DNA from: Trypanosoma brucei | Taxonomy: Eukaryota | Direction: 5' to 3' | Assembly: GCA_000002445.1 (NCBI GenBank) | Contig: CM000207.1 | Coordinates: 1,792,001 to 1,856,000 of the forward strand | DNA length: 64,000 nucleotides | Part shown: in pieces, positions 1 to 64,000 of the stretch | Layout: every line of letters starts with the position of its first letter | How positions within the stretch are numbered: the stretch's first letter is position 1 | Translations under genes and position numbers: made by a program | The notes under the pieces: generated by a model | Databases searched by the model: none | Told to the model about the DNA's origin: nothing | Seen by the model: only the letters and a program-made list of their open reading frames with translations

Positions 1-345
1 CCCGCTATGATGCGGTGGCACCACCTTATATTTTGGTAAGCAATGCAAATACGAATAATAACAATAACAATCTGCGATCTGTTGGTTAATACATACATCT
101 ACCTGTATGCATATATCGCATTTTCCCCCTGCTGCTGTCATTTTTATTTTTTGTGATTCTGGAGCGTTGTTGAAAGGTGAGGCAAAAGAAGGAAGAAGGG
201 GTCACACCTTTTCGGGTGGTTTCTTTCACAAAAATAATAATAAAAGAACGCGATATTACCACTGCAGTGGTTGGTGGGTTTCGTTGGGTGCTGGGGAGAA
301 GGAGAGGAAATACGCGGCAAGTGATACAAGTGAAGAGGCACCTTC

Positions 346-2307
346 ATGCTTACTTCATCCTTCATCAGCGATGAAGATAACTTTTCTCAGCGACTTGAGC
401 ATATAAATAGGGAAATGAAAGCTATCATGGACCGTACAGGAGTGGAACGAAGCCAACTTCTTAACATGGAGGCGCGAGGCTCTGTGATGAGGAATTTGCA
501 CGACGGGTTTCGCATTGGAGGTGTTTCCCACACCTCCTTTACGACTCCGCTTAACACAACACCACCTGTCTCTCTGCCTCCAGGTCCCACCTCAAGTCAT
601 GATATTTCTGAGGATATAACGATGAAACGAATGATTGATGAGCGCGTCGGGGAACTCCGGGGGTCATTTGCTCAAATGCTGTCTGATACAATTAGCAGCT
701 TGAACCTAAATATTCAGCAGCGTTTTGATGATGCTCAGAGGTCACGACTGGACTTTACGGAGTCCCTGCGAGAGACAGCTGACACCGCGAGGCGTAGCGT
801 GAGTGAACTGCAAACTGCGTTTAGTCGGATGAAACGTACAGTAGATCGCCCTGTAGAAGAATTGGCAAGGGAACTGCAAGAGCATGTGTCACGGAGCAAT
901 CAGGAAAATACGCGCGTCCGTGACGCCATAGCTTCCCTGGAAAATGAGGCACGGGTGGAACGACAACGTGGGGATCGGCGCATAGATGAACTCGTTCGCC
1001 GCCACCATGACTTAGTGCGTAATTCACTACTGGAGCTTGACGCGCACGTTGACGGGTTGCGCGATGAGCTCCAGGCGATGGTTCGACTGCAAAGCAAACA
1101 GGTGATGGAGGAGTTGAGCTCAACACAGCAACAAGTTGCTCGTCTGCATGGTGCGTTAGAGGCAATGAATGATACCACTGTGCGTTGGGTGGCTGAGTTA
1201 CGTGACTTAATGGAGGAAAATGCAAAGCGGCGTAGTGAGATGCAGTCACTGAAAGGTGAAGTAGATAACTTAGGTGCTCTTGTTAAGCAACTGAGTAACC
1301 AACTTACCACTATCGCTAAAGGTAGTACCCCCATTAGCGGTGAAGGCGGTCATAACACCCCGTTGAGAAAATCAAGTTCTGGTGTGGAAGGTGACGGGGC
1401 TTCGCCTGAAACTATTAAAGCTTTGAAGTACACTGTCAATTGTCTTGCGAGTGATATGACACGTATGGGCCGTCAGATGGCGTATATGAATGGTGCACTA
1501 CAAAAATTGTTTGCTTCCCACAACGCCGGCTCATACGGCGGTGCCAACGGAAATGGGAGGTTTCCCCCACCAGTTTCCGGTGCATCACATGGCAGGGTTG
1601 GGGATCATGGGTATGGTGGCAGACCCACCTCCATGAATTCAAGTAATTCCCCTCAGTTTCCCTTCCCTTACGGCGGAACCTCCGCTGGCACACGTGAATT
1701 TCAGCACCCGCATATGATGGGAAGCCGTAGTCTGTACAGTGGTGGACTTCCGGGGTTCGGGGCGGGGACAAATAGTCCACCGGCAGTTCACGCAAGTACC
1801 ACTGACGCATCGCCCATGTCAGCGTATTCTCCCAGAAATTGCTCCCCCTCCTACAGTATGGGGGAGGCACAGCAGTCACCGCAACAACAAGAGCCTTCCC
1901 CGATACCTGAGCAGTGTCGTGTTAACAACAGTGAGAGCGCAAGCCCAAAACACAGTGTTACCCAAAATAAACAAACATCTCCCGATGAGGATGAGCGGGC
2001 GCCGTCCTCATCCTCTGCATTTCGCTGTGGGGAAGTTGACTCACCCTTAAATGTGGCGTCAACACACTCGCAGAACCATTCAAGCTCGCATCATCGGGGG
2101 TCACCCATTCAAGCCAATACGACATCGCCAGGTGTTCTCAGTGAGAAGTCACCTGCAGGACAATCTACGCCACCTGATTCGTATGTGAGTTCACGGAATA
2201 GTGTGGTGTTGGATAGGAGGGAAAGCAGGCAGTATAATCCTGCACCAACCAGTGATCTTGAGAGTGAGCTGGACAATAAGAAAATCGCTCGCTTAGCGCT
2301 AGACTAG
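346..2307 (+). CDS. hypothetical protein: coiled-coil N-terminal half, Ser/Pro/Gly-rich low-complexity C-terminal half
   Basis: ATG at 346 opens a 653-aa ORF. The N-terminal about 330 aa is heptad-like and rich in E/R/L/Q (e.g. ELARELQEHVSRSNQENTRVRDAIASLENEARVERQRGD). The C-terminus is a disordered S/P/G/N-rich tail. I recognise no enzymatic motif. Same strand as all other genes. Confidence 0.65.
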   Translation: MLTSSFISDEDNFSQRLEHINREMKAIMDRTGVERSQLLNMEARGSVMRNLHDGFRIGGVSHTSFTTPLNTTPPVSLPPGPTSSHDISEDITMKRMIDERVGELRGSFAQMLSDTISSLNLNIQQRFDDAQRSRLDFTESLRETADTARRSVSELQTAFSRMKRTVDRPVEELARELQEHVSRSNQENTRVRDAIASLENEARVERQRGDRRIDELVRRHHDLVRNSLLELDAHVDGLRDELQAMVRLQSKQVMEELSSTQQQVARLHGALEAMNDTTVRWVAELRDLMEENAKRRSEMQSLKGEVDNLGALVKQLSNQLTTIAKGSTPISGEGGHNTPLRKSSSGVEGDGASPETIKALKYTVNCLASDMTRMGRQMAYMNGALQKLFASHNAGSYGGANGNGRFPPPVSGASHGRVGDHGYGGRPTSMNSSNSPQFPFPYGGTSAGTREFQHPHMMGSRSLYSGGLPGFGAGTNSPPAVHASTTDASPMSAYSPRNCSPSYSMGEAQQSPQQQEPSPIPEQCRVNNSESASPKHSVTQNKQTSPDEDERAPSSSSAFRCGEVDSPLNVASTHSQNHSSSHHRGSPIQANTTSPGVLSEKSPAGQSTPPDSYVSSRNSVVLDRRESRQYNPAPTSDLESELDNKKIARLALD

Positions 2308-3317
2308 CAAATAAATGTAACGATGAGTATGTGCATGTGAAGCAATTGCATCGAAGTGACAGGTGCTGACAATGACGAGGGGAACTTCGTACAACGCGTG
2401 CCCTATAGAAACGGTACGTACAAATAAAGAAGAACAAATCGTGTGAATTAGAAAAGTCAACAAACCATACGTTTTTAAAAAGTTTTTGTCTTGCAACAAG
2501 GAATATATTTGATTACTTACCTACCCCTTTCAATTCCCATTTTTCTCACTATCTCACTTTCCAGTCACCTGCTGTATTTTCTCCAGCACTTCACTCGAAG
2601 CAACGGATGGAGTAGTGGATAAGAAACAAGTTCTGTTTGTGCGTCTTGCGCTTGTGGGAACGTGCGGTATGGCAACAGCGAACACTGCTAGCTCTTTTCT
2701 TTCTGTTTCTTTACTTCGTTCTCCGTTGGTTCGACCTTTCGTTTTAGTTTTAGACGTGTTGCTTATCGTTGTGCGTATGCGGTGTCCCCTTCCTCGCTTT
2801 TTATTTTTTTTGTTAACGTAGATTTCATAGCGGGAAAATCCTATTGTAGTTCTTTGTTGTTTGGTGGTGAGTTGTACGTTTTGCATGTTCCATCATTAAA
2901 CCTTTTGCGCCCCTTAGCTTCCCCTCTGTGTATAGATTTGTGTGTCGTGTTTCTTCCAACACCTAATAGGTCACTCACATACTCATATATATGCGTGCGT
3001 GTGCATGCACCTATATATAATACAAATACGAACTCACATTTATTTGTTGAGGGTCCATTTTTCACTCATCACTTCAACGCCGGTTGCCGTAGTTTCAATT
3101 TTGCCACTTATGTTTGTTGGTGTTTCATCCCCTTAAGTCCACATAACTTCTTTTGCCCTCTTCGTATATTATTAGATATATATATATATATGTGCGTGTG
3201 TTTGTTCATCCTTACCCTTCATGCTATGGCCTCATTCTCGCTCTGTTATCGTTTACCTACCCATTTATTTGCATTTTATCGATACTCGGCATTGAAGTGA
3301 CGTGCATCTTAGGTTAA

Positions 3318-3971
3318 ATGCTCTCAGCAGCTGCTGCCGTGGCGGGTAAGAGAAAATCTAACAACACCATGACAGGCAGCAACGGTAATGACGAACCCTT
3401 TAAGCGTGAAATGCGCACTGTGAAGGTGCCACACCACCGCTTCCCTGCACTTAAGAAAGTTTGGATGGATGTGTACACGCCCATTGTAGAGCAGTGCAAG
3501 CTGGAGATTCGCATGAACTTACGGGGACGCAGTGTAGAGCTCCGTACGTGCCCAGCTACAGTGGAAGCAGCAGGAAATGAAGGAAGTAAGGCACTTCTGC
3601 AAAAGGCCGAAGACTTTGTAAAGGCGGTGGTTGCTGGGTTTGATGTTAAGGATGCTGTTGCGCTTTTACGTATGGATGACGTGTACATTGAGGGATTTGA
3701 GGTGAAGGATGTACGGGCTAATTTGCAAGGTGATAATCTCTCTCGTTGCATCGGCCGCATGAGTGGATCACATGGAAAGACGAAGCACACCATTGAGAAC
3801 GTGACCCGCACACGTATTGTCATTGCAGATACGCACATTTGTATTATGGGAACAACACAAAATATTCGCGTAGCGAGGGACGCCCTCTGCGACCTCATTC
3901 GTGGCAGTCCTGCAACGAAGGTTTACACGCGTGTGCGCGCCGTGATGAATCGTGTTAACGATACCTTTTAA
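3318..3971 (+). CDS. PNO1: PNO1/Dim2-like KH-domain pre-40S ribosome biogenesis factor (partner of Nob1)
   Basis: 217-aa ORF. The C-terminal stretch IGRMSGSHGKTKHTIENVTRTRIVIADTHICIMGTTQNIRVARDALCDLIRGSPATKVYTRVRAVMNRV matches the conserved PNO1 KH region (compare human RIAGKDGKTKFAIENATRTRIVLADTKIHILGSFQNIKVARDAICSLILGSPPGKVYGNLRAV). The overlapping minus-strand ORF 3314..3898 is an antisense shadow. Confidence 0.85.
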   Translation: MLSAAAAVAGKRKSNNTMTGSNGNDEPFKREMRTVKVPHHRFPALKKVWMDVYTPIVEQCKLEIRMNLRGRSVELRTCPATVEAAGNEGSKALLQKAEDFVKAVVAGFDVKDAVALLRMDDVYIEGFEVKDVRANLQGDNLSRCIGRMSGSHGKTKHTIENVTRTRIVIADTHICIMGTTQNIRVARDALCDLIRGSPATKVYTRVRAVMNRVNDTF

Positions 3972-4003
3972 TATGCTTTATAGCTTATACATCCGTCCAC
4001 ATC

Positions 4004-4032
4004 TGTGTATGTGTGTGTGTGTGTGTGTGTGT
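4004..4032. repeat. (GT)n microsatellite
   Basis: Uninterrupted gtgtgt... run in the gap immediately 3' of the PNO1-like CDS. Confidence 0.9.
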
Positions 4033-4740
4033 TGGAGATTGAGGAACATGTGCAGGGGAAAATTACACAACGCGTGAAACCTCACATGATTTTACCATTG
4101 GAGGTAATGTCGGTGTTGCTGATTGTGATGCATTTCTCTGTTTGTTCGTTCGTTTGTCAGTGTTGATTCTCCCGCTCACACTTGAGTTGTGTTTGATTCG
4201 ATGTTTTTTTCTGTTCAGTCGATACGTTCTGTTGTACCTTGTGATGGGACCTTCCAACTCCCAAAAGACGAGGCAAAAGCAACAACAGCAAGGAAGAAAA
4301 AAAAAATGGAATGTAAAGAAGGAAGAAATTAAACTGAATGAATCACATGACGAGGGAATGCATGTGAAGGGGGAGGGAAAGATGAAGCTATACCTTTACA
4401 AAAGGTATCATCTGTAGATTACTGGTCGCACCAGTGATGTAGTGCGTATACGAAGAAAAATGGTGTTATATTATAATCGAATAAACGTAAAATAGTGGGA
4501 GTAGGAGAAGGGGAAGGGGAGTATATGAACCACTCTGCCTTTCTCACCCTCCTTTGAGTTGTTGTTGTTGTCCCCTTGAGTGAAATAATTAAGAAAAAAA
4601 AATATAACCAATTAGTAATTATTTCGAATCCAAGAGAGTTGTGGTATTAAGCAACTCAAGAATGCACCCCACCTTTAATTTTTTAAAATTAAGTTTATCC
4701 CTTTTCAAATGTCACTTTAATGAGTTGTTGCTTTTGGATT

Positions 4741-4782
4741 TCACCTCTTCCGTTTATTCTTTTTTTTCTTTTTCTCATTTGT
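4741..4782 (+). promoter_or_regulatory. polypyrimidine tract upstream of SMC1 (candidate splice-acceptor signal)
   Basis: tcacctcttccgtttattcttttttttctttttctcatttgtc, about 215 nt upstream of ATG 4997. Confidence 0.45.
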
Positions 4783-4996
4783 CAAAAACTTGTTGAATGC
4801 TCTTCATGCTGGTGGTCTCTCCCCTAAAAAAGAGCAATAATACGAATAGGCCAAAGTAAGAAGCAAGCATTCGTCAATAGGCAATTTAAGGCAGGGTTCC
4901 GTGGCCAAATCGAATAAAGTACAAGCGCACATCCATACATATACACGAATATATATATATATATTGTAACAAGTCAAAGATAGCTTCAACTCGGTG

Positions 4997-7900
4997 ATGT
5001 CGTCGCGGATAGAGCGCGTGGAGTTGTTCAACTTCAAAAGTTATTCGGGTCACGTGACAATTGGCCCCTTGAAAGACTTTACATGCATTGTTGGCCCCAA
5101 TGGCTCCGGGAAATCAAACCTTATGGATGCGTTGTGTTTTGTGCTAAGTTCCAACTCCACAGCGACGCTACGTGGCGGAAGCCCAACAGATTTTATTCAC
5201 CGTGGCGCGCAGCAGAGGGAATGTTTCGTTACTGTTGTGCTTCGGCATAGTCGAGCAGATTCGATTGGTTCATCTATTGTTAGTGTTAAAAACGGTGGAA
5301 GTGACAATATGCCCGAAACGTCCTTCACCCGCATTGTGGACAGTGCAGGGCGTATTAAGCACAAAGTTAACGGGAAGCCAGTTGGCGAAGAAGACTTCGT
5401 GTCGGCACTGAGGAAAGTTAACATCGGCCCTCGCGTTAACAACTTTTTGGTGTTTCAAAATGAAGTGCAATCGGTCTCAAAGAAGAAGGCCCAGGAGTTA
5501 ACAGAATTTTTGGAGCGTGTAAGTGGAAGCATTGAATTCAAGGAGGAGTATGACCGTTTGAAGAAAACAGGGGAGCTGGCAAAAATTGAGCTCGCCAAAG
5601 CCGCAGCTGCGAGACGGGAGGCGGGGTCTGCATTAACCGTTGCTCGTGATCAAAAGAAGGAGACGGAAAAGTACAGCGAAACAATGAAGCGTATTTCTGA
5701 AGAGAGGTGCAATGAAGCACTTGTTGAGCTCCTAAGCATTGAGAATCGTATTAGAAAGCAGAAACGGCAGCTCGCACTGCAGAGTGCGGAGCTGGAAAAG
5801 CTTATGAAAACCTTTACATCGGCACAGGATGCGGAGGAGATGAAGCGCACGTACGCTGAAAAGAATAAGTCTTACTTGGAGGAAATAAACCAGAATAGGA
5901 AGGATATCAGTGACCTGCGAAATTTACGAAGTAGCCTTGACAATGCCATGGTCCGTTTGGAGCACTTGAAACGTAGCCATGATGAAAAAAGACGAAAAAT
6001 GGAAAGCGTTTTGGCAAACGAGGAGAATCGGTCGCGGCAGAAAGAGCGAATTGAAGAGGAGATACGCAAACAAAAGGCGCTGCTTGCTGCTTTCGACGGG
6101 CGCTGCAAAGAAGAGGATAAGAATTATACGTCATTGAGTGATGCACTAAATAAGGAGCAACTGAAGGAGTATGGACGGCTCCGGGTTGCATCAAGGTGTC
6201 AAACCAGTACTCTTCGCCAGCAGGTGGATAGGGTGAGAGGTGAGCAGCAATCCATGAGTGAAGGGAAAAAGCAGTGCCTCGTTTCAATAGAGAATATTAC
6301 AATGCAGAGGGACAATCTCTTGGTGGAGGTGCAGAGGAGCGATGCTCTCATAACAGAACTTCAACAGCGTCAGGAGGAACTGCGGGAGCGGGCCAAAGAG
6401 CTTTCCAAGAACTCTGCAATGAAGCAGGCAGAAATTACCCATGCAGAGAGGCGCAACAGGGAAGCCGAAGTGGAGCTTGAAAAGATAAATGCCCAACTTG
6501 GCGAGTTGCACTTCATCGAAGAAAACGACAAACGTGAAGCCAAAGTAACGGAAGCGTTGGAAGAGCTAAAGGTTCTTCACGGCGTCCGCGGCCGACTTGT
6601 CGATCTCTGCACAATTCCCAACAATAAATACAGACACGCCGTAACGGTGGCACTCGGAAAAAACCTTGAAGCCGTCGTTGTCGATACCAGTGAGACTGCA
6701 CATGCATGCGTGCGGTATCTAAAGGAACGGCGTCTGCCGCCGTTGACATTCTTGCCTCTCAACTCCGTTAATGGGAGCGCAGTTGATGACAGGTTACGCA
6801 CGCTTGGTGGTACCTGTAAACCTGTTGTCGACGTCATTTGCTTTGATGCTTCCATAGAGGCTGCCGTGCGCTACGCCCTTGGCCAAACACTCGTCTGTGA
6901 TACCATGGGGGAAGGCCGACGCATCGCGTATGGGCAGAGCAGTGGGGAGCGTTTCAAAGTTGTGACTTGTGACGGTACCGTTCTCAGGCGTAATGGTGTT
7001 GTGCAAGGCGGACTTGCAGCCACACGTTCGCGTGCGCAGAAATGGGACAAAAAGAAGTATGAGGACCTGCGCGCAGCACAAAAACGTTTGATTGAAGGAA
7101 CCAACGGTTGGTTCGAATCTGAGCTTTCCCAGCTTCGCCATGAACTGCAAGGCATGCAGGAGGGTTTGAGATTTACAGAGCAGCGCCAAAAAGCTGTGAA
7201 GGAAGAGATTGAAAGGGCACGAAGTAAGGTCGAGGGCCTGCGTCAGAAGGTGAAGCAGCAAGAGGCCGAACTACACGCAGTAGAAGAGCGTCGCGCTTCA
7301 TACGAGGAGGGTCTTAAGAGGTGTGAGAAGGAATTGGAGGCGGGCCTAGCAGCCATCAAGCGTGCAGAACAAGAGCTGTTTGGTGATTTTCAGAAGCGTG
7401 TGAATATTCCGAACTTGTTGGAATATGAACAGAATGACTTGCGCCGTGCAAATGAGCGTGAGGAGCAACGCCAAACGTTATTGATGCTGATTGGGAAACT
7501 TGAGCTATCACTTAACTCAAATCATGGGCATGTGACCTTTGGTTCTAAGGATCTGCGTGCTGAGTGTGAAGAGATCGAATCACTCATCAAAAAATGTGAG
7601 GCAGAACTAACAGCTACCAAAAAAGTGGTCAAGGAGAAGGAGGTTAAGGTGAATGAGACGGGTGCTCGTGTGGTGCAGCTGAGGGGAGATCTCATGAAGC
7701 TGAAAGAGAGGCGGGATCAACAGGATCGCAGACAGGAGGATGAAAGGCAGAAGTTGAGGCAAGTTCGTCAAGTTGTGAGGATTCTTGAGGCTGGTTGCGA
7801 AACATTTCGCTTACAACGAATGAATGTTGTGCGACGTTGCCAAATGGAAAATGTACCCATCCTCTTAAAACCTGTAGATGCAGTTGGTAAGAAACGGTTG

Positions 7901-8824
7901 CGGCCTTCTGATGCGGATGATCTCAGTTTCAGCGAACCCTTCGCCCTCATTGAGGCCGACACCCCTGATCCTTCACAACAATCCCAACAACAGGACCGAC
8001 GCCCTGCTTTGAAAGCGGCAGCTGAAGACGGACGTGTTATGATTGACTTCTCCGTACTCTCAGAAAATCTTCGGCTTGTTGCCGCTAATGACGCGCAGTT
8101 GTCGCAGTACAAACAGCGCACAGCCTCTTTACTGGAAACTCTTCAACGTACAGTTGAGTCTCTGGGACCCAACCTGAGGGCGGCGACACGCGTAGTTGAC
8201 TGTGAGGCAAAGCTAGCGTTGTGCAATGCTCAATTCGATGCGGTACATAAGAGGGTGAGAGAGATAGATTCGAACCTCATGAAAGTTAAGCACCTCCGCA
8301 CCAAGCGTTTCTTTGAAACGTACAATAAAATAGCTGTGCATGTAGGAAATGTCTACAAGGGTTTGACAAAAAGTGATTCCGATGGGCTTGTGCATGGTAT
8401 CGCGTGTTTGAACCTTGAGAACGAGGATGAACCGTACCTTGGGGGAACCCTTTATAACGCAACACCTCCAATGAAGAGGTGTACAGAAATAGAACGTCTC
8501 TCTGGTGGAGAGCGTACAATGGCTGCTCTCGCACTACTGTTTGCCGTACATGCCACCTCACCAACTCCCTTTTTTGTTTTGGATGAGGTGGATGCCGCAC
8601 TGGACGCTGCAAACGTTCAACGATTGGCGAAATATACTCGAGAGAACTGCAACACAACGCAGTTTATTGTCATTTCCCTCATGGACCAACTGTACCACAT
8701 GGCTGACATGTTGGTCGGTGTACTGAAGGATAAGGAAAGGGGGAGTTCCTCTATTCTTACGATGGATCTCAGTTCTTATCCCCTTGTAGTGGGTGGTGGC
8801 AATAAACACATAAATGGTTATTAG
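4997..8824 (+). CDS. SMC1: structural maintenance of chromosomes protein SMC1 (cohesin ATPase)
   Basis: The track ORF starts at a GTG at 4994; the first ATG is 4997. The N-terminus RIERVELFNFKSY...GPNGSGKSNLMDA carries a Walker A motif. Long coiled-coil arms flank a hinge, LVDLC...LGKNLEAVVVDTSETAHACVRYLKERRLPPLTFLPLNSV. The C-terminus has the ABC signature and Walker B, LSGGERTMAALALLFAVH...PFFVLDEVDAALD. The signature and D-loop region resembles SMC1 more than SMC2, SMC3 or SMC4. Confidence 0.9.
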   Translation: MSSRIERVELFNFKSYSGHVTIGPLKDFTCIVGPNGSGKSNLMDALCFVLSSNSTATLRGGSPTDFIHRGAQQRECFVTVVLRHSRADSIGSSIVSVKNGGSDNMPETSFTRIVDSAGRIKHKVNGKPVGEEDFVSALRKVNIGPRVNNFLVFQNEVQSVSKKKAQELTEFLERVSGSIEFKEEYDRLKKTGELAKIELAKAAAARREAGSALTVARDQKKETEKYSETMKRISEERCNEALVELLSIENRIRKQKRQLALQSAELEKLMKTFTSAQDAEEMKRTYAEKNKSYLEEINQNRKDISDLRNLRSSLDNAMVRLEHLKRSHDEKRRKMESVLANEENRSRQKERIEEEIRKQKALLAAFDGRCKEEDKNYTSLSDALNKEQLKEYGRLRVASRCQTSTLRQQVDRVRGEQQSMSEGKKQCLVSIENITMQRDNLLVEVQRSDALITELQQRQEELRERAKELSKNSAMKQAEITHAERRNREAEVELEKINAQLGELHFIEENDKREAKVTEALEELKVLHGVRGRLVDLCTIPNNKYRHAVTVALGKNLEAVVVDTSETAHACVRYLKERRLPPLTFLPLNSVNGSAVDDRLRTLGGTCKPVVDVICFDASIEAAVRYALGQTLVCDTMGEGRRIAYGQSSGERFKVVTCDGTVLRRNGVVQGGLAATRSRAQKWDKKKYEDLRAAQKRLIEGTNGWFESELSQLRHELQGMQEGLRFTEQRQKAVKEEIERARSKVEGLRQKVKQQEAELHAVEERRASYEEGLKRCEKELEAGLAAIKRAEQELFGDFQKRVNIPNLLEYEQNDLRRANEREEQRQTLLMLIGKLELSLNSNHGHVTFGSKDLRAECEEIESLIKKCEAELTATKKVVKEKEVKVNETGARVVQLRGDLMKLKERRDQQDRRQEDERQKLRQVRQVVRILEAGCETFRLQRMNVVRRCQMENVPILLKPVDAVGKKRLRPSDADDLSFSEPFALIEADTPDPSQQSQQQDRRPALKAAAEDGRVMIDFSVLSENLRLVAANDAQLSQYKQRTASLLETLQRTVESLGPNLRAATRVVDCEAKLALCNAQFDAVHKRVREIDSNLMKVKHLRTKRFFETYNKIAVHVGNVYKGLTKSDSDGLVHGIACLNLENEDEPYLGGTLYNATPPMKRCTEIERLSGGERTMAALALLFAVHATSPTPFFVLDEVDAALDAANVQRLAKYTRENCNTTQFIVISLMDQLYHMADMLVGVLKDKERGSSSILTMDLSSYPLVVGGGNKHINGY

Positions 8825-9272
8825 TGACGGATCAAAACGTAATGCCAGCGTTGTGCCCTTTGCTTTTCTTTGTTTCGTTTTCCCTCGGCTTGGGACGGAG
8901 TAGGACAAGAGCAGAGTGAAAAAGACAGAATACCATAGAGTAACAGACTGGCTATAGAAAGTATATATATATATGTATATTTCTCTTATATGTGTGTGTG
9001 TGTGTGTTTATGTGCCTGTGTATGGACCGTTTAACACCAGGATTACCAAAGGAATTGTGGTAACGCGCACACACCCACACACATATATATAAGAGAAATG
9101 AAATATAGTGGGTGTTTTCCTCGAAAGAAGAAAATTGATGTTTTTTTTAAATAAAAAAAGCATTTCCCCTCTTTTAACATGCCGTTTTACTGGTACCTTA
9201 CAGATTTTTCCTTTTTATCCCTTGGAGGTGGTAGCGGCGAAAGACGTGTGTGTTGTTTGTGTGTTTATGTCT

Positions 9273-9285
<13 letters not shown>

Positions 9286-9310
<25 letters not shown>
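9286..9310. repeat. (TA)n microsatellite followed by a G8 run
   Basis: tatatatatatatatatatatatat then tggggggggc, in the 1.7-kb gap downstream of SMC1. Confidence 0.9.
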
Positions 9311-9313
<3 letters not shown>

Positions 9314-10290
9314 GGGGGGCGAGGCCTGCAAGAATAATATCTTGGCGCGTGGCCACGTTGACTTTTTTAACGTTCTAATTTGTGACAGTTACTGTGCATG
9401 CGCACATTTCTCTAGCTATTTGTTTTTTCTTGTTTCGTTTCCGATTCTTTCCTTTTTCTTTTTTTTTTTTTTACTCCTTGTTCCTCTGAAGTTGAGGTTA
9501 TTTTTACCCTCCTTGGTTATGTGATGGATTATGGTTGGTTTCCTCAACTGTTGATGAGCAAACGGAATCCGAACCCCTCCACTGAAACGACTGCAACTCC
9601 TTTGACTTTTTGCTACAAGGACTCAAGGAAGGAAGAACATGGTCACGCACGGCATCTAACTATTATCTGTCTAAGCAAATAAAAAACAAAAATAAAGGTA
9701 TACGTGCATGTATTTGCAGACGTCTGTGTGTATACATGCTTGTGTTCCATTCGTAAAAGAAACAACACCATCAACAGCAGATGGAGTTGTCGCGGGCTGG
9801 TGGACCCAATAATAACTACAGCGCGCCGATGAGTAAATGCTGTGGGAGAAAGGAATATATGTATGTGAACTGTTTTTGAGTACAATTACTTCTTTTTGAA
9901 GCTCATTTCCTCCTTTGAAACGAGTTTTATTTTTGTTTTTTGCTGGAAGTGCGGGATGTTTATGTACCAGGTTTCCATCAACTTGGAATGCGTATCTTTT
10001 CGTGGTTTGATCGTCGTTGCTGTTTGTGTGTGTGCATGTATGTGTATTGCGCACTTGTGAATTTGCACGTGCAAATGGCCGCGTCGGACGCAGTGAGAAT
10101 AGTGGTAGTGATTAGTGGATCTCCAAATAGATGGACATATGTGGGTTTGTTCAGGAAACAGACATAGTTTTTTTTTTCACGCCACATTTCGCAGTTGCCG
10201 GTGTAAGACTATGAAGAGTTAATTAGAACCACATACTTGCATGTGGTTGCAACCGTCACGTTAATATGATGTCCTCCAAAGGAGCAAGGT

Positions 10291-10372
10291 TTCCCTCACG
10301 TTTTGTCGCTTACTTGTCTCTCTTTTTTTGTTTGTTTCTTACTTCTTTTTTTCTTTCCTCAGTTTACGCCAG
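10291..10372 (+). promoter_or_regulatory. polypyrimidine tract plus downstream AG: probable trans-splice acceptor region for the FYVE gene, and poly(A)-site guide for the upstream gene
   Basis: About 80 nt that are more than 85% C/T (ttccctcacgttttgtcgcttacttgtctctctttttttgtttgtttcttacttctttttttctttcctcag), ending in AG about 180 nt upstream of ATG 10554. The kinetoplastid mRNA processing model is established knowledge. Confidence 0.5.
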
Positions 10373-10553
10373 TAGGGAAGTAAAAGTGCGTTTGTTCGTA
10401 CTCATCCTGCAGGCGGAGGGCGATATTATTACGGTGTTAGTGTAAGTGAGGGAGGGCGTCAAAGTTAAGGAAAGGATTTTAATTGATCGACCTCAGGAGG
10501 ATTTGTGCTGCTAAAAGATTTTGGTGTCGAGCGAGAGGGTGTAGGCGGCGAAT

Positions 10554-11411
10554 ATGGGCGCTAGTGAAGCAAAGGGTGAAAATTGGCAGAAAGACTCCGA
10601 TGTTAGTGGGTGCTGTAAATGTAATGTTAGTTTCTCATTAACAACTCGCCGTCATCACTGCAGAAAATGTGGTCTCGTTGTATGCAGCAAATGCTCCAGG
10701 TACAGAATTAACCTATCATCCCACGACTCGGATACACCGAAACGAGTGTGTCGTCACTGTTTTCACACGCTACGCAAGAATGGGGCCGCTGGTTTCGAGA
10801 CTGGTGTTGGCAGTAGTGCAAGTACAGGTGGTTGGGGGCTTGATGGCAGCGTATCACCTACAACAGAAAAAGAAAACACGGCGGATGACACAAACTTTGA
10901 AACTCCCGATGATGAAAAAGCACCAGCTGCTGAGGATTGTGATAGTATCAATTGCTGCTTTGTGGGTGCGGGTTGCGGTGGCTGTTATGGAGAGGGTGCG
11001 GATGCATATTACGACACAGGGACACTGTATTCGGATCCGATAACAGCCCTATTGGATGTGGGAGAGAAAACGGCTCTGCAAACAGAGAAGGAGCGTTTAC
11101 TTCAGCAGTGGACAGAGATTCGGCAAAACGTTGTTTTCGTTGACATTCAGCTACAGGAAGTGGAACGGGTAGGTGAGAATACACCTGTGGGATACTGTCA
11201 GGAAGTCGAGAATATTATGCTCCAGCCAGAGCTACCCGAGCGGCTCCGCACTATGTTCCCGTTTCCGCGTGGAGGAGAAGGAAATATGGAGCTTTTGATG
11301 AAACCACTTGAACCAATCACAGCACTGACATGTAAAAGTCAGAAGGAAGTTAGCGATGCACTCAGGCAAGTGACCGCACAGCTTCAGCTGAGCCGTCTAC
11401 CGAATTATTGA
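10554..11411 (+). CDS. FYVE zinc-finger domain protein
   Basis: 285-aa ORF. Residues about 15-75 contain the FYVE hallmarks W..D, RRHHCRKCG and RVCRHC (CKCNVSFSLTTRRHHCRKCGLVVCSKCS...RVCRHCF). The remainder is acidic and low-complexity. Confidence 0.75.
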   Translation: MGASEAKGENWQKDSDVSGCCKCNVSFSLTTRRHHCRKCGLVVCSKCSRYRINLSSHDSDTPKRVCRHCFHTLRKNGAAGFETGVGSSASTGGWGLDGSVSPTTEKENTADDTNFETPDDEKAPAAEDCDSINCCFVGAGCGGCYGEGADAYYDTGTLYSDPITALLDVGEKTALQTEKERLLQQWTEIRQNVVFVDIQLQEVERVGENTPVGYCQEVENIMLQPELPERLRTMFPFPRGGEGNMELLMKPLEPITALTCKSQKEVSDALRQVTAQLQLSRLPNY

Positions 11412-11912
11412 TGGTCCGATTTGTTTTTGAGGTTGAGGTGAGCCTAATAATCTTCTCTTTCCCCATTCTTTTTGGTCGCAAGCACCACCGGTGCGTGTTA
11501 GTTGTATATTCCTTTTCCACTAATGCATCATCCGCTTGAAAACTTTTTATTGAGATTTATTTTTTTGCTGTTTCCCTTAACTTTGCTGCTGCTTCTTCCT
11601 CTTCTTCCTTTGTCCATAACCTAAATTTTTTTCCAACATAGCAGGTGGTTTACTTTCCCTTCGACCCTTTTTCGTGGTCGCTTTTCCCCTCCCCTCTAGT
11701 AACTATCGTATTTGCCATTTGAGGCTGCAGAGACAAAAGAAAAATCAGAGTAGGGAAAGGTTTCTCTGTTTTTACCCGATTTCGCAGATTGAGCGGCAGG
11801 TGGCCGTCCGTCTGTGTTTGCGTGTGCGGAAGGAGAGAGAGAGAGAGACGCTTCATAAGGGAGAAAGGAAACTGAAGGCTCGCGGCGGCTCTGCGGCGTT
11901 AGTTTCAAAGAC

Positions 11913-13235
11913 ATGATGCGCAGTTCTTCTTTTTGCAGGCGCCAAATACGCCCCTACTACAATCTTCCATCGAAGTCTGAGCATGGCCGAAAGATGACAG
12001 GATTTCTTACTCCGTACCGCCACTGGATGTGGAAGCAGAACGAACTGTGGCGCAATGTGCATGAGGCGCAGTTTGAGCACCTGCGACGTGTGTATAAACG
12101 TCAGTGGCTGGAGTCATTTCGCGTTAATGCAGATGAGTACATCTATAAGTACAACATAACGAAGGCTGCACAGCTGGCTCAGTGGGAGTGCGAGATGAAG
12201 GAGCAGGAAAAAAAACGAATAGAGGCGCGTCAGATGATGGACGGGCGTCAGGCACTGAAGAAGAAACACCTTGATCTGCTTCGTGAGTTCCATGAGCGGC
12301 AGTTCTTCTTTTGGTATGAGCGCGCCAGTGAGCGCCTGCAGAACATGAACCTCATTAATTACGTTCCTCACGCGCAACTTCGGGAGCACATTGACAAAGA
12401 GTTGGACAAGTATGTGGCGGGTAAGAACGAGCCCTATCCGCTAAATTTTGTTGGGCAAATGCCTTTCTTAGAAGATGGTGATGGCAATATCGTAGAGGTA
12501 CCGGAGTCGTTACTGTCGAATCACATGGCAGAGCACCCTGACTCTACTGCAAAACCCCACGAACCGCACACGAGCAGCTCGATTTCGGAAGCTGCTGCTT
12601 TTGAAGAGCGAATGTTACGAGCGATGGTAAGTGCAAAGGAGGAGGATTTGAAAGAATGGTTGGGTGATGACTCCCGAGCGCTCTCCGAGACGATAGATGA
12701 CATTTCAAGAGAGGAGGAAGAGCGTGAGGCGGACATCCGCGTGGCTCGGAGCATGGAAGAGACGGATGCGGAGCGCGAGGTAAGCCGCCGGGCGTACATT
12801 GAGCGAGGTAAAACTGGATCAAGGTCGATCTTCCGACCACCCACTGTTAGTGAAGGCGCTGGAGGCACACCGTCTGCACCTGCAGGAGATGCCAATACTC
12901 CTATGCGGCGGCGGAAGAAGGGGAAACTCGATCGAGTACACGCTTTACAGGCTCATCAGGATGAATTGCTGGCTAAGTTATCCTCTCAAGGGTTAAAGGA
13001 GGGAGTGGATGCCTCATCTGTACCGGAGCGTGGGAAAATCGTGCAAAGTAGAGGAAGGATTCGCGATAAGGCAGTGATTCCGACGCATGAAGTGTTGATG
13101 CAGAAACCTGAGCTTGCTGCGGGTAGCACACCGGGTGCACGCATACAGACGAAGGATATGGTGGACAAAATGTATCATAGGGGTAAATACAAGAAGAGTG
13201 GTAGCGGCGATAAATCTGACGGTGAGGATCTTTAA
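11913..13235 (+). CDS. hypothetical protein, highly charged with coiled-coil character
   Basis: 440-aa ORF opening at ATG 11913 (MMRSS...). Arg-rich N-terminus, then a W/Y-containing helical region (FFFWYERASERLQNMNL) and an acidic C-terminal third. No recognisable catalytic motif. Confidence 0.55.
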   Translation: MMRSSSFCRRQIRPYYNLPSKSEHGRKMTGFLTPYRHWMWKQNELWRNVHEAQFEHLRRVYKRQWLESFRVNADEYIYKYNITKAAQLAQWECEMKEQEKKRIEARQMMDGRQALKKKHLDLLREFHERQFFFWYERASERLQNMNLINYVPHAQLREHIDKELDKYVAGKNEPYPLNFVGQMPFLEDGDGNIVEVPESLLSNHMAEHPDSTAKPHEPHTSSSISEAAAFEERMLRAMVSAKEEDLKEWLGDDSRALSETIDDISREEEEREADIRVARSMEETDAEREVSRRAYIERGKTGSRSIFRPPTVSEGAGGTPSAPAGDANTPMRRRKKGKLDRVHALQAHQDELLAKLSSQGLKEGVDASSVPERGKIVQSRGRIRDKAVIPTHEVLMQKPELAAGSTPGARIQTKDMVDKMYHRGKYKKSGSGDKSDGEDL

Positions 13236-13380
13236 ACACGGGTAGTGCTCAAGTGTCAAAAGTGAGGACGCTGGCGACCGTGTTGTGGTGTTTTACCCTC
13301 TGCACGTGTAAACATTCAAGCGAAGCGATTGTGAAGATGGTTGTCTGTTAGTAATTTCGTTGCGCTTTAGCATTTGTTTA

Positions 13381-13456
13381 TTTCCGTGTTTACTTTTTTT
13401 TTCTTTTTTAAAAACTCTTATCTCTTTTGTTTTATTTTCTCATCCTTCCCCCCTGG
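13381..13456 (+). promoter_or_regulatory. polypyrimidine tract upstream of the 13652 CDS
   Basis: tttccgtgtttacttttttttttctttttt...tctcttttgttttattttctcatccttcccccc, about 200 nt upstream of the ATG. Confidence 0.45.
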
Positions 13457-13651
13457 AACCGACCGATTTACCTGTCGAATAAAGGACCCTAGGCTGCTCC
13501 GTTTTGCGGAGAGGAGAACGTCAATCACAGAAGAGGATACCATAACTAGACGCCAACGCACAGGGATAGTTGAATAAACAAAAAATAGACACGTAGCAGA
13601 AGGCTTTAAAGAGAGGAAGTGACTCCTCGAAATTGCCCCTATAAAGTACCA

Positions 13652-16546
13652 ATGCTGACGAACTCTTCTGCCGTTACGACCTCGGGCGAAGGTGGTATGC
13701 GGAAATATCGGCTAGAGGTCGGTGTCAAACGGCTGACTGACCTCGTGGACATGAGTTCATCAGCTCGTATTGTTTTCTCGGTCCGTCTTCCCCACTTTCC
13801 GGAGATTTATATTCAGCCACAAGTGCGAGGTGGCGGAGCTGCTGTTGAGTTTTCTCCTGCAGGTGATCGCGTTCTTTCTGTAACGTATAATGCTTGTCAT
13901 AGGGCCGAATTTAGCTTGAGCAACAGGGACTGCCGCACCATGTTCCCCACGCAATGTTGCTGCCGTTTGTACGATGAATCACTCTCCGAAGTTGCCATCG
14001 CAAGCTCCTCATTGACGTGGTTGTGCCCCTGTCCACTGGTAGAGCAGCAAGTTGCGAAAGAACTGCGATGTTCAAATTTTGAGATGCGTACGGTGGGTGG
14101 TAAAGTGATGGGTGTTGCAGAGATGACTTGTCGGGTTGTTCCGGTGGAATGCGCTGTCGTTGCACCCGTTTCACCTTCTCCAGTGGCCCCCGTCAATTCC
14201 ACTCCTATCGCTTTAACCGGTTCATCAGATATTATTTCTATCGATGGTAAAGCGTACGTTATTCGTGTTATCATCGACAGCAGGATTTTCAAGCGAAAGG
14301 GGAAAAGGAAGGTTGGAACCACGCACCGCCATCGCTCAAATCGTAAAGAGCCACGTATTGGGGGACAACCCGCCCCCGCGATCGCGGCACCGCCAGCGCG
14401 AGAGGTATTGCGACCGGACGAAGGCGAGGTTTTGCCCCGAGAAGCGCTACGGGAAGTGAAGCAGGAGGGTCAGGACTTACATGCAAGTAGTCACATGCAC
14501 GAAGGAGCAATGGAAGGGGTTCAGAAGGGTACCTTCCTTTACTTTCTGAAGTACGATGTGGCATACCAGATTCAGTCAAATTGCATGATGTTTTATACTA
14601 CCTTGAAGCGCGAGTTCGCTACCTTAGATGAGTTCACCATAGACGACAAGGCAAGAAATGACGCCGATAGAATTGAACGCCTTGCTCAGAATGTACTGAG
14701 GTTGTCAAACATCGTACTTCAACTTGCGACCCAGTTCGTTACTTCAGCAGGATTCAGCAAAGCCGAAATAACTGTGAGAGAAAACTGTGGTACTTCCGTA
14801 GAGAAGCTTCCTCCATCCAAAAAGGGAAGCGTTGCCGACTTTATTGTTAACAAAGTATTGTATCAGTTGCAAACTGTAGGGGCAAATCTTTATCATATAG
14901 CCCTGGCGTATCCTAAACCGTTGGTGGTTTCGCTTTCTTCATTGACCCCTCAACATACAAAATTCATGAAGGACCTGGCTATGGACATCAAATCGCTAAC
15001 AAAACGGGTTAATATAATGGTGCAGTCGACTGTGAATGGAAACTTTGGTGTGAGGGGTGCATTCTCGAAAGTGGCTTCCACAACGACCAGGAGGTCTTCA
15101 AGAAGCTCAGGCGACGGTATCCCTGGCGGAAGGGAGCGGATAAAAGCAAATGAAGATGTCACACAGGGCCAGATAATCAATGAAAGTACCGCACCCAGAA
15201 GGAAACCTGGTATCGTTGCCACTGGGGAAGAAAAGGGGAGCGCGAATCCCCCTGAGGTAGAAACTAGTGGTGGTGCCAAAAAGAAAAAGGCCGATAGCAG
15301 TAACGACAGCAGTAGTACATTGAGCACTAGCCGAAGTCGCAGCGTTAGTACTGCTACTGCTAGTAGTAGTAGCCTCAGTGACTCAGGCAGCAGTGATCAG
15401 AGCATCGGTAGTTCCAGTAAGAGCAGCACTTCGTATACAGATTCGTTCACTACTACCCAATCAACTGGTGGTGGGAGCTCGACTGTGGAGAGCATTCCTT
15501 CAACGCGATCAAGTAAAAGGTTTCAGCCGACTGTCATTTATACTCCGGTTGTGCCAAACGTCACATTGCAGCCTCAATCTTGCGGCGAAAAACCGGCTGC
15601 TGTCGCTCCTGGAGGGGTCCCCGTATCACTGCAGTCGATTCCGCTGGCGTTATCTGTGCCACCCTTCTCGTCTACTGTTGGCGTGCCCCAACCAGCTGTA
15701 GCTGTAAGCTCTGGAAACCCTTTGCCAACGTCCACCGCGTCTGCCACCACGACAACCACCACAACGTCGGCAACAACAACAACTAGCACAACCAGTGTCA
15801 CCGCAACTCAGTCACCAAGCCAGAGTGCAACGAGCATCCCTGCAGTGGCCCCAGTGGCTCTCGGCGCACCGCACACCAGTGGAGTCGCGACCACAGGTGG
15901 ACTTGCGTTGAGCACAGCAGCGCCATCTGTGCCCATTCCTGTCGCCCCTGCTACTGTATTATCTGCCGGCACGTCAACAATGGCGGCAGCACTATCAGCA
16001 AATCATTCCGGCACCAGTGCTGCTGCAGCGTTGCCGGTGCCTCTGATAAGTCAGTTACCTATTGGGGTGTCTGCGTCGACTGAATCTGTTATGAACGTTG
16101 CCGCCTCGTCAATGAATTCGAGTATACCACTACCCACCCCTGTGGTACCTGTCATCAGGTCCCCTACAACGCCAACGGTTCAATTTCCTCCGTCACCAGG
16201 TTACAGTGCGAGGGGCGTCCCCACAGCGGTACCGGCACCACAAGCTGCTGATGCAAACGCCTCTTTGGCCGGGCCAAATTTGAGTTTTTCGATTCTACCC
16301 GTGCCCGTACCGAAGTCGCCTACTGCAATGCCGCAGCCACCGGCCCTGAGTTCAGCACATTTGGCTTCGCCGCCGCCGCTGCCGCCATCAGCCCGAGTGA
16401 GTGCAAGTGCTTCGCTGTCGTTATCCACACCCGGCAAAGGGGACAGTGTGTTTACGCCCTTACCGCTACCTTCGCTTCCGTCGGCGTCGCCGGTGTCGCC
16501 CAGTAGTACACCTGAAGGTGTACGGGGCGGTGCTCTCGTGGTGTAA
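13652..16546 (+). CDS. hypothetical protein with an extensive Ser/Thr/Ala/Pro/Val low-complexity C-terminal region
   Basis: The track ORF starts at a GTG at 13619; the first ATG in frame is 13652. A structured N-terminal about 450 aa is followed by about 500 aa of S/T/A/P/V-rich sequence, including poly-Thr (SATTTTTTTSATTTTSTTS). There is no obvious signal peptide. Confidence 0.6.
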   Translation: MLTNSSAVTTSGEGGMRKYRLEVGVKRLTDLVDMSSSARIVFSVRLPHFPEIYIQPQVRGGGAAVEFSPAGDRVLSVTYNACHRAEFSLSNRDCRTMFPTQCCCRLYDESLSEVAIASSSLTWLCPCPLVEQQVAKELRCSNFEMRTVGGKVMGVAEMTCRVVPVECAVVAPVSPSPVAPVNSTPIALTGSSDIISIDGKAYVIRVIIDSRIFKRKGKRKVGTTHRHRSNRKEPRIGGQPAPAIAAPPAREVLRPDEGEVLPREALREVKQEGQDLHASSHMHEGAMEGVQKGTFLYFLKYDVAYQIQSNCMMFYTTLKREFATLDEFTIDDKARNDADRIERLAQNVLRLSNIVLQLATQFVTSAGFSKAEITVRENCGTSVEKLPPSKKGSVADFIVNKVLYQLQTVGANLYHIALAYPKPLVVSLSSLTPQHTKFMKDLAMDIKSLTKRVNIMVQSTVNGNFGVRGAFSKVASTTTRRSSRSSGDGIPGGRERIKANEDVTQGQIINESTAPRRKPGIVATGEEKGSANPPEVETSGGAKKKKADSSNDSSSTLSTSRSRSVSTATASSSSLSDSGSSDQSIGSSSKSSTSYTDSFTTTQSTGGGSSTVESIPSTRSSKRFQPTVIYTPVVPNVTLQPQSCGEKPAAVAPGGVPVSLQSIPLALSVPPFSSTVGVPQPAVAVSSGNPLPTSTASATTTTTTTSATTTTSTTSVTATQSPSQSATSIPAVAPVALGAPHTSGVATTGGLALSTAAPSVPIPVAPATVLSAGTSTMAAALSANHSGTSAAAALPVPLISQLPIGVSASTESVMNVAASSMNSSIPLPTPVVPVIRSPTTPTVQFPPSPGYSARGVPTAVPAPQAADANASLAGPNLSFSILPVPVPKSPTAMPQPPALSSAHLASPPPLPPSARVSASASLSLSTPGKGDSVFTPLPLPSLPSASPVSPSSTPEGVRGGALVV

Positions 16547-17092
16547 AATTGGGGACATATGCATAGTTGTGCGTACCAGTTTTTGCTGGACACTTCTCCC
16601 CTACTACTTGGTGTTTATTGGGTGATATTATTATGAGGATGTCGCCGTGAGGGTGTCGTTATTGTTAGCTATAGATCGATTGTTACAAAAAAAAACATTT
16701 TCCTTTTTATTCTAATAGCTCTATTTTAGAGCGATAAATGCGTGCGGGCCGAAAGATTCACGTTTTCTTCCATGCAGGGTCTTCTCCGTGGCGCACTTCA
16801 TTTGCAACAATGCTTATTCCCCTTGTCGTATATCTGTCGCCGTACGCGATTGTGTGGGCATGCCGTATATGTACAGATGAGTTTGTGTTCCCTCCTGGTT
16901 GTGGCGATGCTTTATCACCAAAGAAAAAAAAAGAGGGAACGATCAAAGCTAAAATTATTTCTTTTTACTACTTTTAAATAAATCTTTTACCTTTTCTTGC
17001 ATTGTGCCGCAACAATTTTGGTAATACAGACGTTTTTAGGCGTGTGTGTGTCGGTGTGCGTTGGGCGAGGCCTTGAGAGGAGAGGACAGCAC

Positions 17093-18745
17093 ATGTCGAA
17101 ATCGCTGCAGCGCGCTTTGGTATTCTCTGGCCAGGGGGCCCATCGTCGGGGAATGGCGACGGAATATCTACGCATTCCGGCAGTGGCTTGCCTGTGGGAG
17201 CGAATGAAGGGAAGTATGGAACAGAAATATGGCATCTCACTGCAAGACATTATAACGGAAAATCCTACTAGGTTGTACGTTTACAATGATGCATATGATG
17301 TGGCTGCCATATGTGAACGCAGTTGTCAGGATGGCGGAAGTGTGGTAGAATCGACTCCCAGGCAAAAATTGATTTCTCATCCTCAAGGGGTGTTGTCTTT
17401 AACTTCTTTGACGCAGCCGTGTATGCTAGCAGCGCACATGGTGTCACTGGAGTACCTCAAAGAAACCCGAGGTTACTCGGTGGAATCCTCCGAGGTTATA
17501 GCTGGTCACAGTTTAGGCGAGTTCTCCGCTCTTTGCGCCCTTGGATTGCTTTCGCCCGAGGTTGCCGTTGATCTTGTTTATAGACGCGGGGCCCTGATGG
17601 AGGATGCTGTAAAGCACAGTTCCCAAAGTAATGAGGGTCATCTTATGTTTGCCTGTAACCCACAACGGGCAAAACTATGCGTCGAAGATCCCGATCTTGC
17701 AGTCGATCAGCTTCACATATTTGTAGAGTTGATAGCTCGCAATCTCTCTACGACGGCATCGTTTATCGAAGTAGTAAACTATAACATCAGTTACGAGCAG
17801 TACGTTGTTGTCGGTGATCCAATAGCGTTGTCGGCACTTGGCAAATGCCTTGATCCACAATTCCGTGCCACTAGTTGCGGGTCGTCAGCTACCCTCGATA
17901 ATATCGTCCGGACAGCTGTGTCTTCAGTCCTGCAAGACAAGCAAGAGGGGATAACTATGAACCCAAACACTGGTCCGGCACCAGATTTCGTGACTTCCTG
18001 TGCCCGAAAGTACGGTATTAGGTCAACGTTTCGACGCTTTCTGAGGGGTCCGGACGACGGCTATACCCCATCGTTAGAGGAACTTACACACCTAACGCTT
18101 CAGGAGGATGGGAGAAGCGGCCTTAAGAAGAAGTCCTGGTTTATTCCTCTGCCGCTGAGCATTCCTTTTCATAGTAGTCGGCTTCGCAGGGCAATGGATC
18201 TCTTCCTTCCCGTAGTTCGCGATGCATTACCCGACGAAGAGACAATGCGTTCTTTTTTTTGCATCCCACAGTGTGGTGGTAGTGATGAGGGACCGTCTTC
18301 GCGATGTGCCTCAGAGCCGAAGAAACCCGTTTGGCTAACTAACTTAACTGGCACGGCGTTTCGCCCCTTTGATGTCGACTTTCAGCGAGACGCACTGGAC
18401 GCAATGCAGTCGATGAATGTTGGGGAGATCAGGCACAATGGACGGTACCACACTAATTTGGTCGAGTTAGCTTTTAAAAACGGCATGGACACTAGTAGTG
18501 TGCGTGACATGTGTGCGGCCGTGCTAGCAGCGCAGCTAGCCCATCCGGTGCAATGGATTGATGTGATGGATTCTGCTGTTTTTCAGCATGGTGTGCGCGA
18601 GGCCCATGAAATATCACCGGTAAGGACTGTTGCGGATATGTTCAAACGTACGGTTTTTCGAGGGAGGACATCAGACGCCTCGGTCGGAGAGGCGGCGTTG
18701 GATATAGTAACGCGCTGCCTGCCATCCGAGGAACGTTTCTTGTAG
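17093..18745 (+). CDS. malonyl-CoA:ACP transacylase (FabD)-like acyltransferase with a roughly 250-aa C-terminal extension
   Basis: The track ORF starts at a TTG at 16997; the first ATG is 17093 (MSKSLQRALVFSGQGAH...). It has the FabD N-terminal motif in variant form (FSGQGAHRRGM instead of GQGSQ) and the canonical nucleophile elbow IAGHSLGEFSALCALGLLS, followed by VDLVYRRGALMEDAV. About 250 residues beyond a typical about 300-aa FabD have no assignable domain. Confidence 0.8.
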   Translation: MSKSLQRALVFSGQGAHRRGMATEYLRIPAVACLWERMKGSMEQKYGISLQDIITENPTRLYVYNDAYDVAAICERSCQDGGSVVESTPRQKLISHPQGVLSLTSLTQPCMLAAHMVSLEYLKETRGYSVESSEVIAGHSLGEFSALCALGLLSPEVAVDLVYRRGALMEDAVKHSSQSNEGHLMFACNPQRAKLCVEDPDLAVDQLHIFVELIARNLSTTASFIEVVNYNISYEQYVVVGDPIALSALGKCLDPQFRATSCGSSATLDNIVRTAVSSVLQDKQEGITMNPNTGPAPDFVTSCARKYGIRSTFRRFLRGPDDGYTPSLEELTHLTLQEDGRSGLKKKSWFIPLPLSIPFHSSRLRRAMDLFLPVVRDALPDEETMRSFFCIPQCGGSDEGPSSRCASEPKKPVWLTNLTGTAFRPFDVDFQRDALDAMQSMNVGEIRHNGRYHTNLVELAFKNGMDTSSVRDMCAAVLAAQLAHPVQWIDVMDSAVFQHGVREAHEISPVRTVADMFKRTVFRGRTSDASVGEAALDIVTRCLPSEERFL

Positions 18746-19087
18746 GTGGTGATTTTAATCAGAGTTTTCGCGATGGGTGGTACATTGGTTTCGTAGCCGT
18801 TGTTCGGTTATTGTTTCTTTTTGTTTACATCAGTCACCAACACAGTTGTATGAATGTAGCGTGTTAGTGACTACTTCCTCCTTCGTGTTCGAAGGTGTGG
18901 TGAGCTTTGTGCTTTTTCCCGTCTCCATCCTAACCTCTACCTGTCTGTGCATATACTTGTATTTTTTTTCCACTCAAATTCCTGATAAATAGTGCAGGTC
19001 TGTTTAGTTACCGTGGACATCTAACGCTTTACTGTCTCGTAGACGCGGCAGCTCGGGAAAACACTGCATCGGAACGTGACATAGTGA

Positions 19088-20449
19088 ATGTTTAGGGTAT
19101 ACACTCGTCGACTGAGTAGCTTGGGGCCGTTCTGTGGGTCGAGGAAATGTCTGCTATGGTGGGGCTATAAAGAAGGAGACCTTCATAGGATTGCGCGTCA
19201 GAGGCCATGGTGGGAAAATGCGGCTATTTTTGCCGGGCTTCTTTGCTTTATTCAGGCATCCAGCATGTGTTATTACTTCGGCAACCGCTGGTATCAGGCG
19301 ATTCGGCCCTCAGGCAACGATTTGTATATTAACAGAGCCATGGATACAAAAGTGTTTTCGAGGCCCGATCTGTCCGTAGCGGCCGTGCGGATGGTAATTC
19401 ATCACGCCCTTTCAGGCGCTCAAACCCCGTTTGGAGTTCCCATGGTATATCCCGAGTATATGAAGCCTGAGGCAGAGGAGTTAATGGAGTTTATACTGCA
19501 GCTAAACCATGAACAGCCAATGTTTTCTATCCCCGATCTTTGGGCGCTGTTTTCGGCAAAAGCACTTGCCCGTTTGGGGGGGCCGAGTATTTCAGTTCAT
19601 CGAGGGAGATCAGACCCACCCAACGATGTACCCGCTGACCAGTTGTTGATTTCCACTCCCTCTCTTGTACCGGAGTCTAAGCGAGACGTGCTTAACATGA
19701 AGCGGCTGCTTTCTCGTCAAGGGTTCGCAGTTGATGAAATTGTCGCCATGTTGGGTGGAATCCGTAATATTGGCTTTCACGAAAGTTCGGGGTTTCATAC
19801 TACTGAGGAGGTGAAGCCCCAGATGCGCCGTCGACCGGGTGTCATGGGGCCAGAGGAAGATGTGTATCACATACCAGATACTCCGCAGAAGTGCACATTA
19901 GATCCATACGTGTTTGGAAGTGAGTATTTTGATCTCCTTCTAGATTACAACTGGAAACAGAATACTTCCCTTTTTCGCCGTAGTGGTCCTTTCCACTGCA
20001 GTGAGAACGATCGCAAGCGTGAAGTCCTGTTGTTGGATCCATTTTCAGAGCAGGCCATGGAACGTGAGCGTAAACGCCTTCAAGCCGAAGAGCGGGCTCG
20101 TGAGTCCGTGGAGCGAGCGGCACTGAAGAGACATCCCAGTTTTGATGAAACGACATCCATCACTGGGGGGCGCGACGGTGAGGCACAGCCCATAAGCGGC
20201 GTGATGAGTGAACTCAATGAAGATGAAGGGATCAACGTCAAGTCACTGGTTGAGGTACCCGAGTTTAAGAGCCCCTGCTCAAGCGTGTCAATGAGGGAGG
20301 TTGATGTACTATTATTGGACGACGCCCTGCTAACGGGTTGGATGCATCGATTCAGCGCTAACGAAATATTATTTTACGATGTATTCGGCACCGTTATGGA
20401 AAAAATTCAATGTCGCGGATACAACCTGAACTCGCTATATCTGCCTTAG
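19088..20449 (+). CDS. class-I heme peroxidase (ascorbate/cytochrome-c peroxidase)-like protein, probably a pseudo-peroxidase with a C-terminal extension
   Basis: 453-aa ORF. [11 protein letters not shown] aligns with the distal-pocket [45 protein letters not shown] aligns strongly with APX [57 protein letters not shown] aligns with the proximal region [22 protein letters not shown], but the proximal His is replaced by Ile/Arg. Confidence 0.7.
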   Translation: [453 protein letters not shown]

Positions 20450-20467
20450 CGTGAGGGTTTCGTTACC

Positions 20468-20536
20468 ATCACCTCTTCTATTCTCTTCTCTGCATTTTTG
20501 TTTTTGTTCTATCGCCTCATTTTCTTTTCTTTTTAC
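20468..20536 (+). promoter_or_regulatory. polypyrimidine tract downstream of the peroxidase-like gene and upstream of XPC
   Basis: tcacctcttctattctcttctctgcatttttgtttttgttctatcgcctcattttcttttcttttt, about 70 nt of C/T-rich sequence. Confidence 0.45.
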
Positions 20537-20950
20537 ACATACCAAGACTTCGTTTTCTGCATCTTGTCGAAGTTCCCCTACTACACACTTTAATCTACCA
20601 CGCAACAACCTTCTGGAAGATAGCTGTGCGAATAACTGCACATCAGTTTACTACCTAAAAAGAAATCAACAATGGTTGGGAATGATGGTAATGCTAAAAC
20701 ATAAGCTGAAGAAAGGAGATGTATATGGCGCAGCTATAAGGTCTCCGTGTGTGAAGACGATGCTTGCCGCACTTTTTCTTTTCTTCACTTTCTTTTCCTC
20801 TTGATTAATAAAATTTACCTTTTCAATTCCCCCAAAAATAACGAAATAATGTGTGATCGTGCAGCTTGTGGGTGAGGAAATCAGAACCTCCTCTAGTTAA
20901 ATAAACAAATTCAAAAAGAATAGCTTCAGGCAAAATAAAGACAAGGGCCG

Positions 20951-23257
20951 ATGGGGCAGCAGAAAAAAGATGCGGCTCAATCTGTAGCTGCCGTTGCTGC
21001 TCAGAATGTTGACAGTTACCTTCGCGGTGTGACGAGTCGAGCCCGAGTTCCTTCGGCAACTGGCGGAAGAGGTACGCGTCGTAGGCTGGCCTCCCAGGCA
21101 GAAGTCGCTGCAGCCAAGATCAAGGAGCAACCTAAGTCTCTTGATGACTTCGCTGACGCTGATAATGGTGATGATGAGTGGGAGGAAGTGATGTTACCCA
21201 CCTCATTTACACCGTCTAGCAGCACAAAACCCGAGGTAAAGGTGAAAGATGAGAAAAATGGCATCGTGGAAACCCCAGAATTTGGTGCAACAGGACCGAA
21301 CCCCGGACAGGGAAGTGTGAAGGCGGAGCTAGTGGATCTCACTGACGAGGAAAACAGACACAATAGGATATTGGCGAGTGTAACGCCAATGGGGGGTCAA
21401 CAATCTTCCTCCCCCTCCTCCGGGCAATGGCGGCAGCGTGATCCCGCCTATGAGCAAATGCTTGAACAGCAACAACTTCTTGCCGCGAAGCGCCGCTCGG
21501 AACGCACAAAACGTGCTGTGGAAGAAATTTCAACCTTGTTATTTGCCTTGTTGCGGGGAAGGAAAATTGTGCAACAGGCGCGCCACCCAAAGTTAGTTCG
21601 TGGTCTTCTGCGCTTACATGTAGTTGAGGATGCGGCATCCAAGACGTACCCGCTTTTACGTGCCGTTCTTCAAGCGAAAGGTTTGTATGCAAAGGCGATG
21701 AATCCTGCTGTGAGTACCCCGTCCCTTGCACCTTGTTGGGTAACCGCTAATAAGGACAGTGTCAACAATTACACTTCTGCTTCTATTTCCGCGTTGCTTC
21801 GTGGTATAGAATGTGTTTTTGTACTGGATGGCGGTATAGAACATGCGGCTCTATCTAACTGGGCTGCTCCCATACAACCTGGGTATCTTTTTGAGCAGCT
21901 GCGTAAGTACCACTACTCCATTGGATCACCTGGGTGTAGAATCGTTCTCCCCCATAGTTTGTATATTTGCGCTGTGTTTCTTTCTCTCGCAGCTGTTTCT
22001 AATGTTTCCTGCCGTCTGGTGGTGGCGGTGGAACGAATGCGGCGGGGAGACATGTCGGAAAAAAGCGGGAGCGACGGAGGATCGCCGCCGAAAGAAGCAA
22101 TGAGTTTGTTTGGTTCTGGAAAGAAGCGCAAACGAGGCGATGATGCTGGTGCGAAGCAAAATACTCCGAAAAGACTGCCATCTTCTTGCTTCTGGTTGGA
22201 AGTTTGGTGCCCGCAGCGGCAGTCGTACATTTCAGTTAATCCATGTGGGGGTTGCGCCACACTCTTTGCCGCTCCATACACCTTTTCTGTGGGCGGAGAT
22301 GCGATTATGGACGTCACCCCCCGTTACTCCATTAAGTACAGCAGTGCTTTCACTCACAGGTTAGGCCGATGTGATAGGTATCGCCACATCTGGAAAGACC
22401 TTCAGTGGAACGATAACAGGGAGGCGTCTGAAGTCATCGTCGACTTGTTTCGCAGGGATGTTGGTAAATATACGGAGGCGCAGATGCAGAGGGAGAAGAA
22501 GCAGCTGCATTCCCTCACGTACGCGGAGGAGGTGCCGAAGACCCTCACGGCACTGCAGAAGCATCCGCTTTTCATTCTCGAAAATGGTCTCAGTCGGTAC
22601 GAGGGCATATACCCCAAAGACAGCACCACCATGGTTGGCAGCGTTAAGGGCCATATTGTGTTCAAGCGCTCTGCAGTTGTGAGCCTTCGCAGTCGCGATG
22701 GTTGGCTGCGGGAGGGTCGCACGGTGTCCGGTGAAGAAGAACCATACAAAGTAATACCACCGCCACCCTCACGTCCCTTCTCGAAGTCGAGTGCTTTATT
22801 TGGTGTTTGGCAAACGAAACCATTCGCTCCGGAGCCGTTAGGTGAGGATGGTAGTATTCCCAAGCACGGCAATACGCAGTGGTATATTCTGTTGGATAAA
22901 CCAGCACCAATCGGATTGGTGCATATGCAGCAACCGAATATTATTCGGGTGGCAAGGCGTATGAACATTGATTTTGGTATCGTTGTTACTGGATATAGGC
23001 GGCGGCGTTTGAATGAAGCGCGTTCCTCAGGATGGGAAGTGGTGACTGACGGTATCATTGTGAAGGAAACTAACACAGGAAGTCTTGTCAAGGCTTATGA
23101 GGAGTGGAAGCAATTAACGGAGGAACAGGAGGCAGCGAAAAGGAAGCAGAGGGCGTACCGGTGGTGGATGCATTTTGTGCAGCATAGACTGGCATACTTG
23201 CGTATTCGTCAGCAGTATTTGGAGGGAGCTACACATGGACATCTTTCCTCTCACTGA
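20951..23257 (+). CDS. XPC: XPC/Rad4-family nucleotide-excision-repair DNA damage recognition protein
   Basis: 768-aa ORF. A BHD1-like segment HPLFILENGLSRYEGIYPKDSTTMVGSVKGHIVFKRSAVVSLRSRDGWLREGRTV matches XPC THPLYALKRHLLKYEAIYP...[23 protein letters not shown]. A BHD3-like segment ALFGVWQTKPFAPEPLGEDGSIPKHGNTQWYILLDKPAPIGLVHMQQPNIIRVARRMNIDFGIVVTGY matches XPC LFGxWQTEPYxPP...GKVPRNEFGNVYLF...[30 protein letters not shown]. Confidence 0.85.
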   Translation: MGQQKKDAAQSVAAVAAQNVDSYLRGVTSRARVPSATGGRGTRRRLASQAEVAAAKIKEQPKSLDDFADADNGDDEWEEVMLPTSFTPSSSTKPEVKVKDEKNGIVETPEFGATGPNPGQGSVKAELVDLTDEENRHNRILASVTPMGGQQSSSPSSGQWRQRDPAYEQMLEQQQLLAAKRRSERTKRAVEEISTLLFALLRGRKIVQQARHPKLVRGLLRLHVVEDAASKTYPLLRAVLQAKGLYAKAMNPAVSTPSLAPCWVTANKDSVNNYTSASISALLRGIECVFVLDGGIEHAALSNWAAPIQPGYLFEQLRKYHYSIGSPGCRIVLPHSLYICAVFLSLAAVSNVSCRLVVAVERMRRGDMSEKSGSDGGSPPKEAMSLFGSGKKRKRGDDAGAKQNTPKRLPSSCFWLEVWCPQRQSYISVNPCGGCATLFAAPYTFSVGGDAIMDVTPRYSIKYSSAFTHRLGRCDRYRHIWKDLQWNDNREASEVIVDLFRRDVGKYTEAQMQREKKQLHSLTYAEEVPKTLTALQKHPLFILENGLSRYEGIYPKDSTTMVGSVKGHIVFKRSAVVSLRSRDGWLREGRTVSGEEEPYKVIPPPPSRPFSKSSALFGVWQTKPFAPEPLGEDGSIPKHGNTQWYILLDKPAPIGLVHMQQPNIIRVARRMNIDFGIVVTGYRRRRLNEARSSGWEVVTDGIIVKETNTGSLVKAYEEWKQLTEEQEAAKRKQRAYRWWMHFVQHRLAYLRIRQQYLEGATHGHLSSH

Positions 23258-24073
23258 CAAATTTCCACTGCATGCCACACTTTTATTCGCTAAGGGAAGG
23301 GGCACAGTTCCACATATCTTCATCAACCTGATTTGTACTTGAAACCCCTTATGTTATTGTTGTTGGCAGTTTTGTTTCCTTTTATCGCTTCATTTTGTCA
23401 TTATATCACGTACAGCTCACATCGACGCTAGTGGGTATTTAAAGGAGGTAGTCACAGCAGAAACAGCAAGAGGTGTACATTGAAAAACATCGTCACGTTT
23501 CGACACCTTTATAACAACATGGATTCATCCCGATTTGTTTCGGGTTTAAAAATCACTTGTCAATTCCTCTTTTTTTTTTTAAAAAAACTCCGTTCTAGGT
23601 TTCTCTGCAAAAAAAAAAAGACCAGAATGGTGACACGCAACTTCCGTTGCTTTTCACCTTGCTTGTTGCCTACGCCTCTGTTCTTTTGTCCTGCTGAATT
23701 CTAAATACGACACGTTTTTTTTTTTTTTGCTCATCACCCGTACTCTCTCTTGTTTACTATTTTTGTTTCATCTAGGTAGGGGGAAAATCATAGAAGGAAC
23801 GTGAGTTAGGGAGTGTATCCAGCACGGTACAACGAAAAGGAAAAAAAACAGAATAGAAACTCCGTGTCGTTTTTGGTTAGCGTAGACGCTCGTCGTTAGT
23901 GTAGGTGCGGGTACGAACCGCAATTGTTTTATTTTTCCCCTTATTGTTTCTCCGGAAAAGAATCACAAGCACATTCATATACAAAATTTTTGTCTATACT
24001 CCTTATTTCCGTTTAAACGCACTTTTTCTTTTTCGTTTTTCTAAAGAAGAAAGAAAAAAAAAAAGAGGTCCGT

Positions 24074-24457
24074 ATGCGTTCAGCTGTTAATCTCGGCGGA
24101 GCCCCTCGCGTGCCTTCTCAGCGACTACCGGCCTTTGAAGGCGTATCCCCACGTATTGTAGCCCGTCAGGTGCCTGCCCATCGCGGCGAATACGTTTCAC
24201 TTGTCTTACGACCCACATCTTTGAATGCACAACGTAATTCTCTTGTTGCCTCATGTGTCGTTACGGATGAATCCGTTGAGGTGATGGGTCTCCCAGCAGA
24301 TGCGGAAGTCGCACAAGTGAATGAGTTTGTTTGTTACATAAACCCCAGTAGTGGGGAATTGGAGTATTATCAGCATGGGACATATAATGACGAATATGAC
24401 GTGGATGTGTATCGCAAGCTGTTGGAGTTGTGCCCAAAGTTTCCAGCACTCTTTTAG
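24074..24457 (+). CDS. candidate small protein (127 aa), hypothetical
   Basis: This is the only non-low-complexity ORF inside the 2.5-kb gap between XPC and the next gene. It is on the + strand like the rest of the unit, has a balanced amino-acid composition (MRSAVNLGGAPRVPSQRLP...YQHGTYNDEYDVDVYRKLLELCPKFPALF), and is preceded by a polypyrimidine tract near 23700-23760. No homology is recognised, so it could be a chance ORF. Confidence 0.3.
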   Translation: MRSAVNLGGAPRVPSQRLPAFEGVSPRIVARQVPAHRGEYVSLVLRPTSLNAQRNSLVASCVVTDESVEVMGLPADAEVAQVNEFVCYINPSSGELEYYQHGTYNDEYDVDVYRKLLELCPKFPALF

Positions 24458-25391
24458 ATCCATACAGTTCCGTGTTCGACCTGTTTTTGTCCTGTGCAGT
24501 CTAAACCTGAACCGGCATTCATACATGGACGCTACCCATATTTACATTTTTCTTATTTACTTGTGCGGATGTTTGTGTGGGCGTGTGTATTTCTATTATT
24601 GCGCGCGTAAAATGTTCTTCCTTTTTTTTTTACTTTGTTTCCCTTCCATCCACGCTCCCTTTGTGTTTTATTATACCTCCTACTACATTTCTCCATTTGT
24701 TTCTCTTTGATGTCGCGATCATATAAGGCGTGTCGGCGTGTCCACCAGGAAGAAAGCTCAGGGAAAGGGAGAATATAAGAGCAAAAGAGTAAAAGGGGGA
24801 TGTGAAAAGGAGAAAGAGCAAACAAAAAGTGATCATGAAACGAGTACTGAATCTTGCAGGAGCGTAAACTCGAGAAAAAAAAAATTGAAAATTTTTGTAT
24901 TTGCCCTTTCCCCCTTTTTCTTTTCTGGAAATGTGTCATCTTTTTCTTTTTGTTGTATCTATTATTCTCCCTGTTTTGCGCAACCAAAAGAACTACAGAA
25001 ATTTTTGAAACCATTGAAGTTAACAGAACACAGAAAAGCAGATTGAGCAAATAAAAAAGAGAGAAACATAAGGAAGAGAAGCGGGGCTCGAAAAGGACCA
25101 AAGCGGTTAGTGCATTTGGTAACGAATGATGGAAAAAGATTCTACCCCTGAGTGCTACATCGCGCTATTTATCTTTTTGTGCTGCAGTAGGTGGAAGGAG
25201 ACCACCGAGTTAAGGGGGGAAAGTTTTTTTAAAAGTGTGAATGTGGGTGAATCGGGCAGGTGAATGGATGATGCAAGTATGAGAACAAACAGACAAAAAA
25301 AGTATGGAGAACTGACGGATAGTATGAAATATACTTTTCCAGCCACGAGTAGGTGGAAAGAAGTAACAAAGGGGGAAAAGAATGGTGAGGA

Positions 25392-25394
<3 letters not shown>

Positions 25395-25433
<39 letters not shown>
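25395..25433. repeat. (TA)n microsatellite (about 19 units)
   Basis: Perfect TA dinucleotide run about 340 bp upstream of the ATG at 25774. Confidence 0.9.
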
Positions 25434-25435
<2 letters not shown>

Positions 25436-25773
25436 TGCCGTTCCCTCTTCCTCCTCCCCGCGGGTGGCGTTGCCACGTCCTTTTTTCCTTGCTATATTCA
25501 TGAAGGGGTGTAGTAGGCAGTAAGAAGGGGAAAGGACGTTTGTTTATATATACATACACATATACACATGTTCCGTATGCATGCTTCAATCTGGATGACC
25601 GTCCAATCAACCCTTTTCCTTTTTTTCTCTTTCTTTAATATCAATTACCTGTTAACCGACGTCAGGACCATTACGAAGGTGTTTGTTAACTGATTTACAC
25701 GATACGGGATACCCCCGCATGCGTGTGAGCGCTGTAGAGGTCTCGGCGTGGAATTTAGTTGTTTAGCTCAATA

Positions 25774-27651
25774 ATGAAGCATATGTTGCCGATAAGCAAT
25801 TTGAATAAAGGAGTCTATGACCAAGGGAGTAAAGACCCCTACAACATGACTGAAACTTTGTGGTTGGAAATGGAGAAATATGAAACGAGACGCGGTTCTG
25901 GAACTACAGCTCTCAGTAGGACCAATACTGCGTTTTCCCCTCTTCCCACAAAACCCATCCCATTGTTTGTTATCCATCAATGGAGGAATTACGTATCCTT
26001 TTGTAGATGGACTATTGCACAGCGGATTGATTGGAGGGAGGTTTTTTCATACCTGTGCAACCCCAAAACTGAGTCAACAATGGAGACGAATGCTTTGCAT
26101 AACAGTGGTGACGAGGGAATGAACGAGGTGCTGTATTCGAGGGATGGTTTGTTCTCCCTGAGAGGAGATTGTAGTAGCCGGGGTAGTAAATCATCATTTT
26201 CAGGTTATCTGGATCCCGTAAACCTTTCTTTTGAAAAATTAAAGCATGAACTGGTCATGGATTGTACAAGCCGTTTTGGAACCCTTCCCATTTGTGTGCA
26301 TCAGCAGCGTCTCCTCCGGTGGACCAAAATGCTGATACAGTGCGTGGTGTGGCGGTTACGGTACGCATTTAATGTAGTGACGGAGGGGAAAGGGGGAGTT
26401 GCTGTATCTGATGCGGAGCTACAAAGCTACAGAGTTGTTCTTACGAGAGGGCGCGAGGTCTTTGGTGCTGGCCCGTATTTGCGTGAATTGTGCAAACTTC
26501 TGGATGCACACGGAGGCACACTGACTGATTCCCTAGATTTACCGACGATTAATAAATCTCCGAGGGCCCCACCTGTAAATGATGATCCCGTACTCAACAT
26601 GACACTTACAATGGTATTCGACCAGACAACTGCCTGCCCCGGTGTTTCAACATATTTTATCCCGTCTTTGGCAGCTCGGAGCCTGGACGCACTGTGGGTG
26701 GATAAGTTGCACATACCTTGGGATATTTTGGACCCGAAGGATATGCCGGAGAAGGTTCGTACCCGGCTACTTGGACCCATGACCACAAACGAAACGGCTT
26801 ATATAGATTTTTGTCCAGTGAAGAATCGTGTGCAAGGGCAACTCCATTCCACTACATTTCATTTGATGTTTGATGCTGAAGATGTACGCGAAGGTGTTAG
26901 CGAAGGAGAGGACACGTGCAGGCCTAGGATTGTGATGGCAATAAGTTCTCAGCGGGTGGAACTGCATCAACTGATCAGTGTAGTACGTTTGTTGGAAGCT
27001 GGAGGGTACGTCATGCTCACAAAAATTCGTCACTCCACTCATTTGGAGTGCTACCGTGTTCTTCCATTTCTTGGCGACTACATTACTTTGAGAAACATAG
27101 TGAATAACGCAATTCCGTGTACACTGGGATCAGTCGCGGTTGGAGGTCCCGCGGCTGCGGGTGCATTTCCGCATAGTTCCAATGTCTTGAAGATGGCAGA
27201 TCTACTGTTATTTGGACTTAGCAACGCCACGAGAAACCTTTATGAGCATAGTATCGTTTGCTGTTTGCAAAAATACAGGAAGAGGGCAACCGATGGTCGG
27301 ATGACCATTTGTATGCAGCCCCTGTCTCCAGGAGCGGAAACAGGTGTGGTTTCCACAACAGTCTCGAAACCTTGTATTTCTGTTCTTGAAACTGTTGTGG
27401 AGCCAACACTCGGCACGTTGCAACTTATGTTATCGAACGGGAGCTTAAAATCGAGTGGAGGGGAAGACTTCGGTCATTTTGTATTGGATATGCTCGTCAC
27501 GGCTGTTAATAGCGCAATAGCTCGCGTGAGCAGGCAGATCAAGAGCAATTCTGGTACTGGAGGGCAGTTACGTAGTGACCACGCCCTGTTGAGAAGGTAC
27601 ATCAACATGCATCCGGCATCCACCCAACTCCAAGAAAGCAATATATCATAG
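25774..27651 (+). CDS. hypothetical protein
   Basis: The track ORF begins at a TTG at 25759; the first ATG in frame is 25774 (MKHMLPISN...). About 625 aa of non-repetitive, typical coding composition with no recognisable motif. A (TA)n microsatellite and a polypyrimidine tract lie upstream. Confidence 0.6.
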   Translation: MKHMLPISNLNKGVYDQGSKDPYNMTETLWLEMEKYETRRGSGTTALSRTNTAFSPLPTKPIPLFVIHQWRNYVSFCRWTIAQRIDWREVFSYLCNPKTESTMETNALHNSGDEGMNEVLYSRDGLFSLRGDCSSRGSKSSFSGYLDPVNLSFEKLKHELVMDCTSRFGTLPICVHQQRLLRWTKMLIQCVVWRLRYAFNVVTEGKGGVAVSDAELQSYRVVLTRGREVFGAGPYLRELCKLLDAHGGTLTDSLDLPTINKSPRAPPVNDDPVLNMTLTMVFDQTTACPGVSTYFIPSLAARSLDALWVDKLHIPWDILDPKDMPEKVRTRLLGPMTTNETAYIDFCPVKNRVQGQLHSTTFHLMFDAEDVREGVSEGEDTCRPRIVMAISSQRVELHQLISVVRLLEAGGYVMLTKIRHSTHLECYRVLPFLGDYITLRNIVNNAIPCTLGSVAVGGPAAAGAFPHSSNVLKMADLLLFGLSNATRNLYEHSIVCCLQKYRKRATDGRMTICMQPLSPGAETGVVSTTVSKPCISVLETVVEPTLGTLQLMLSNGSLKSSGGEDFGHFVLDMLVTAVNSAIARVSRQIKSNSGTGGQLRSDHALLRRYINMHPASTQLQESNIS

Positions 27652-27892
27652 TTGTGCTTATTTTCAACTTCCCTCCTTTCCCGATGGTAATGGATTTTGA
27701 TCGGTTAACTGACCTGTGCGCATGTGTGCGCGCACCTTCTTTATTTGCAAGTAATTTTTCAAGGTGTTACCGACACCGTTCCGTTGTGCACCAGCATTGC
27801 TTTTTCTTTATGAAACCTGTCAGCTTACCTTCAATTCTTCGAGAAGTCTCTTTCACTACTGGTTTACGTGCTTACACCTACGCAAACACGCA

Positions 27893-27916
27893 TATACATA
27901 TATATATATATATATT
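27893..27916. repeat. (TA)n microsatellite
   Basis: catatacatatatatatatatatat immediately upstream of ATG 27928. Confidence 0.85.
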
Positions 27917-27927
27917 TGAATGAATAG

Positions 27928-29634
27928 ATGGCGATGCATCGGCTATGCGTGCGTGCGCGTCGGCCCACCCACGGTATGGTTCGTCTCATTGGGGGAATCT
28001 TTAGCAGTCACCGTTTGGTTTCCAATATTTCAACCCCCTACCGACCCTTGTCCGACCTCGAAAAGCAGGTTGAGCCCCTTGTACCGTTTACATTTACTGC
28101 ACTCACCCAAATTGCCCATTCCGTTGATGAGGATCTAATGGAGCGAGTGGCTGAATTGGGTGGGCTGAGGAGTTTTCTAGTTAGTTGCCCCCAAACATTC
28201 CGTGTGGCAAAAGTTGGTGACGTCTATGTGGCGCGACGGCTCCGGAAATCTGTAGCGTTTCACAGCACTGTTTCTAAGGACGTGAAGCCCCGCCCTCAAA
28301 ATAAAGAAGGCCATCACTCAAGGGCATTGTCGTGCGATCCGATACGGGCAGTGCCAGATGAAGTGTTTAAACTTATTCCTTCTTTCTTTGTTCCGCTGGA
28401 CGCACTGCTTGACCGAATAAGGAAAGCGGGCTCTATCCAGGACGGAAGTAGCAACAGCCTTCTGAACGCGGGCGACACAGGAGACTTTGAGGACCTTGTT
28501 GCGCGGTTTGTGGAACAATGCAGCAACTACATTGACCTTGTTTTGTTGAAAGATACGAATGATGGGGGAGGGACTGTCCAACAACGTTACGTGCGGCTTC
28601 GACCCTCCGTCAGTCGGCAGTGCGATGATTTGCAAGTTTTCCCCAAGGATGAAAAGTGCGTTGCTCATAACATGGAGTCCTATGAGGTGGCTGAGTACGA
28701 GCAGCATCGAGCTGCTCGGCTCATTCCCATCGTTGAGAAATTTGTGTCCATCACACGGGATATGCGAGATAGTGCTGCGTTGTTGCTTCCAGCTGGACGG
28801 AGTTTAATCCACGTATTCGTATCGGCACCGCATCTCTTCGATGTGCGAGACAAACCGGAACTTTCCGTACGCTTTATACTTGATCCGCGTTTTCGTCCAA
28901 ATTTGACTCTCACCCGCGAGGAAATCGAGAAGAAATTGGAGGAGGTTAACGATTCCCGTGGGTCCAGTGCGATGAGGCTTCCCATCAATCGTAAAAAGCG
29001 GCGCGCGCTGCAGAGGCAACTTCAGTTTATGATCAACCCCTTGCCTTTTTTTGATGAGAATGTCATTGCGCAAGCGTTATTTGACTTGTTGCCCATTGAC
29101 GGACCGATTTCGACGTCCAACTTGTTTTCACTACTTTCCCGTGAGGCCCACCATTGTCTTCCAGCGCTACCCCACCGCATATTTACCAAATACAACCACA
29201 TGTTTCGTACGGTTGAGGGTGAAACTGAACTTCTCGTCCAGCGTGCCGATCTCCCTTTGCCGGAGGAGCGAAACCTTTCAGAAATTAGTTCCGAAGAAAT
29301 TGTTATGCAGCTGTACAACAACTTTCCCCGGAGGAGACATCCAATATGCGGGACGTGCGTGGAACGATGCAGCGTGGGTTTCCCGCAGTCTGTGCGGTTG
29401 CGACTTCGCCAGCTGGATGTATTGAATGATGTGCTTCGTCAGCAGCCGGATAAGGTGGAGGTGATGGATGGGTTGGATGAGGAACTGCTGAAGAACGGTG
29501 TACAATTCGCACAGCCGGGGAGGTTGCAGCTTTTTCGGTTTGTCGGAATCTATCAAGAGGAACTTATTAAGCGCTACGAAACGCTGTGTTTGAAACTTGG
29601 TCGCGACCCAAACAAAACCATGAAACTCTGCTAG
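27928..29634 (+). CDS. hypothetical protein
   Basis: 568-aa ORF with ATG at 27928, directly downstream of a (TA)n tract. Non-repetitive composition and no recognisable domain. Only about 280 bp separate it from the previous CDS. Confidence 0.6.
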   Translation: MAMHRLCVRARRPTHGMVRLIGGIFSSHRLVSNISTPYRPLSDLEKQVEPLVPFTFTALTQIAHSVDEDLMERVAELGGLRSFLVSCPQTFRVAKVGDVYVARRLRKSVAFHSTVSKDVKPRPQNKEGHHSRALSCDPIRAVPDEVFKLIPSFFVPLDALLDRIRKAGSIQDGSSNSLLNAGDTGDFEDLVARFVEQCSNYIDLVLLKDTNDGGGTVQQRYVRLRPSVSRQCDDLQVFPKDEKCVAHNMESYEVAEYEQHRAARLIPIVEKFVSITRDMRDSAALLLPAGRSLIHVFVSAPHLFDVRDKPELSVRFILDPRFRPNLTLTREEIEKKLEEVNDSRGSSAMRLPINRKKRRALQRQLQFMINPLPFFDENVIAQALFDLLPIDGPISTSNLFSLLSREAHHCLPALPHRIFTKYNHMFRTVEGETELLVQRADLPLPEERNLSEISSEEIVMQLYNNFPRRRHPICGTCVERCSVGFPQSVRLRLRQLDVLNDVLRQQPDKVEVMDGLDEELLKNGVQFAQPGRLQLFRFVGIYQEELIKRYETLCLKLGRDPNKTMKLC

Positions 29635-31191
29635 AAAACAAGAAAAAGAAGGCTGAAAACACGGAAGGGGTGTTGGGAAGACTGCGGGCTTTTAAGAGGG
29701 GTTGTTGGAGGAGATTTGTGCAGCCGTTGCTTCAGGTCTCGGGTTGCGTGCACGCTACCATCCGTTGCCGTGTTTTGTTACTATTGAAGTGGTGATGGTA
29801 TGCCGATGTTTGGCTCTGTCTTCTCATTACTTCAATGCTGCTATGAACGTGCTTTGTCACTTTCACTTTAGTTGTTGGTGCTGTGAGGAGCGGATACTCT
29901 GTGTAACGCTGCCTTTCATTTTCATTCCCTGTACAATTAAACTCTCTTTCTACTTTTTCTTCCTTTTATCTGCCCGTTCCTCTATTCGTGTGTGGGTACG
30001 GTTTCCTGTCACGAATATTGTTTGCTTCTGCTCATCCCAATACCTGCCGCTCCTTCACTTCTTCCCCTTCCCAGTTAAAGTAGTGTTGATTAAACATTAT
30101 TTCACGTGCACTGGATGTTATTGATGGCCTCCCCTTTTCGGAACGCACATCTCCCGATGGTTTTCTTTGCCCCATTTTGCGTCAACATTTATTGCGAGTG
30201 ATGAGAACATGGAACTATTGCACGTTTATATGATAAGGCAACTTGATGACTTACACACGCTTCACTAAATATCGTACGAGCGATTACTGATCACCACTTC
30301 TATTCTCCCTCTCTTTCACGAATGTATATGCACGAGGCAGTCGTGTGTAAAATCTCTCACCTCTGTTTTGTTTCTCACACACACTCTCTCTATACCCCAA
30401 TTTGAGCGGTCACACACATTTCTGCATACATACGTACCTGGGCAGTGTGTGGGTTGATTGTTTTTTTTTTAAATTTTGTCTTGGCTCCTTCTGCCATTCC
30501 TTTATTTGCAGTGCGCACATCTCACAAGCCGGCGTAAGAGTCATTCCCCGTGGTCTTATCGTGTACCAGGGTAATGTAGTAACTACGGCAAGATATATGC
30601 ATACAGCCGCATGTGTATGTATGCACATTGGAATGCGTATATCCATAGACATTACAGGTATGTGTGCTTGCATGTGTACGGCATGATGACGAAACAATTT
30701 TGCACGTCAGTTTGAATTAGCAAATGTGAAGATGAAATTGACACAGCTATTTTATGGGCTGTCCTGATCTCAGACAGACGTTTATAAGCGGACGTCTTCT
30801 CTCCTTTCTTTTCAAGGGCGGAGTGCTAAGGACATGTTGACTTATACAATAGTTTTCATGACTACCTTATTGGCCTCCCTTTCTTTCCCTCCCTCTGCCT
30901 TGTTCCTTTCACATGTAAACACAAGCATGTTTATGTTATCATATAAATTAGCACTTATATTTACTGTTTATGTGTGTTGATTTGTTATCCACTTCCGCTC
31001 TGTTGTTGTCGCTCCCTTCGTGACTGTTCTTTCCCTTTTCCCTTTTATGGGGGCTCATACTCTCTCATACACGAACCTTTTCCTCCTTGTATTTGTTGCT
31101 TAATATAATTCTGTTGCTCAAGGGGAAACGTAGGAAAGAAGTGGTGGATTGGTTTTTTTTTAAAAAAAGGGAATAGTGAGGTCTGCTCGCT

Positions 31192-32358
31192 ATGTCTTTC
31201 GGTAGGTTATTGAAGCAGCAACGGTTGCCTGCTTGGCAGCTAAACCTCACCCCTAGGATCGTGTGCGTAATTCTTTGGACAATCGCTTTCATTTGCATCC
31301 CACTTGGTATTTTCGTGGAGTTCTGCAATAGAAACGCGAAGGAGGCCTCCTTTCGATACGATAATGAGCCAACAAAATGCACTGAAGAAACCTTTAGCTT
31401 AATTGGGGGGCAAGGCACTGGAAAAAGAACGGTTTGTGAGACACATTTTGAATTTGTTCTGGCTGAAACCTTGAGGCAGCCAGTGTATTTTTATTACGGC
31501 CTGACGAAAATGTATCAGAACCACCGGCGATACACCAACTCGCGAAGCGGTAAGCAACTGATGGGCGCTGATGTGCGTAGTGAAACGGACGCAAACCCAT
31601 TTGTTATCCCAGGGGACACAATGGATAACACCAACAAGCCAATAGAGTTTGGAGGTAGAAACCATACTTATAAGGATTTCGTGTATGTACCGGTAGGCCT
31701 CGTCGCATGGTCCATGTTTAACGATACGTTTACGCTCTTTAGGAAGGAAAAGAATGGTTCCAACCCGGGTGAAGTGCTCATATGCAATGGAACGGATTTC
31801 TCCAGACATACCAATAAACCACTTCATCGATCTGTCTCACACAATCACTGCGACAAGAACGGTATTGCATGGGAATCTGATATTAAAAAGAAGTTTCTGG
31901 AACCGAAGTGGGACGGGTCAGGTCCCGTGTGGACGGCACCGCGCAGTGAGTATGGTAAACCCTCTATTGAGTCCAATGACACGTATTTTAACAATGGTTG
32001 GTACGCGGGTGAAGAGGGACACATGATACCAGTGGTCACAGATGAGGATTTCATGGTTTGGATGCGCGCTTCTCCCCTCCCAAATGTCCGTAAACTCTAT
32101 CGCATCATCCGAACGGACCTTCGTGCCGGCAAATATGTCATGAAAATTCGCCAAAACTACAACACAAAGCCATACGGCGGCGAAAAATCGTTCATATTTT
32201 TGCAGCCCTCCATGTTGGGCGGGAAACTCACTTCGCTTTCCATCACTTACTTTGCTGTTGGTGGTTTGGCGTTAATATTCACTGTGCTAGTTTTATTCGC
32301 TAGTCATGTGTGGGGTCATCACTCCTTTGCGGTCGTGGAGCGATTGCTAACAAAATAA
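31192..32358 (+). CDS. CDC50: CDC50/LEM3-family protein (beta-subunit of P4-ATPase phospholipid flippases)
   Basis: 388-aa ORF with an N-terminal TM helix (IVCVILWTIAFICIPLGIFV) and a C-terminal TM helix (ITYFAVGGLALIFTVLVLFA) flanking a large lumenal domain. That domain contains the family-diagnostic motif PVYFYYGLTKMYQNHRRY (compare PVYVYYELxNFYQNHRRY) and conserved Cys and N-glycosylation sites. Confidence 0.85.
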   Translation: MSFGRLLKQQRLPAWQLNLTPRIVCVILWTIAFICIPLGIFVEFCNRNAKEASFRYDNEPTKCTEETFSLIGGQGTGKRTVCETHFEFVLAETLRQPVYFYYGLTKMYQNHRRYTNSRSGKQLMGADVRSETDANPFVIPGDTMDNTNKPIEFGGRNHTYKDFVYVPVGLVAWSMFNDTFTLFRKEKNGSNPGEVLICNGTDFSRHTNKPLHRSVSHNHCDKNGIAWESDIKKKFLEPKWDGSGPVWTAPRSEYGKPSIESNDTYFNNGWYAGEEGHMIPVVTDEDFMVWMRASPLPNVRKLYRIIRTDLRAGKYVMKIRQNYNTKPYGGEKSFIFLQPSMLGGKLTSLSITYFAVGGLALIFTVLVLFASHVWGHHSFAVVERLLTK

Positions 32359-33500
32359 TCGGTACATTAAGGCACCTTGTGTTTCAACGCTTGTTTCATT
32401 TTTTTCTTTATAAACTATGAAATTTGACAAAATACAGAGGGAACAATATCGCCAAAAGAGGAGAAAGGTCGAAAAGCTAACATCACGGAGAGTAAAAACG
32501 ACCAGCGAAAGTATTAAAAAGGACGAGGAGAAGGACGTGATGGGTAAACTTCTCTTCCCACTTAGTTACCGCTTTTATTTCCCTTTTTTTTTATTTTTGC
32601 TTCCTTGGTATACATATACGCGTGTACGTAAACGTGTGTTTCTGCGCGTCTGTGGTGTGCCTTTGGATTTGCTGATATGAAATCGATTTTAACTTGTACG
32701 TGGAATTAAAGTTTGGCCCTATAAGACAGCTCCGGCGGAGGGAAGGAGGAACAGCATATGGGAGAATGTGAGGGAAGCGATGTTTTTGTTTGCGCGTGTT
32801 GTTGTTTTCCACCTGGTGACTGTTGTTTTGTCTATGTGTTTCAGTTGCAGGAGCTAGAATTGTGTGAGGCAGATGATAATTTGTGCTTACGCTCCCCAGC
32901 ATAGACCCCTATACCCATTGGTCGCTCCCTCAAGTTGTTATTTCTATTATTTCTATTATTCCTTTTCTCCTTTGTTCCATATATTCCTTCCTTTTCCACT
33001 CTTTTTTTTTTAACTCCGCATACATATATACATGTCTGTATATGTGTATATATATAAATATATAAATATATACATATGTACTGTGTTAGCTATCTTTGTT
33101 TGTTTTTACGTTCTTGTTTTTCTGTGTTTCCCATTCTCATACTCCTGAGGCGTTTGTTTCGTCTGTTGCAGTGTGGTTTGTGCCAATACGCCTTTTTCAT
33201 AGGTAGTCTCTTGTGGGGTCCCAATGGCTGTTTTTATTATTTTGCTACCTTTCTTTCCTTTTCAAAAAGAAAATATTATTAAAAGAGGAAAAAAACTCTC
33301 TATCATCTCCCGCTGAAGCCTCTAAGCTGCCGTCAGGTAGCCGCGCAAAAGGGCTTTCTGTATTTCAAATTTAAAGATTAATTATTTCCACTTTCCAACG
33401 GAACTATTTCGCCCTCTTTTGTTGTTGTTGTTGTTGTTTGCTTATACTTTTTCTACACTTTCTGTATTTCATTTAAAAATTTTTTTTTGGCACCGAGTCG

Positions 33501-34106
33501 ATGGATTTAGATATCGTTGACGATGCGGAGGTATATGCCAATTCTCTTCGGGATGCACGCATAGAAATTATGAGAGGCATGAGCAGTACTGGAGACGGGA
33601 AACTGGGGGAGAATTGCCATCCATTTCTAAAGGAAGTTGTGGTGGATGGGAGGCGGCAAGCAGAACAGCAGGCTGCGGTATTAGCCGCCACGGAATTTTT
33701 TATTAATGAACTTCTCACGTGCCTTGAATGCGGTATGGTTCTGAATGGTGTAAAAGAAAGTGAAGCTACGCAATGGCGCGTGTGGTTTCGCATATTTTTG
33801 TCTCTCTACGAAGCGTCGCCAGCTCCAACGCAGGCGCAGTGGGAGCACGAGATGCGGTTACAGAATTGTGAAACTTACTTCGGCGAAACTCTTGACTCCG
33901 GTTCAGATAATAATGACTGGGATGAAGAAGACGATGGCTCCAATGTGGAATTCCACCTTAGAACATTGGTCACTCACTGCCTCGCGGCCGCTCGAACCTG
34001 GCGTAGGCAACGTTGTGAAGCGGGAAATACCGAGCTCATGGCAAAATTGCAGCGTGCTACGTCTATTATGTGCGCCTTCGTGGAACCGCATTCACTGGAC
34101 TGGTAG
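33501..34106 (+). CDS. hypothetical protein (201 aa, acidic)
   Basis: ATG at 33501, + strand, non-repetitive. It contains a CxxC pair (TCLECGM) and an acidic stretch (DNNDWDEEDDGS). No family assigned. Confidence 0.5.
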   Translation: MDLDIVDDAEVYANSLRDARIEIMRGMSSTGDGKLGENCHPFLKEVVVDGRRQAEQQAAVLAATEFFINELLTCLECGMVLNGVKESEATQWRVWFRIFLSLYEASPAPTQAQWEHEMRLQNCETYFGETLDSGSDNNDWDEEDDGSNVEFHLRTLVTHCLAAARTWRRQRCEAGNTELMAKLQRATSIMCAFVEPHSLDW

Positions 34107-34440
34107 TATTAACTTTTCATTATTTATTACGGGTCTTATCACTTATGTGACAGACGCTATTGTTAGCGCATGTTGCGATTTCAGATGAGTGACGCTCCAG
34201 TTGGCGAAGAGGTGCGTGTTATTTACTCCAACGTATACTGTTACCGTTGTTTATTACTCGTTGAGCACATTTGACGCGAACTGTTTCTGTGCAAAAATGC
34301 CTATCTCTCCTTTGTGCTCGACTGTTTTTTCTTCTTCCTTCTCACCGCACTTCGTCTGCTTGCTCCTTTCCTGCCTTGCTGCTGTTACACTTTTGTACTT
34401 CACTTTACGCAAGCGTTATGTTCCTTCCTCCTTACACTTT

Positions 34441-34540
34441 TAGTTTTCCTCTTTTTTCCCCCTTAAAAAAATCTGTTCCCTTATTTTCCACGCTTAATAT
34501 ACCGCCGTTAGTTTTTTTTTGCTTTGCAAATTTTGGCTAG
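34441..34540 (+). promoter_or_regulatory. polypyrimidine-rich region upstream of the cap 2'-O-methyltransferase gene
   Basis: tagttttcctcttttttcccccttaaaaaaatctgttcccttattttccacgc...gtttttttttgctttgc, about 130-230 nt upstream of the ATG. Confidence 0.4.
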
Positions 34541-34672
34541 TTTGGTTGGGTGATACCCCTGCCCGGCAGGGAGTGTAGGCGTTTCCATTTTTTTTTTACT
34601 TAGTTTTTTTTCTTTTTACGAAAAAAGAAAAAAAAAACACGTCACTTCCTCCTTTGCTCGTGTGCGTTGGTT

Positions 34673-36208
34673 ATGTATCCTAGTCTTTTTAAGAAGCGAC
34701 CCCGTGATGATGATGCAAAATCAATATCGTTGAGTTTCCCCCCTGCCGTGGTGGAGCACTATCCATCAAAGCTTTCTTTTCCAGTTATTATTGACGCCAA
34801 CTTTCCCGCGCAGGAGTACTGTTCCCGCGGTGCTAGCGTGAAGAGCTCCATTCACTGGGGTCAACGGAAGCTTTTGCTTTCAGAGATTCAGCTGCTTTGC
34901 CTCTACGCACGACCAGATGTCTCATATCATATCGTATACGCCGGTTCTGCCCCTGGTACGCACTTGGCGTATCTTGACGAAATGTTTAGGGGACGACATA
35001 CATGGGAGCTTGTAGATCCGGGAAAGTTTGACCGCCCCGTGCTGGAGAAGCACCCTAACTTTACATTGCGAAATGAATTTTTTACTAATGCGACGGCATA
35101 TGGAATAAACGCTCGCCGTCTGTCGAATGTTTGCCCGGCACTCGGTGCTATTTACGAGCATGTAGCAGTTGACAGTGCAGATCCGCGTTTGAAGGACCTT
35201 CATCAAAAGTTACAAACCGTGATAGGAACGCATGACGTCGCCCGGGGGACGGAAAGCATCCCGTCTATGTATGAACCGCAGCGCCAGCTTCCTGTGGGTT
35301 TTGAGTTATTGTGCGCTGTAGCGAGGGAACGGGAACGGCCATTGTTGTTCATATCAGACATCCGTTCAGGGAGTGTGAACCTCCCGAACTTTGAGGATCA
35401 CGTGGCAGAAAACATGAAGGCACAGAAATGCTGGTGTCAGATCCTACAAGGTGAATTTAGCATGTTGAAATTCAGGTTGCCGTATACCCACAGAGGCAAA
35501 GGGGTTGGAGAGGGGAGGAAGAAGGTGCCTTCACACCTTATTGGGAAGGATGGCACCGTTACGTACCTCAAGGGAGACCTTCTACTCCCCATATGGACAC
35601 GCCCGACGAGCACTGAGGGACGTCTTGTGGTTGCTTGCGGCGCGCCGCAGGTATCGTACAATGTCCAATATGTGGAAAACCAATTCTTTTTCTTCAACGC
35701 GCACTTGCGGGAGAGGGTTCACTTCAATCATTTACTTCCACCTGATCTGGACCTCGACCATCACTACGACGCAGCTGCCGAGGTGAACTGTCTTCTTGCG
35801 TATCTGAAGTTTATTGATCCGAATTTAAGGAATGCCCCGGCCGACGTTTTGGCGCGTGAGGTGAAACGTGTTTCTTCTTCCATAACAGCGCAACTGCGGA
35901 CTACATTTCAAGACGCCATTCGGCGGAGGGATGCCCTCGTACTGAAGCACGCGCGCGGTGGGAACCTCGATGATGAAGATGGCGGTGAGAGCGACGGTGA
36001 GGAGCCTGGCGATTCTCCGCAATGCGCTGCTGATCACCAACGTCATAACAAGAACGGTTGTGCAGGCTCACCTATGGAGGAAATGGCGAAGGCTTTGATA
36101 GCAGCGGCTGCGAAGGAGAGGGCGCGGGTGTTGTGGAAGCGCAATGTGGAGGAGTCGGAGACGGATCCGCTTAGTGGGGTTTGGGTAACAACAAAAATGA
36201 AACAGTAA
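34673..36208 (+). CDS. vaccinia VP39-like mRNA cap ribose 2'-O-methyltransferase (kinetoplastid cap-4 MTr2/MTr3 type)
   Basis: The track ORF starts at a TTG at 34667; the ATG is 6 nt downstream. HWGQRKLLLSEIQLLCLYARPDVSYHIVYAGSAPGTHLAYLDEMF aligns with vaccinia VP39 [47 protein letters not shown] (K-D-K-E fold, SAM-binding GSAPGTH). The size, about 57 kDa, fits the larger trypanosome paralog (MTr3) from memory; this is not verified. Confidence 0.8.
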   Translation: MYPSLFKKRPRDDDAKSISLSFPPAVVEHYPSKLSFPVIIDANFPAQEYCSRGASVKSSIHWGQRKLLLSEIQLLCLYARPDVSYHIVYAGSAPGTHLAYLDEMFRGRHTWELVDPGKFDRPVLEKHPNFTLRNEFFTNATAYGINARRLSNVCPALGAIYEHVAVDSADPRLKDLHQKLQTVIGTHDVARGTESIPSMYEPQRQLPVGFELLCAVARERERPLLFISDIRSGSVNLPNFEDHVAENMKAQKCWCQILQGEFSMLKFRLPYTHRGKGVGEGRKKVPSHLIGKDGTVTYLKGDLLLPIWTRPTSTEGRLVVACGAPQVSYNVQYVENQFFFFNAHLRERVHFNHLLPPDLDLDHHYDAAAEVNCLLAYLKFIDPNLRNAPADVLAREVKRVSSSITAQLRTTFQDAIRRRDALVLKHARGGNLDDEDGGESDGEEPGDSPQCAADHQRHNKNGCAGSPMEEMAKALIAAAAKERARVLWKRNVEESETDPLSGVWVTTKMKQ

Positions 36209-37519
36209 TCATATGATATTTTGGTGGTTTAGTTATTCCGCGTGTTAAATGTACATGTGACCGTTTGTGAGCTGCAAAGAGCAATTTCCTGCTCGTAATA
36301 CGAGCGAAGGGGAACCCACAAAAAGATAAATGGGAGGAGGAGGAGGGGCAAATTTCCCCGCAGTTTATTCCGTTAGTTTTACATGGTGTTGCCGACCGTG
36401 CTTTCATGGAGCATATTCCATTTAATTTCCCTCTTTCCTCACTGGTGTGGGTGGTTGTATCGTTTGAATTGACTTCTTCCAAAAGTGGAACTCGCGTAAA
36501 GATATTCCTATTCCCTACTTTTACTCCCTAAACGATGAGTTGTCAGTTTGGTTGATGTTGTGGGGCGTACTTGGAATGTAAGGCCTGTAATGGTAGTGGC
36601 GGTGGCGGCGGCGTTAATGCATTGGGTTGGTACCAGTTTATTTCGTGTTGTACCATTTCTTTACCGGCACTGTTCCGTGAGTGATCTCGAGCGTTTTTAC
36701 TTTGCTCAGGTTCCCCCTTTTTCCCCTTTTGCAAAAGCAAAAGATAAATAAATAGTCTGATAAACCGTTGTCTGTCATTTTCCTCCCCTCTTTTCTCGCC
36801 TGCCCTTTCCCCCGATTGCTGCTGTGGTATGCCAAAAAGCGATGTGTGCGGGAGGATGTGTATGCGTACCACTGCGTGGCAACATTTTCCGCTGCTTTCG
36901 TGCGGTTCCCCCACATCCACTGGTCAACACTGCTGCTGTTCATGAATTATTGGGCGAGCAAATGCATAACTAAACAACAAAATGTTGTTAATTAAATATG
37001 TAAATGTGTAAATAAACAAACACTTATTTATTTACGCATACATGTACATACATATGTGAGTGTGTTGGGATACTTTGTTTGTTCATTTGTCTTGTTATTT
37101 TCGTATGGAGTGAAGAGCGAGAACGAATATATAAGTAAAAAAAAAGAAGAGAGAAAACAACAAGGAATACACGCCTTAATTCCTTTTTTTGTAAAAGGCG
37201 TCTATCAGAGCAAATAACTTTAAAAGAAAACTAGGTGAAGAAGTGGAGCAAAAGGGTTTATTTTGTTGTTGGAAGGAAAGAAAGCAGCACAGATAGCGCG
37301 CGTGTGTTGGTTCCTTTTGTGTAGGAAAGCGCACTGAAGTAGGGTAGAAAGAGAAAAAGAAAACGGAAGTGAGGGTGAATAGGGTGACGCTGACACGTGC
37401 GTGTGTGTGTTGTTTGGTTGCACCAAAGTAGCTATTTAGTGGAAGAAAATCCAGTTATTTGAATTGTCATCCCTCTAATTGGGGGAAGTGGGAAATCAGG
37501 TAAGTTGCAATTAGGGAGA

Positions 37520-40507
37520 ATGGCTAGTGCCCCCCGCCTTGGTCGCAAGGGAGGGAAAATTACTGCCTCACCCATTATCCCTACGCATGCGCTTACGCCT
37601 GGAAGTTCCACGTCGCCAGTTTCGCTTCACACACCCGGTGAGGGTACCACGATTATTGGCGACCCCAACGCTGCTCATCCTTTCGGCTCCGATATGCTCA
37701 CTGTTACGAAGAAACAAACCTCCGCGGAGGCTAATGTTCTTCAATTTGACGTGGGTGCAATCCAATTACTGGGAAAGGGTGTTGTTGTTGGAAGGGCAAA
37801 ACAGGCTCGGACACGGACGTACCAACCGCAATCCGATGCTACGGAGGTAAGACAGCGGTTGCATGGAGTTTTCTCAACGCGGCGAAGCAAGGTTCCGCAT
37901 CGCGCCGCGTCTGCAGGATTGGACGCACTTCAAGAGAGCGAAGTCGTTGCCACGCGAAAGTCGCAAGATACGTTATCACTTGTGGCTGCTTTGCTGTCTG
38001 CTGATCGAATGGCGAACATTCTCGTTGTTGTCTCCAAATACTACGAGCTGAGTCACGTCAGGTCGAGTGTTGAGGCCATTTTACGAGAAGAGGGAGAAGA
38101 TACTCAAAGTGTTGGTGTACTTTTTGGGCAAACTTTCGAGGGTAGCAAATCTACTCGCGCGTGGGTGATGACCGCGGATATGGCCCTCCTCTACATGACA
38201 CAATTGGGGAGTCCCGCTCCCTTTACGCATGTAGTTGTTCCTTGTTGCGTCGACACAACCTCGTCACTATCATGCTTTCTCAAGATGCTTGGTGGGTGGA
38301 TGATGAGTAACACACCTCGCTCCCAGTCCGTGCGGCTTGTTGTCACAACGGACTGCAGCAGCGATGGTCATGTTGCTAGGACAATTGGTGTACCGAGAGT
38401 CAAGATTCTGGATGACAAAGTAATCCGCCTGCACGAATTCTCGTACAATGAGGTGTGCGCTCTACTTGGAAAGCAAACCATGGAAATGGATAAGGATGCC
38501 GCGGGGAAATTCCCCAGCCCGCCGAAGCGACTTGTTGACTACACCGCGGATGTTGCCGCTGAGCTTGTGCGTTATGTTGTTACTCACACCCCTACGGCAC
38601 AGATCTTTTCTATATTTACCGCGGATGTTCGTGAAGTACTTACCGCCCTGCAGGGGGCCAAAATTGAGGATTGCACCGTGTACTCTACGCTGAAAAGCGC
38701 TGCTGACAAGGTTGAAACGAAACATCGTGTGCACGTCATAAATCATGTGAGTCATGCCTTGGATACCGAAAATGAATTCACAATGGTGCTAGACATGGGG
38801 ACCATACGGCGTTCATCTGTACAACACAAGTCGGAGAGTTTCATAGCGGCCAGCACTACAGAATGGGAATCCAAAGCTGAGCAGGCCGAACGCAAGTCTA
38901 TTCTTGGCGAAAACACCACTTGTTGCTACTTTGCCCTCTTTCAGGATGATGTCGGTGCCTCTTTCCAAGACGAAGCCCAGTTCCTTCCGGACATATTCAA
39001 TGTGGAGAACGCCTTCGTGCAATGCGCACGACTGAACCTTTCGGTATGTGAGGTGGGTCGCTTGTTACCCTCCGTTCCACGTGATGTTGTTGATCAAGTG
39101 ATGCAGAAGGTCGCAGAAAAATGTATGATTTCGACTCCGGACAGTCTTGACATCACGTTTCTTGGTGAAATAAAGTCACGACTGCCGGTTGAGATAGACG
39201 TTGCGTATTTGATAATGGGTGGTTGCAGCCTGGGGCTCGGAGAGGCAACACTTGTGGTTAGTGCAGTGATTGCGCTGCCCTTCCGATCTACTGCACCTCC
39301 TACCTACACCGTGAACCGTTGGACTGAGGCTACTCAGGAAAGTCGGAAGAGATGTGCTGGCGATATTGCATTATCTAGTGACCTTCTCGCTGATGCGTTC
39401 GTGTTTTTGGAGTGGCTTAGGCTCCGTACTACCGGTGCAGCGACAGCTACCTTCCTTGAGGCGTTTCTTGTGCAGGAATTCAAGTTTGAAAAAATAGAAG
39501 GATTGATGAACCACATGAGAGATCAGTTGATGAACTACGCGTTTTTGGATCGCCTGGATGACGTGGACACCGTAAATAAGGTTGCAGAATCCTTGAGGGA
39601 GAATGCATCGACGATGCTCATGTTGTTGTCTATGGCTCTCTCTCGTCGTGCGGCGTTTATTCGTGATGCGGGCCACATAAACGAGAAGGATCGTCACGCC
39701 TCCATGGTATTTGTGCGTACTTCTAAGCAGCTAGTGGTTCATCCATTTATCCCTTCAGGTGCCAGATGGGAGACAGGCGGAATCGTGATCCCTGTGATTC
39801 TGAAGAACAGTACCACAATTCTGGGGGGAATGTTTTCCCTTGTGGACACTTCACTTTTCTTTGCATCTCTGCTACTACTTTACCCACAAATTGAATATTC
39901 CAGGCCGGTGACAACCGAAAGGGGCCGCGTAGTGTACTTCGGCGTTGCGTGCAACTGGCAAATGAAGCGTTTCGTTGTTTCTATTGATGATGCAACACAA
40001 ATTCTTGATTTCAGGGAGAACATCAACACAGCAATAGGGTGCATGCGGGCGCTGCGTATGCTCCCCCACCCCATTTCAAAGACTAGGTTTGCCATAGCGC
40101 TGAAGGAACACGACCGCTTCTTTGACATGGAAAGACTTCACAGAGAAACACAGCGCCGACTCCACAGTCTCGCCGCTGCTCTGAACGTACAGGAACACCA
40201 AGGTAGTTTTGAAACGTTCGCAAAGCATTACACCGCGCCGAAGGAAATAATTCCGTTCAATGATGTGGCGGCAACGGATGTATTGTTGCTTCGTCGCTTT
40301 GCCGACGGCACGCTATGGGACGAACAGCGGCCTTCGCCGCAAAGCGCACCGGCAATTGGGTCAAGTCCCCAAAAATCAGCAGTATTAACTCCCTTCGATA
40401 CCGCTATCCCTGCACCGTACGACGATGACGACGATGACGTGCAAATCATCCAAAACTCCTACTTTATGCTGCATGGACCACTCATTGAGGATGATGACGA
40501 TGATTAA
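37520..40507 (+). CDS. hypothetical protein (about 995 aa) with an acidic C-terminal tail
   Basis: The track ORF starts at a TTG at 37505; the first ATG is 37520 (MASAPRLGRKGG...). Long non-repetitive ORF ending ...PYDDDDDDVQIIQNSYFMLHGPLIEDDDDD. No recognisable catalytic motif. Confidence 0.6.
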   Translation: MASAPRLGRKGGKITASPIIPTHALTPGSSTSPVSLHTPGEGTTIIGDPNAAHPFGSDMLTVTKKQTSAEANVLQFDVGAIQLLGKGVVVGRAKQARTRTYQPQSDATEVRQRLHGVFSTRRSKVPHRAASAGLDALQESEVVATRKSQDTLSLVAALLSADRMANILVVVSKYYELSHVRSSVEAILREEGEDTQSVGVLFGQTFEGSKSTRAWVMTADMALLYMTQLGSPAPFTHVVVPCCVDTTSSLSCFLKMLGGWMMSNTPRSQSVRLVVTTDCSSDGHVARTIGVPRVKILDDKVIRLHEFSYNEVCALLGKQTMEMDKDAAGKFPSPPKRLVDYTADVAAELVRYVVTHTPTAQIFSIFTADVREVLTALQGAKIEDCTVYSTLKSAADKVETKHRVHVINHVSHALDTENEFTMVLDMGTIRRSSVQHKSESFIAASTTEWESKAEQAERKSILGENTTCCYFALFQDDVGASFQDEAQFLPDIFNVENAFVQCARLNLSVCEVGRLLPSVPRDVVDQVMQKVAEKCMISTPDSLDITFLGEIKSRLPVEIDVAYLIMGGCSLGLGEATLVVSAVIALPFRSTAPPTYTVNRWTEATQESRKRCAGDIALSSDLLADAFVFLEWLRLRTTGAATATFLEAFLVQEFKFEKIEGLMNHMRDQLMNYAFLDRLDDVDTVNKVAESLRENASTMLMLLSMALSRRAAFIRDAGHINEKDRHASMVFVRTSKQLVVHPFIPSGARWETGGIVIPVILKNSTTILGGMFSLVDTSLFFASLLLLYPQIEYSRPVTTERGRVVYFGVACNWQMKRFVVSIDDATQILDFRENINTAIGCMRALRMLPHPISKTRFAIALKEHDRFFDMERLHRETQRRLHSLAAALNVQEHQGSFETFAKHYTAPKEIIPFNDVAATDVLLLRRFADGTLWDEQRPSPQSAPAIGSSPQKSAVLTPFDTAIPAPYDDDDDDVQIIQNSYFMLHGPLIEDDDDD

Positions 40508-42053
40508 AGTTGAGGACGTTTCCGTGTGGATCCTTTTGCAACGTTGTTGCTCAAGCTTTTGGGGTTACATAGACTTGCAGACACCTCCTCTGTTTCCCTT
40601 CCGCGCAATCTTTGTAGCTGGCACTTCTGCGACCACATCAATAGGTGACGTAAAAAGGGGTACACGGGATGAATATACAAATGTCTCTGAAGTCAGAGAG
40701 GTACTGAGGGGCTGGTGCAGAGGGATCAGGGACTAGGAAAGAGTGTGGTCCCGGCGATGAGCAGAAGGATAAAAATGGGGAATGTGAGTGTTATTGATTG
40801 ATGATGAATGTGTTGTTGTTGAGGCAGAGGGGAGAAGAGCGGGGTAGATATTACAGGAATTTGAAAGAAGGAAGGGGGAGGAGTGTGAGAGCGTGACTGA
40901 TTTATATTGTGGAATATGCGCTGTGTCGTGGGTATATTCGTGTGTGTGTATGTGTGTTTGCTAGTGCGTTGGGTGGAAGGGGAGCAAGAGGGGTGATTTG
41001 TTGAGGTGACGCCTCTGAGTGTGCGGATGTTTCGCGGCACTGGTAAAAAAGCCCACAAACGGGCGTATCGTTTTCTTTTTTTTCTTATTTATTCCTTGTT
41101 CGGTCTCTCCTACTGGGTTGCGACTCCAAGGGCGAGAAGATATACGGAAAAAAAGAATGCCAACTCAAAAAGGTTGAATATTTAAGTTTCTTTATGTATA
41201 TACGTCCCTTGATTTTCGCACGTTTTGATGCATCAGTCAATTACCGTCGTTTGGGGGGTTCTCCTTTATTTTGGAGATTGCACCACATGGGGGTTGAGGT
41301 GCCTGGAGTGTATCGTCCGAATAGCCCCTTACGTCCCCTAGGCATTTTGTTACCCCTCCTTTTTTTAAAGTGACGCATTGTTGAAACTCTACTTACACGG
41401 ATCAAGCGCCCGCTCATCTCGTTCTCTCCTTTTTCTTTTTGTTAACCGTTTTACTTCTCTGCTCGTACTCTGTCCTTCGATTTTTAAAAATCCCCCACCG
41501 CTGGGTTTTTTTTCTGTCTGACATTTCAATGAGGCCACTTGTTATTGTCTAAGGCGCTTGCGATTCTCTATGTTTTGTGTGCATGTCCCTTATATCACTG
41601 CTGTGCCTTTGCAACTGTCTCTCTCTCTACTACCTTTTCTTTTCTGCACTGTTCCATTTTACCAAACTTCTACCGTAAGCGATCTTCGTAGTTGAGTACT
41701 TCACGTACGCAACACGGGGGGTACGCATATATCCAACAGCCGCTTTGAATAAGGCGTTAGGGAAGGAGACATTACAAGTGGTAAGTGTAAAGGGTTTAGA
41801 AACTCCTGAAGGGGGACTGGAGAAATCCGTCTGCGTCGGCTCTTACCCCCTCCGTCACTTTGAAAGCGAACTACTCTGACACATTTTAGGAGAGGGAACA
41901 CATAACTTACCATTCAGGCATTACGCTCGCACTCTTCCACCGGCAAATCCACACAAAGTGAGTTGACATTACGTTAACAGAAAGTAGGGGGTATAGGTGG
42001 TGCTGCATACCCGAACCTGTTATTTGAATGATAGTTTCGTGTGAACCCGTACG

Positions 42054-42605
42054 ATGAGTTACCTACCCGACGCGGAGATTGACGCACTCATTCGTGAGGA
42101 CGAGGAGCGGCGCGCCGGCCGCGGCAACATTTCCATAGCCGAACTATTTAGTGTGCCAACGCCACCGGCTGTGAAGCCACCGACTCCACCACCTCCGAAG
42201 AAGAAGTTAAGAGGCCTCATCTGTGAAATGCTACCAGTAGAGGATGAGGAGTTTTTATGTGATGAATACGATGAACTGGCCCGTTCCCCTAATGATATGG
42301 ACAGGTGGGTGGGACATCATCGGGATCCTCCTCCGCCGCACTACAGTGGCCCGGTGCTGACTCTTAAGTCATGGGGGCCGTACACCCGTTTTGAAGTTTT
42401 GTCGAGCCTTCCCCCGGTGCCACCACGATTCGATGGAAAGAAGAAGGTTTGTAATCGAAGTCGGCATTACCCTAGACCCGCCCTTCCAAAGTGTAATAAA
42501 TCTTTAGACCAGAAAAAACAGTCTAATTCTTTGTGGTTGTGGAAGCGTAGCATGGGTTTTCTTAGCGAAGAGAATCGGTCAACTGGTGTGACTGAAAATC
42601 AGTAG
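42054..42605 (+). CDS. hypothetical proline-rich protein (183 aa)
   Basis: ATG at 42054 preceded by a polypyrimidine tract. Contains PTPPAVKPPTPPPPKKK and DPPPPHYSGP motifs. No homology recognised. Moderate confidence that it is a real gene. Confidence 0.45.
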   Translation: MSYLPDAEIDALIREDEERRAGRGNISIAELFSVPTPPAVKPPTPPPPKKKLRGLICEMLPVEDEEFLCDEYDELARSPNDMDRWVGHHRDPPPPHYSGPVLTLKSWGPYTRFEVLSSLPPVPPRFDGKKKVCNRSRHYPRPALPKCNKSLDQKKQSNSLWLWKRSMGFLSEENRSTGVTENQ

Positions 42606-43034
42606 TAATCGATTATTCTGTGTGAGTTTTACGCCGCGTGTGCTATGTACTACTATTTTGTTCTTCTGTAGGTGATGTGATTTTGCATCCTTTTGTTTGC
42701 TTGCTCTTCTACGCCCAATTCCTGCTTTCCTTATTCCACTCTTATATATGTGAGTGACGTTGCGGAATGCGCTAATATCGGTGGGGCCATTTTATTTCGT
42801 GATATCTGTCATGGATTCTCTAGTGCTGCAGCTCCTCTACGTCGATTTCCCCCTTTTTTGTTGTTCTTTTCCTTTGCATCTCCTTCTAACCGGAACTACC
42901 AAAACATGAATGTTTTGTGCTTGTGTGTCTAATATACGTTTGGAAAATGGTCAAATGCATTTACAATATAGATATACTGGGCGCATTTGTCCCAAGATTT
43001 CAAAGTGGTGAGAAAGAGGTTTAAAAGTTAACGT

Positions 43035-46000
43035 ATGTCGAACGAGTACACGACGGCTGCAAGATTGCAACAACATCATCTTTCATCGGGTAGCGCCAAC
43101 ATGGACATGTGTGTTTACTCGAAATTGTTGGAGGGGTCCTCGACAATTCTGCAGGCAATCAACGCATTAACGCCACTGGCCCCGAAGGCAGCAAACATTG
43201 TTGAACGCGAGATCGTAAATTTTATGCGTGCGGCGACGCCCGAGCACCGCGTTCGATGTATATCGCAAATAACGGGTGCGCTTCGTGAACCAGCATTCTA
43301 CAATCAGCGTCATAAGAGGGGGTGTGCCACCTTTCTGCATAAACTTGCGGTACATTTTGTGTTTCCGCTTCTGTTGCACTCTTCCGTGCGGTATCTTCAC
43401 CGAGCCCTTGCCACCCTTGTCCGCACGGTGTACGTCGTGAGTGAGGATCTTGAGTTGTGTTTTCAAGAGGCATTTGTTACCGCGCACATAAAGCCTTGGT
43501 TTCGCGACGGGTGCCGCCCTAGTTTGTTGCAGCATCTTGACTCCACCGAACTGTCCCTGTTGAAGGATCCCATTATGAACTGGGTAAACTGCATAGATGG
43601 CACAATGTGTGTTGCCGTTCCGCTCTTTCCAGCAGTGTTTGCTAACACATTTTTCGACGTTGTTCCGCTTCTGGGCGACAGCCTGCAGTGGATGGTAGAC
43701 AATGCCTGCGCTGGATGTTCCCAGTCAGAATGTGGGAAAGGCAACAGCGGCATGCTTCTGGGCGAAGATTTGTCGTATGTCCGCTATGGCATCCGTGTTG
43801 TAACGACATATGTTCATAAATTTCTTCATCTTCTAGGTGATGTCCTGCATGAAGGGGAGGAACAAAAGATGGCTGAGGTGCAGGAGGATATATGCAAACT
43901 TTTCTCTTCTTCCTTGAGGATGCTTTCATCGGCAGTATTTCCAAAAGATGTTCTTAACGGTGCTGGACTCCTTGTATCCTCGCTTTTGACAATCCGCACG
44001 TGCGACGCATCGTTTTTACTTGAGATCTGTCGCTACTGCGGCGCCAGTGAAGTCCGTAAGGAGTCGAACTTCACTTCGGTTGCTGACGACGATGGTTGTA
44101 GCAAACGATGGACGGAAGAGTACGTTAGGGAGTTTGTGCAACTTGTGTGTTCCAGTGACCCTCAGCATGAGATATTGCAACGCTCCTTTTCACGAGACTC
44201 GTTGCGCCGAATATTCTATTCGTTCACTGCAAATGGTCGTTTCGCCTTGATGAAGGGTTTACTTGCGCATTTATCGACCCCTCTGCGCGGTAACATTGGT
44301 TCTGTTGGTGTGCTGCTGAAACCTGTTGTCCCTTTATTGGACAATCTCAGTTCCTATGCCGCCAGTGGGCGGCCCTTGGTTGCGGTGTACGACGTCATAA
44401 TTCCAGCTGCTATTTCTTATTGCTCCGCCCTCCATGTCCCAGACACGCGCTTCATGGCCATTCAAACTATAGATTCTGTTGTTCGACACCTTTCTTCTGT
44501 GTTTACATGCATTGCTGACCTACTCGAAACCACGCTTGAAGAAAGCGTCGTCGAAGGCACGACGCGTGTAGTGAAGAGGGGCGTGCAGCGTGCTGGCGGA
44601 GTTGGGTTACTGACTGAAACTGATCGCAAGGCACTAAGCGCACTGTGCGCAAATACTTCTGGACTTATGCGAGCGCTAAGCGAAGCAACAGAGGTAATCA
44701 TGGGGATGTGGGACGACAGTACACAGCATGTGGCCGGGCCGCTATATGGAGCATACAGCGAAATACTTGCTGTCCATTCCTCTGTTAGACGTTGCAACAC
44801 CCTTTTGTCGCAAGGTTCTGGTGCACCAAACCAGGAAGTCGATGCACTGGATGTTGCGGAGACCCTACATGTAATTCTGCCAATACCCAATGAAAGGAGA
44901 GGTAAGTACCACGCACTTTTGGCCCTTCTTGACGTTGTGCAGGTACCTCAGTTTCTCTTGGAGCTGCGTCAACATCGTGCTAAATGCAGCAAAGAAGGCG
45001 CTGCTGATTATTGTTCTGCAGTGACGCCCGATGATGTTTCAGAAGTTGATGCGCTCTGCGAATTCAGCAGAATGCTTCTTGGTGGCGCAATAAATCCCAA
45101 GGTAGGGAGCGCTGCTGGTGAAGTTTTTGCGAAAACGGCCAATTATATTCGTCTTTCGAGCGGTACTGAAACAGAAACTGAAAAACTGTTTTTTGGGGGT
45201 GTCATTGAGCCGTTGTTAAAGTCAATTGTGGTTCCCGGATATTGTGCACCTTTGCACGTCGAAGATGCGACACGTATCTCAAACATTGTGACACACATGA
45301 TCTCTCCGTGTCTGAAACGTGACGAGTCATACCTCCCAACCCTGTTGTCGCGTTTAGCAACGATGGTCGAAAGCGGGGATTGCTATTTCCGGCTGGGTCA
45401 AAGTATTGTTGAAATTTTACACCGTGCTCGTGTTGCTGGCAGGGATGTGAGCACTTATATTCATCCCAGAAGTCGCCTTTTCAAGGTTGTCCTCTCGAGT
45501 CTACAATCACATTCAAGCGAACTTCGTTATACCGCATTGGGTCTGTGCGTGCTCACCATGAAGAAGGCCGAGCCTGTGCATTACTGGCAGTGTCGCCTCA
45601 TGGAATGGTACATTAGTACTAATATGCACTCGGGAGGTGATTCGGCGGCCATGCGAAACCTTTTAGAAGTATACAAAAAATGGGCTCAGCGGCTGGTTGA
45701 CAGTTGTGCGAGCAAGTGCAGCAATCGTCGCAGGAAGGCAGAAGGGAACGAAACGAGCGATCAGTATAGAGATCTTGTCACCAAACACTTCGTTCGAACC
45801 GTGTCGTACATTGCACCGCACATTGGTGAGTCTGTAGAGTGGTGCCGCAATCTTTCGCTTGAACGACGCGTGACAGCGATGATGATATACTCATGCCTCC
45901 TCCGAAACTCCACTGAGGTTTTCACAGATACACAACTTCACGAACTTCAGGAGCAGTTACTTCCCGAAACCCTTGTCGAAGGTTTGCTAGAGTGTCTGTC

Positions 46001-49000
46001 ATCAGGTTGGGTGAAAGCACGCGAGTGTGCGTTTGGCATCCTTCAAACGTATTGCAAGTATGCTGCCAGCGCTGTATTTTCTGAGCGCCGCTTGGGTAAC
46101 CCGGTGGCGGCTAGTGATGCGAAGGCAGGGCTTTCCCATGCTCGCACGTACAAAAAGGCGGAAGGTGAGGTGTTGCGATATGTATTGGCCACATATTTCA
46201 CACCCGCTGCTAGGAAAGCGGCATCCGAGGACCCACAAAGAGAGTGCAAACGGCGGCTGGAATTAGTAAAACTCGAGATTGCTGCACTTCACGGCAAATT
46301 TGTCGGACTATGCCAATTGGGTACTAAGAAGGCATACCAACTTGTCAAACTTCATCCATTTCACGGTTCTCTTTCGCTTTGTGCAGCATTGCTATCAAAT
46401 GTCAAGGAGGTATGTACCACTGCTGACGGACTGCAAGAGTCGTGTAACCAGATGCTTCTGTGCTGCAATCAGGCTCTACAGAATTGTTCCCTACTTGTTG
46501 GGGGGGAGGCCAGCGGCTCTGCAAATGAAGGTGATGTGGACGTGGACTGTCGCGGGCACGCATTCGACAAAGGGAACCCTTGCGAGGAGGCGAGTATGCG
46601 TGCAGTTGTGAACAACACATGGCTCTGTATCCGCACAGCCGCCGCCGCAGTTGAGCGTGTCGTGGCTCTTGTCAGCATTGACAGTCTCGACTTCAAGGTT
46701 GTTCGTGGGGTGTGTTACGTGCTCGTGGAGTCTCTCCTTCGGACTAAGCACAATGGTGTGATGCGTGCGGTGCGTGGAGCACTGAAAACGATTGCTGCTG
46801 CTCTTCTTCGCTCGCGGGATGTAACCTGCCATACTCTCCCTTCTGAGATTCTGGAGTTTCTGTTGGGACCAGATGGCGTCACCTCCGTAAGTGTAGCGCG
46901 CATGCTGCGGCGCAGCCAAGGGTTGCCACATGCCCTGCTTGCTGTGCTTGAGGCGGAAGACATAGGCGTTCCTGCTACCCTCTTTCCCCAAGCTATGAAG
47001 AGGCTTCTTCATGTGGCAACCAATGCACATAGCAACGAGGGCGGCCCAGATTTGTGCCCCCCAAACGGTAATGATGAGCGGCGGACGCCCGAAGCTGATG
47101 GGGAGATTCGTCGTAGCCAGCGTTCAAACGCTCTGAACGTTTTGAAGTTTATATTTGAAAACAAATCATTTGCATCGCGCTCCGTGTCACACCTTGAAGA
47201 TGCATTTTGGATAGCGGCGTCCGGGTTCGATGATCCCAGTTGGGGCATACGGAACAGCTCACTGATGCTCTTTTCAGCTGTACTTCCCCGTTTCGTTGGC
47301 GAGCATCCCTCTACCGGTGGTGTAGGAGTGAACACCTCTCTCCACGACATTGCTATTCGTGCTCCCCGCGCAGTGGCCTTTGCGTACGAGGAGTTGGTTA
47401 AGAGCTTCACGAACCCCTCACCGAGCTTGGGAGTGTTTCCACTTCTGCAGATGCTTTCTATGCTAGCTCCCGATCCCCCCCATGTTATCACAAAGGCAAC
47501 TACGGTAAACCTGGAGGGAGAGGAACAAGAGCAACCTGACTCACAGCGCATCGTGAATGCAGTGGTACGCTGTGGTTCTTCAAGGAATCTCATGATTCGT
47601 GCTGCCTGCAGTGTCGCACTGACATCGCTTGTGCCACCGACTAACCTTGAGGGATTGTTTGCAGAGTTTTGTTCAGCGCTATCTGCATCACGAACCGCAG
47701 CGAACGCCTTACACGGCGTGTTGCTGCACCTTCAGCAGTTTCATACTTTCTACGTTGGAACGCTTCGTCGTCACGTGAAACCAAGGGCACTGAGCAGCAG
47801 TGTGACACCCACTGTGCAACTGCTTGTTAGCCGCCTTACTGTAGAGGGCCTTACTATTTCTCAGGGGAATTCTGCGCAGGAACCGGTGCTGTCACGGGCT
47901 TGTGTCCGCTGTCCAACAATAGCCGCCACCTTCTTTAGTGTCGCATCTGATGCACTATACCATGCAACAGTTGGTATGAAGGGCATTGAAAAAAAAGATA
48001 TCACCGATTCCGTCCGGTCGCTGGTGAACATTGGTGTTTCGACGCTACACTCTATACTGTGTACCGCCACCCCGCTGTACAGCCTTTCGCGCGCCTACCA
48101 TGCGGCTGTTGTGGAAAATATCACCCTTTTTGCACTGCTCGCTGTGCATTATCTGTCGGATATCACCACCCATCATGGAACACATGACGCATTATGGGTT
48201 GCGTTGCGCGATGTTTTCGCTTGCGATGCGAGCAAAATAATCATGTCTCATACCATGAACCACATAAGCTACCTAATGTCGAAGAATTGGTGGTCGAGTG
48301 AGATATCGGTTGGCGTTGTGAAGCAATTTGCTGTACGTATGAAGTGCGATCTTGTACACGCGGCTTTAACGATGTTGCGGGAGAGCCTTGGCGACGACAG
48401 ACATGTGAAAGGTCTGTCGTGCTTGGAGCTGTTACGTATGCAGTCTCAGTTGGAGTTTGTTGTTACCATGAGTAAGGAGGGGCTCATGTGTCTAGAGGCG
48501 CACAGTGAATTATTTGACGCAGTAGAGGACCTACTTCTACGGCGCATGGACCCCAGTGCTAAGCATTTTCTGCGCAATGCAGATGTGCATAGTTGGGCTA
48601 TTCGCTTTCTTGGTCTCCGTTGTACTTGTCATATGCCACACAACAAAGCCGTCTTGGAGATCATTACACATTACTGTCTTCCCACAGTGAATGTACAGAC
48701 GCGATTAGCGGTAGTGGATTCACTGAATGATAGTTTCTTGGCGGGTGTCGTAACAAGCCCCGCTGCCGCCGCTACTACTTCTACATTTACTAAGCAGCGA
48801 TCTGTTTACCTCCTTGTTTTGCTTCAGCTCCTGTTCGACGACGCCTATGATGTGCGCACTGCTGCTTGCCGTGTCGTCTCACGTCTCGTATTGGCGGCGG
48901 CTTTGCCACTTGACCACACAAGTTGTGTGATCGCTCTCGTGTCGCTTCTTCGCTCGTATTGTTCCACTGGGGAGTTGTCACCGGTGATGGTAAAGCAACA

Positions 49001-49295
49001 TCTTCTAAAGAATACGGAATGCTGTCTTTCCGGCTCTGCAAATAAGGATACGTGTGGTGACGATGATGATGAAGGGAGTGATGAAGAAGGCGTGCTCTTC
49101 GAAAAGGAGGCGGATAACATGTTTGCCGAGGGTTCGTTGCTTGCCTTTCTTGCAACCGTAATTACACGGGAGGGGGCTGACTGCGTGCCGGTTTTTTCGG
49201 TGTACACTGAACTAGTGAACGTTTCGGAACGGTGCGGTAACCCGGCGGTCATGTACGGTGCGCTGCTGGATGAGCCGTCGCCATGTGGCGCCTGA
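43035..49295 (+). CDS. large conserved hypothetical protein (2086 aa), predicted all-alpha HEAT/ARM-like repeat architecture
   Basis: Uninterrupted 6.26-kb ORF from ATG 43035. It is Leu/Ala/Val-rich and Cys-rich with a helical-repeat character throughout, and has an acidic patch near the C-terminus (GDDDDEGSDEEG). I recognise no enzymatic motif. Possibilities such as a THADA-like or other large scaffold protein cannot be tested here. Confidence 0.75.
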   Translation: MSNEYTTAARLQQHHLSSGSANMDMCVYSKLLEGSSTILQAINALTPLAPKAANIVEREIVNFMRAATPEHRVRCISQITGALREPAFYNQRHKRGCATFLHKLAVHFVFPLLLHSSVRYLHRALATLVRTVYVVSEDLELCFQEAFVTAHIKPWFRDGCRPSLLQHLDSTELSLLKDPIMNWVNCIDGTMCVAVPLFPAVFANTFFDVVPLLGDSLQWMVDNACAGCSQSECGKGNSGMLLGEDLSYVRYGIRVVTTYVHKFLHLLGDVLHEGEEQKMAEVQEDICKLFSSSLRMLSSAVFPKDVLNGAGLLVSSLLTIRTCDASFLLEICRYCGASEVRKESNFTSVADDDGCSKRWTEEYVREFVQLVCSSDPQHEILQRSFSRDSLRRIFYSFTANGRFALMKGLLAHLSTPLRGNIGSVGVLLKPVVPLLDNLSSYAASGRPLVAVYDVIIPAAISYCSALHVPDTRFMAIQTIDSVVRHLSSVFTCIADLLETTLEESVVEGTTRVVKRGVQRAGGVGLLTETDRKALSALCANTSGLMRALSEATEVIMGMWDDSTQHVAGPLYGAYSEILAVHSSVRRCNTLLSQGSGAPNQEVDALDVAETLHVILPIPNERRGKYHALLALLDVVQVPQFLLELRQHRAKCSKEGAADYCSAVTPDDVSEVDALCEFSRMLLGGAINPKVGSAAGEVFAKTANYIRLSSGTETETEKLFFGGVIEPLLKSIVVPGYCAPLHVEDATRISNIVTHMISPCLKRDESYLPTLLSRLATMVESGDCYFRLGQSIVEILHRARVAGRDVSTYIHPRSRLFKVVLSSLQSHSSELRYTALGLCVLTMKKAEPVHYWQCRLMEWYISTNMHSGGDSAAMRNLLEVYKKWAQRLVDSCASKCSNRRRKAEGNETSDQYRDLVTKHFVRTVSYIAPHIGESVEWCRNLSLERRVTAMMIYSCLLRNSTEVFTDTQLHELQEQLLPETLVEGLLECLSSGWVKARECAFGILQTYCKYAASAVFSERRLGNPVAASDAKAGLSHARTYKKAEGEVLRYVLATYFTPAARKAASEDPQRECKRRLELVKLEIAALHGKFVGLCQLGTKKAYQLVKLHPFHGSLSLCAALLSNVKEVCTTADGLQESCNQMLLCCNQALQNCSLLVGGEASGSANEGDVDVDCRGHAFDKGNPCEEASMRAVVNNTWLCIRTAAAAVERVVALVSIDSLDFKVVRGVCYVLVESLLRTKHNGVMRAVRGALKTIAAALLRSRDVTCHTLPSEILEFLLGPDGVTSVSVARMLRRSQGLPHALLAVLEAEDIGVPATLFPQAMKRLLHVATNAHSNEGGPDLCPPNGNDERRTPEADGEIRRSQRSNALNVLKFIFENKSFASRSVSHLEDAFWIAASGFDDPSWGIRNSSLMLFSAVLPRFVGEHPSTGGVGVNTSLHDIAIRAPRAVAFAYEELVKSFTNPSPSLGVFPLLQMLSMLAPDPPHVITKATTVNLEGEEQEQPDSQRIVNAVVRCGSSRNLMIRAACSVALTSLVPPTNLEGLFAEFCSALSASRTAANALHGVLLHLQQFHTFYVGTLRRHVKPRALSSSVTPTVQLLVSRLTVEGLTISQGNSAQEPVLSRACVRCPTIAATFFSVASDALYHATVGMKGIEKKDITDSVRSLVNIGVSTLHSILCTATPLYSLSRAYHAAVVENITLFALLAVHYLSDITTHHGTHDALWVALRDVFACDASKIIMSHTMNHISYLMSKNWWSSEISVGVVKQFAVRMKCDLVHAALTMLRESLGDDRHVKGLSCLELLRMQSQLEFVVTMSKEGLMCLEAHSELFDAVEDLLLRRMDPSAKHFLRNADVHSWAIRFLGLRCTCHMPHNKAVLEIITHYCLPTVNVQTRLAVVDSLNDSFLAGVVTSPAAAATTSTFTKQRSVYLLVLLQLLFDDAYDVRTAACRVVSRLVLAAALPLDHTSCVIALVSLLRSYCSTGELSPVMVKQHLLKNTECCLSGSANKDTCGDDDDEGSDEEGVLFEKEADNMFAEGSLLAFLATVITREGADCVPVFSVYTELVNVSERCGNPAVMYGALLDEPSPCGA

Positions 49296-49730
49296 CATTA
49301 CGATGTGACACGTAGCGTTGTTAATTTAATAAAGAGGTGCAGCGAGCATCTACACATTGTGAGAATCGATTAAGGAAGTGGCTCCTATGAGCCTCTGTAC
49401 GATTTTTTACAAACAACTTTTTAACCGCTGTGGTATGTGGCGTTACGATGGCTCTTGCATTTCCCTGTGCGGGGTGGAAGAATTGCAATGCCAACGCTAT
49501 CCGTGTAGTGTGCGGATACCACAAAGTGGGCCACATTTGAATGTGTTCGGTGGTATTTTTACTAAAAGTTGTACAACGTACTTGATCGTAACTTCACGTA
49601 CGCCCATCATCTGGTCCGTATGATTTTCTCCTATATATTTTTTTTTCGTGGGGTTACATGGGATTTTATTACTAGAAACTGAGGGAAGTAAGTGGGTTTG
49701 GGGGAAGACATATCAAGTCTGAATTGGCAA

Positions 49731-50987
49731 ATGTCTGTTTCTAGTCAAATAGGCATAAGGCGACACGCCTTGTTGCCCTTTATCGGGAGTGTTGCAAGCC
49801 GCCGTAGCTTTCGAGGATGCCAATGGACTCATCACAGTTGCCGCTTCATGTCGTCCTGCAACCCTCTTCGTGGGTCCTTCAAATATCGTCACAACAGAAC
49901 ACTCCCTGAAGATGCAGTTAATCCATTAACGACCCCAACAAACGTCGACGCGGGAGTTCTTCACGTTGTTTCCGTGCCTATTGGTAACTTGAAAGACTTT
50001 TCTATTCGTGCACTTGATGTACTTCGACAAGTGGATTACATTGTAACGACGGACCGCCCTGCAACAAAGACACTCCTTGACCTTGTTCAAATTGAGTCCC
50101 AGGGCCGCTTAATTCATTATTCCCGTAGCAATCGCACGACAACGAAGGAGAAACTAGTTGAGCTCCTGTTGGGGGGCAGGAGAATGGCATTGGTGTGTAC
50201 GAGCGGAACACCATGCGTGGGTGATGTAGGCGGTGAACTGGTGCGGGAGATGCAGGCTGAAGGTGTTCGTGTCGCGGCGGTACCCGGGTCATGCGCTCTG
50301 ACATGTGCATTGGCTGTTGCTGGTGTCACAACTTCCCTTCACGAGGTTAGTGCGACTGCAGACACGAATCGGGCATGTGCTGCCAAGCGGCCGAGGATTG
50401 GCTCTCTCCGTGACGGTTCTTTTTACTTTGGAAATGTGCTTCCGGAATCTCATGGTGAGCGGTTGCGGGTCCTTCGGACGGCTGTAGGAGAGGCAACTCA
50501 CCCATGTGTTTTTTATGAGGTTCCCCGGCGTCTTTTGTCGGTTTTACAGGACATCGCACTCGTCCTTCCCAAACGACGCGTCGTACTAACACATGAACTG
50601 ACAAAGGTAAATGAATCTATACATGCAGATGTTGCAGAAAAGCTACTGTCTTTTTATTCGCGACAGGAGGCGAATATGCTGCTTAAGAAGGGGCAACTTG
50701 TCCTGATCATCGATGGGCCGGATGAAAACGAAATGCGGGAACGCTTAGAATGCGAAGCCCTAAAACGACAGCGACTGCGGAGGAGTTTTGCGTCGTTAAC
50801 CGGACGCTGTGGTAACATGGAGGAGAAAAATACTCACGATGTGGGGAAGACTAAAAGAATGAGGTTGTGCCGTCGGTCCTTATTGCGCAAGAAGCGGCGT
50901 GAGGCGCTTATTTCAAGAATAGAAAAAGAACAAGAGAGAATACGAATGACAATGTTGATTAACCGTACGGACGCAACAAGAGATTAA
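49731..50987 (+). CDS. RsmI-like tetrapyrrole-methylase-superfamily rRNA 2'-O-methyltransferase, probably mitochondrial
   Basis: The track ORF starts at a GTG at 49692; the first ATG is 49731. The N-terminal about 60 aa (MSVSSQIGIRRHALLPFIGSVASRRSFRGCQW...) is R/S-rich and lacks acidic residues, like a mitochondrial presequence. The core LHVVSVPIGNLKDFSIRALDVLRQVDYIVTTD matches RsmI [32 protein letters not shown]. The C-terminus is basic and Arg-rich. Confidence 0.8.
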   Translation: MSVSSQIGIRRHALLPFIGSVASRRSFRGCQWTHHSCRFMSSCNPLRGSFKYRHNRTLPEDAVNPLTTPTNVDAGVLHVVSVPIGNLKDFSIRALDVLRQVDYIVTTDRPATKTLLDLVQIESQGRLIHYSRSNRTTTKEKLVELLLGGRRMALVCTSGTPCVGDVGGELVREMQAEGVRVAAVPGSCALTCALAVAGVTTSLHEVSATADTNRACAAKRPRIGSLRDGSFYFGNVLPESHGERLRVLRTAVGEATHPCVFYEVPRRLLSVLQDIALVLPKRRVVLTHELTKVNESIHADVAEKLLSFYSRQEANMLLKKGQLVLIIDGPDENEMRERLECEALKRQRLRRSFASLTGRCGNMEEKNTHDVGKTKRMRLCRRSLLRKKRREALISRIEKEQERIRMTMLINRTDATRD

Positions 50988-51050
50988 GCCCTACCCACTA
51001 AGTTTAGGTATGACTTGGGTATTTGTCTACACTGGCAACTATGATTGTAG

Positions 51051-51068
51051 TCTCTTTTTTTTTTTTCG
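51051..51068 (+). promoter_or_regulatory. polypyrimidine tract (T15) upstream of 6PGDH
   Basis: tctctttttttttttttcgt about 415 nt upstream of ATG 51482. Other C/T-rich runs lie between it and the ATG. Confidence 0.4.
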
Positions 51069-51481
51069 TACACAAATATGCCCCGTTTCCTCGTCTTTGC
51101 TTTCACATTGTAACTATATATATGTATGAGCTGTTAACAAGGGGCCAGCTACATATTATTGTTTCACGTCAGTGTACGTGATTGTCCTTCATTTTTTTCT
51201 CGAGTGTTTCGTACCTCGTTTCACTTACTTGAACACATAAAAAGAATAATGCACATCAAGACTCCCCGCTTTGTATGTCATTCGTATTTTGAAAAAAAAA
51301 AGGAGAAAAGAACATAACCCTACACAAAGATTAAAGATAAGTTTTTATACATATATTTACTACCACATAAATTGTTGATATAATTACGAAGTGGCCTGTG
51401 GTGCAAACAACAGGAAACACCTGTGGAAAGGCATAAAAATAACTGTTGTTACTTTCAGGAAGGGGAAAAAGACGGAAGATC

Positions 51482-52921
51482 ATGTCAATGGATGTCGGTG
51501 TTGTCGGCCTCGGGGTGATGGGCGCGAACCTGGCCTTGAACATTGCGGAGAAAGGGTTTAAAGTTGCTGTGTTCAACCGTACGTACTCTAAGAGCGAGGA
51601 ATTCATGAAAGCGAATGCCTCTGCTCCATTTGCGGGTAATTTGAAGGCGTTTGAAACTATGGAGGCATTTGCAGCGTCACTCAAGAAACCTCGAAAGGCC
51701 CTCATCCTGGTGCAGGCGGGCGCGGCTACGGACTCAACAATTGAACAACTTAAGAAAGTGTTTGAGAAGGGAGATATCCTCGTTGATACCGGTAACGCGC
51801 ATTTTAAGGATCAGGGACGCCGCGCCCAGCAGCTGGAGGCGGCAGGTCTCCGGTTTCTTGGGATGGGCATATCCGGGGGCGAGGAGGGTGCACGCAAAGG
51901 GCCAGCCTTTTTCCCTGGAGGGACGCTTAGTGTGTGGGAGGAAATACGACCAATTGTTGAGGCCGCCGCAGCTAAGGCAGATGATGGCCGGCCCTGTGTG
52001 ACGATGAACGGCAGCGGCGGCGCGGGATCATGCGTGAAGATGTACCACAATTCGGGTGAATACGCCATTTTGCAAATTTGGGGTGAGGTTTTTGACATCC
52101 TTCGGGCAATGGGACTGAACAACGATGAAGTTGCTGCCGTTCTTGAAGATTGGAAATCAAAGAACTTCTTGAAGTCTTATATGCTCGATATCTCAATTGC
52201 AGCCGCGCGGGCAAAGGATAAGGATGGAAGTTATCTTACGGAGCACGTGATGGATCGTATTGGATCGAAGGGCACCGGCTTATGGTCCGCCCAAGAGGCT
52301 CTCGAGATTGGAGTCCCTGCGCCCAGTTTGAACATGGCTGTCGTATCGCGGCAGTTCACAATGTATAAAACTGAGCGTCAAGCGAATGCCAGCAATGCAC
52401 CCGGTATTACTCAATCCCCTGGATACACTCTCAAAAACAAAAGCCCCAGTGGGCCCGAAATTAAGCAGCTCTACGACTCTGTGTGCATTGCCATTATCTC
52501 ATGCTACGCTCAAATGTTTCAGTGCCTGCGTGAGATGGACAAGGTGCATAACTTCGGACTCAATCTTCCAGCTACCATTGCAACTTTCCGCGCCGGTTGC
52601 ATTTTGCAGGGCTACCTTTTAAAACCCATGACTGAGGCATTCGAAAAGAATCCCAACATTAGCAATCTCATGTGTGCATTCCAAACCGAGATCAGGGCAG
52701 GACTACAGAATTACCGCGATATGGTGGCACTTATCACATCAAAGTTGGAAGTGTCCATTCCTGTGCTGTCGGCCTCCCTCAATTACGTTACTGCGATGTT
52801 TACGCCAACACTCAAGTATGGGCAACTTGTGTCGTTGCAGCGGGATGTGTTCGGTCGGCACGGCTACGAAAGGGTGGATAAAGACGGCCGCGAATCATTC
52901 CAATGGCCTGAGTTGCAATAA
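51482..52921 (+). CDS. 6PGDH: 6-phosphogluconate dehydrogenase, decarboxylating (pentose-phosphate pathway)
   Basis: The track ORF starts at a TTG at 51446; the first ATG is 51482. The N-terminus MSMDVGVVGLGVMGANLALNIAEKGFKVAVFNRTYSK is the Rossmann NADP-binding motif. The 6PGDH substrate-binding region and C-terminal helical domain follow (GMGISGGEEGARKGPAFFPGG, HNSGEYAILQIWGE). At about 479 aa and with this sequence it matches my memory of the T. brucei enzyme. Confidence 0.95.
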   Translation: MSMDVGVVGLGVMGANLALNIAEKGFKVAVFNRTYSKSEEFMKANASAPFAGNLKAFETMEAFAASLKKPRKALILVQAGAATDSTIEQLKKVFEKGDILVDTGNAHFKDQGRRAQQLEAAGLRFLGMGISGGEEGARKGPAFFPGGTLSVWEEIRPIVEAAAAKADDGRPCVTMNGSGGAGSCVKMYHNSGEYAILQIWGEVFDILRAMGLNNDEVAAVLEDWKSKNFLKSYMLDISIAAARAKDKDGSYLTEHVMDRIGSKGTGLWSAQEALEIGVPAPSLNMAVVSRQFTMYKTERQANASNAPGITQSPGYTLKNKSPSGPEIKQLYDSVCIAIISCYAQMFQCLREMDKVHNFGLNLPATIATFRAGCILQGYLLKPMTEAFEKNPNISNLMCAFQTEIRAGLQNYRDMVALITSKLEVSIPVLSASLNYVTAMFTPTLKYGQLVSLQRDVFGRHGYERVDKDGRESFQWPELQ

Positions 52922-53943
52922 CATACTTTGCCTCATATTCTCTTCGTCCTTTCCTCTGTTCTATTAACAGAAATCTACGATGTGACATGGAGCGATTGTG
53001 TGATACGAGGGTTGATCGGATGTACACGCGCGTATTTTCATACACAATTTGTCGTGCAACAACCTTGTGGAACAACCGAAGGGGAAAAGGAGAGAGACAA
53101 AAGGTGTCGAAGGGGGAACGGAAAAAATGTGCGTGTGGGCAAGGCGGATGTGCAAAAGGTAGCTGAATAGCGGAAGGGGAGAGGAGGGTTGTGGTTTATT
53201 ATTATACTGGTGCAAAAGTTGGGAGGGAGAAGAGTGACATTGGGGTTCTTTCTTTTTCCTTTTTCAATGCTCTGAAGCACCTTCCGCCTTCTCACTTCGC
53301 CGATGTCGTGCACATCATAAACCCCTTTTGAGTAATTAACTTTTTATTTTGCCGTGGGAAAGTACTGTGTGGCGCTGATTTTTCTTTTACCATTACAATT
53401 TATTATATTATTTTGAAAAAAAAACGCCTGGTGAATTTTCTAACGACATGTTTGTTTAGTTTGTCTTTTTCCAACACTATTTGGAGTACTTTGTTTATGC
53501 CCCTCCAGCATATGCATGTTCTCTGCTACGATTTTTTTCTTCACCGCCACTTTATGTAGCAAACACGTTTCCCTTCACTTTCCTTCCATTTTCTTGTCTA
53601 TTCTTCCCTTTCCTCACTTTCTTTGATGTATGCCATGTGGTTTGTATTTTCTACCCAAGGCACAATATGGGCGGTGATTCTCTTAATTTAAAGCGGCCGA
53701 ATATAAGGCGGCTGGGCCCCTTCGAAAATTCGACGCTCTGTTACTTTCTTTTTTCACGTTACACCTCGGTTAAAATACAAGAAAATAACAGTGACAACAA
53801 CAACTTCCCAGCGTTAAGGTGAGGCAACGAACATTACACATCGATAATCATTTGCTACCTGCAGCGCATTCGCACGGGGCGTTCAATCGTTTTCGCTTTC
53901 CCCTTTAAGTGGTAACCAATAGGGACGATTAGGTGCTAGTTTG

Positions 53944-54936
53944 ATGGATGCAACACTTCACGATAAAAGCACGCGGCAAAACACTGCACCAACCTGTCTA
54001 TCCAAAGCGGAGACAAAACCATCGATTCATGCGGCGGCGGGTCTCCTTGGTGCCTCCATATCAACGGCAATGTTTTATCCACTAGACGCTCTTCGCACGC
54101 AAATGCACGTTTGTAAAGGAGGAGACGTCAACCAACTCTCATCGCTGCGTCAGGTTGTTCGACAAAAGGGGTTGCGAAGATTATACGCAGGTTTCGCTGT
54201 ATCTGTCACCTCCTATGGTATCGGGTGGGGAGCTTACATGGCCGTCTTTAAATCTGTACAGCAGAACCTCTCTGCGTACGTTTCGAGTAATCAAATAGGC
54301 GGAGGCAGTGGAAGCGCTAAAAGCGGCAGTGTGACAGCTGGGTGTAACGTTTTGAGTGGTTGCGCCGCTGCCATAACAACTGGAACTGTTGTTACGCCAC
54401 TTTGTGTTATAAGGACTCGACAGCAACTGTTCGATGGGAGCAATGGCGCCAAACCACAGAACTGCTGGCAGGGATTTAAGGCAATAGTAGAAAACGAGGG
54501 ATGTGGCGCCCTCATGCGGGGCATGATACCCCAGATTCTGATTATGGGAAATACCATCATCCAAATGGCCATTTATGAGGAGCTTCGGCATTACATTGTG
54601 GAACAGAAAATTCAACCCACTTCTTTTGATGTGGCATTGATATCTTCTGTTTCTAAAGCTGTGGCATCAGCTCTGTTCAACCCGATTGAAGTTGTGAGGA
54701 CTCGCTTGCAGGACAAGCGTAATTGCACCTCCCCTGAGTACCGTTCCATGACCGTGGGATTGCGTACCATTTGGCGCACGGAAGGAATTCGTGGCCTTTA
54801 CAGGGGCGTTTGGGTGAATCTTTGCCGTGTCGTTCCGACAACATCGGTGTCTTTTATTTTGTACGAGAAGTTCCTAGCGATACTTTCACATCACAACGCG
54901 CGTAGGGCGGCGTGTCTTCCCTTGGTGGCAGACTGA
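53944..54936 (+). CDS. mitochondrial carrier family (SLC25) transporter
   Basis: The track ORF starts at a TTG at 53941; the ATG is 53944. Three tandem carrier repeats carry the signature P-x-[DE]-x-x-[RK] motifs (YPLDALRTQMH, PLCVIRTRQQ, PIEVVRTRLQ) and six predicted TM helices. Substrate unassigned; a folate, FAD or NAD carrier-like subfamily is plausible. Confidence 0.85.
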   Translation: MDATLHDKSTRQNTAPTCLSKAETKPSIHAAAGLLGASISTAMFYPLDALRTQMHVCKGGDVNQLSSLRQVVRQKGLRRLYAGFAVSVTSYGIGWGAYMAVFKSVQQNLSAYVSSNQIGGGSGSAKSGSVTAGCNVLSGCAAAITTGTVVTPLCVIRTRQQLFDGSNGAKPQNCWQGFKAIVENEGCGALMRGMIPQILIMGNTIIQMAIYEELRHYIVEQKIQPTSFDVALISSVSKAVASALFNPIEVVRTRLQDKRNCTSPEYRSMTVGLRTIWRTEGIRGLYRGVWVNLCRVVPTTSVSFILYEKFLAILSHHNARRAACLPLVAD

Positions 54937-56012
54937 CGGAAGAGTGAACGTTTGCGTGTTTGTATTTGTGTGCTTGTTTGCATGTATGTGTGTAAGAACA
55001 ATACTCCCACTGTAATTGTGCGGGGTTGCCCTGTAATTGAAGGTTTGTGTGTGTGTGTGTGTCTAGTACTTATCTATAATATTGTGAAGACATAAACTGT
55101 AAGTTTATGTGGAGGGGAACAGTTTGTTTTCCACCCTGTTTTGCGGTTGTGCAGGTGCTTCAGTTTTTCGCAATTCAGCATTTTCGAGATCGCGTGTACA
55201 CGTATATACATAAATATGGCAGTGATGCGCACTCAGTTCAGTGCTACAAGTAGGGCTACAGGCGTAAAGTATTGTACTAAAATTACATTTGATAAAACTG
55301 TGTACATGTGCAGTTGCAAGGAAAAAAAAAGGAAGAGTAAGTGCGTCTTCATTAGTTTATCCTAGTTTTTTTGTTTTGTCCTTACTTATCTTTATTTCTT
55401 TCTTTTCTGGAACGTGTTGCCACATTGTGGATTTCTTGAGGGTTCCAGGGAAGACTGATAAGTCGAGTGTATGTTTGCAGAAACGTAAAGCCTACGGGGT
55501 CATCGACACCGTAAAGTGGGAAAGAAAGAAGGCAAGGAGAGATAGTGACTGATCGTACTTAAAGGTTGACAAATCAGAGCGGACGAGGAGTATGCTAATC
55601 GAGACTGGTAATGTTGTGGCGTCAGTTGCGTACCAGATGCTTAACCTGTATTTCTTCACTCCGTGTCGAACCGTTTCTGCGCGCATCCATGCGTATTTGT
55701 AAAGACGTTTTTATTCGCCTCTTTCCTCCCTTTTTTTTTCGAAAACATCAATAGCTCCCTTGGTTCCAGCAGGCTGTGTAGACTTGCATATATACACATC
55801 TAAATAGGTCAATATATACACAATTTACGTATAGGGAGGAAGGGAGGGACGGGAGGGTGATCGGTTAAAACGAAATAGGGGAATTTGTCGACAAAAAAGG
55901 AAATAAACAGGGAGTCGGCAGTGTATTGAACGTGCGTGTTTGTGGTGTGTTTAGGACTGAATTGTAGCCATACGCGCACGTACATATACGCATATATACA
56001 TACATTTCTCCC

Positions 56013-56621
56013 ATGCTCAACAGGGACGGTACCAGGAGCAACCGATCATCTGTGCGGTTAACCAGCGATGAGGGGAAGGTATCCCTTTCTGCATTTAGTT
56101 TTCTCTTCTCGGAGCTGTGCACTCGGGCCCATAGCACACCGACAAAGGCACGGGATATAGAGGAAATTGAACAGCGGTTGACGAGCCTCGGTGCAATTGT
56201 TGGTGCCAAGTTAATGATGTTATCCTCCCTTAAGGATCCTCTTGAGCTGCAGCGGAGACCTACAACAATTGACGAAGCTCTGAAGTTGCTGCAAGAGAAG
56301 TTCTGGACCAGATGGTTTGGCAAGGCAGCGAATGACCTGCAGCAGGAGGGCGAATCGACTCGCTACTTTCTCGTTGACAGTAATCCAATGGTGCTGCAGC
56401 ATGTTTATCCGTCTCCTGAGTATATGGATAGTGAAGGGCAATGGAGCATTAATTACGCTAGTTTTATGGGTGGCATCGTTGAAGGAGCGTTAAGGGCTGT
56501 TGGGTTTGACGCCGATGTGCTCACATATCACCACCCGGAACCCGACAAACCACAACAATCCATTTTTGCCATTTCCTTTGCCCAGCATGTACACGACCGA
56601 GAAAGGAGAATACGTGACTGA
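56013..56621 (+). CDS. TRS31: TRAPP complex Bet3-family subunit, TRAPPC5/Trs31-like
   Basis: 202-aa ORF. KVSLSAFSFLFSELCTRAH and INYASFMGGIVEGALRAVGFDADV align with human TRAPPC5 EVSLSAFALLFSELVQHC and NCASFTAGIVEAVLTHSGFPAKV. Confidence 0.8.
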   Translation: MLNRDGTRSNRSSVRLTSDEGKVSLSAFSFLFSELCTRAHSTPTKARDIEEIEQRLTSLGAIVGAKLMMLSSLKDPLELQRRPTTIDEALKLLQEKFWTRWFGKAANDLQQEGESTRYFLVDSNPMVLQHVYPSPEYMDSEGQWSINYASFMGGIVEGALRAVGFDADVLTYHHPEPDKPQQSIFAISFAQHVHDRERRIRD

Positions 56622-57113
56622 ACAGAAATACAAGAGGCTCTCCTTTCCTTCGCGGTTCTACCGAACGTGTTTAGAGCAGAGCGTAGGCGACTGCGTCGGC
56701 ATACATATGTATGTATATATCACATACGTTGGTTGCGGCCTCTGCACTTCCTTGGCATTCGCATGCAGTTGTCCAAGAGTGCGTTTGTGTGATGCATCTG
56801 CGTGGGTTGCATCGTTTTTTTGTTTTGCTTCACGTGTTTTTTTTACTGCTGCTGCCAGTGATGTCCGTTGTTGTTGCTGTTACCGTTCGTTCGCAGGTGT
56901 TTTTGTTCTTGTGTTTCTGTGTGCTGGTGATATTCTTCTGGTGTCTGCAGCTTTCTATTCTTCAGTTCGATGATATGGTTTGTAATTGCAGTGATGCGCA
57001 TTTGTCTCCCCGCCCCAATTTCTTTTTTTTTTTTTGGTACCGTCCTTTTACAACGATTCTCGCACCGGCAAAACGTGTTTATTCGTTAATATTAGCCCAC
57101 CGAGAGCGGTTGG

Positions 57114-58892
57114 ATGCGCCGCTTTTGTGGGGTTTCCGCGGTTTTGTTTCCTCCATGGCAATGGGTGAGGTTTCAAGGGACTGAAAGCACTGAAGCGTCC
57201 ATACGGCGGCGGGTTCAAGAAGCCATTCAAAAGGCTCGAAAAAGCAACCGCGTCACGTGGGTTCCCATTGCTTGCGTTTCATCATATCTTCCAGATGACG
57301 TCCGCGAGGAACTTGCGTCAGTAGGGGGTCTTGCGGGGTATTGCCGGAATCAACACCAAAAGCAGCAAGGACCACAAATGGGGGAGGGCTCAGGTGGTGC
57401 TCTTTTTGCTGTAAAAGTTGTGGATGGGATGCTTTGTGTGAAGATGACTGACGGCAACATCCGCAAGGGTTCCATGGGAGGACGTTTAGAAAACAGTAAC
57501 TTGGTTGTATCCCAGGAGTTGCTGCATTTTTTGAGGCAACTTCCCGATCAACCGGTAGCAATAGCGGCGTGTCAGCGTGCATGGGGTTTATCTTCCGAGG
57601 AAGCCGTCGAATGTGCCGTATGGAATGCGTTGAAAGAGTTGGAATGTAGTTTGCGGCGTAGGGAGGCCAACTTACCCAGCGTATCTTCCTATGTCCAGAT
57701 TGGTTTTGTGGGGAAGCGACCTGCGTTCATTTCACAGGGTCGCTGCACCATGGCGTTGCTTCGTGAAGAGGATCCTTCTACGGAGAGAGATACATATACG
57801 TGGTTTGATGAAGATTTTTCTCCTCAGTACGACCTTTGGCGCATGTCGCGGTTTCTTTTAACGGAGGATTTCACTAGCATTCAACATGTCGACATACAAA
57901 CTAGAGGTATCATTCAGACGCCGCTGCTGCAGGTAGCCATGACGTACCCTGAGAGGATATCGCTGCAATTGGGATCAACGGTTGACCGCAGCAATGCCGT
58001 TGAGGGTCGTTATTATGTGAATGGTCGATCACATCATGAGGTCGATGAGGTGATTGGATTGAAATTTATTTTATCGGAGGATGAGGTTGCGAAGCACCTG
58101 AAGTTTACCAACAGCCGACTAAGCAACCTCACTGAGGAAGAGCTAAGTGCGGAGCGGGCGAAGTTAAAAAATATTCCGCCTCTTCGAAGGAGTAAATTGC
58201 GTCGGGCTGTTGTTCGTGAGGAGTTCCGACGACGATTTCCCCTCGGTAATGTGTTTTTAAACCCAAATGTTGTGGCGTTTCACGTGTACGATTTGATGAC
58301 ACCGGGTGAGTGGCACAGCAACTCGGTACTGCGTGATACGGTGCTGCCTGACGGTGGTAAGGGTTGCATGCACGTTGGTGTGGATTTCTTTGACCAGTTC
58401 CCACATCTTTTCATTACTCAAGGGGTTTGCACAACCACTGTAAATGTGATGCGGAGGGAGCAGGGAATGGAAGCCATTTTGGGTGATGGAGAAATATGGA
58501 AGCGAACATCGTTCCGCGATGAAGATATTCTTCTTTCTATGCTCCAAAATGTGTCACACAAGTTGGACGAGTGGGCTGAGGGTAAACCGTTGTCGATATT
58601 TGTTTCCCGTCTTCCTCGGCATATGTTTAAGTACCTTCAGAAAAATGGTGGTGCGGCGATTGGGTTGGCGGGAATATTGAAGAAATATCCGGAGGCTTTT
58701 GAGGTTACTCCATGTGAGGGGGGAAATATGGAGTCAGATGTCAACCACTGGTTCGTCCGTCCGTTGCGTGATGGTGTTGAGTCCCTTGGAGTGCGACTCA
58801 TTAGTAAATTACAAACTACTGACGACCCGAAAGATTCATCCAAGGTGGAGGAGGATTTCGATTCTACACCGCAGGAGAGGGGGGGCAACTGA
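57114..58892 (+). CDS. hypothetical protein (592 aa)
   Basis: ATG at 57114 and + strand. Non-repetitive 1.78-kb ORF with typical coding composition and no recognisable motif. Confidence 0.6.
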   Translation: MRRFCGVSAVLFPPWQWVRFQGTESTEASIRRRVQEAIQKARKSNRVTWVPIACVSSYLPDDVREELASVGGLAGYCRNQHQKQQGPQMGEGSGGALFAVKVVDGMLCVKMTDGNIRKGSMGGRLENSNLVVSQELLHFLRQLPDQPVAIAACQRAWGLSSEEAVECAVWNALKELECSLRRREANLPSVSSYVQIGFVGKRPAFISQGRCTMALLREEDPSTERDTYTWFDEDFSPQYDLWRMSRFLLTEDFTSIQHVDIQTRGIIQTPLLQVAMTYPERISLQLGSTVDRSNAVEGRYYVNGRSHHEVDEVIGLKFILSEDEVAKHLKFTNSRLSNLTEEELSAERAKLKNIPPLRRSKLRRAVVREEFRRRFPLGNVFLNPNVVAFHVYDLMTPGEWHSNSVLRDTVLPDGGKGCMHVGVDFFDQFPHLFITQGVCTTTVNVMRREQGMEAILGDGEIWKRTSFRDEDILLSMLQNVSHKLDEWAEGKPLSIFVSRLPRHMFKYLQKNGGAAIGLAGILKKYPEAFEVTPCEGGNMESDVNHWFVRPLRDGVESLGVRLISKLQTTDDPKDSSKVEEDFDSTPQERGGN

Positions 58893-58980
58893 AGTTTTTT
58901 TGGGCTGGGGAACTGTGCATTTTGAGGGTTGAGTAAAACGCTACCGTCCCGATGTTGCGGGAAGCATGTCGTCTCATTCC

Positions 58981-59070
58981 TCTCATTCGCGACTTGGACC
59001 CATTCTTCTTTGTTTTTTGTTTTTCATCTCGTCCTCTTGTTTTTTTTTTGTGTGCTGTCTTTGTTTCCAT
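58981..59070 (+). promoter_or_regulatory. polypyrimidine tract upstream of the LRR gene
   Basis: ctcattcgcgacttggacccattcttctttgttttttgtttttcatctcgtcctcttgttttttttttgtgtgctgtctttgtttcc, about 280 nt upstream of ATG 59346. Confidence 0.45.
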
Positions 59071-59279
59071 GACTGTAGTTGTTTATTTACCTCATGTGTT
59101 TGCGTGTGGACATGGTGGCGATCGTTAGACTCTGAAATCGGATGTGGGAGTAACCTCGAGTCGAGTGCTAACGCATCAGTGAGGCTATCGAAACTCTTTA
59201 CTGTTTCTGTCAATTAGTTTTAGTCCGTAGATGTATTCCTTTTTATTTCAATCATATTTTTCTTGGTCGTCACTTATAA

Positions 59280-60221
<942 letters not shown>

Positions 60222-60606
60222 CACGGAGATCAACCGGCATTCGTAGACAAGAAAAATGTGGTAAGTTTCATTTTTTTTTTGTTTTGTTTTGCCAGATGGT
60301 GAACTGATGGGTCTGCCTAATCCGAATAAAAAAAAGGGGAAATATTACCACAGATAAAATATGTAAAACTGAAAGGCGCAACTCCTCACTTCCTTATGGA
60401 TGGTAGAGAGAAACTCCCTCAATGGTGCAACCAGAGGAGGAGGGAAACCACGGAGGAATGCGGGAGACAAATGGTTTAGAGTACGTGGTGTCAATAACCA
60501 TGCAGTGAAAAGTAGTAATACTGTGGTCCTTGTGCTGTTTAATTTCTACATATATTTATACTCATTTATATGCTGATACACATATATTTGTATTTATACA
60601 TCTGTA

Positions 60607-60703
60607 CATATATATATATATATATCTATCTGTGTATCTTCGCCACTCTTTCCTCCGTTAGTGTTTGCGTATGATTGAGTGAATATATATATATATATAT
60701 ATT
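60607..60703. repeat. two (TA)n microsatellites (about 60607-60626 and about 60683-60703) in the AT-rich 3' flank of the LRR gene
   Basis: The sequence shows tacatatatatatatatatatatc and gaatatatatatatatatatatatttg. Confidence 0.8.
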
Positions 60704-61570
60704 TGTAAAGAAAGATTATCAGATTTGGCGTGTAAAGGCAAATTTCAGTGGTGAGGTGACGGCACACACGATTTCCATACCATCTGCGGGATATTTCTAC
60801 AGCTGTTTAGGCAGGCACACATATAAACCTGCTTAAATGTGTGAAGTGTATTCAGTGATGGGCTAACAATTCTTTCCTTTTTTTATTCTTTTTTTTTGTT
60901 TTTGAAGTAAAAAAAGTTTCCCCCTCCCTTCGATGTCCCCCCTTCCTTTTCTGGCTTTTTTTTCTTCTTTTCTTTTCTTTCCTTCCTTCCATTGTTTAGT
61001 AAACTGAGGTGGTTATTTAATTGATATGAAGAGAAAAAACAAAACAAACAAACAAAATCCGGAGGAGGGAAAGGGATGGAGGGGGAAAATAAAAAGAAAA
61101 AAAAGACGGAGTGAAGGAAAGTCCCACACGCTCACGCCTGAGAACCTGCACAGGTTTATCTGTATTCAATGCTTTTTTATCTTTATCTTTATCTTTATCT
61201 TTTATCTTTTTTTTTTTTGAGGATGAAGGGCTTTTTTTTTCAGTTGTTTTCTTTTTTCCTGTTGGGCGTATATTTGTGTTCGACTCATTTTCTCCCTTTT
61301 TGTTTTTTTTCTTTCTTTCTTTAGAAGCAGAGCGTAAGAGAGATGATTTTTCTTTTTGTTGTTCACAGTGTATGCATGTGTGTTTGTGTTGTTTTTTTTT
61401 TTTTTTGTAGGAACGAAACAACTGGTAAATTATCCAGCAATCTAAACAAAAAGCACAAAAAGTATATGAAATAAACGTCTATATCAATAGAAACGGAGGG
61501 GATATATTTCAAAATAAAAAGAAAAAAAGAAATTGAGGAAAGTTTCGAGAGAGTATGGAGACAAATATTG

Positions 61571-61592
61571 GAAGGAAGGAAGGAAGGAAGGA
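61571..61592. repeat. (GGAA)n tetranucleotide repeat
   Basis: gaaggaaggaaggaaggaagga within the ORF-free tail. Confidence 0.85.
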
Positions 61593-62710
61593 GCACACAC
61601 ACACAAAAAAAAAAATACCATCAAAAAAACAACAAAGAGGTATTCGGAAAAATTAAGAAAAGGAAAAGAAAAAGGAACATGTTTGATTCGTGTCTTATCT
61701 AAAGGGTTTAAGGGGGGGGAAGTAACATGAGGCAAACACAAGAAATTTAATATAATAACATGTAATGACACCATATGAAAAGGACATTTCACAAAAGCAA
61801 CTGCGAGTTGTGGTGTACGGGTGGTAATGACACAAGAGAGAAGTTATGGTGAAAACATATGAGAGAATAATCATATATATATATATATATGTATTCGTGA
61901 AAATATCTCCGATGATGTCTTGCTTTATTCCTCTCACTTACACGCTTACTCATTTCTTCTGCGTATTTCCTTCAGCGTTATTATATCTGTTTTATATTTG
62001 TTCCTTCTGAATTGATAAATGAATCAATGAGTGCTATGGCGCTGTGACACAAAGGAAATTATGGAATAAACCTGACGGAAAGGAAAGGAGGATGGGGGAA
62101 CAAATTGATGGAATTGCGTAACTTACGCAGTGGCGTTGCTGTACGCTTTTTTTTTGAAATTATGTTCGTTATATATATATATATATGTTTTTCCGTTTCT
62201 GCAGCTATGCTAAAAGTTTTTATTATTGTTTTTGTTCTTTACTGTGACGTTCGTTACTATTTTATTCTTCTCTCCTATTCTCACAACTACATGTTCGGTT
62301 TGTTGGTATCATTGTGCGGAAGTTTCTTCTTTTTTTTTTATTTGATGTGTCATCTTCCTTTTTCTGTTTTTTTCTTCGGTCCAATAATTTAGAACTACGG
62401 AGGCGTTTGTTGTAATGCAACGAAATAAAATGAGAAAATAACCGAAGAAAAGAGAGAAAAAAAATGATATATATGTATACACTGGGTGCAAAAGGTTGTA
62501 AATTAGAGTGCTTGCCGCATGAAAGTGTTTGTTTGTTTATATATATTTATTTATATATATACTTTCAAAAAAAAAAAACAATGGATGAGTTTTTATATTC
62601 CAGCCCATGTTTACACACGGGTTTGGGGTGGATGGTGGTATACTTAAGGGAGTTTGATATGCGAGGAATATTCCTGTCGCTAGTTATGAGGACATGTGCG
62701 ATATTTTTCC

Positions 62711-62732
62711 TGTTGTTGTTGTTGTTGTTGTT
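62711..62732. repeat. (TTG)n trinucleotide repeat
   Basis: tgttgttgttgttgttgttgtt. A second (ATT)n/(GTT)n block lies at about 62975-63000. Confidence 0.85.
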
Positions 62733-63755
62733 TTCCCTTCTTTTTTTTTTCATTTGTTCCCTCCATCTCTTCTTCATCTTTTCTTTTCTTTTCTCATTTC
62801 TTTCCTTCTTCTACTTCTTCAACTCTTTCATAATTCTGCTTTTTGATCTGTTTTTCTTTTTTTTTTTGTTTTGGAAAGAGTCCACTGTGCGTGAAGAAAA
62901 AAAAATTCTCCTTTTTGTCGAAATTGCTTCTCTTTTTTCTTTTTCTTTTTTCTTTTTTCATATTTTATTGTTATCATTATTATTATTGTTGTTGTTGTTT
63001 TCATTAATTTACCGTAGTTTCTTTCTATTATTCCTTCCCTCTTGTAGGGTTGGCTGCTTGGTTTGTGTTTTCTTTTATCTTATTTTATTTTTACTTTAAT
63101 TTTCACAAAATAAAACAAAAAGTGAAAAAAGAGGAAAAAAAAAAGAACAGAAAAAAAAACAAAGATAATAGAATCGAGTGCGAGTCAGGGAACACATACA
63201 AAAAAAAATCATGTAGAATGAACAACACGGAGGTTAATTGAAAAAGAAAAATAAATGGAAACGGAAAAAGAAAGAAAACGAATGTTAATGATTGTAAATA
63301 TGATTAAAGGCAGAAACAGATGGAGAAGAGAGGAAAGAAAAGAAATGAGAAAAGAAAAGAAGAAAGAAATGAAGGAAAGAATAGAAGGAAAGAATAAGTG
63401 TATTATGTGTTGGATAAGAGGATTTTTAGAGAAGGAAGATGAAAGGATTAAGTTTTTGTTTTGGTTTGTTTTGTTTTGTATATGTGTGTTAAACAATTGA
63501 ACGGGGAAAGCGAGGGATGTGAGTACGCTGACAAATTGACGAAATTGTTTCTTTTTCTTTTTCTTTTTTTGTTTACCTTTTTTTTTTTGCAGTTTCCTCT
63601 TTGTTGCAACAGTACCCCATCTCCCCAATACATTAGCGTACACAATCTGTCACCCCACAAATGAGGAGATTTGCATTATTTGAAGGGGTTTGCCTTCTCA
63701 TGCTCTTCCCTTTCATTTTGTTTGTTCCTTTCTTTTGCTTGTCTTTTCTTATTAT

Positions 63756-63791
63756 TGTGTGTATGTGTGTATGTGTGTGTGTGTGTGTGTT
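63756..63791. repeat. (GT)n / (GTGTAT)n microsatellite
   Basis: gtgtgtatgtgtgtatgtgtgtgtgtgtgtgtgt near the end of the window. Confidence 0.85.
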
Positions 63792-64000
63792 TTGTTTGCT
63801 TCCGTCCCGTCTGTTGGTTTCTGCATTTTTGCGGTATATAAATATATAAGTAAATATATCTAAAAATATACGTGATGTTGGTGATGGTGATGGTAGTGAT
63901 AATGACTCTTGTTTTCATGCACGTGCGCATGCCTGTGTATATGTTTGCCTGAGCGCACTGAAGAAAAAAATAAGGAAGGGTGAAACTACAAGAAAAAAAA

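Follow-up and report, generated by a model that had tools for sequence, protein, structure and literature searches.

INTRODUCTION

In APX and CcP, both Trp residues of the heme pocket tune or carry the radical, and Arg172 of APX binds ascorbate and adjoins a heme propionate. Two trypanosomatid enzymes, LmP/APX of Leishmania major (3RIV) and APx-CcP of Trypanosoma cruzi (7OPT), have the same fold as the protein described here and gave its best profile and structure matches, and the trypanosomatid hybrid type-A class-I peroxidases also have in common with it an architecture with an N-terminal membrane anchor.

Several peroxidase-fold proteins depart from the canonical pocket. The L. major pseudoperoxidase LmPP (5VIA) is, like the protein described here, a trypanosomatid peroxidase-fold protein with an off-canonical active site. 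The heme of LmPP is reportedly Cys/His-ligated, the proximal His being kept and a distal Cys ligand added. TL29, an APX-like protein of Arabidopsis (3RRW), and the C-terminal domain of KatG (1U2J) have the class-I fold without the proximal ligand and thereby set a precedent for its non-catalytic use. In the proximal-ligand cavity mutants HRP His170Ala and CcP His175Gly, the fold has lost its proximal His while the distal side is intact; the HRP mutant reportedly still binds heme, the iron being coordinated by the distal His.

To our knowledge, the route and use of scavenged heme in the kinetoplastid mitochondrion are largely unknown. Kinetoplastid parasites reportedly cannot synthesize heme, as stated in work on Leishmania and T. 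cruzi, and by one possible reading of a sentence in a review T. brucei is without any heme peroxidases. A preliminary description of the locus studied here noted that African trypanosomes reportedly have no bona fide APX, in agreement with the finding that T. brucei has neither APX activity in lysates nor an APX gene (PMC7237987).

RESULTS

The gene and its locus

The window, that is, the whole stretch of T. brucei DNA analysed, is 64 kb long, and the peroxidase-like gene is the sole member of the peroxidase-catalase superfamily seen in it. The gene and its two neighbours are as follows.

17090..18745, + strand: MCAT-like acyl-transferase gene, upstream neighbour; a positional orthology marker across kinetoplastids, not a functional partner
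19088..20449, + strand: peroxidase-like gene, a complete ORF of 453 aa plus stop; T. brucei-group orthologue of a kinetoplastid peroxidase-like family
20951..23257, + strand: Rad4/XPC gene (TbXPC, Tb927.9.11930), downstream neighbour; a positional marker only

The ATG of the peroxidase-like ORF is immediately preceded by in-frame stops. Its product is 100% identical to a T. equiperdum protein called 'peroxidase, putative', which is also the database annotation of the protein. The gene is probably Tb927.9.11920, solely on the basis of its place beside TbXPC. The genes around it are unrelated housekeeping genes, so their order yields no operon-type functional clue. Scanning the window for tRNA and Rfam families found none, and a tandem-repeat scan gave one short array only (62737-62828). 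We found no mention of Tb927.9.11920 in the papers searched and no paper describing a peroxidase-like family adjacent to MCAT; we infer that the allusion to 'a third uncharacterized enzyme' in PMC10955670 refers to this family.

Fold and domain layout

The product has a single membrane pass and a large domain with the class-I (APx-CcP-type) peroxidase fold. This fold, already proposed in the preliminary description, was confirmed by a match to PF00141 (peroxidase-catalase, class I; E=2.8e-10, 40.8 bits against a cut-off of 27) and by hhalign against a canonical class-I profile (probability 99.7%, E=2.7e-25). The all-helical fold is present with its C-terminal helices included, and is laid out as follows.

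19325..19780, + strand, aa 80-231: first two thirds of the fold, beginning with the distal helix and ending with the proximal helix
19781..19888, + strand, aa 232-267: insertion 1 relative to APX/CcP, about 36 aa, of low model confidence, with His237 and His261
19889..19954, + strand, aa 268-289: core segment homologous to APX PWTSNPLIFDNSYF, with Cys269 in place of the proximal Trp179
19955..20275, + strand, aa 290-396: insertion 2, about 107 aa, with predicted beta strands, an RxR...LLDPFSE motif, an E/R-rich helix and a GEAQ-I-G motif
20276..20422, + strand, aa 397-445: C-terminal helices of the peroxidase fold, aligned with APX/CcP and including Asp406; no separate domain

With a mean pLDDT of 61, the AF2 model is of mediocre quality. 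His237 and His261 of insertion 1 are conserved mainly in trypanosomatids. Insertion 2 holds a conserved RxR...LLDPFSE motif, a long E/R-rich helix (aa 321-348) and an acidic low-confidence stretch, and Cys304, near its start, and Cys397, the first residue past its end, are both invariant. The preliminary description quoted its motifs at their proper places (VRMVIHHAL at aa 100-108, the others at aa 164-179, 220-229 and 326-348), and its reading of the C-terminal part has to be revised. It placed about 200 residues at 20000-20449, a span that covers only 150 aa, and saw there a novel domain following the fold. The E/R-rich helix assigned to that region is located in insertion 2, inside the fold, and aa 397-445 correspond to the C-terminal helices of APX/CcP.

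Active-site residues

Residue equivalences were drawn with an APX sequence, the numbering of which was checked. The equivalent pairs (this protein = APX) are R101=R38, I104=W41, H105=H42, I225=H163, H231=H169, C269=W179 and D406=D208. Two segments carry the residues discussed first.

19385..19411, + strand, aa 100-108: distal helix VRMVIHHAL; Arg101 and His105 kept, Ile104 for the distal Trp
19745..19780, + strand: proximal-helix segment; Ile225 (19760-19762) at the proximal-His site, His231 equivalent to APX His169

In the distal triad, Arg/Trp(Phe,Tyr)/His, Arg101 and His105 are kept and the aromatic residue has become Ile104, as had been noticed beforehand. In the proximal triad, His/Asp/Trp(Phe), only Asp406 is kept, with His replaced by Ile225 and Trp by Cys269. 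Arg101, His105, His231 and Asp406 are invariant across 20 sequences.

The hhalign register differs by one residue and pairs Arg226 with the canonical His. No His stood at the proximal position in either the residue-equivalence alignment or the hhalign alignment, so the replacement of the proximal His claimed earlier withstood re-alignment. We take Ile225, not Arg226, as the His equivalent because the neobodonid orthologues read G-H-R-T-L-G; Arg226 itself is near-invariant across the family. From VA(L/M) to His231 the T. brucei protein has the same length as APX, and the neobodonid forms are one residue shorter. The residue at position 225 is highly variable in the family (I/L/A/M/V/D/N/Y/S/T/K), which suggests that no proximal-side residue contacts the iron.

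An equivalent of APX Arg172 was not found, since APX residues 170-172 (K-E-R) are unaligned and the T. brucei protein reads H231-E-S-S-G. Among the canonical heme-propionate contacts, only His231 is left. The T. brucei protein has no Cys in the distal helix VRMVIHHAL or adjoining position 225; the Leishmaniinae orthologues have Cys at 224 and 227 (CxRC). Because the proximal His and the distal Trp are lost, canonical heme ligation in this peroxidase fold is, judged by the aligned residues, impossible, and the preliminary description was right on this point.

Family, orthology and conservation

To count as a family member, a gene had to follow the MCAT gene directly on its downstream side, with Rad4/XPC beyond where the contig permitted, and its product had to score highly against the family profile; the window gene has both the position and the match. 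The profile search returned 26 clusters at E<1e-30, followed by a gap to 6e-14, where the canonical peroxidases lie; a profile of distant members, run against the word-indexed database, matched only five proteins and no further named taxa. The order MCAT, peroxidase-like gene and usually Rad4 then RPA3 was found in T. cruzi, L. tarentolae, the loci L001, L005 and L010, and the contig of P0031. L010 is the contig of P0045, one of the proteins that retain the proximal His, the others being P0051 (Neobodo designis), P0032, P0038, P0043 and P0050. Loss of this His is common to all sampled trypanosomatids, including species with a separate APx-CcP (T. cruzi, 7OPT; L. major, 3RIV). On the evidence of profile matches and gene order, the family is kinetoplastid-wide, with basal neobodonid orthologues that carry the proximal His and a trypanosomatid lineage that has lost it. 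An assignment of L001 to Phytomonas was rejected, as the MCATs of strains EM1 and Hart1 share only 45-48% identity with that of L001, which is roughly equidistant from those of all named trypanosomatids; by these identities L001 is a deep lineage.

The T. brucei protein is 72% identical to its T. cruzi orthologue and about 53-54.5% identical to that of L. tarentolae (P0014); within Trypanosoma (six species) identity is 67-74%, and against Leishmaniinae it is about 52%. For the neighbouring genes, T. brucei shows 68% identity with T. cruzi and 51% with L. tarentolae in MCAT, 55% and 48% in XPC, and 73% and 44% in RPA3. By this measure the peroxidase-like gene is under strong constraint, at least as conserved as its neighbours and on a par with real enzymes. 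The protein occurs as a chain in no solved structure, PDB sequence searches having returned ordinary peroxidases only.

N-terminus and membrane anchor

The region preceding the peroxidase fold consists of three parts.

19088..19153, + strand, aa 1-22: basic N-terminus starting M-F-R, without acidic residues, resembling a mitochondrial presequence
19154..19216, + strand, aa 23-43: juxtamembrane motif, highly conserved in the family alignment
19217..19285, + strand, aa 44-66: single predicted transmembrane helix, the membrane anchor (Kyte-Doolittle and AF2)

Residues 1-42 comprise 9 K/R and 2 D/E, both acidic residues lying after aa 22, and R3 is invariant in the family alignment. Mitochondrial presequences of trypanosomatids are short, and we infer that aa 1-22 are such a presequence, although the N-terminus could alternatively be a type-II signal anchor of the secretory pathway. 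The Kyte-Doolittle maximum falls at aa 46-64, and the AF2 model predicts a helix at aa 41-72 (pLDDT 81-87). Ten juxtamembrane residues are invariant in 20 sequences (W25, K28, H33, R34, R37, R39, P40, W41, W42 and E43). The canonical relatives P0054, P0056 and P0057 have a hydrophobic N-terminal segment too. We would place the protein, after import, in the mitochondrial inner membrane, with its peroxidase-like domain probably facing the intermembrane space, an arrangement already reported for the Leishmania peroxidase, a relative of this protein.

Absence from Phytomonas

The peroxidase-like gene is missing solely in Phytomonas, at its syntenic site. In both EM1 and Hart1, MCAT is followed by 4.2-4.4 kb without a called gene and then by Rad4, and neither tblastn nor a six-frame search with the family HMM detected a peroxidase-like remnant in these syntenic gaps (E>1). 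The Phytomonas search covered the syntenic loci, where the positive controls scored 4e-241 and 4e-49; each gap contains one run of N (20 nt at L008:11519-11538 and 191 nt at L009:12549-12739). Phytomonas, the one lineage for which this is reported, has lost cytochromes and other hemoproteins, and the same phyletic pattern led to the kinetoplastid cytochrome c synthetase (PMC8262978). Taken together with this hemoprotein loss, the absence of the gene from the syntenic site gives indirect support to the suggestion, made in the preliminary description, that the protein is a heme sensor or binder, a suggestion that appears plausible.

DISCUSSION

The protein has in common with the L. major and T. 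cruzi APx-CcP enzymes the distal Arg/His pair and the proximal Asp. Unlike them, it is without the proximal His, the distal and proximal Trp and an Arg172 equivalent, is interrupted by insertions 1 (about 36 aa) and 2 (about 107 aa), and has the family-specific Arg226, Cys304/Cys397 pair and N-terminal RPWW motif. Its orthologous group is also distinct from theirs and occupies a conserved locus of its own.

We favour, with a probability of roughly 50%, a non-canonical heme-linked function, probably in the mitochondrion, instead of peroxidase catalysis. The distal half of the former heme pocket would still be in use, and heme would most likely be held loosely via the distal His105, with no proximal tether. 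HRP His170Ala provides a model for such heme retention, although the HRP and CcP cavity mutants are engineered single changes in active enzymes, whereas the present protein is natural, ancient and constrained and has many further pocket changes. It may serve to handle or sense heme, or take part in a process linked to cytochrome c, instead of turning over H2O2. Against heme binding stand the variability of position 225 and the survival of just one canonical propionate contact, His231.

It is also possible, though we would not expect it, that the protein is a heme-free pseudo-enzyme in which the fold does no more than provide a scaffold or docking module, for instance for cytochrome c (as CcP docks) or for another respiratory or assembly factor. 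In favour of this, neither the proximal His nor either pocket Trp has survived, an Arg172 equivalent is missing as well, and position 225 varies; the linear motifs conserved in the insertions and the juxtamembrane segment suggest protein-protein contacts. The absence from Phytomonas fits equally well, the gene having been lost there through loss of its partner. However, an empty pocket would not be expected to keep Arg101, His105, His231 and Asp406 invariant long past the loss of the proximal His. Peroxidase-like domains presumed to be heme-free have been described as being without both histidines (PMC4232752), whereas here His105, like Arg101, is invariant. TL29 and the KatG C-terminal domain differ from the protein in the same respect, since in its family the distal Arg/His, His231 and Asp406 are all invariant, and also in that it is membrane-anchored and has large insertions. 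That no solved structure contains the protein as a chain likewise counts against a scaffold.

Within a heme-linked function, one specific and rather speculative form is a labile-heme carrier or sensor anchored in the mitochondrial inner membrane of these heme-auxotrophic parasites, in which the distal His would hold heme loosely and deliver it, or report on it, for cytochrome maturation (e.g., KCCS) or heme a synthesis. Such a role would explain the survival of the gene past the loss of the proximal ligand, its retention in the reportedly APX-less T. brucei and its absence from the syntenic site in Phytomonas.

A working heme peroxidase with an alternative axial ligand (His231, His237, His261, Cys269 or the CxRC cysteines of Leishmaniinae) is unlikely. 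The catalytic distal Arg/His pair is intact, the proximal helix has conserved His and Cys residues in its vicinity, Leishmaniinae have Cys 224 and 227, and the databases label the protein 'peroxidase, putative'. Nevertheless, among the candidate ligands only His231 is conserved across the His-less clade, and it is not a replacement ligand, because it is also present in orthologues and canonical enzymes that have a true proximal His. The loss of both Trp residues and of an Arg172 equivalent, together with the lack of APX activity in T. brucei lysates (PMC7237987), argues further against peroxidase activity.

We rejected, as very improbable, orthology to the L. major pseudoperoxidase LmPP: the L. 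tarentolae orthologue P0014 has no match to 5VIA at E<=10, the structure-based identity to 5VIA is only 12-16%, Leishmania has its own syntenic orthologues of the T. brucei protein, and the nearest solved relatives by sequence profile are the L. major and T. cruzi APx-CcP enzymes. In addition, the protein keeps the distal His and has lost the proximal one, in contrast to LmPP. Least tenable of all is the idea that an APx-CcP gene on its way out of African trypanosomes is decaying here, an idea that the conservation data refute; the lack of APX activity in T. brucei and the missing key catalytic ligand would fit it, but the ORF is intact, the His loss is common to all sampled trypanosomatids, including those with a separate APx-CcP, and conservation is as high as or above that of the neighbours, a constraint so strong that the gene is therefore not a decaying copy.

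If the heme-free scaffold were true, the protein would be of more modest interest, as another pseudo-enzyme. On the favoured reading of a heme-linked role, it is a testable candidate for such a function in the mitochondrion, with a natural 'cavity-mutant' active site and a sequence that is conserved like those of real enzymes. The His-containing neobodonid, His-less Trypanosoma and CxRC-bearing Leishmaniinae forms make up a natural series of repurposing.

Gene, locus and surroundings

The peroxidase-like gene lies between two conserved neighbours:

17090..18745, + strand, acyl-transferase (MCAT) gene
19088..20449, + strand, peroxidase-like ORF, intact, 453 aa, with in-frame stops immediately 5′ of the ATG
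20951..23257, + strand, Rad4/XPC gene

All 24 ORFs of at least 200 aa in the window are on the + strand save one that overlaps another, an arrangement to be expected of a polycistronic unit in trypanosomatids. A database search returned a Trypanosoma equiperdum 'peroxidase, putative' with 100% identity to the protein, which places the window in a T. brucei-group genome. Because the next ORF downstream is TbXPC, Tb927.9.11930 (PMC4138998), the gene is probably Tb927.9.11920, an assignment from position alone. Two further genes of the window are mentioned as context only: 34667-36208, whose product matches PF01358 (poxvirus-type 'Poly A polymerase regulatory subunit') at E=7.6e-14, and 49692-50987, whose 431-aa product carries a tetrapyrrole-methylase domain (PF00590; E=8e-22). 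At the right end (60001-64000) GC drops to 0.32-0.36, against 0.42-0.53 in the remaining window, and an imperfect, pyrimidine-rich 44-bp tandem repeat occurs at 62737-62828; this region may be a transcription unit end or a long intergenic region.

A peroxidase fold without canonical proximal ligation

By profile comparison the protein has a peroxidase fold, as the preliminary description had proposed, and every motif quoted there was found where it had been placed. The Pfam match to PF00141 has E=2.8e-10 (40.8 bits against a curated cut-off of 27 bits), and in an hhalign comparison with a profile built from 20 canonical class-I enzymes the probability was 99.7% and E=2.7e-25, with 240 aligned columns that begin at the distal helix and extend to the last one. 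The best solved relatives of a 20-orthologue profile are the hybrid APx-CcP enzymes of L. major and T. cruzi.

Active-site residues were assigned by aligning 32 family members and relatives with pea APX, whose numbering checked out at R38, H163, W179 and D208.

Active-site equivalences in the alignment of 32 sequences and pea APX (T. brucei residue, APX residue)
R101, R38
I104, W41
H105, H42
I225, H163
H231, H169
C269, W179
D406, D208

The distal Arg and His are thus kept, and the proximal His and distal Trp are replaced, in agreement with the earlier reading; both pocket Trp residues are missing (I104, C269), and this alignment gave no counterpart of APX Arg172, the ascorbate-site Arg. His169 of APX is a heme-propionate contact. 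In the proximal stretch the hhalign register is one residue off, placing R226 opposite the canonical His, and neither register puts a His at the proximal position. Some orthologues read G-H-R-T-L-G, with the His immediately before the family-conserved Arg, which identifies Ile225 as the counterpart of the His. Among 20 trypanosomatid and bodonid-like sequences, R101, H105, R226, H231, D406, C304 and C397 are invariant, and position 225 is free to vary (I/L/A/M/V/D/N/Y/T/S). These alignments show that canonical proximal ligation has been lost.

A novel C-terminal domain had also been suggested, which did not hold: HMMER, MAFFT and hhalign all match aa 397-445 to the C-terminal helices of APX/CcP, and the added length consists of two insertions within the fold:

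aa 232-267, insertion 1
aa 290-396, insertion 2

In the second, beta strands are predicted, and it also holds a conserved RxR...LLDPFSE motif, the E/R-rich helix at aa 321-348 and, within an acidic stretch of low confidence, a GEAQ-I-G motif that is likewise conserved. Of the two invariant Cys, Cys304 falls close to the start of this insertion and Cys397 immediately follows its end. Compact relatives (310-335 aa) mostly lack both insertions.

A single transmembrane helix is predicted at aa 44-66. N-terminal to it lie a basic start, M-F-R..., and a motif with RPWW that is strongly conserved. The protein would enter the mitochondrion and be held in its inner membrane, the domain projecting into the intermembrane space, an arrangement reported for the Leishmania peroxidase related to it; an oxidising compartment would suit the conserved Cys pair.

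Family identity and history

When 1.84 billion representatives were searched exhaustively with the profile, the boundary of the family was sharp, with 26 clusters at E<1e-30 and then nothing until 6e-14, the level at which canonical peroxidases start. Outside the family, the nearest canonical class-I relatives (P0054, P0056 and P0057) combine a proximal His with a hydrophobic anchor at the N-terminus; their distal helix reads R-L-A-W-Q, with Gln for the distal His, making them another non-canonical group. Orthology to the Leishmania major pseudoperoxidase (LmPP, 5VIA) was rejected, the L. tarentolae orthologue (P0014) giving no match to it even at E<=10. Three trypanosomatid heme peroxidases have been listed, namely CcP/APX, the pseudoperoxidase and 'a third uncharacterized enzyme' (PMC10955670), and we infer that the third is the present family. 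Database annotation as a putative peroxidase and one literature allusion are what is already known; no description of the active-site state, insertion architecture, evolutionary series or phyletic pattern was found in the literature.

The peroxidase-like gene lies directly downstream of the MCAT-type gene in T. cruzi, L. tarentolae, the kinetoplastid contigs L001 and L005, the contig encoding the homologue P0031 and the metagenomic contig L010, followed by Rad4/XPC and RPA3 where the contig is long enough. An additional 1119-aa gene without a Pfam match separates it from Rad4 in L005 (L005:4694-8053); the window, T. cruzi, L. tarentolae and L001 have no such gene there. The L010 product (P0045) is a compact form that keeps the proximal His, as does P0051 from the free-living bodonid Neobodo designis, and His-retaining forms are basal in a rough neighbour-joining tree. 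The simplest history starts from a kinetoplastid APx-CcP paralogue with a normal proximal His, followed by loss of this His and gain of the insertions and Cys pair in the lineage to trypanosomatids and some bodonid-like taxa.

Constraint and lineage variants

Identity of T. brucei proteins to orthologues (T. cruzi, L. tarentolae)
Peroxidase-like, 72%, 54.5%
MCAT, 68%, 51%
XPC, 55%, 48%
RPA3, 73%, 44%

Since its identity values match those of neighbouring genes, constraint on the protein is by this measure as strong as that on real enzymes, which rules out a decaying relic. In the L001 lineage (Logan runs SRR22803237, SRR22803246 and SRR22803255), the family member (P0042; L001:6001-7314) is just 30% identical to the T. 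brucei protein, whereas the adjacent MCAT is 51% identical, and its distal Arg is Gln, which indicates accelerated or relaxed evolution, or a change of function, specific to that lineage; Cys397 is Ser. Related clusters are P0041, P0039 and P0033. Assignment of L001 to Phytomonas was rejected, its MCAT being just 45-48% identical to those of EM1 and Hart1.

In P0007-P0017, all Leishmaniinae-type, two Cys flank the lost proximal-His site in a CxxC-like G-C-x-R-C-I-G, aligned with aa 224-227 (19757-19768), where Trypanosoma reads G-G-I-R-N-I-G; at position 225, Leptomonas seymouri (P0009) carries Tyr. Given this Cys pair, the Leishmania protein, unlike that of T. brucei, may have thiolate ligation of heme or metal, or redox activity. 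Some Leishmania models of the family look misannotated: those of 369 aa from L. donovani, L. infantum and L. guyanensis (P0023, P0026, P0027) begin at a Met right after the distal Arg and therefore omit the membrane anchor and Arg101. From its MCAT match, PF00141 domain and 834-aa length, P0147 of L. donovani appears to be the upstream MCAT fused with the peroxidase-like gene.

Absence from the syntenic site in Phytomonas

The gene is present at the MCAT-Rad4 site in every other kinetoplastid examined. In Phytomonas EM1 and Hart1, 4.2-4.4 kb without a called gene separate MCAT from Rad4 and RPA3:

L008:10585-14777, EM1, GC 0.43, N run at L008:11519-11538 (20 nt)
L009:10585-14943, Hart1, GC 0.34, N run at L009:12549-12739 (191 nt)

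At these two syntenic loci, each with one N run, tblastn with 12 members and the family HMM against six-frame translations gave no remnant (E>1; positive controls, 4e-241 and 4e-49), and the database search that yielded Phytomonas MCAT returned no Phytomonas family member. Phytomonas has secondarily lost mitochondrial cytochromes and other hemoproteins, and the same phyletic pattern led to the cytochrome c synthetase KCCS (PMC8262978).

Possible function

We propose, with a probability of about 0.5 for role and mechanism together, that H105, the distal His, would bind heme loosely and non-canonically, with a role in handling or sensing heme or in a process linked to cytochrome c, and not in H2O2 turnover. 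In the HRP His170Ala mutant, the distal His reportedly binds heme in such a loose, non-canonical manner.

The main rival, less probable, is that the protein serves for docking or as a scaffold without heme, its partner being gone in Phytomonas. Points in its favour are the variability of position 225, the disappearance of most propionate contacts, and TL29 and the KatG C-terminal domain as precedents. An active peroxidase with an alternative ligand is improbable, for the sole conserved candidate, His231, is also present where basal orthologues and canonical enzymes keep the true His, and T. brucei lysates lack APX activity (PMC7237987).

Phytomonas is the most informative part of the phyletic pattern: absence from its syntenic site, together with the kept distal half of the pocket, argues for a function still tied to heme or heme proteins. 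The protein is best filed with the class-I peroxidase-fold proteins having non-canonical or lost heme ligation, as a member distinct from LmPP, TL29/APX-L and the KatG C-terminal domain.
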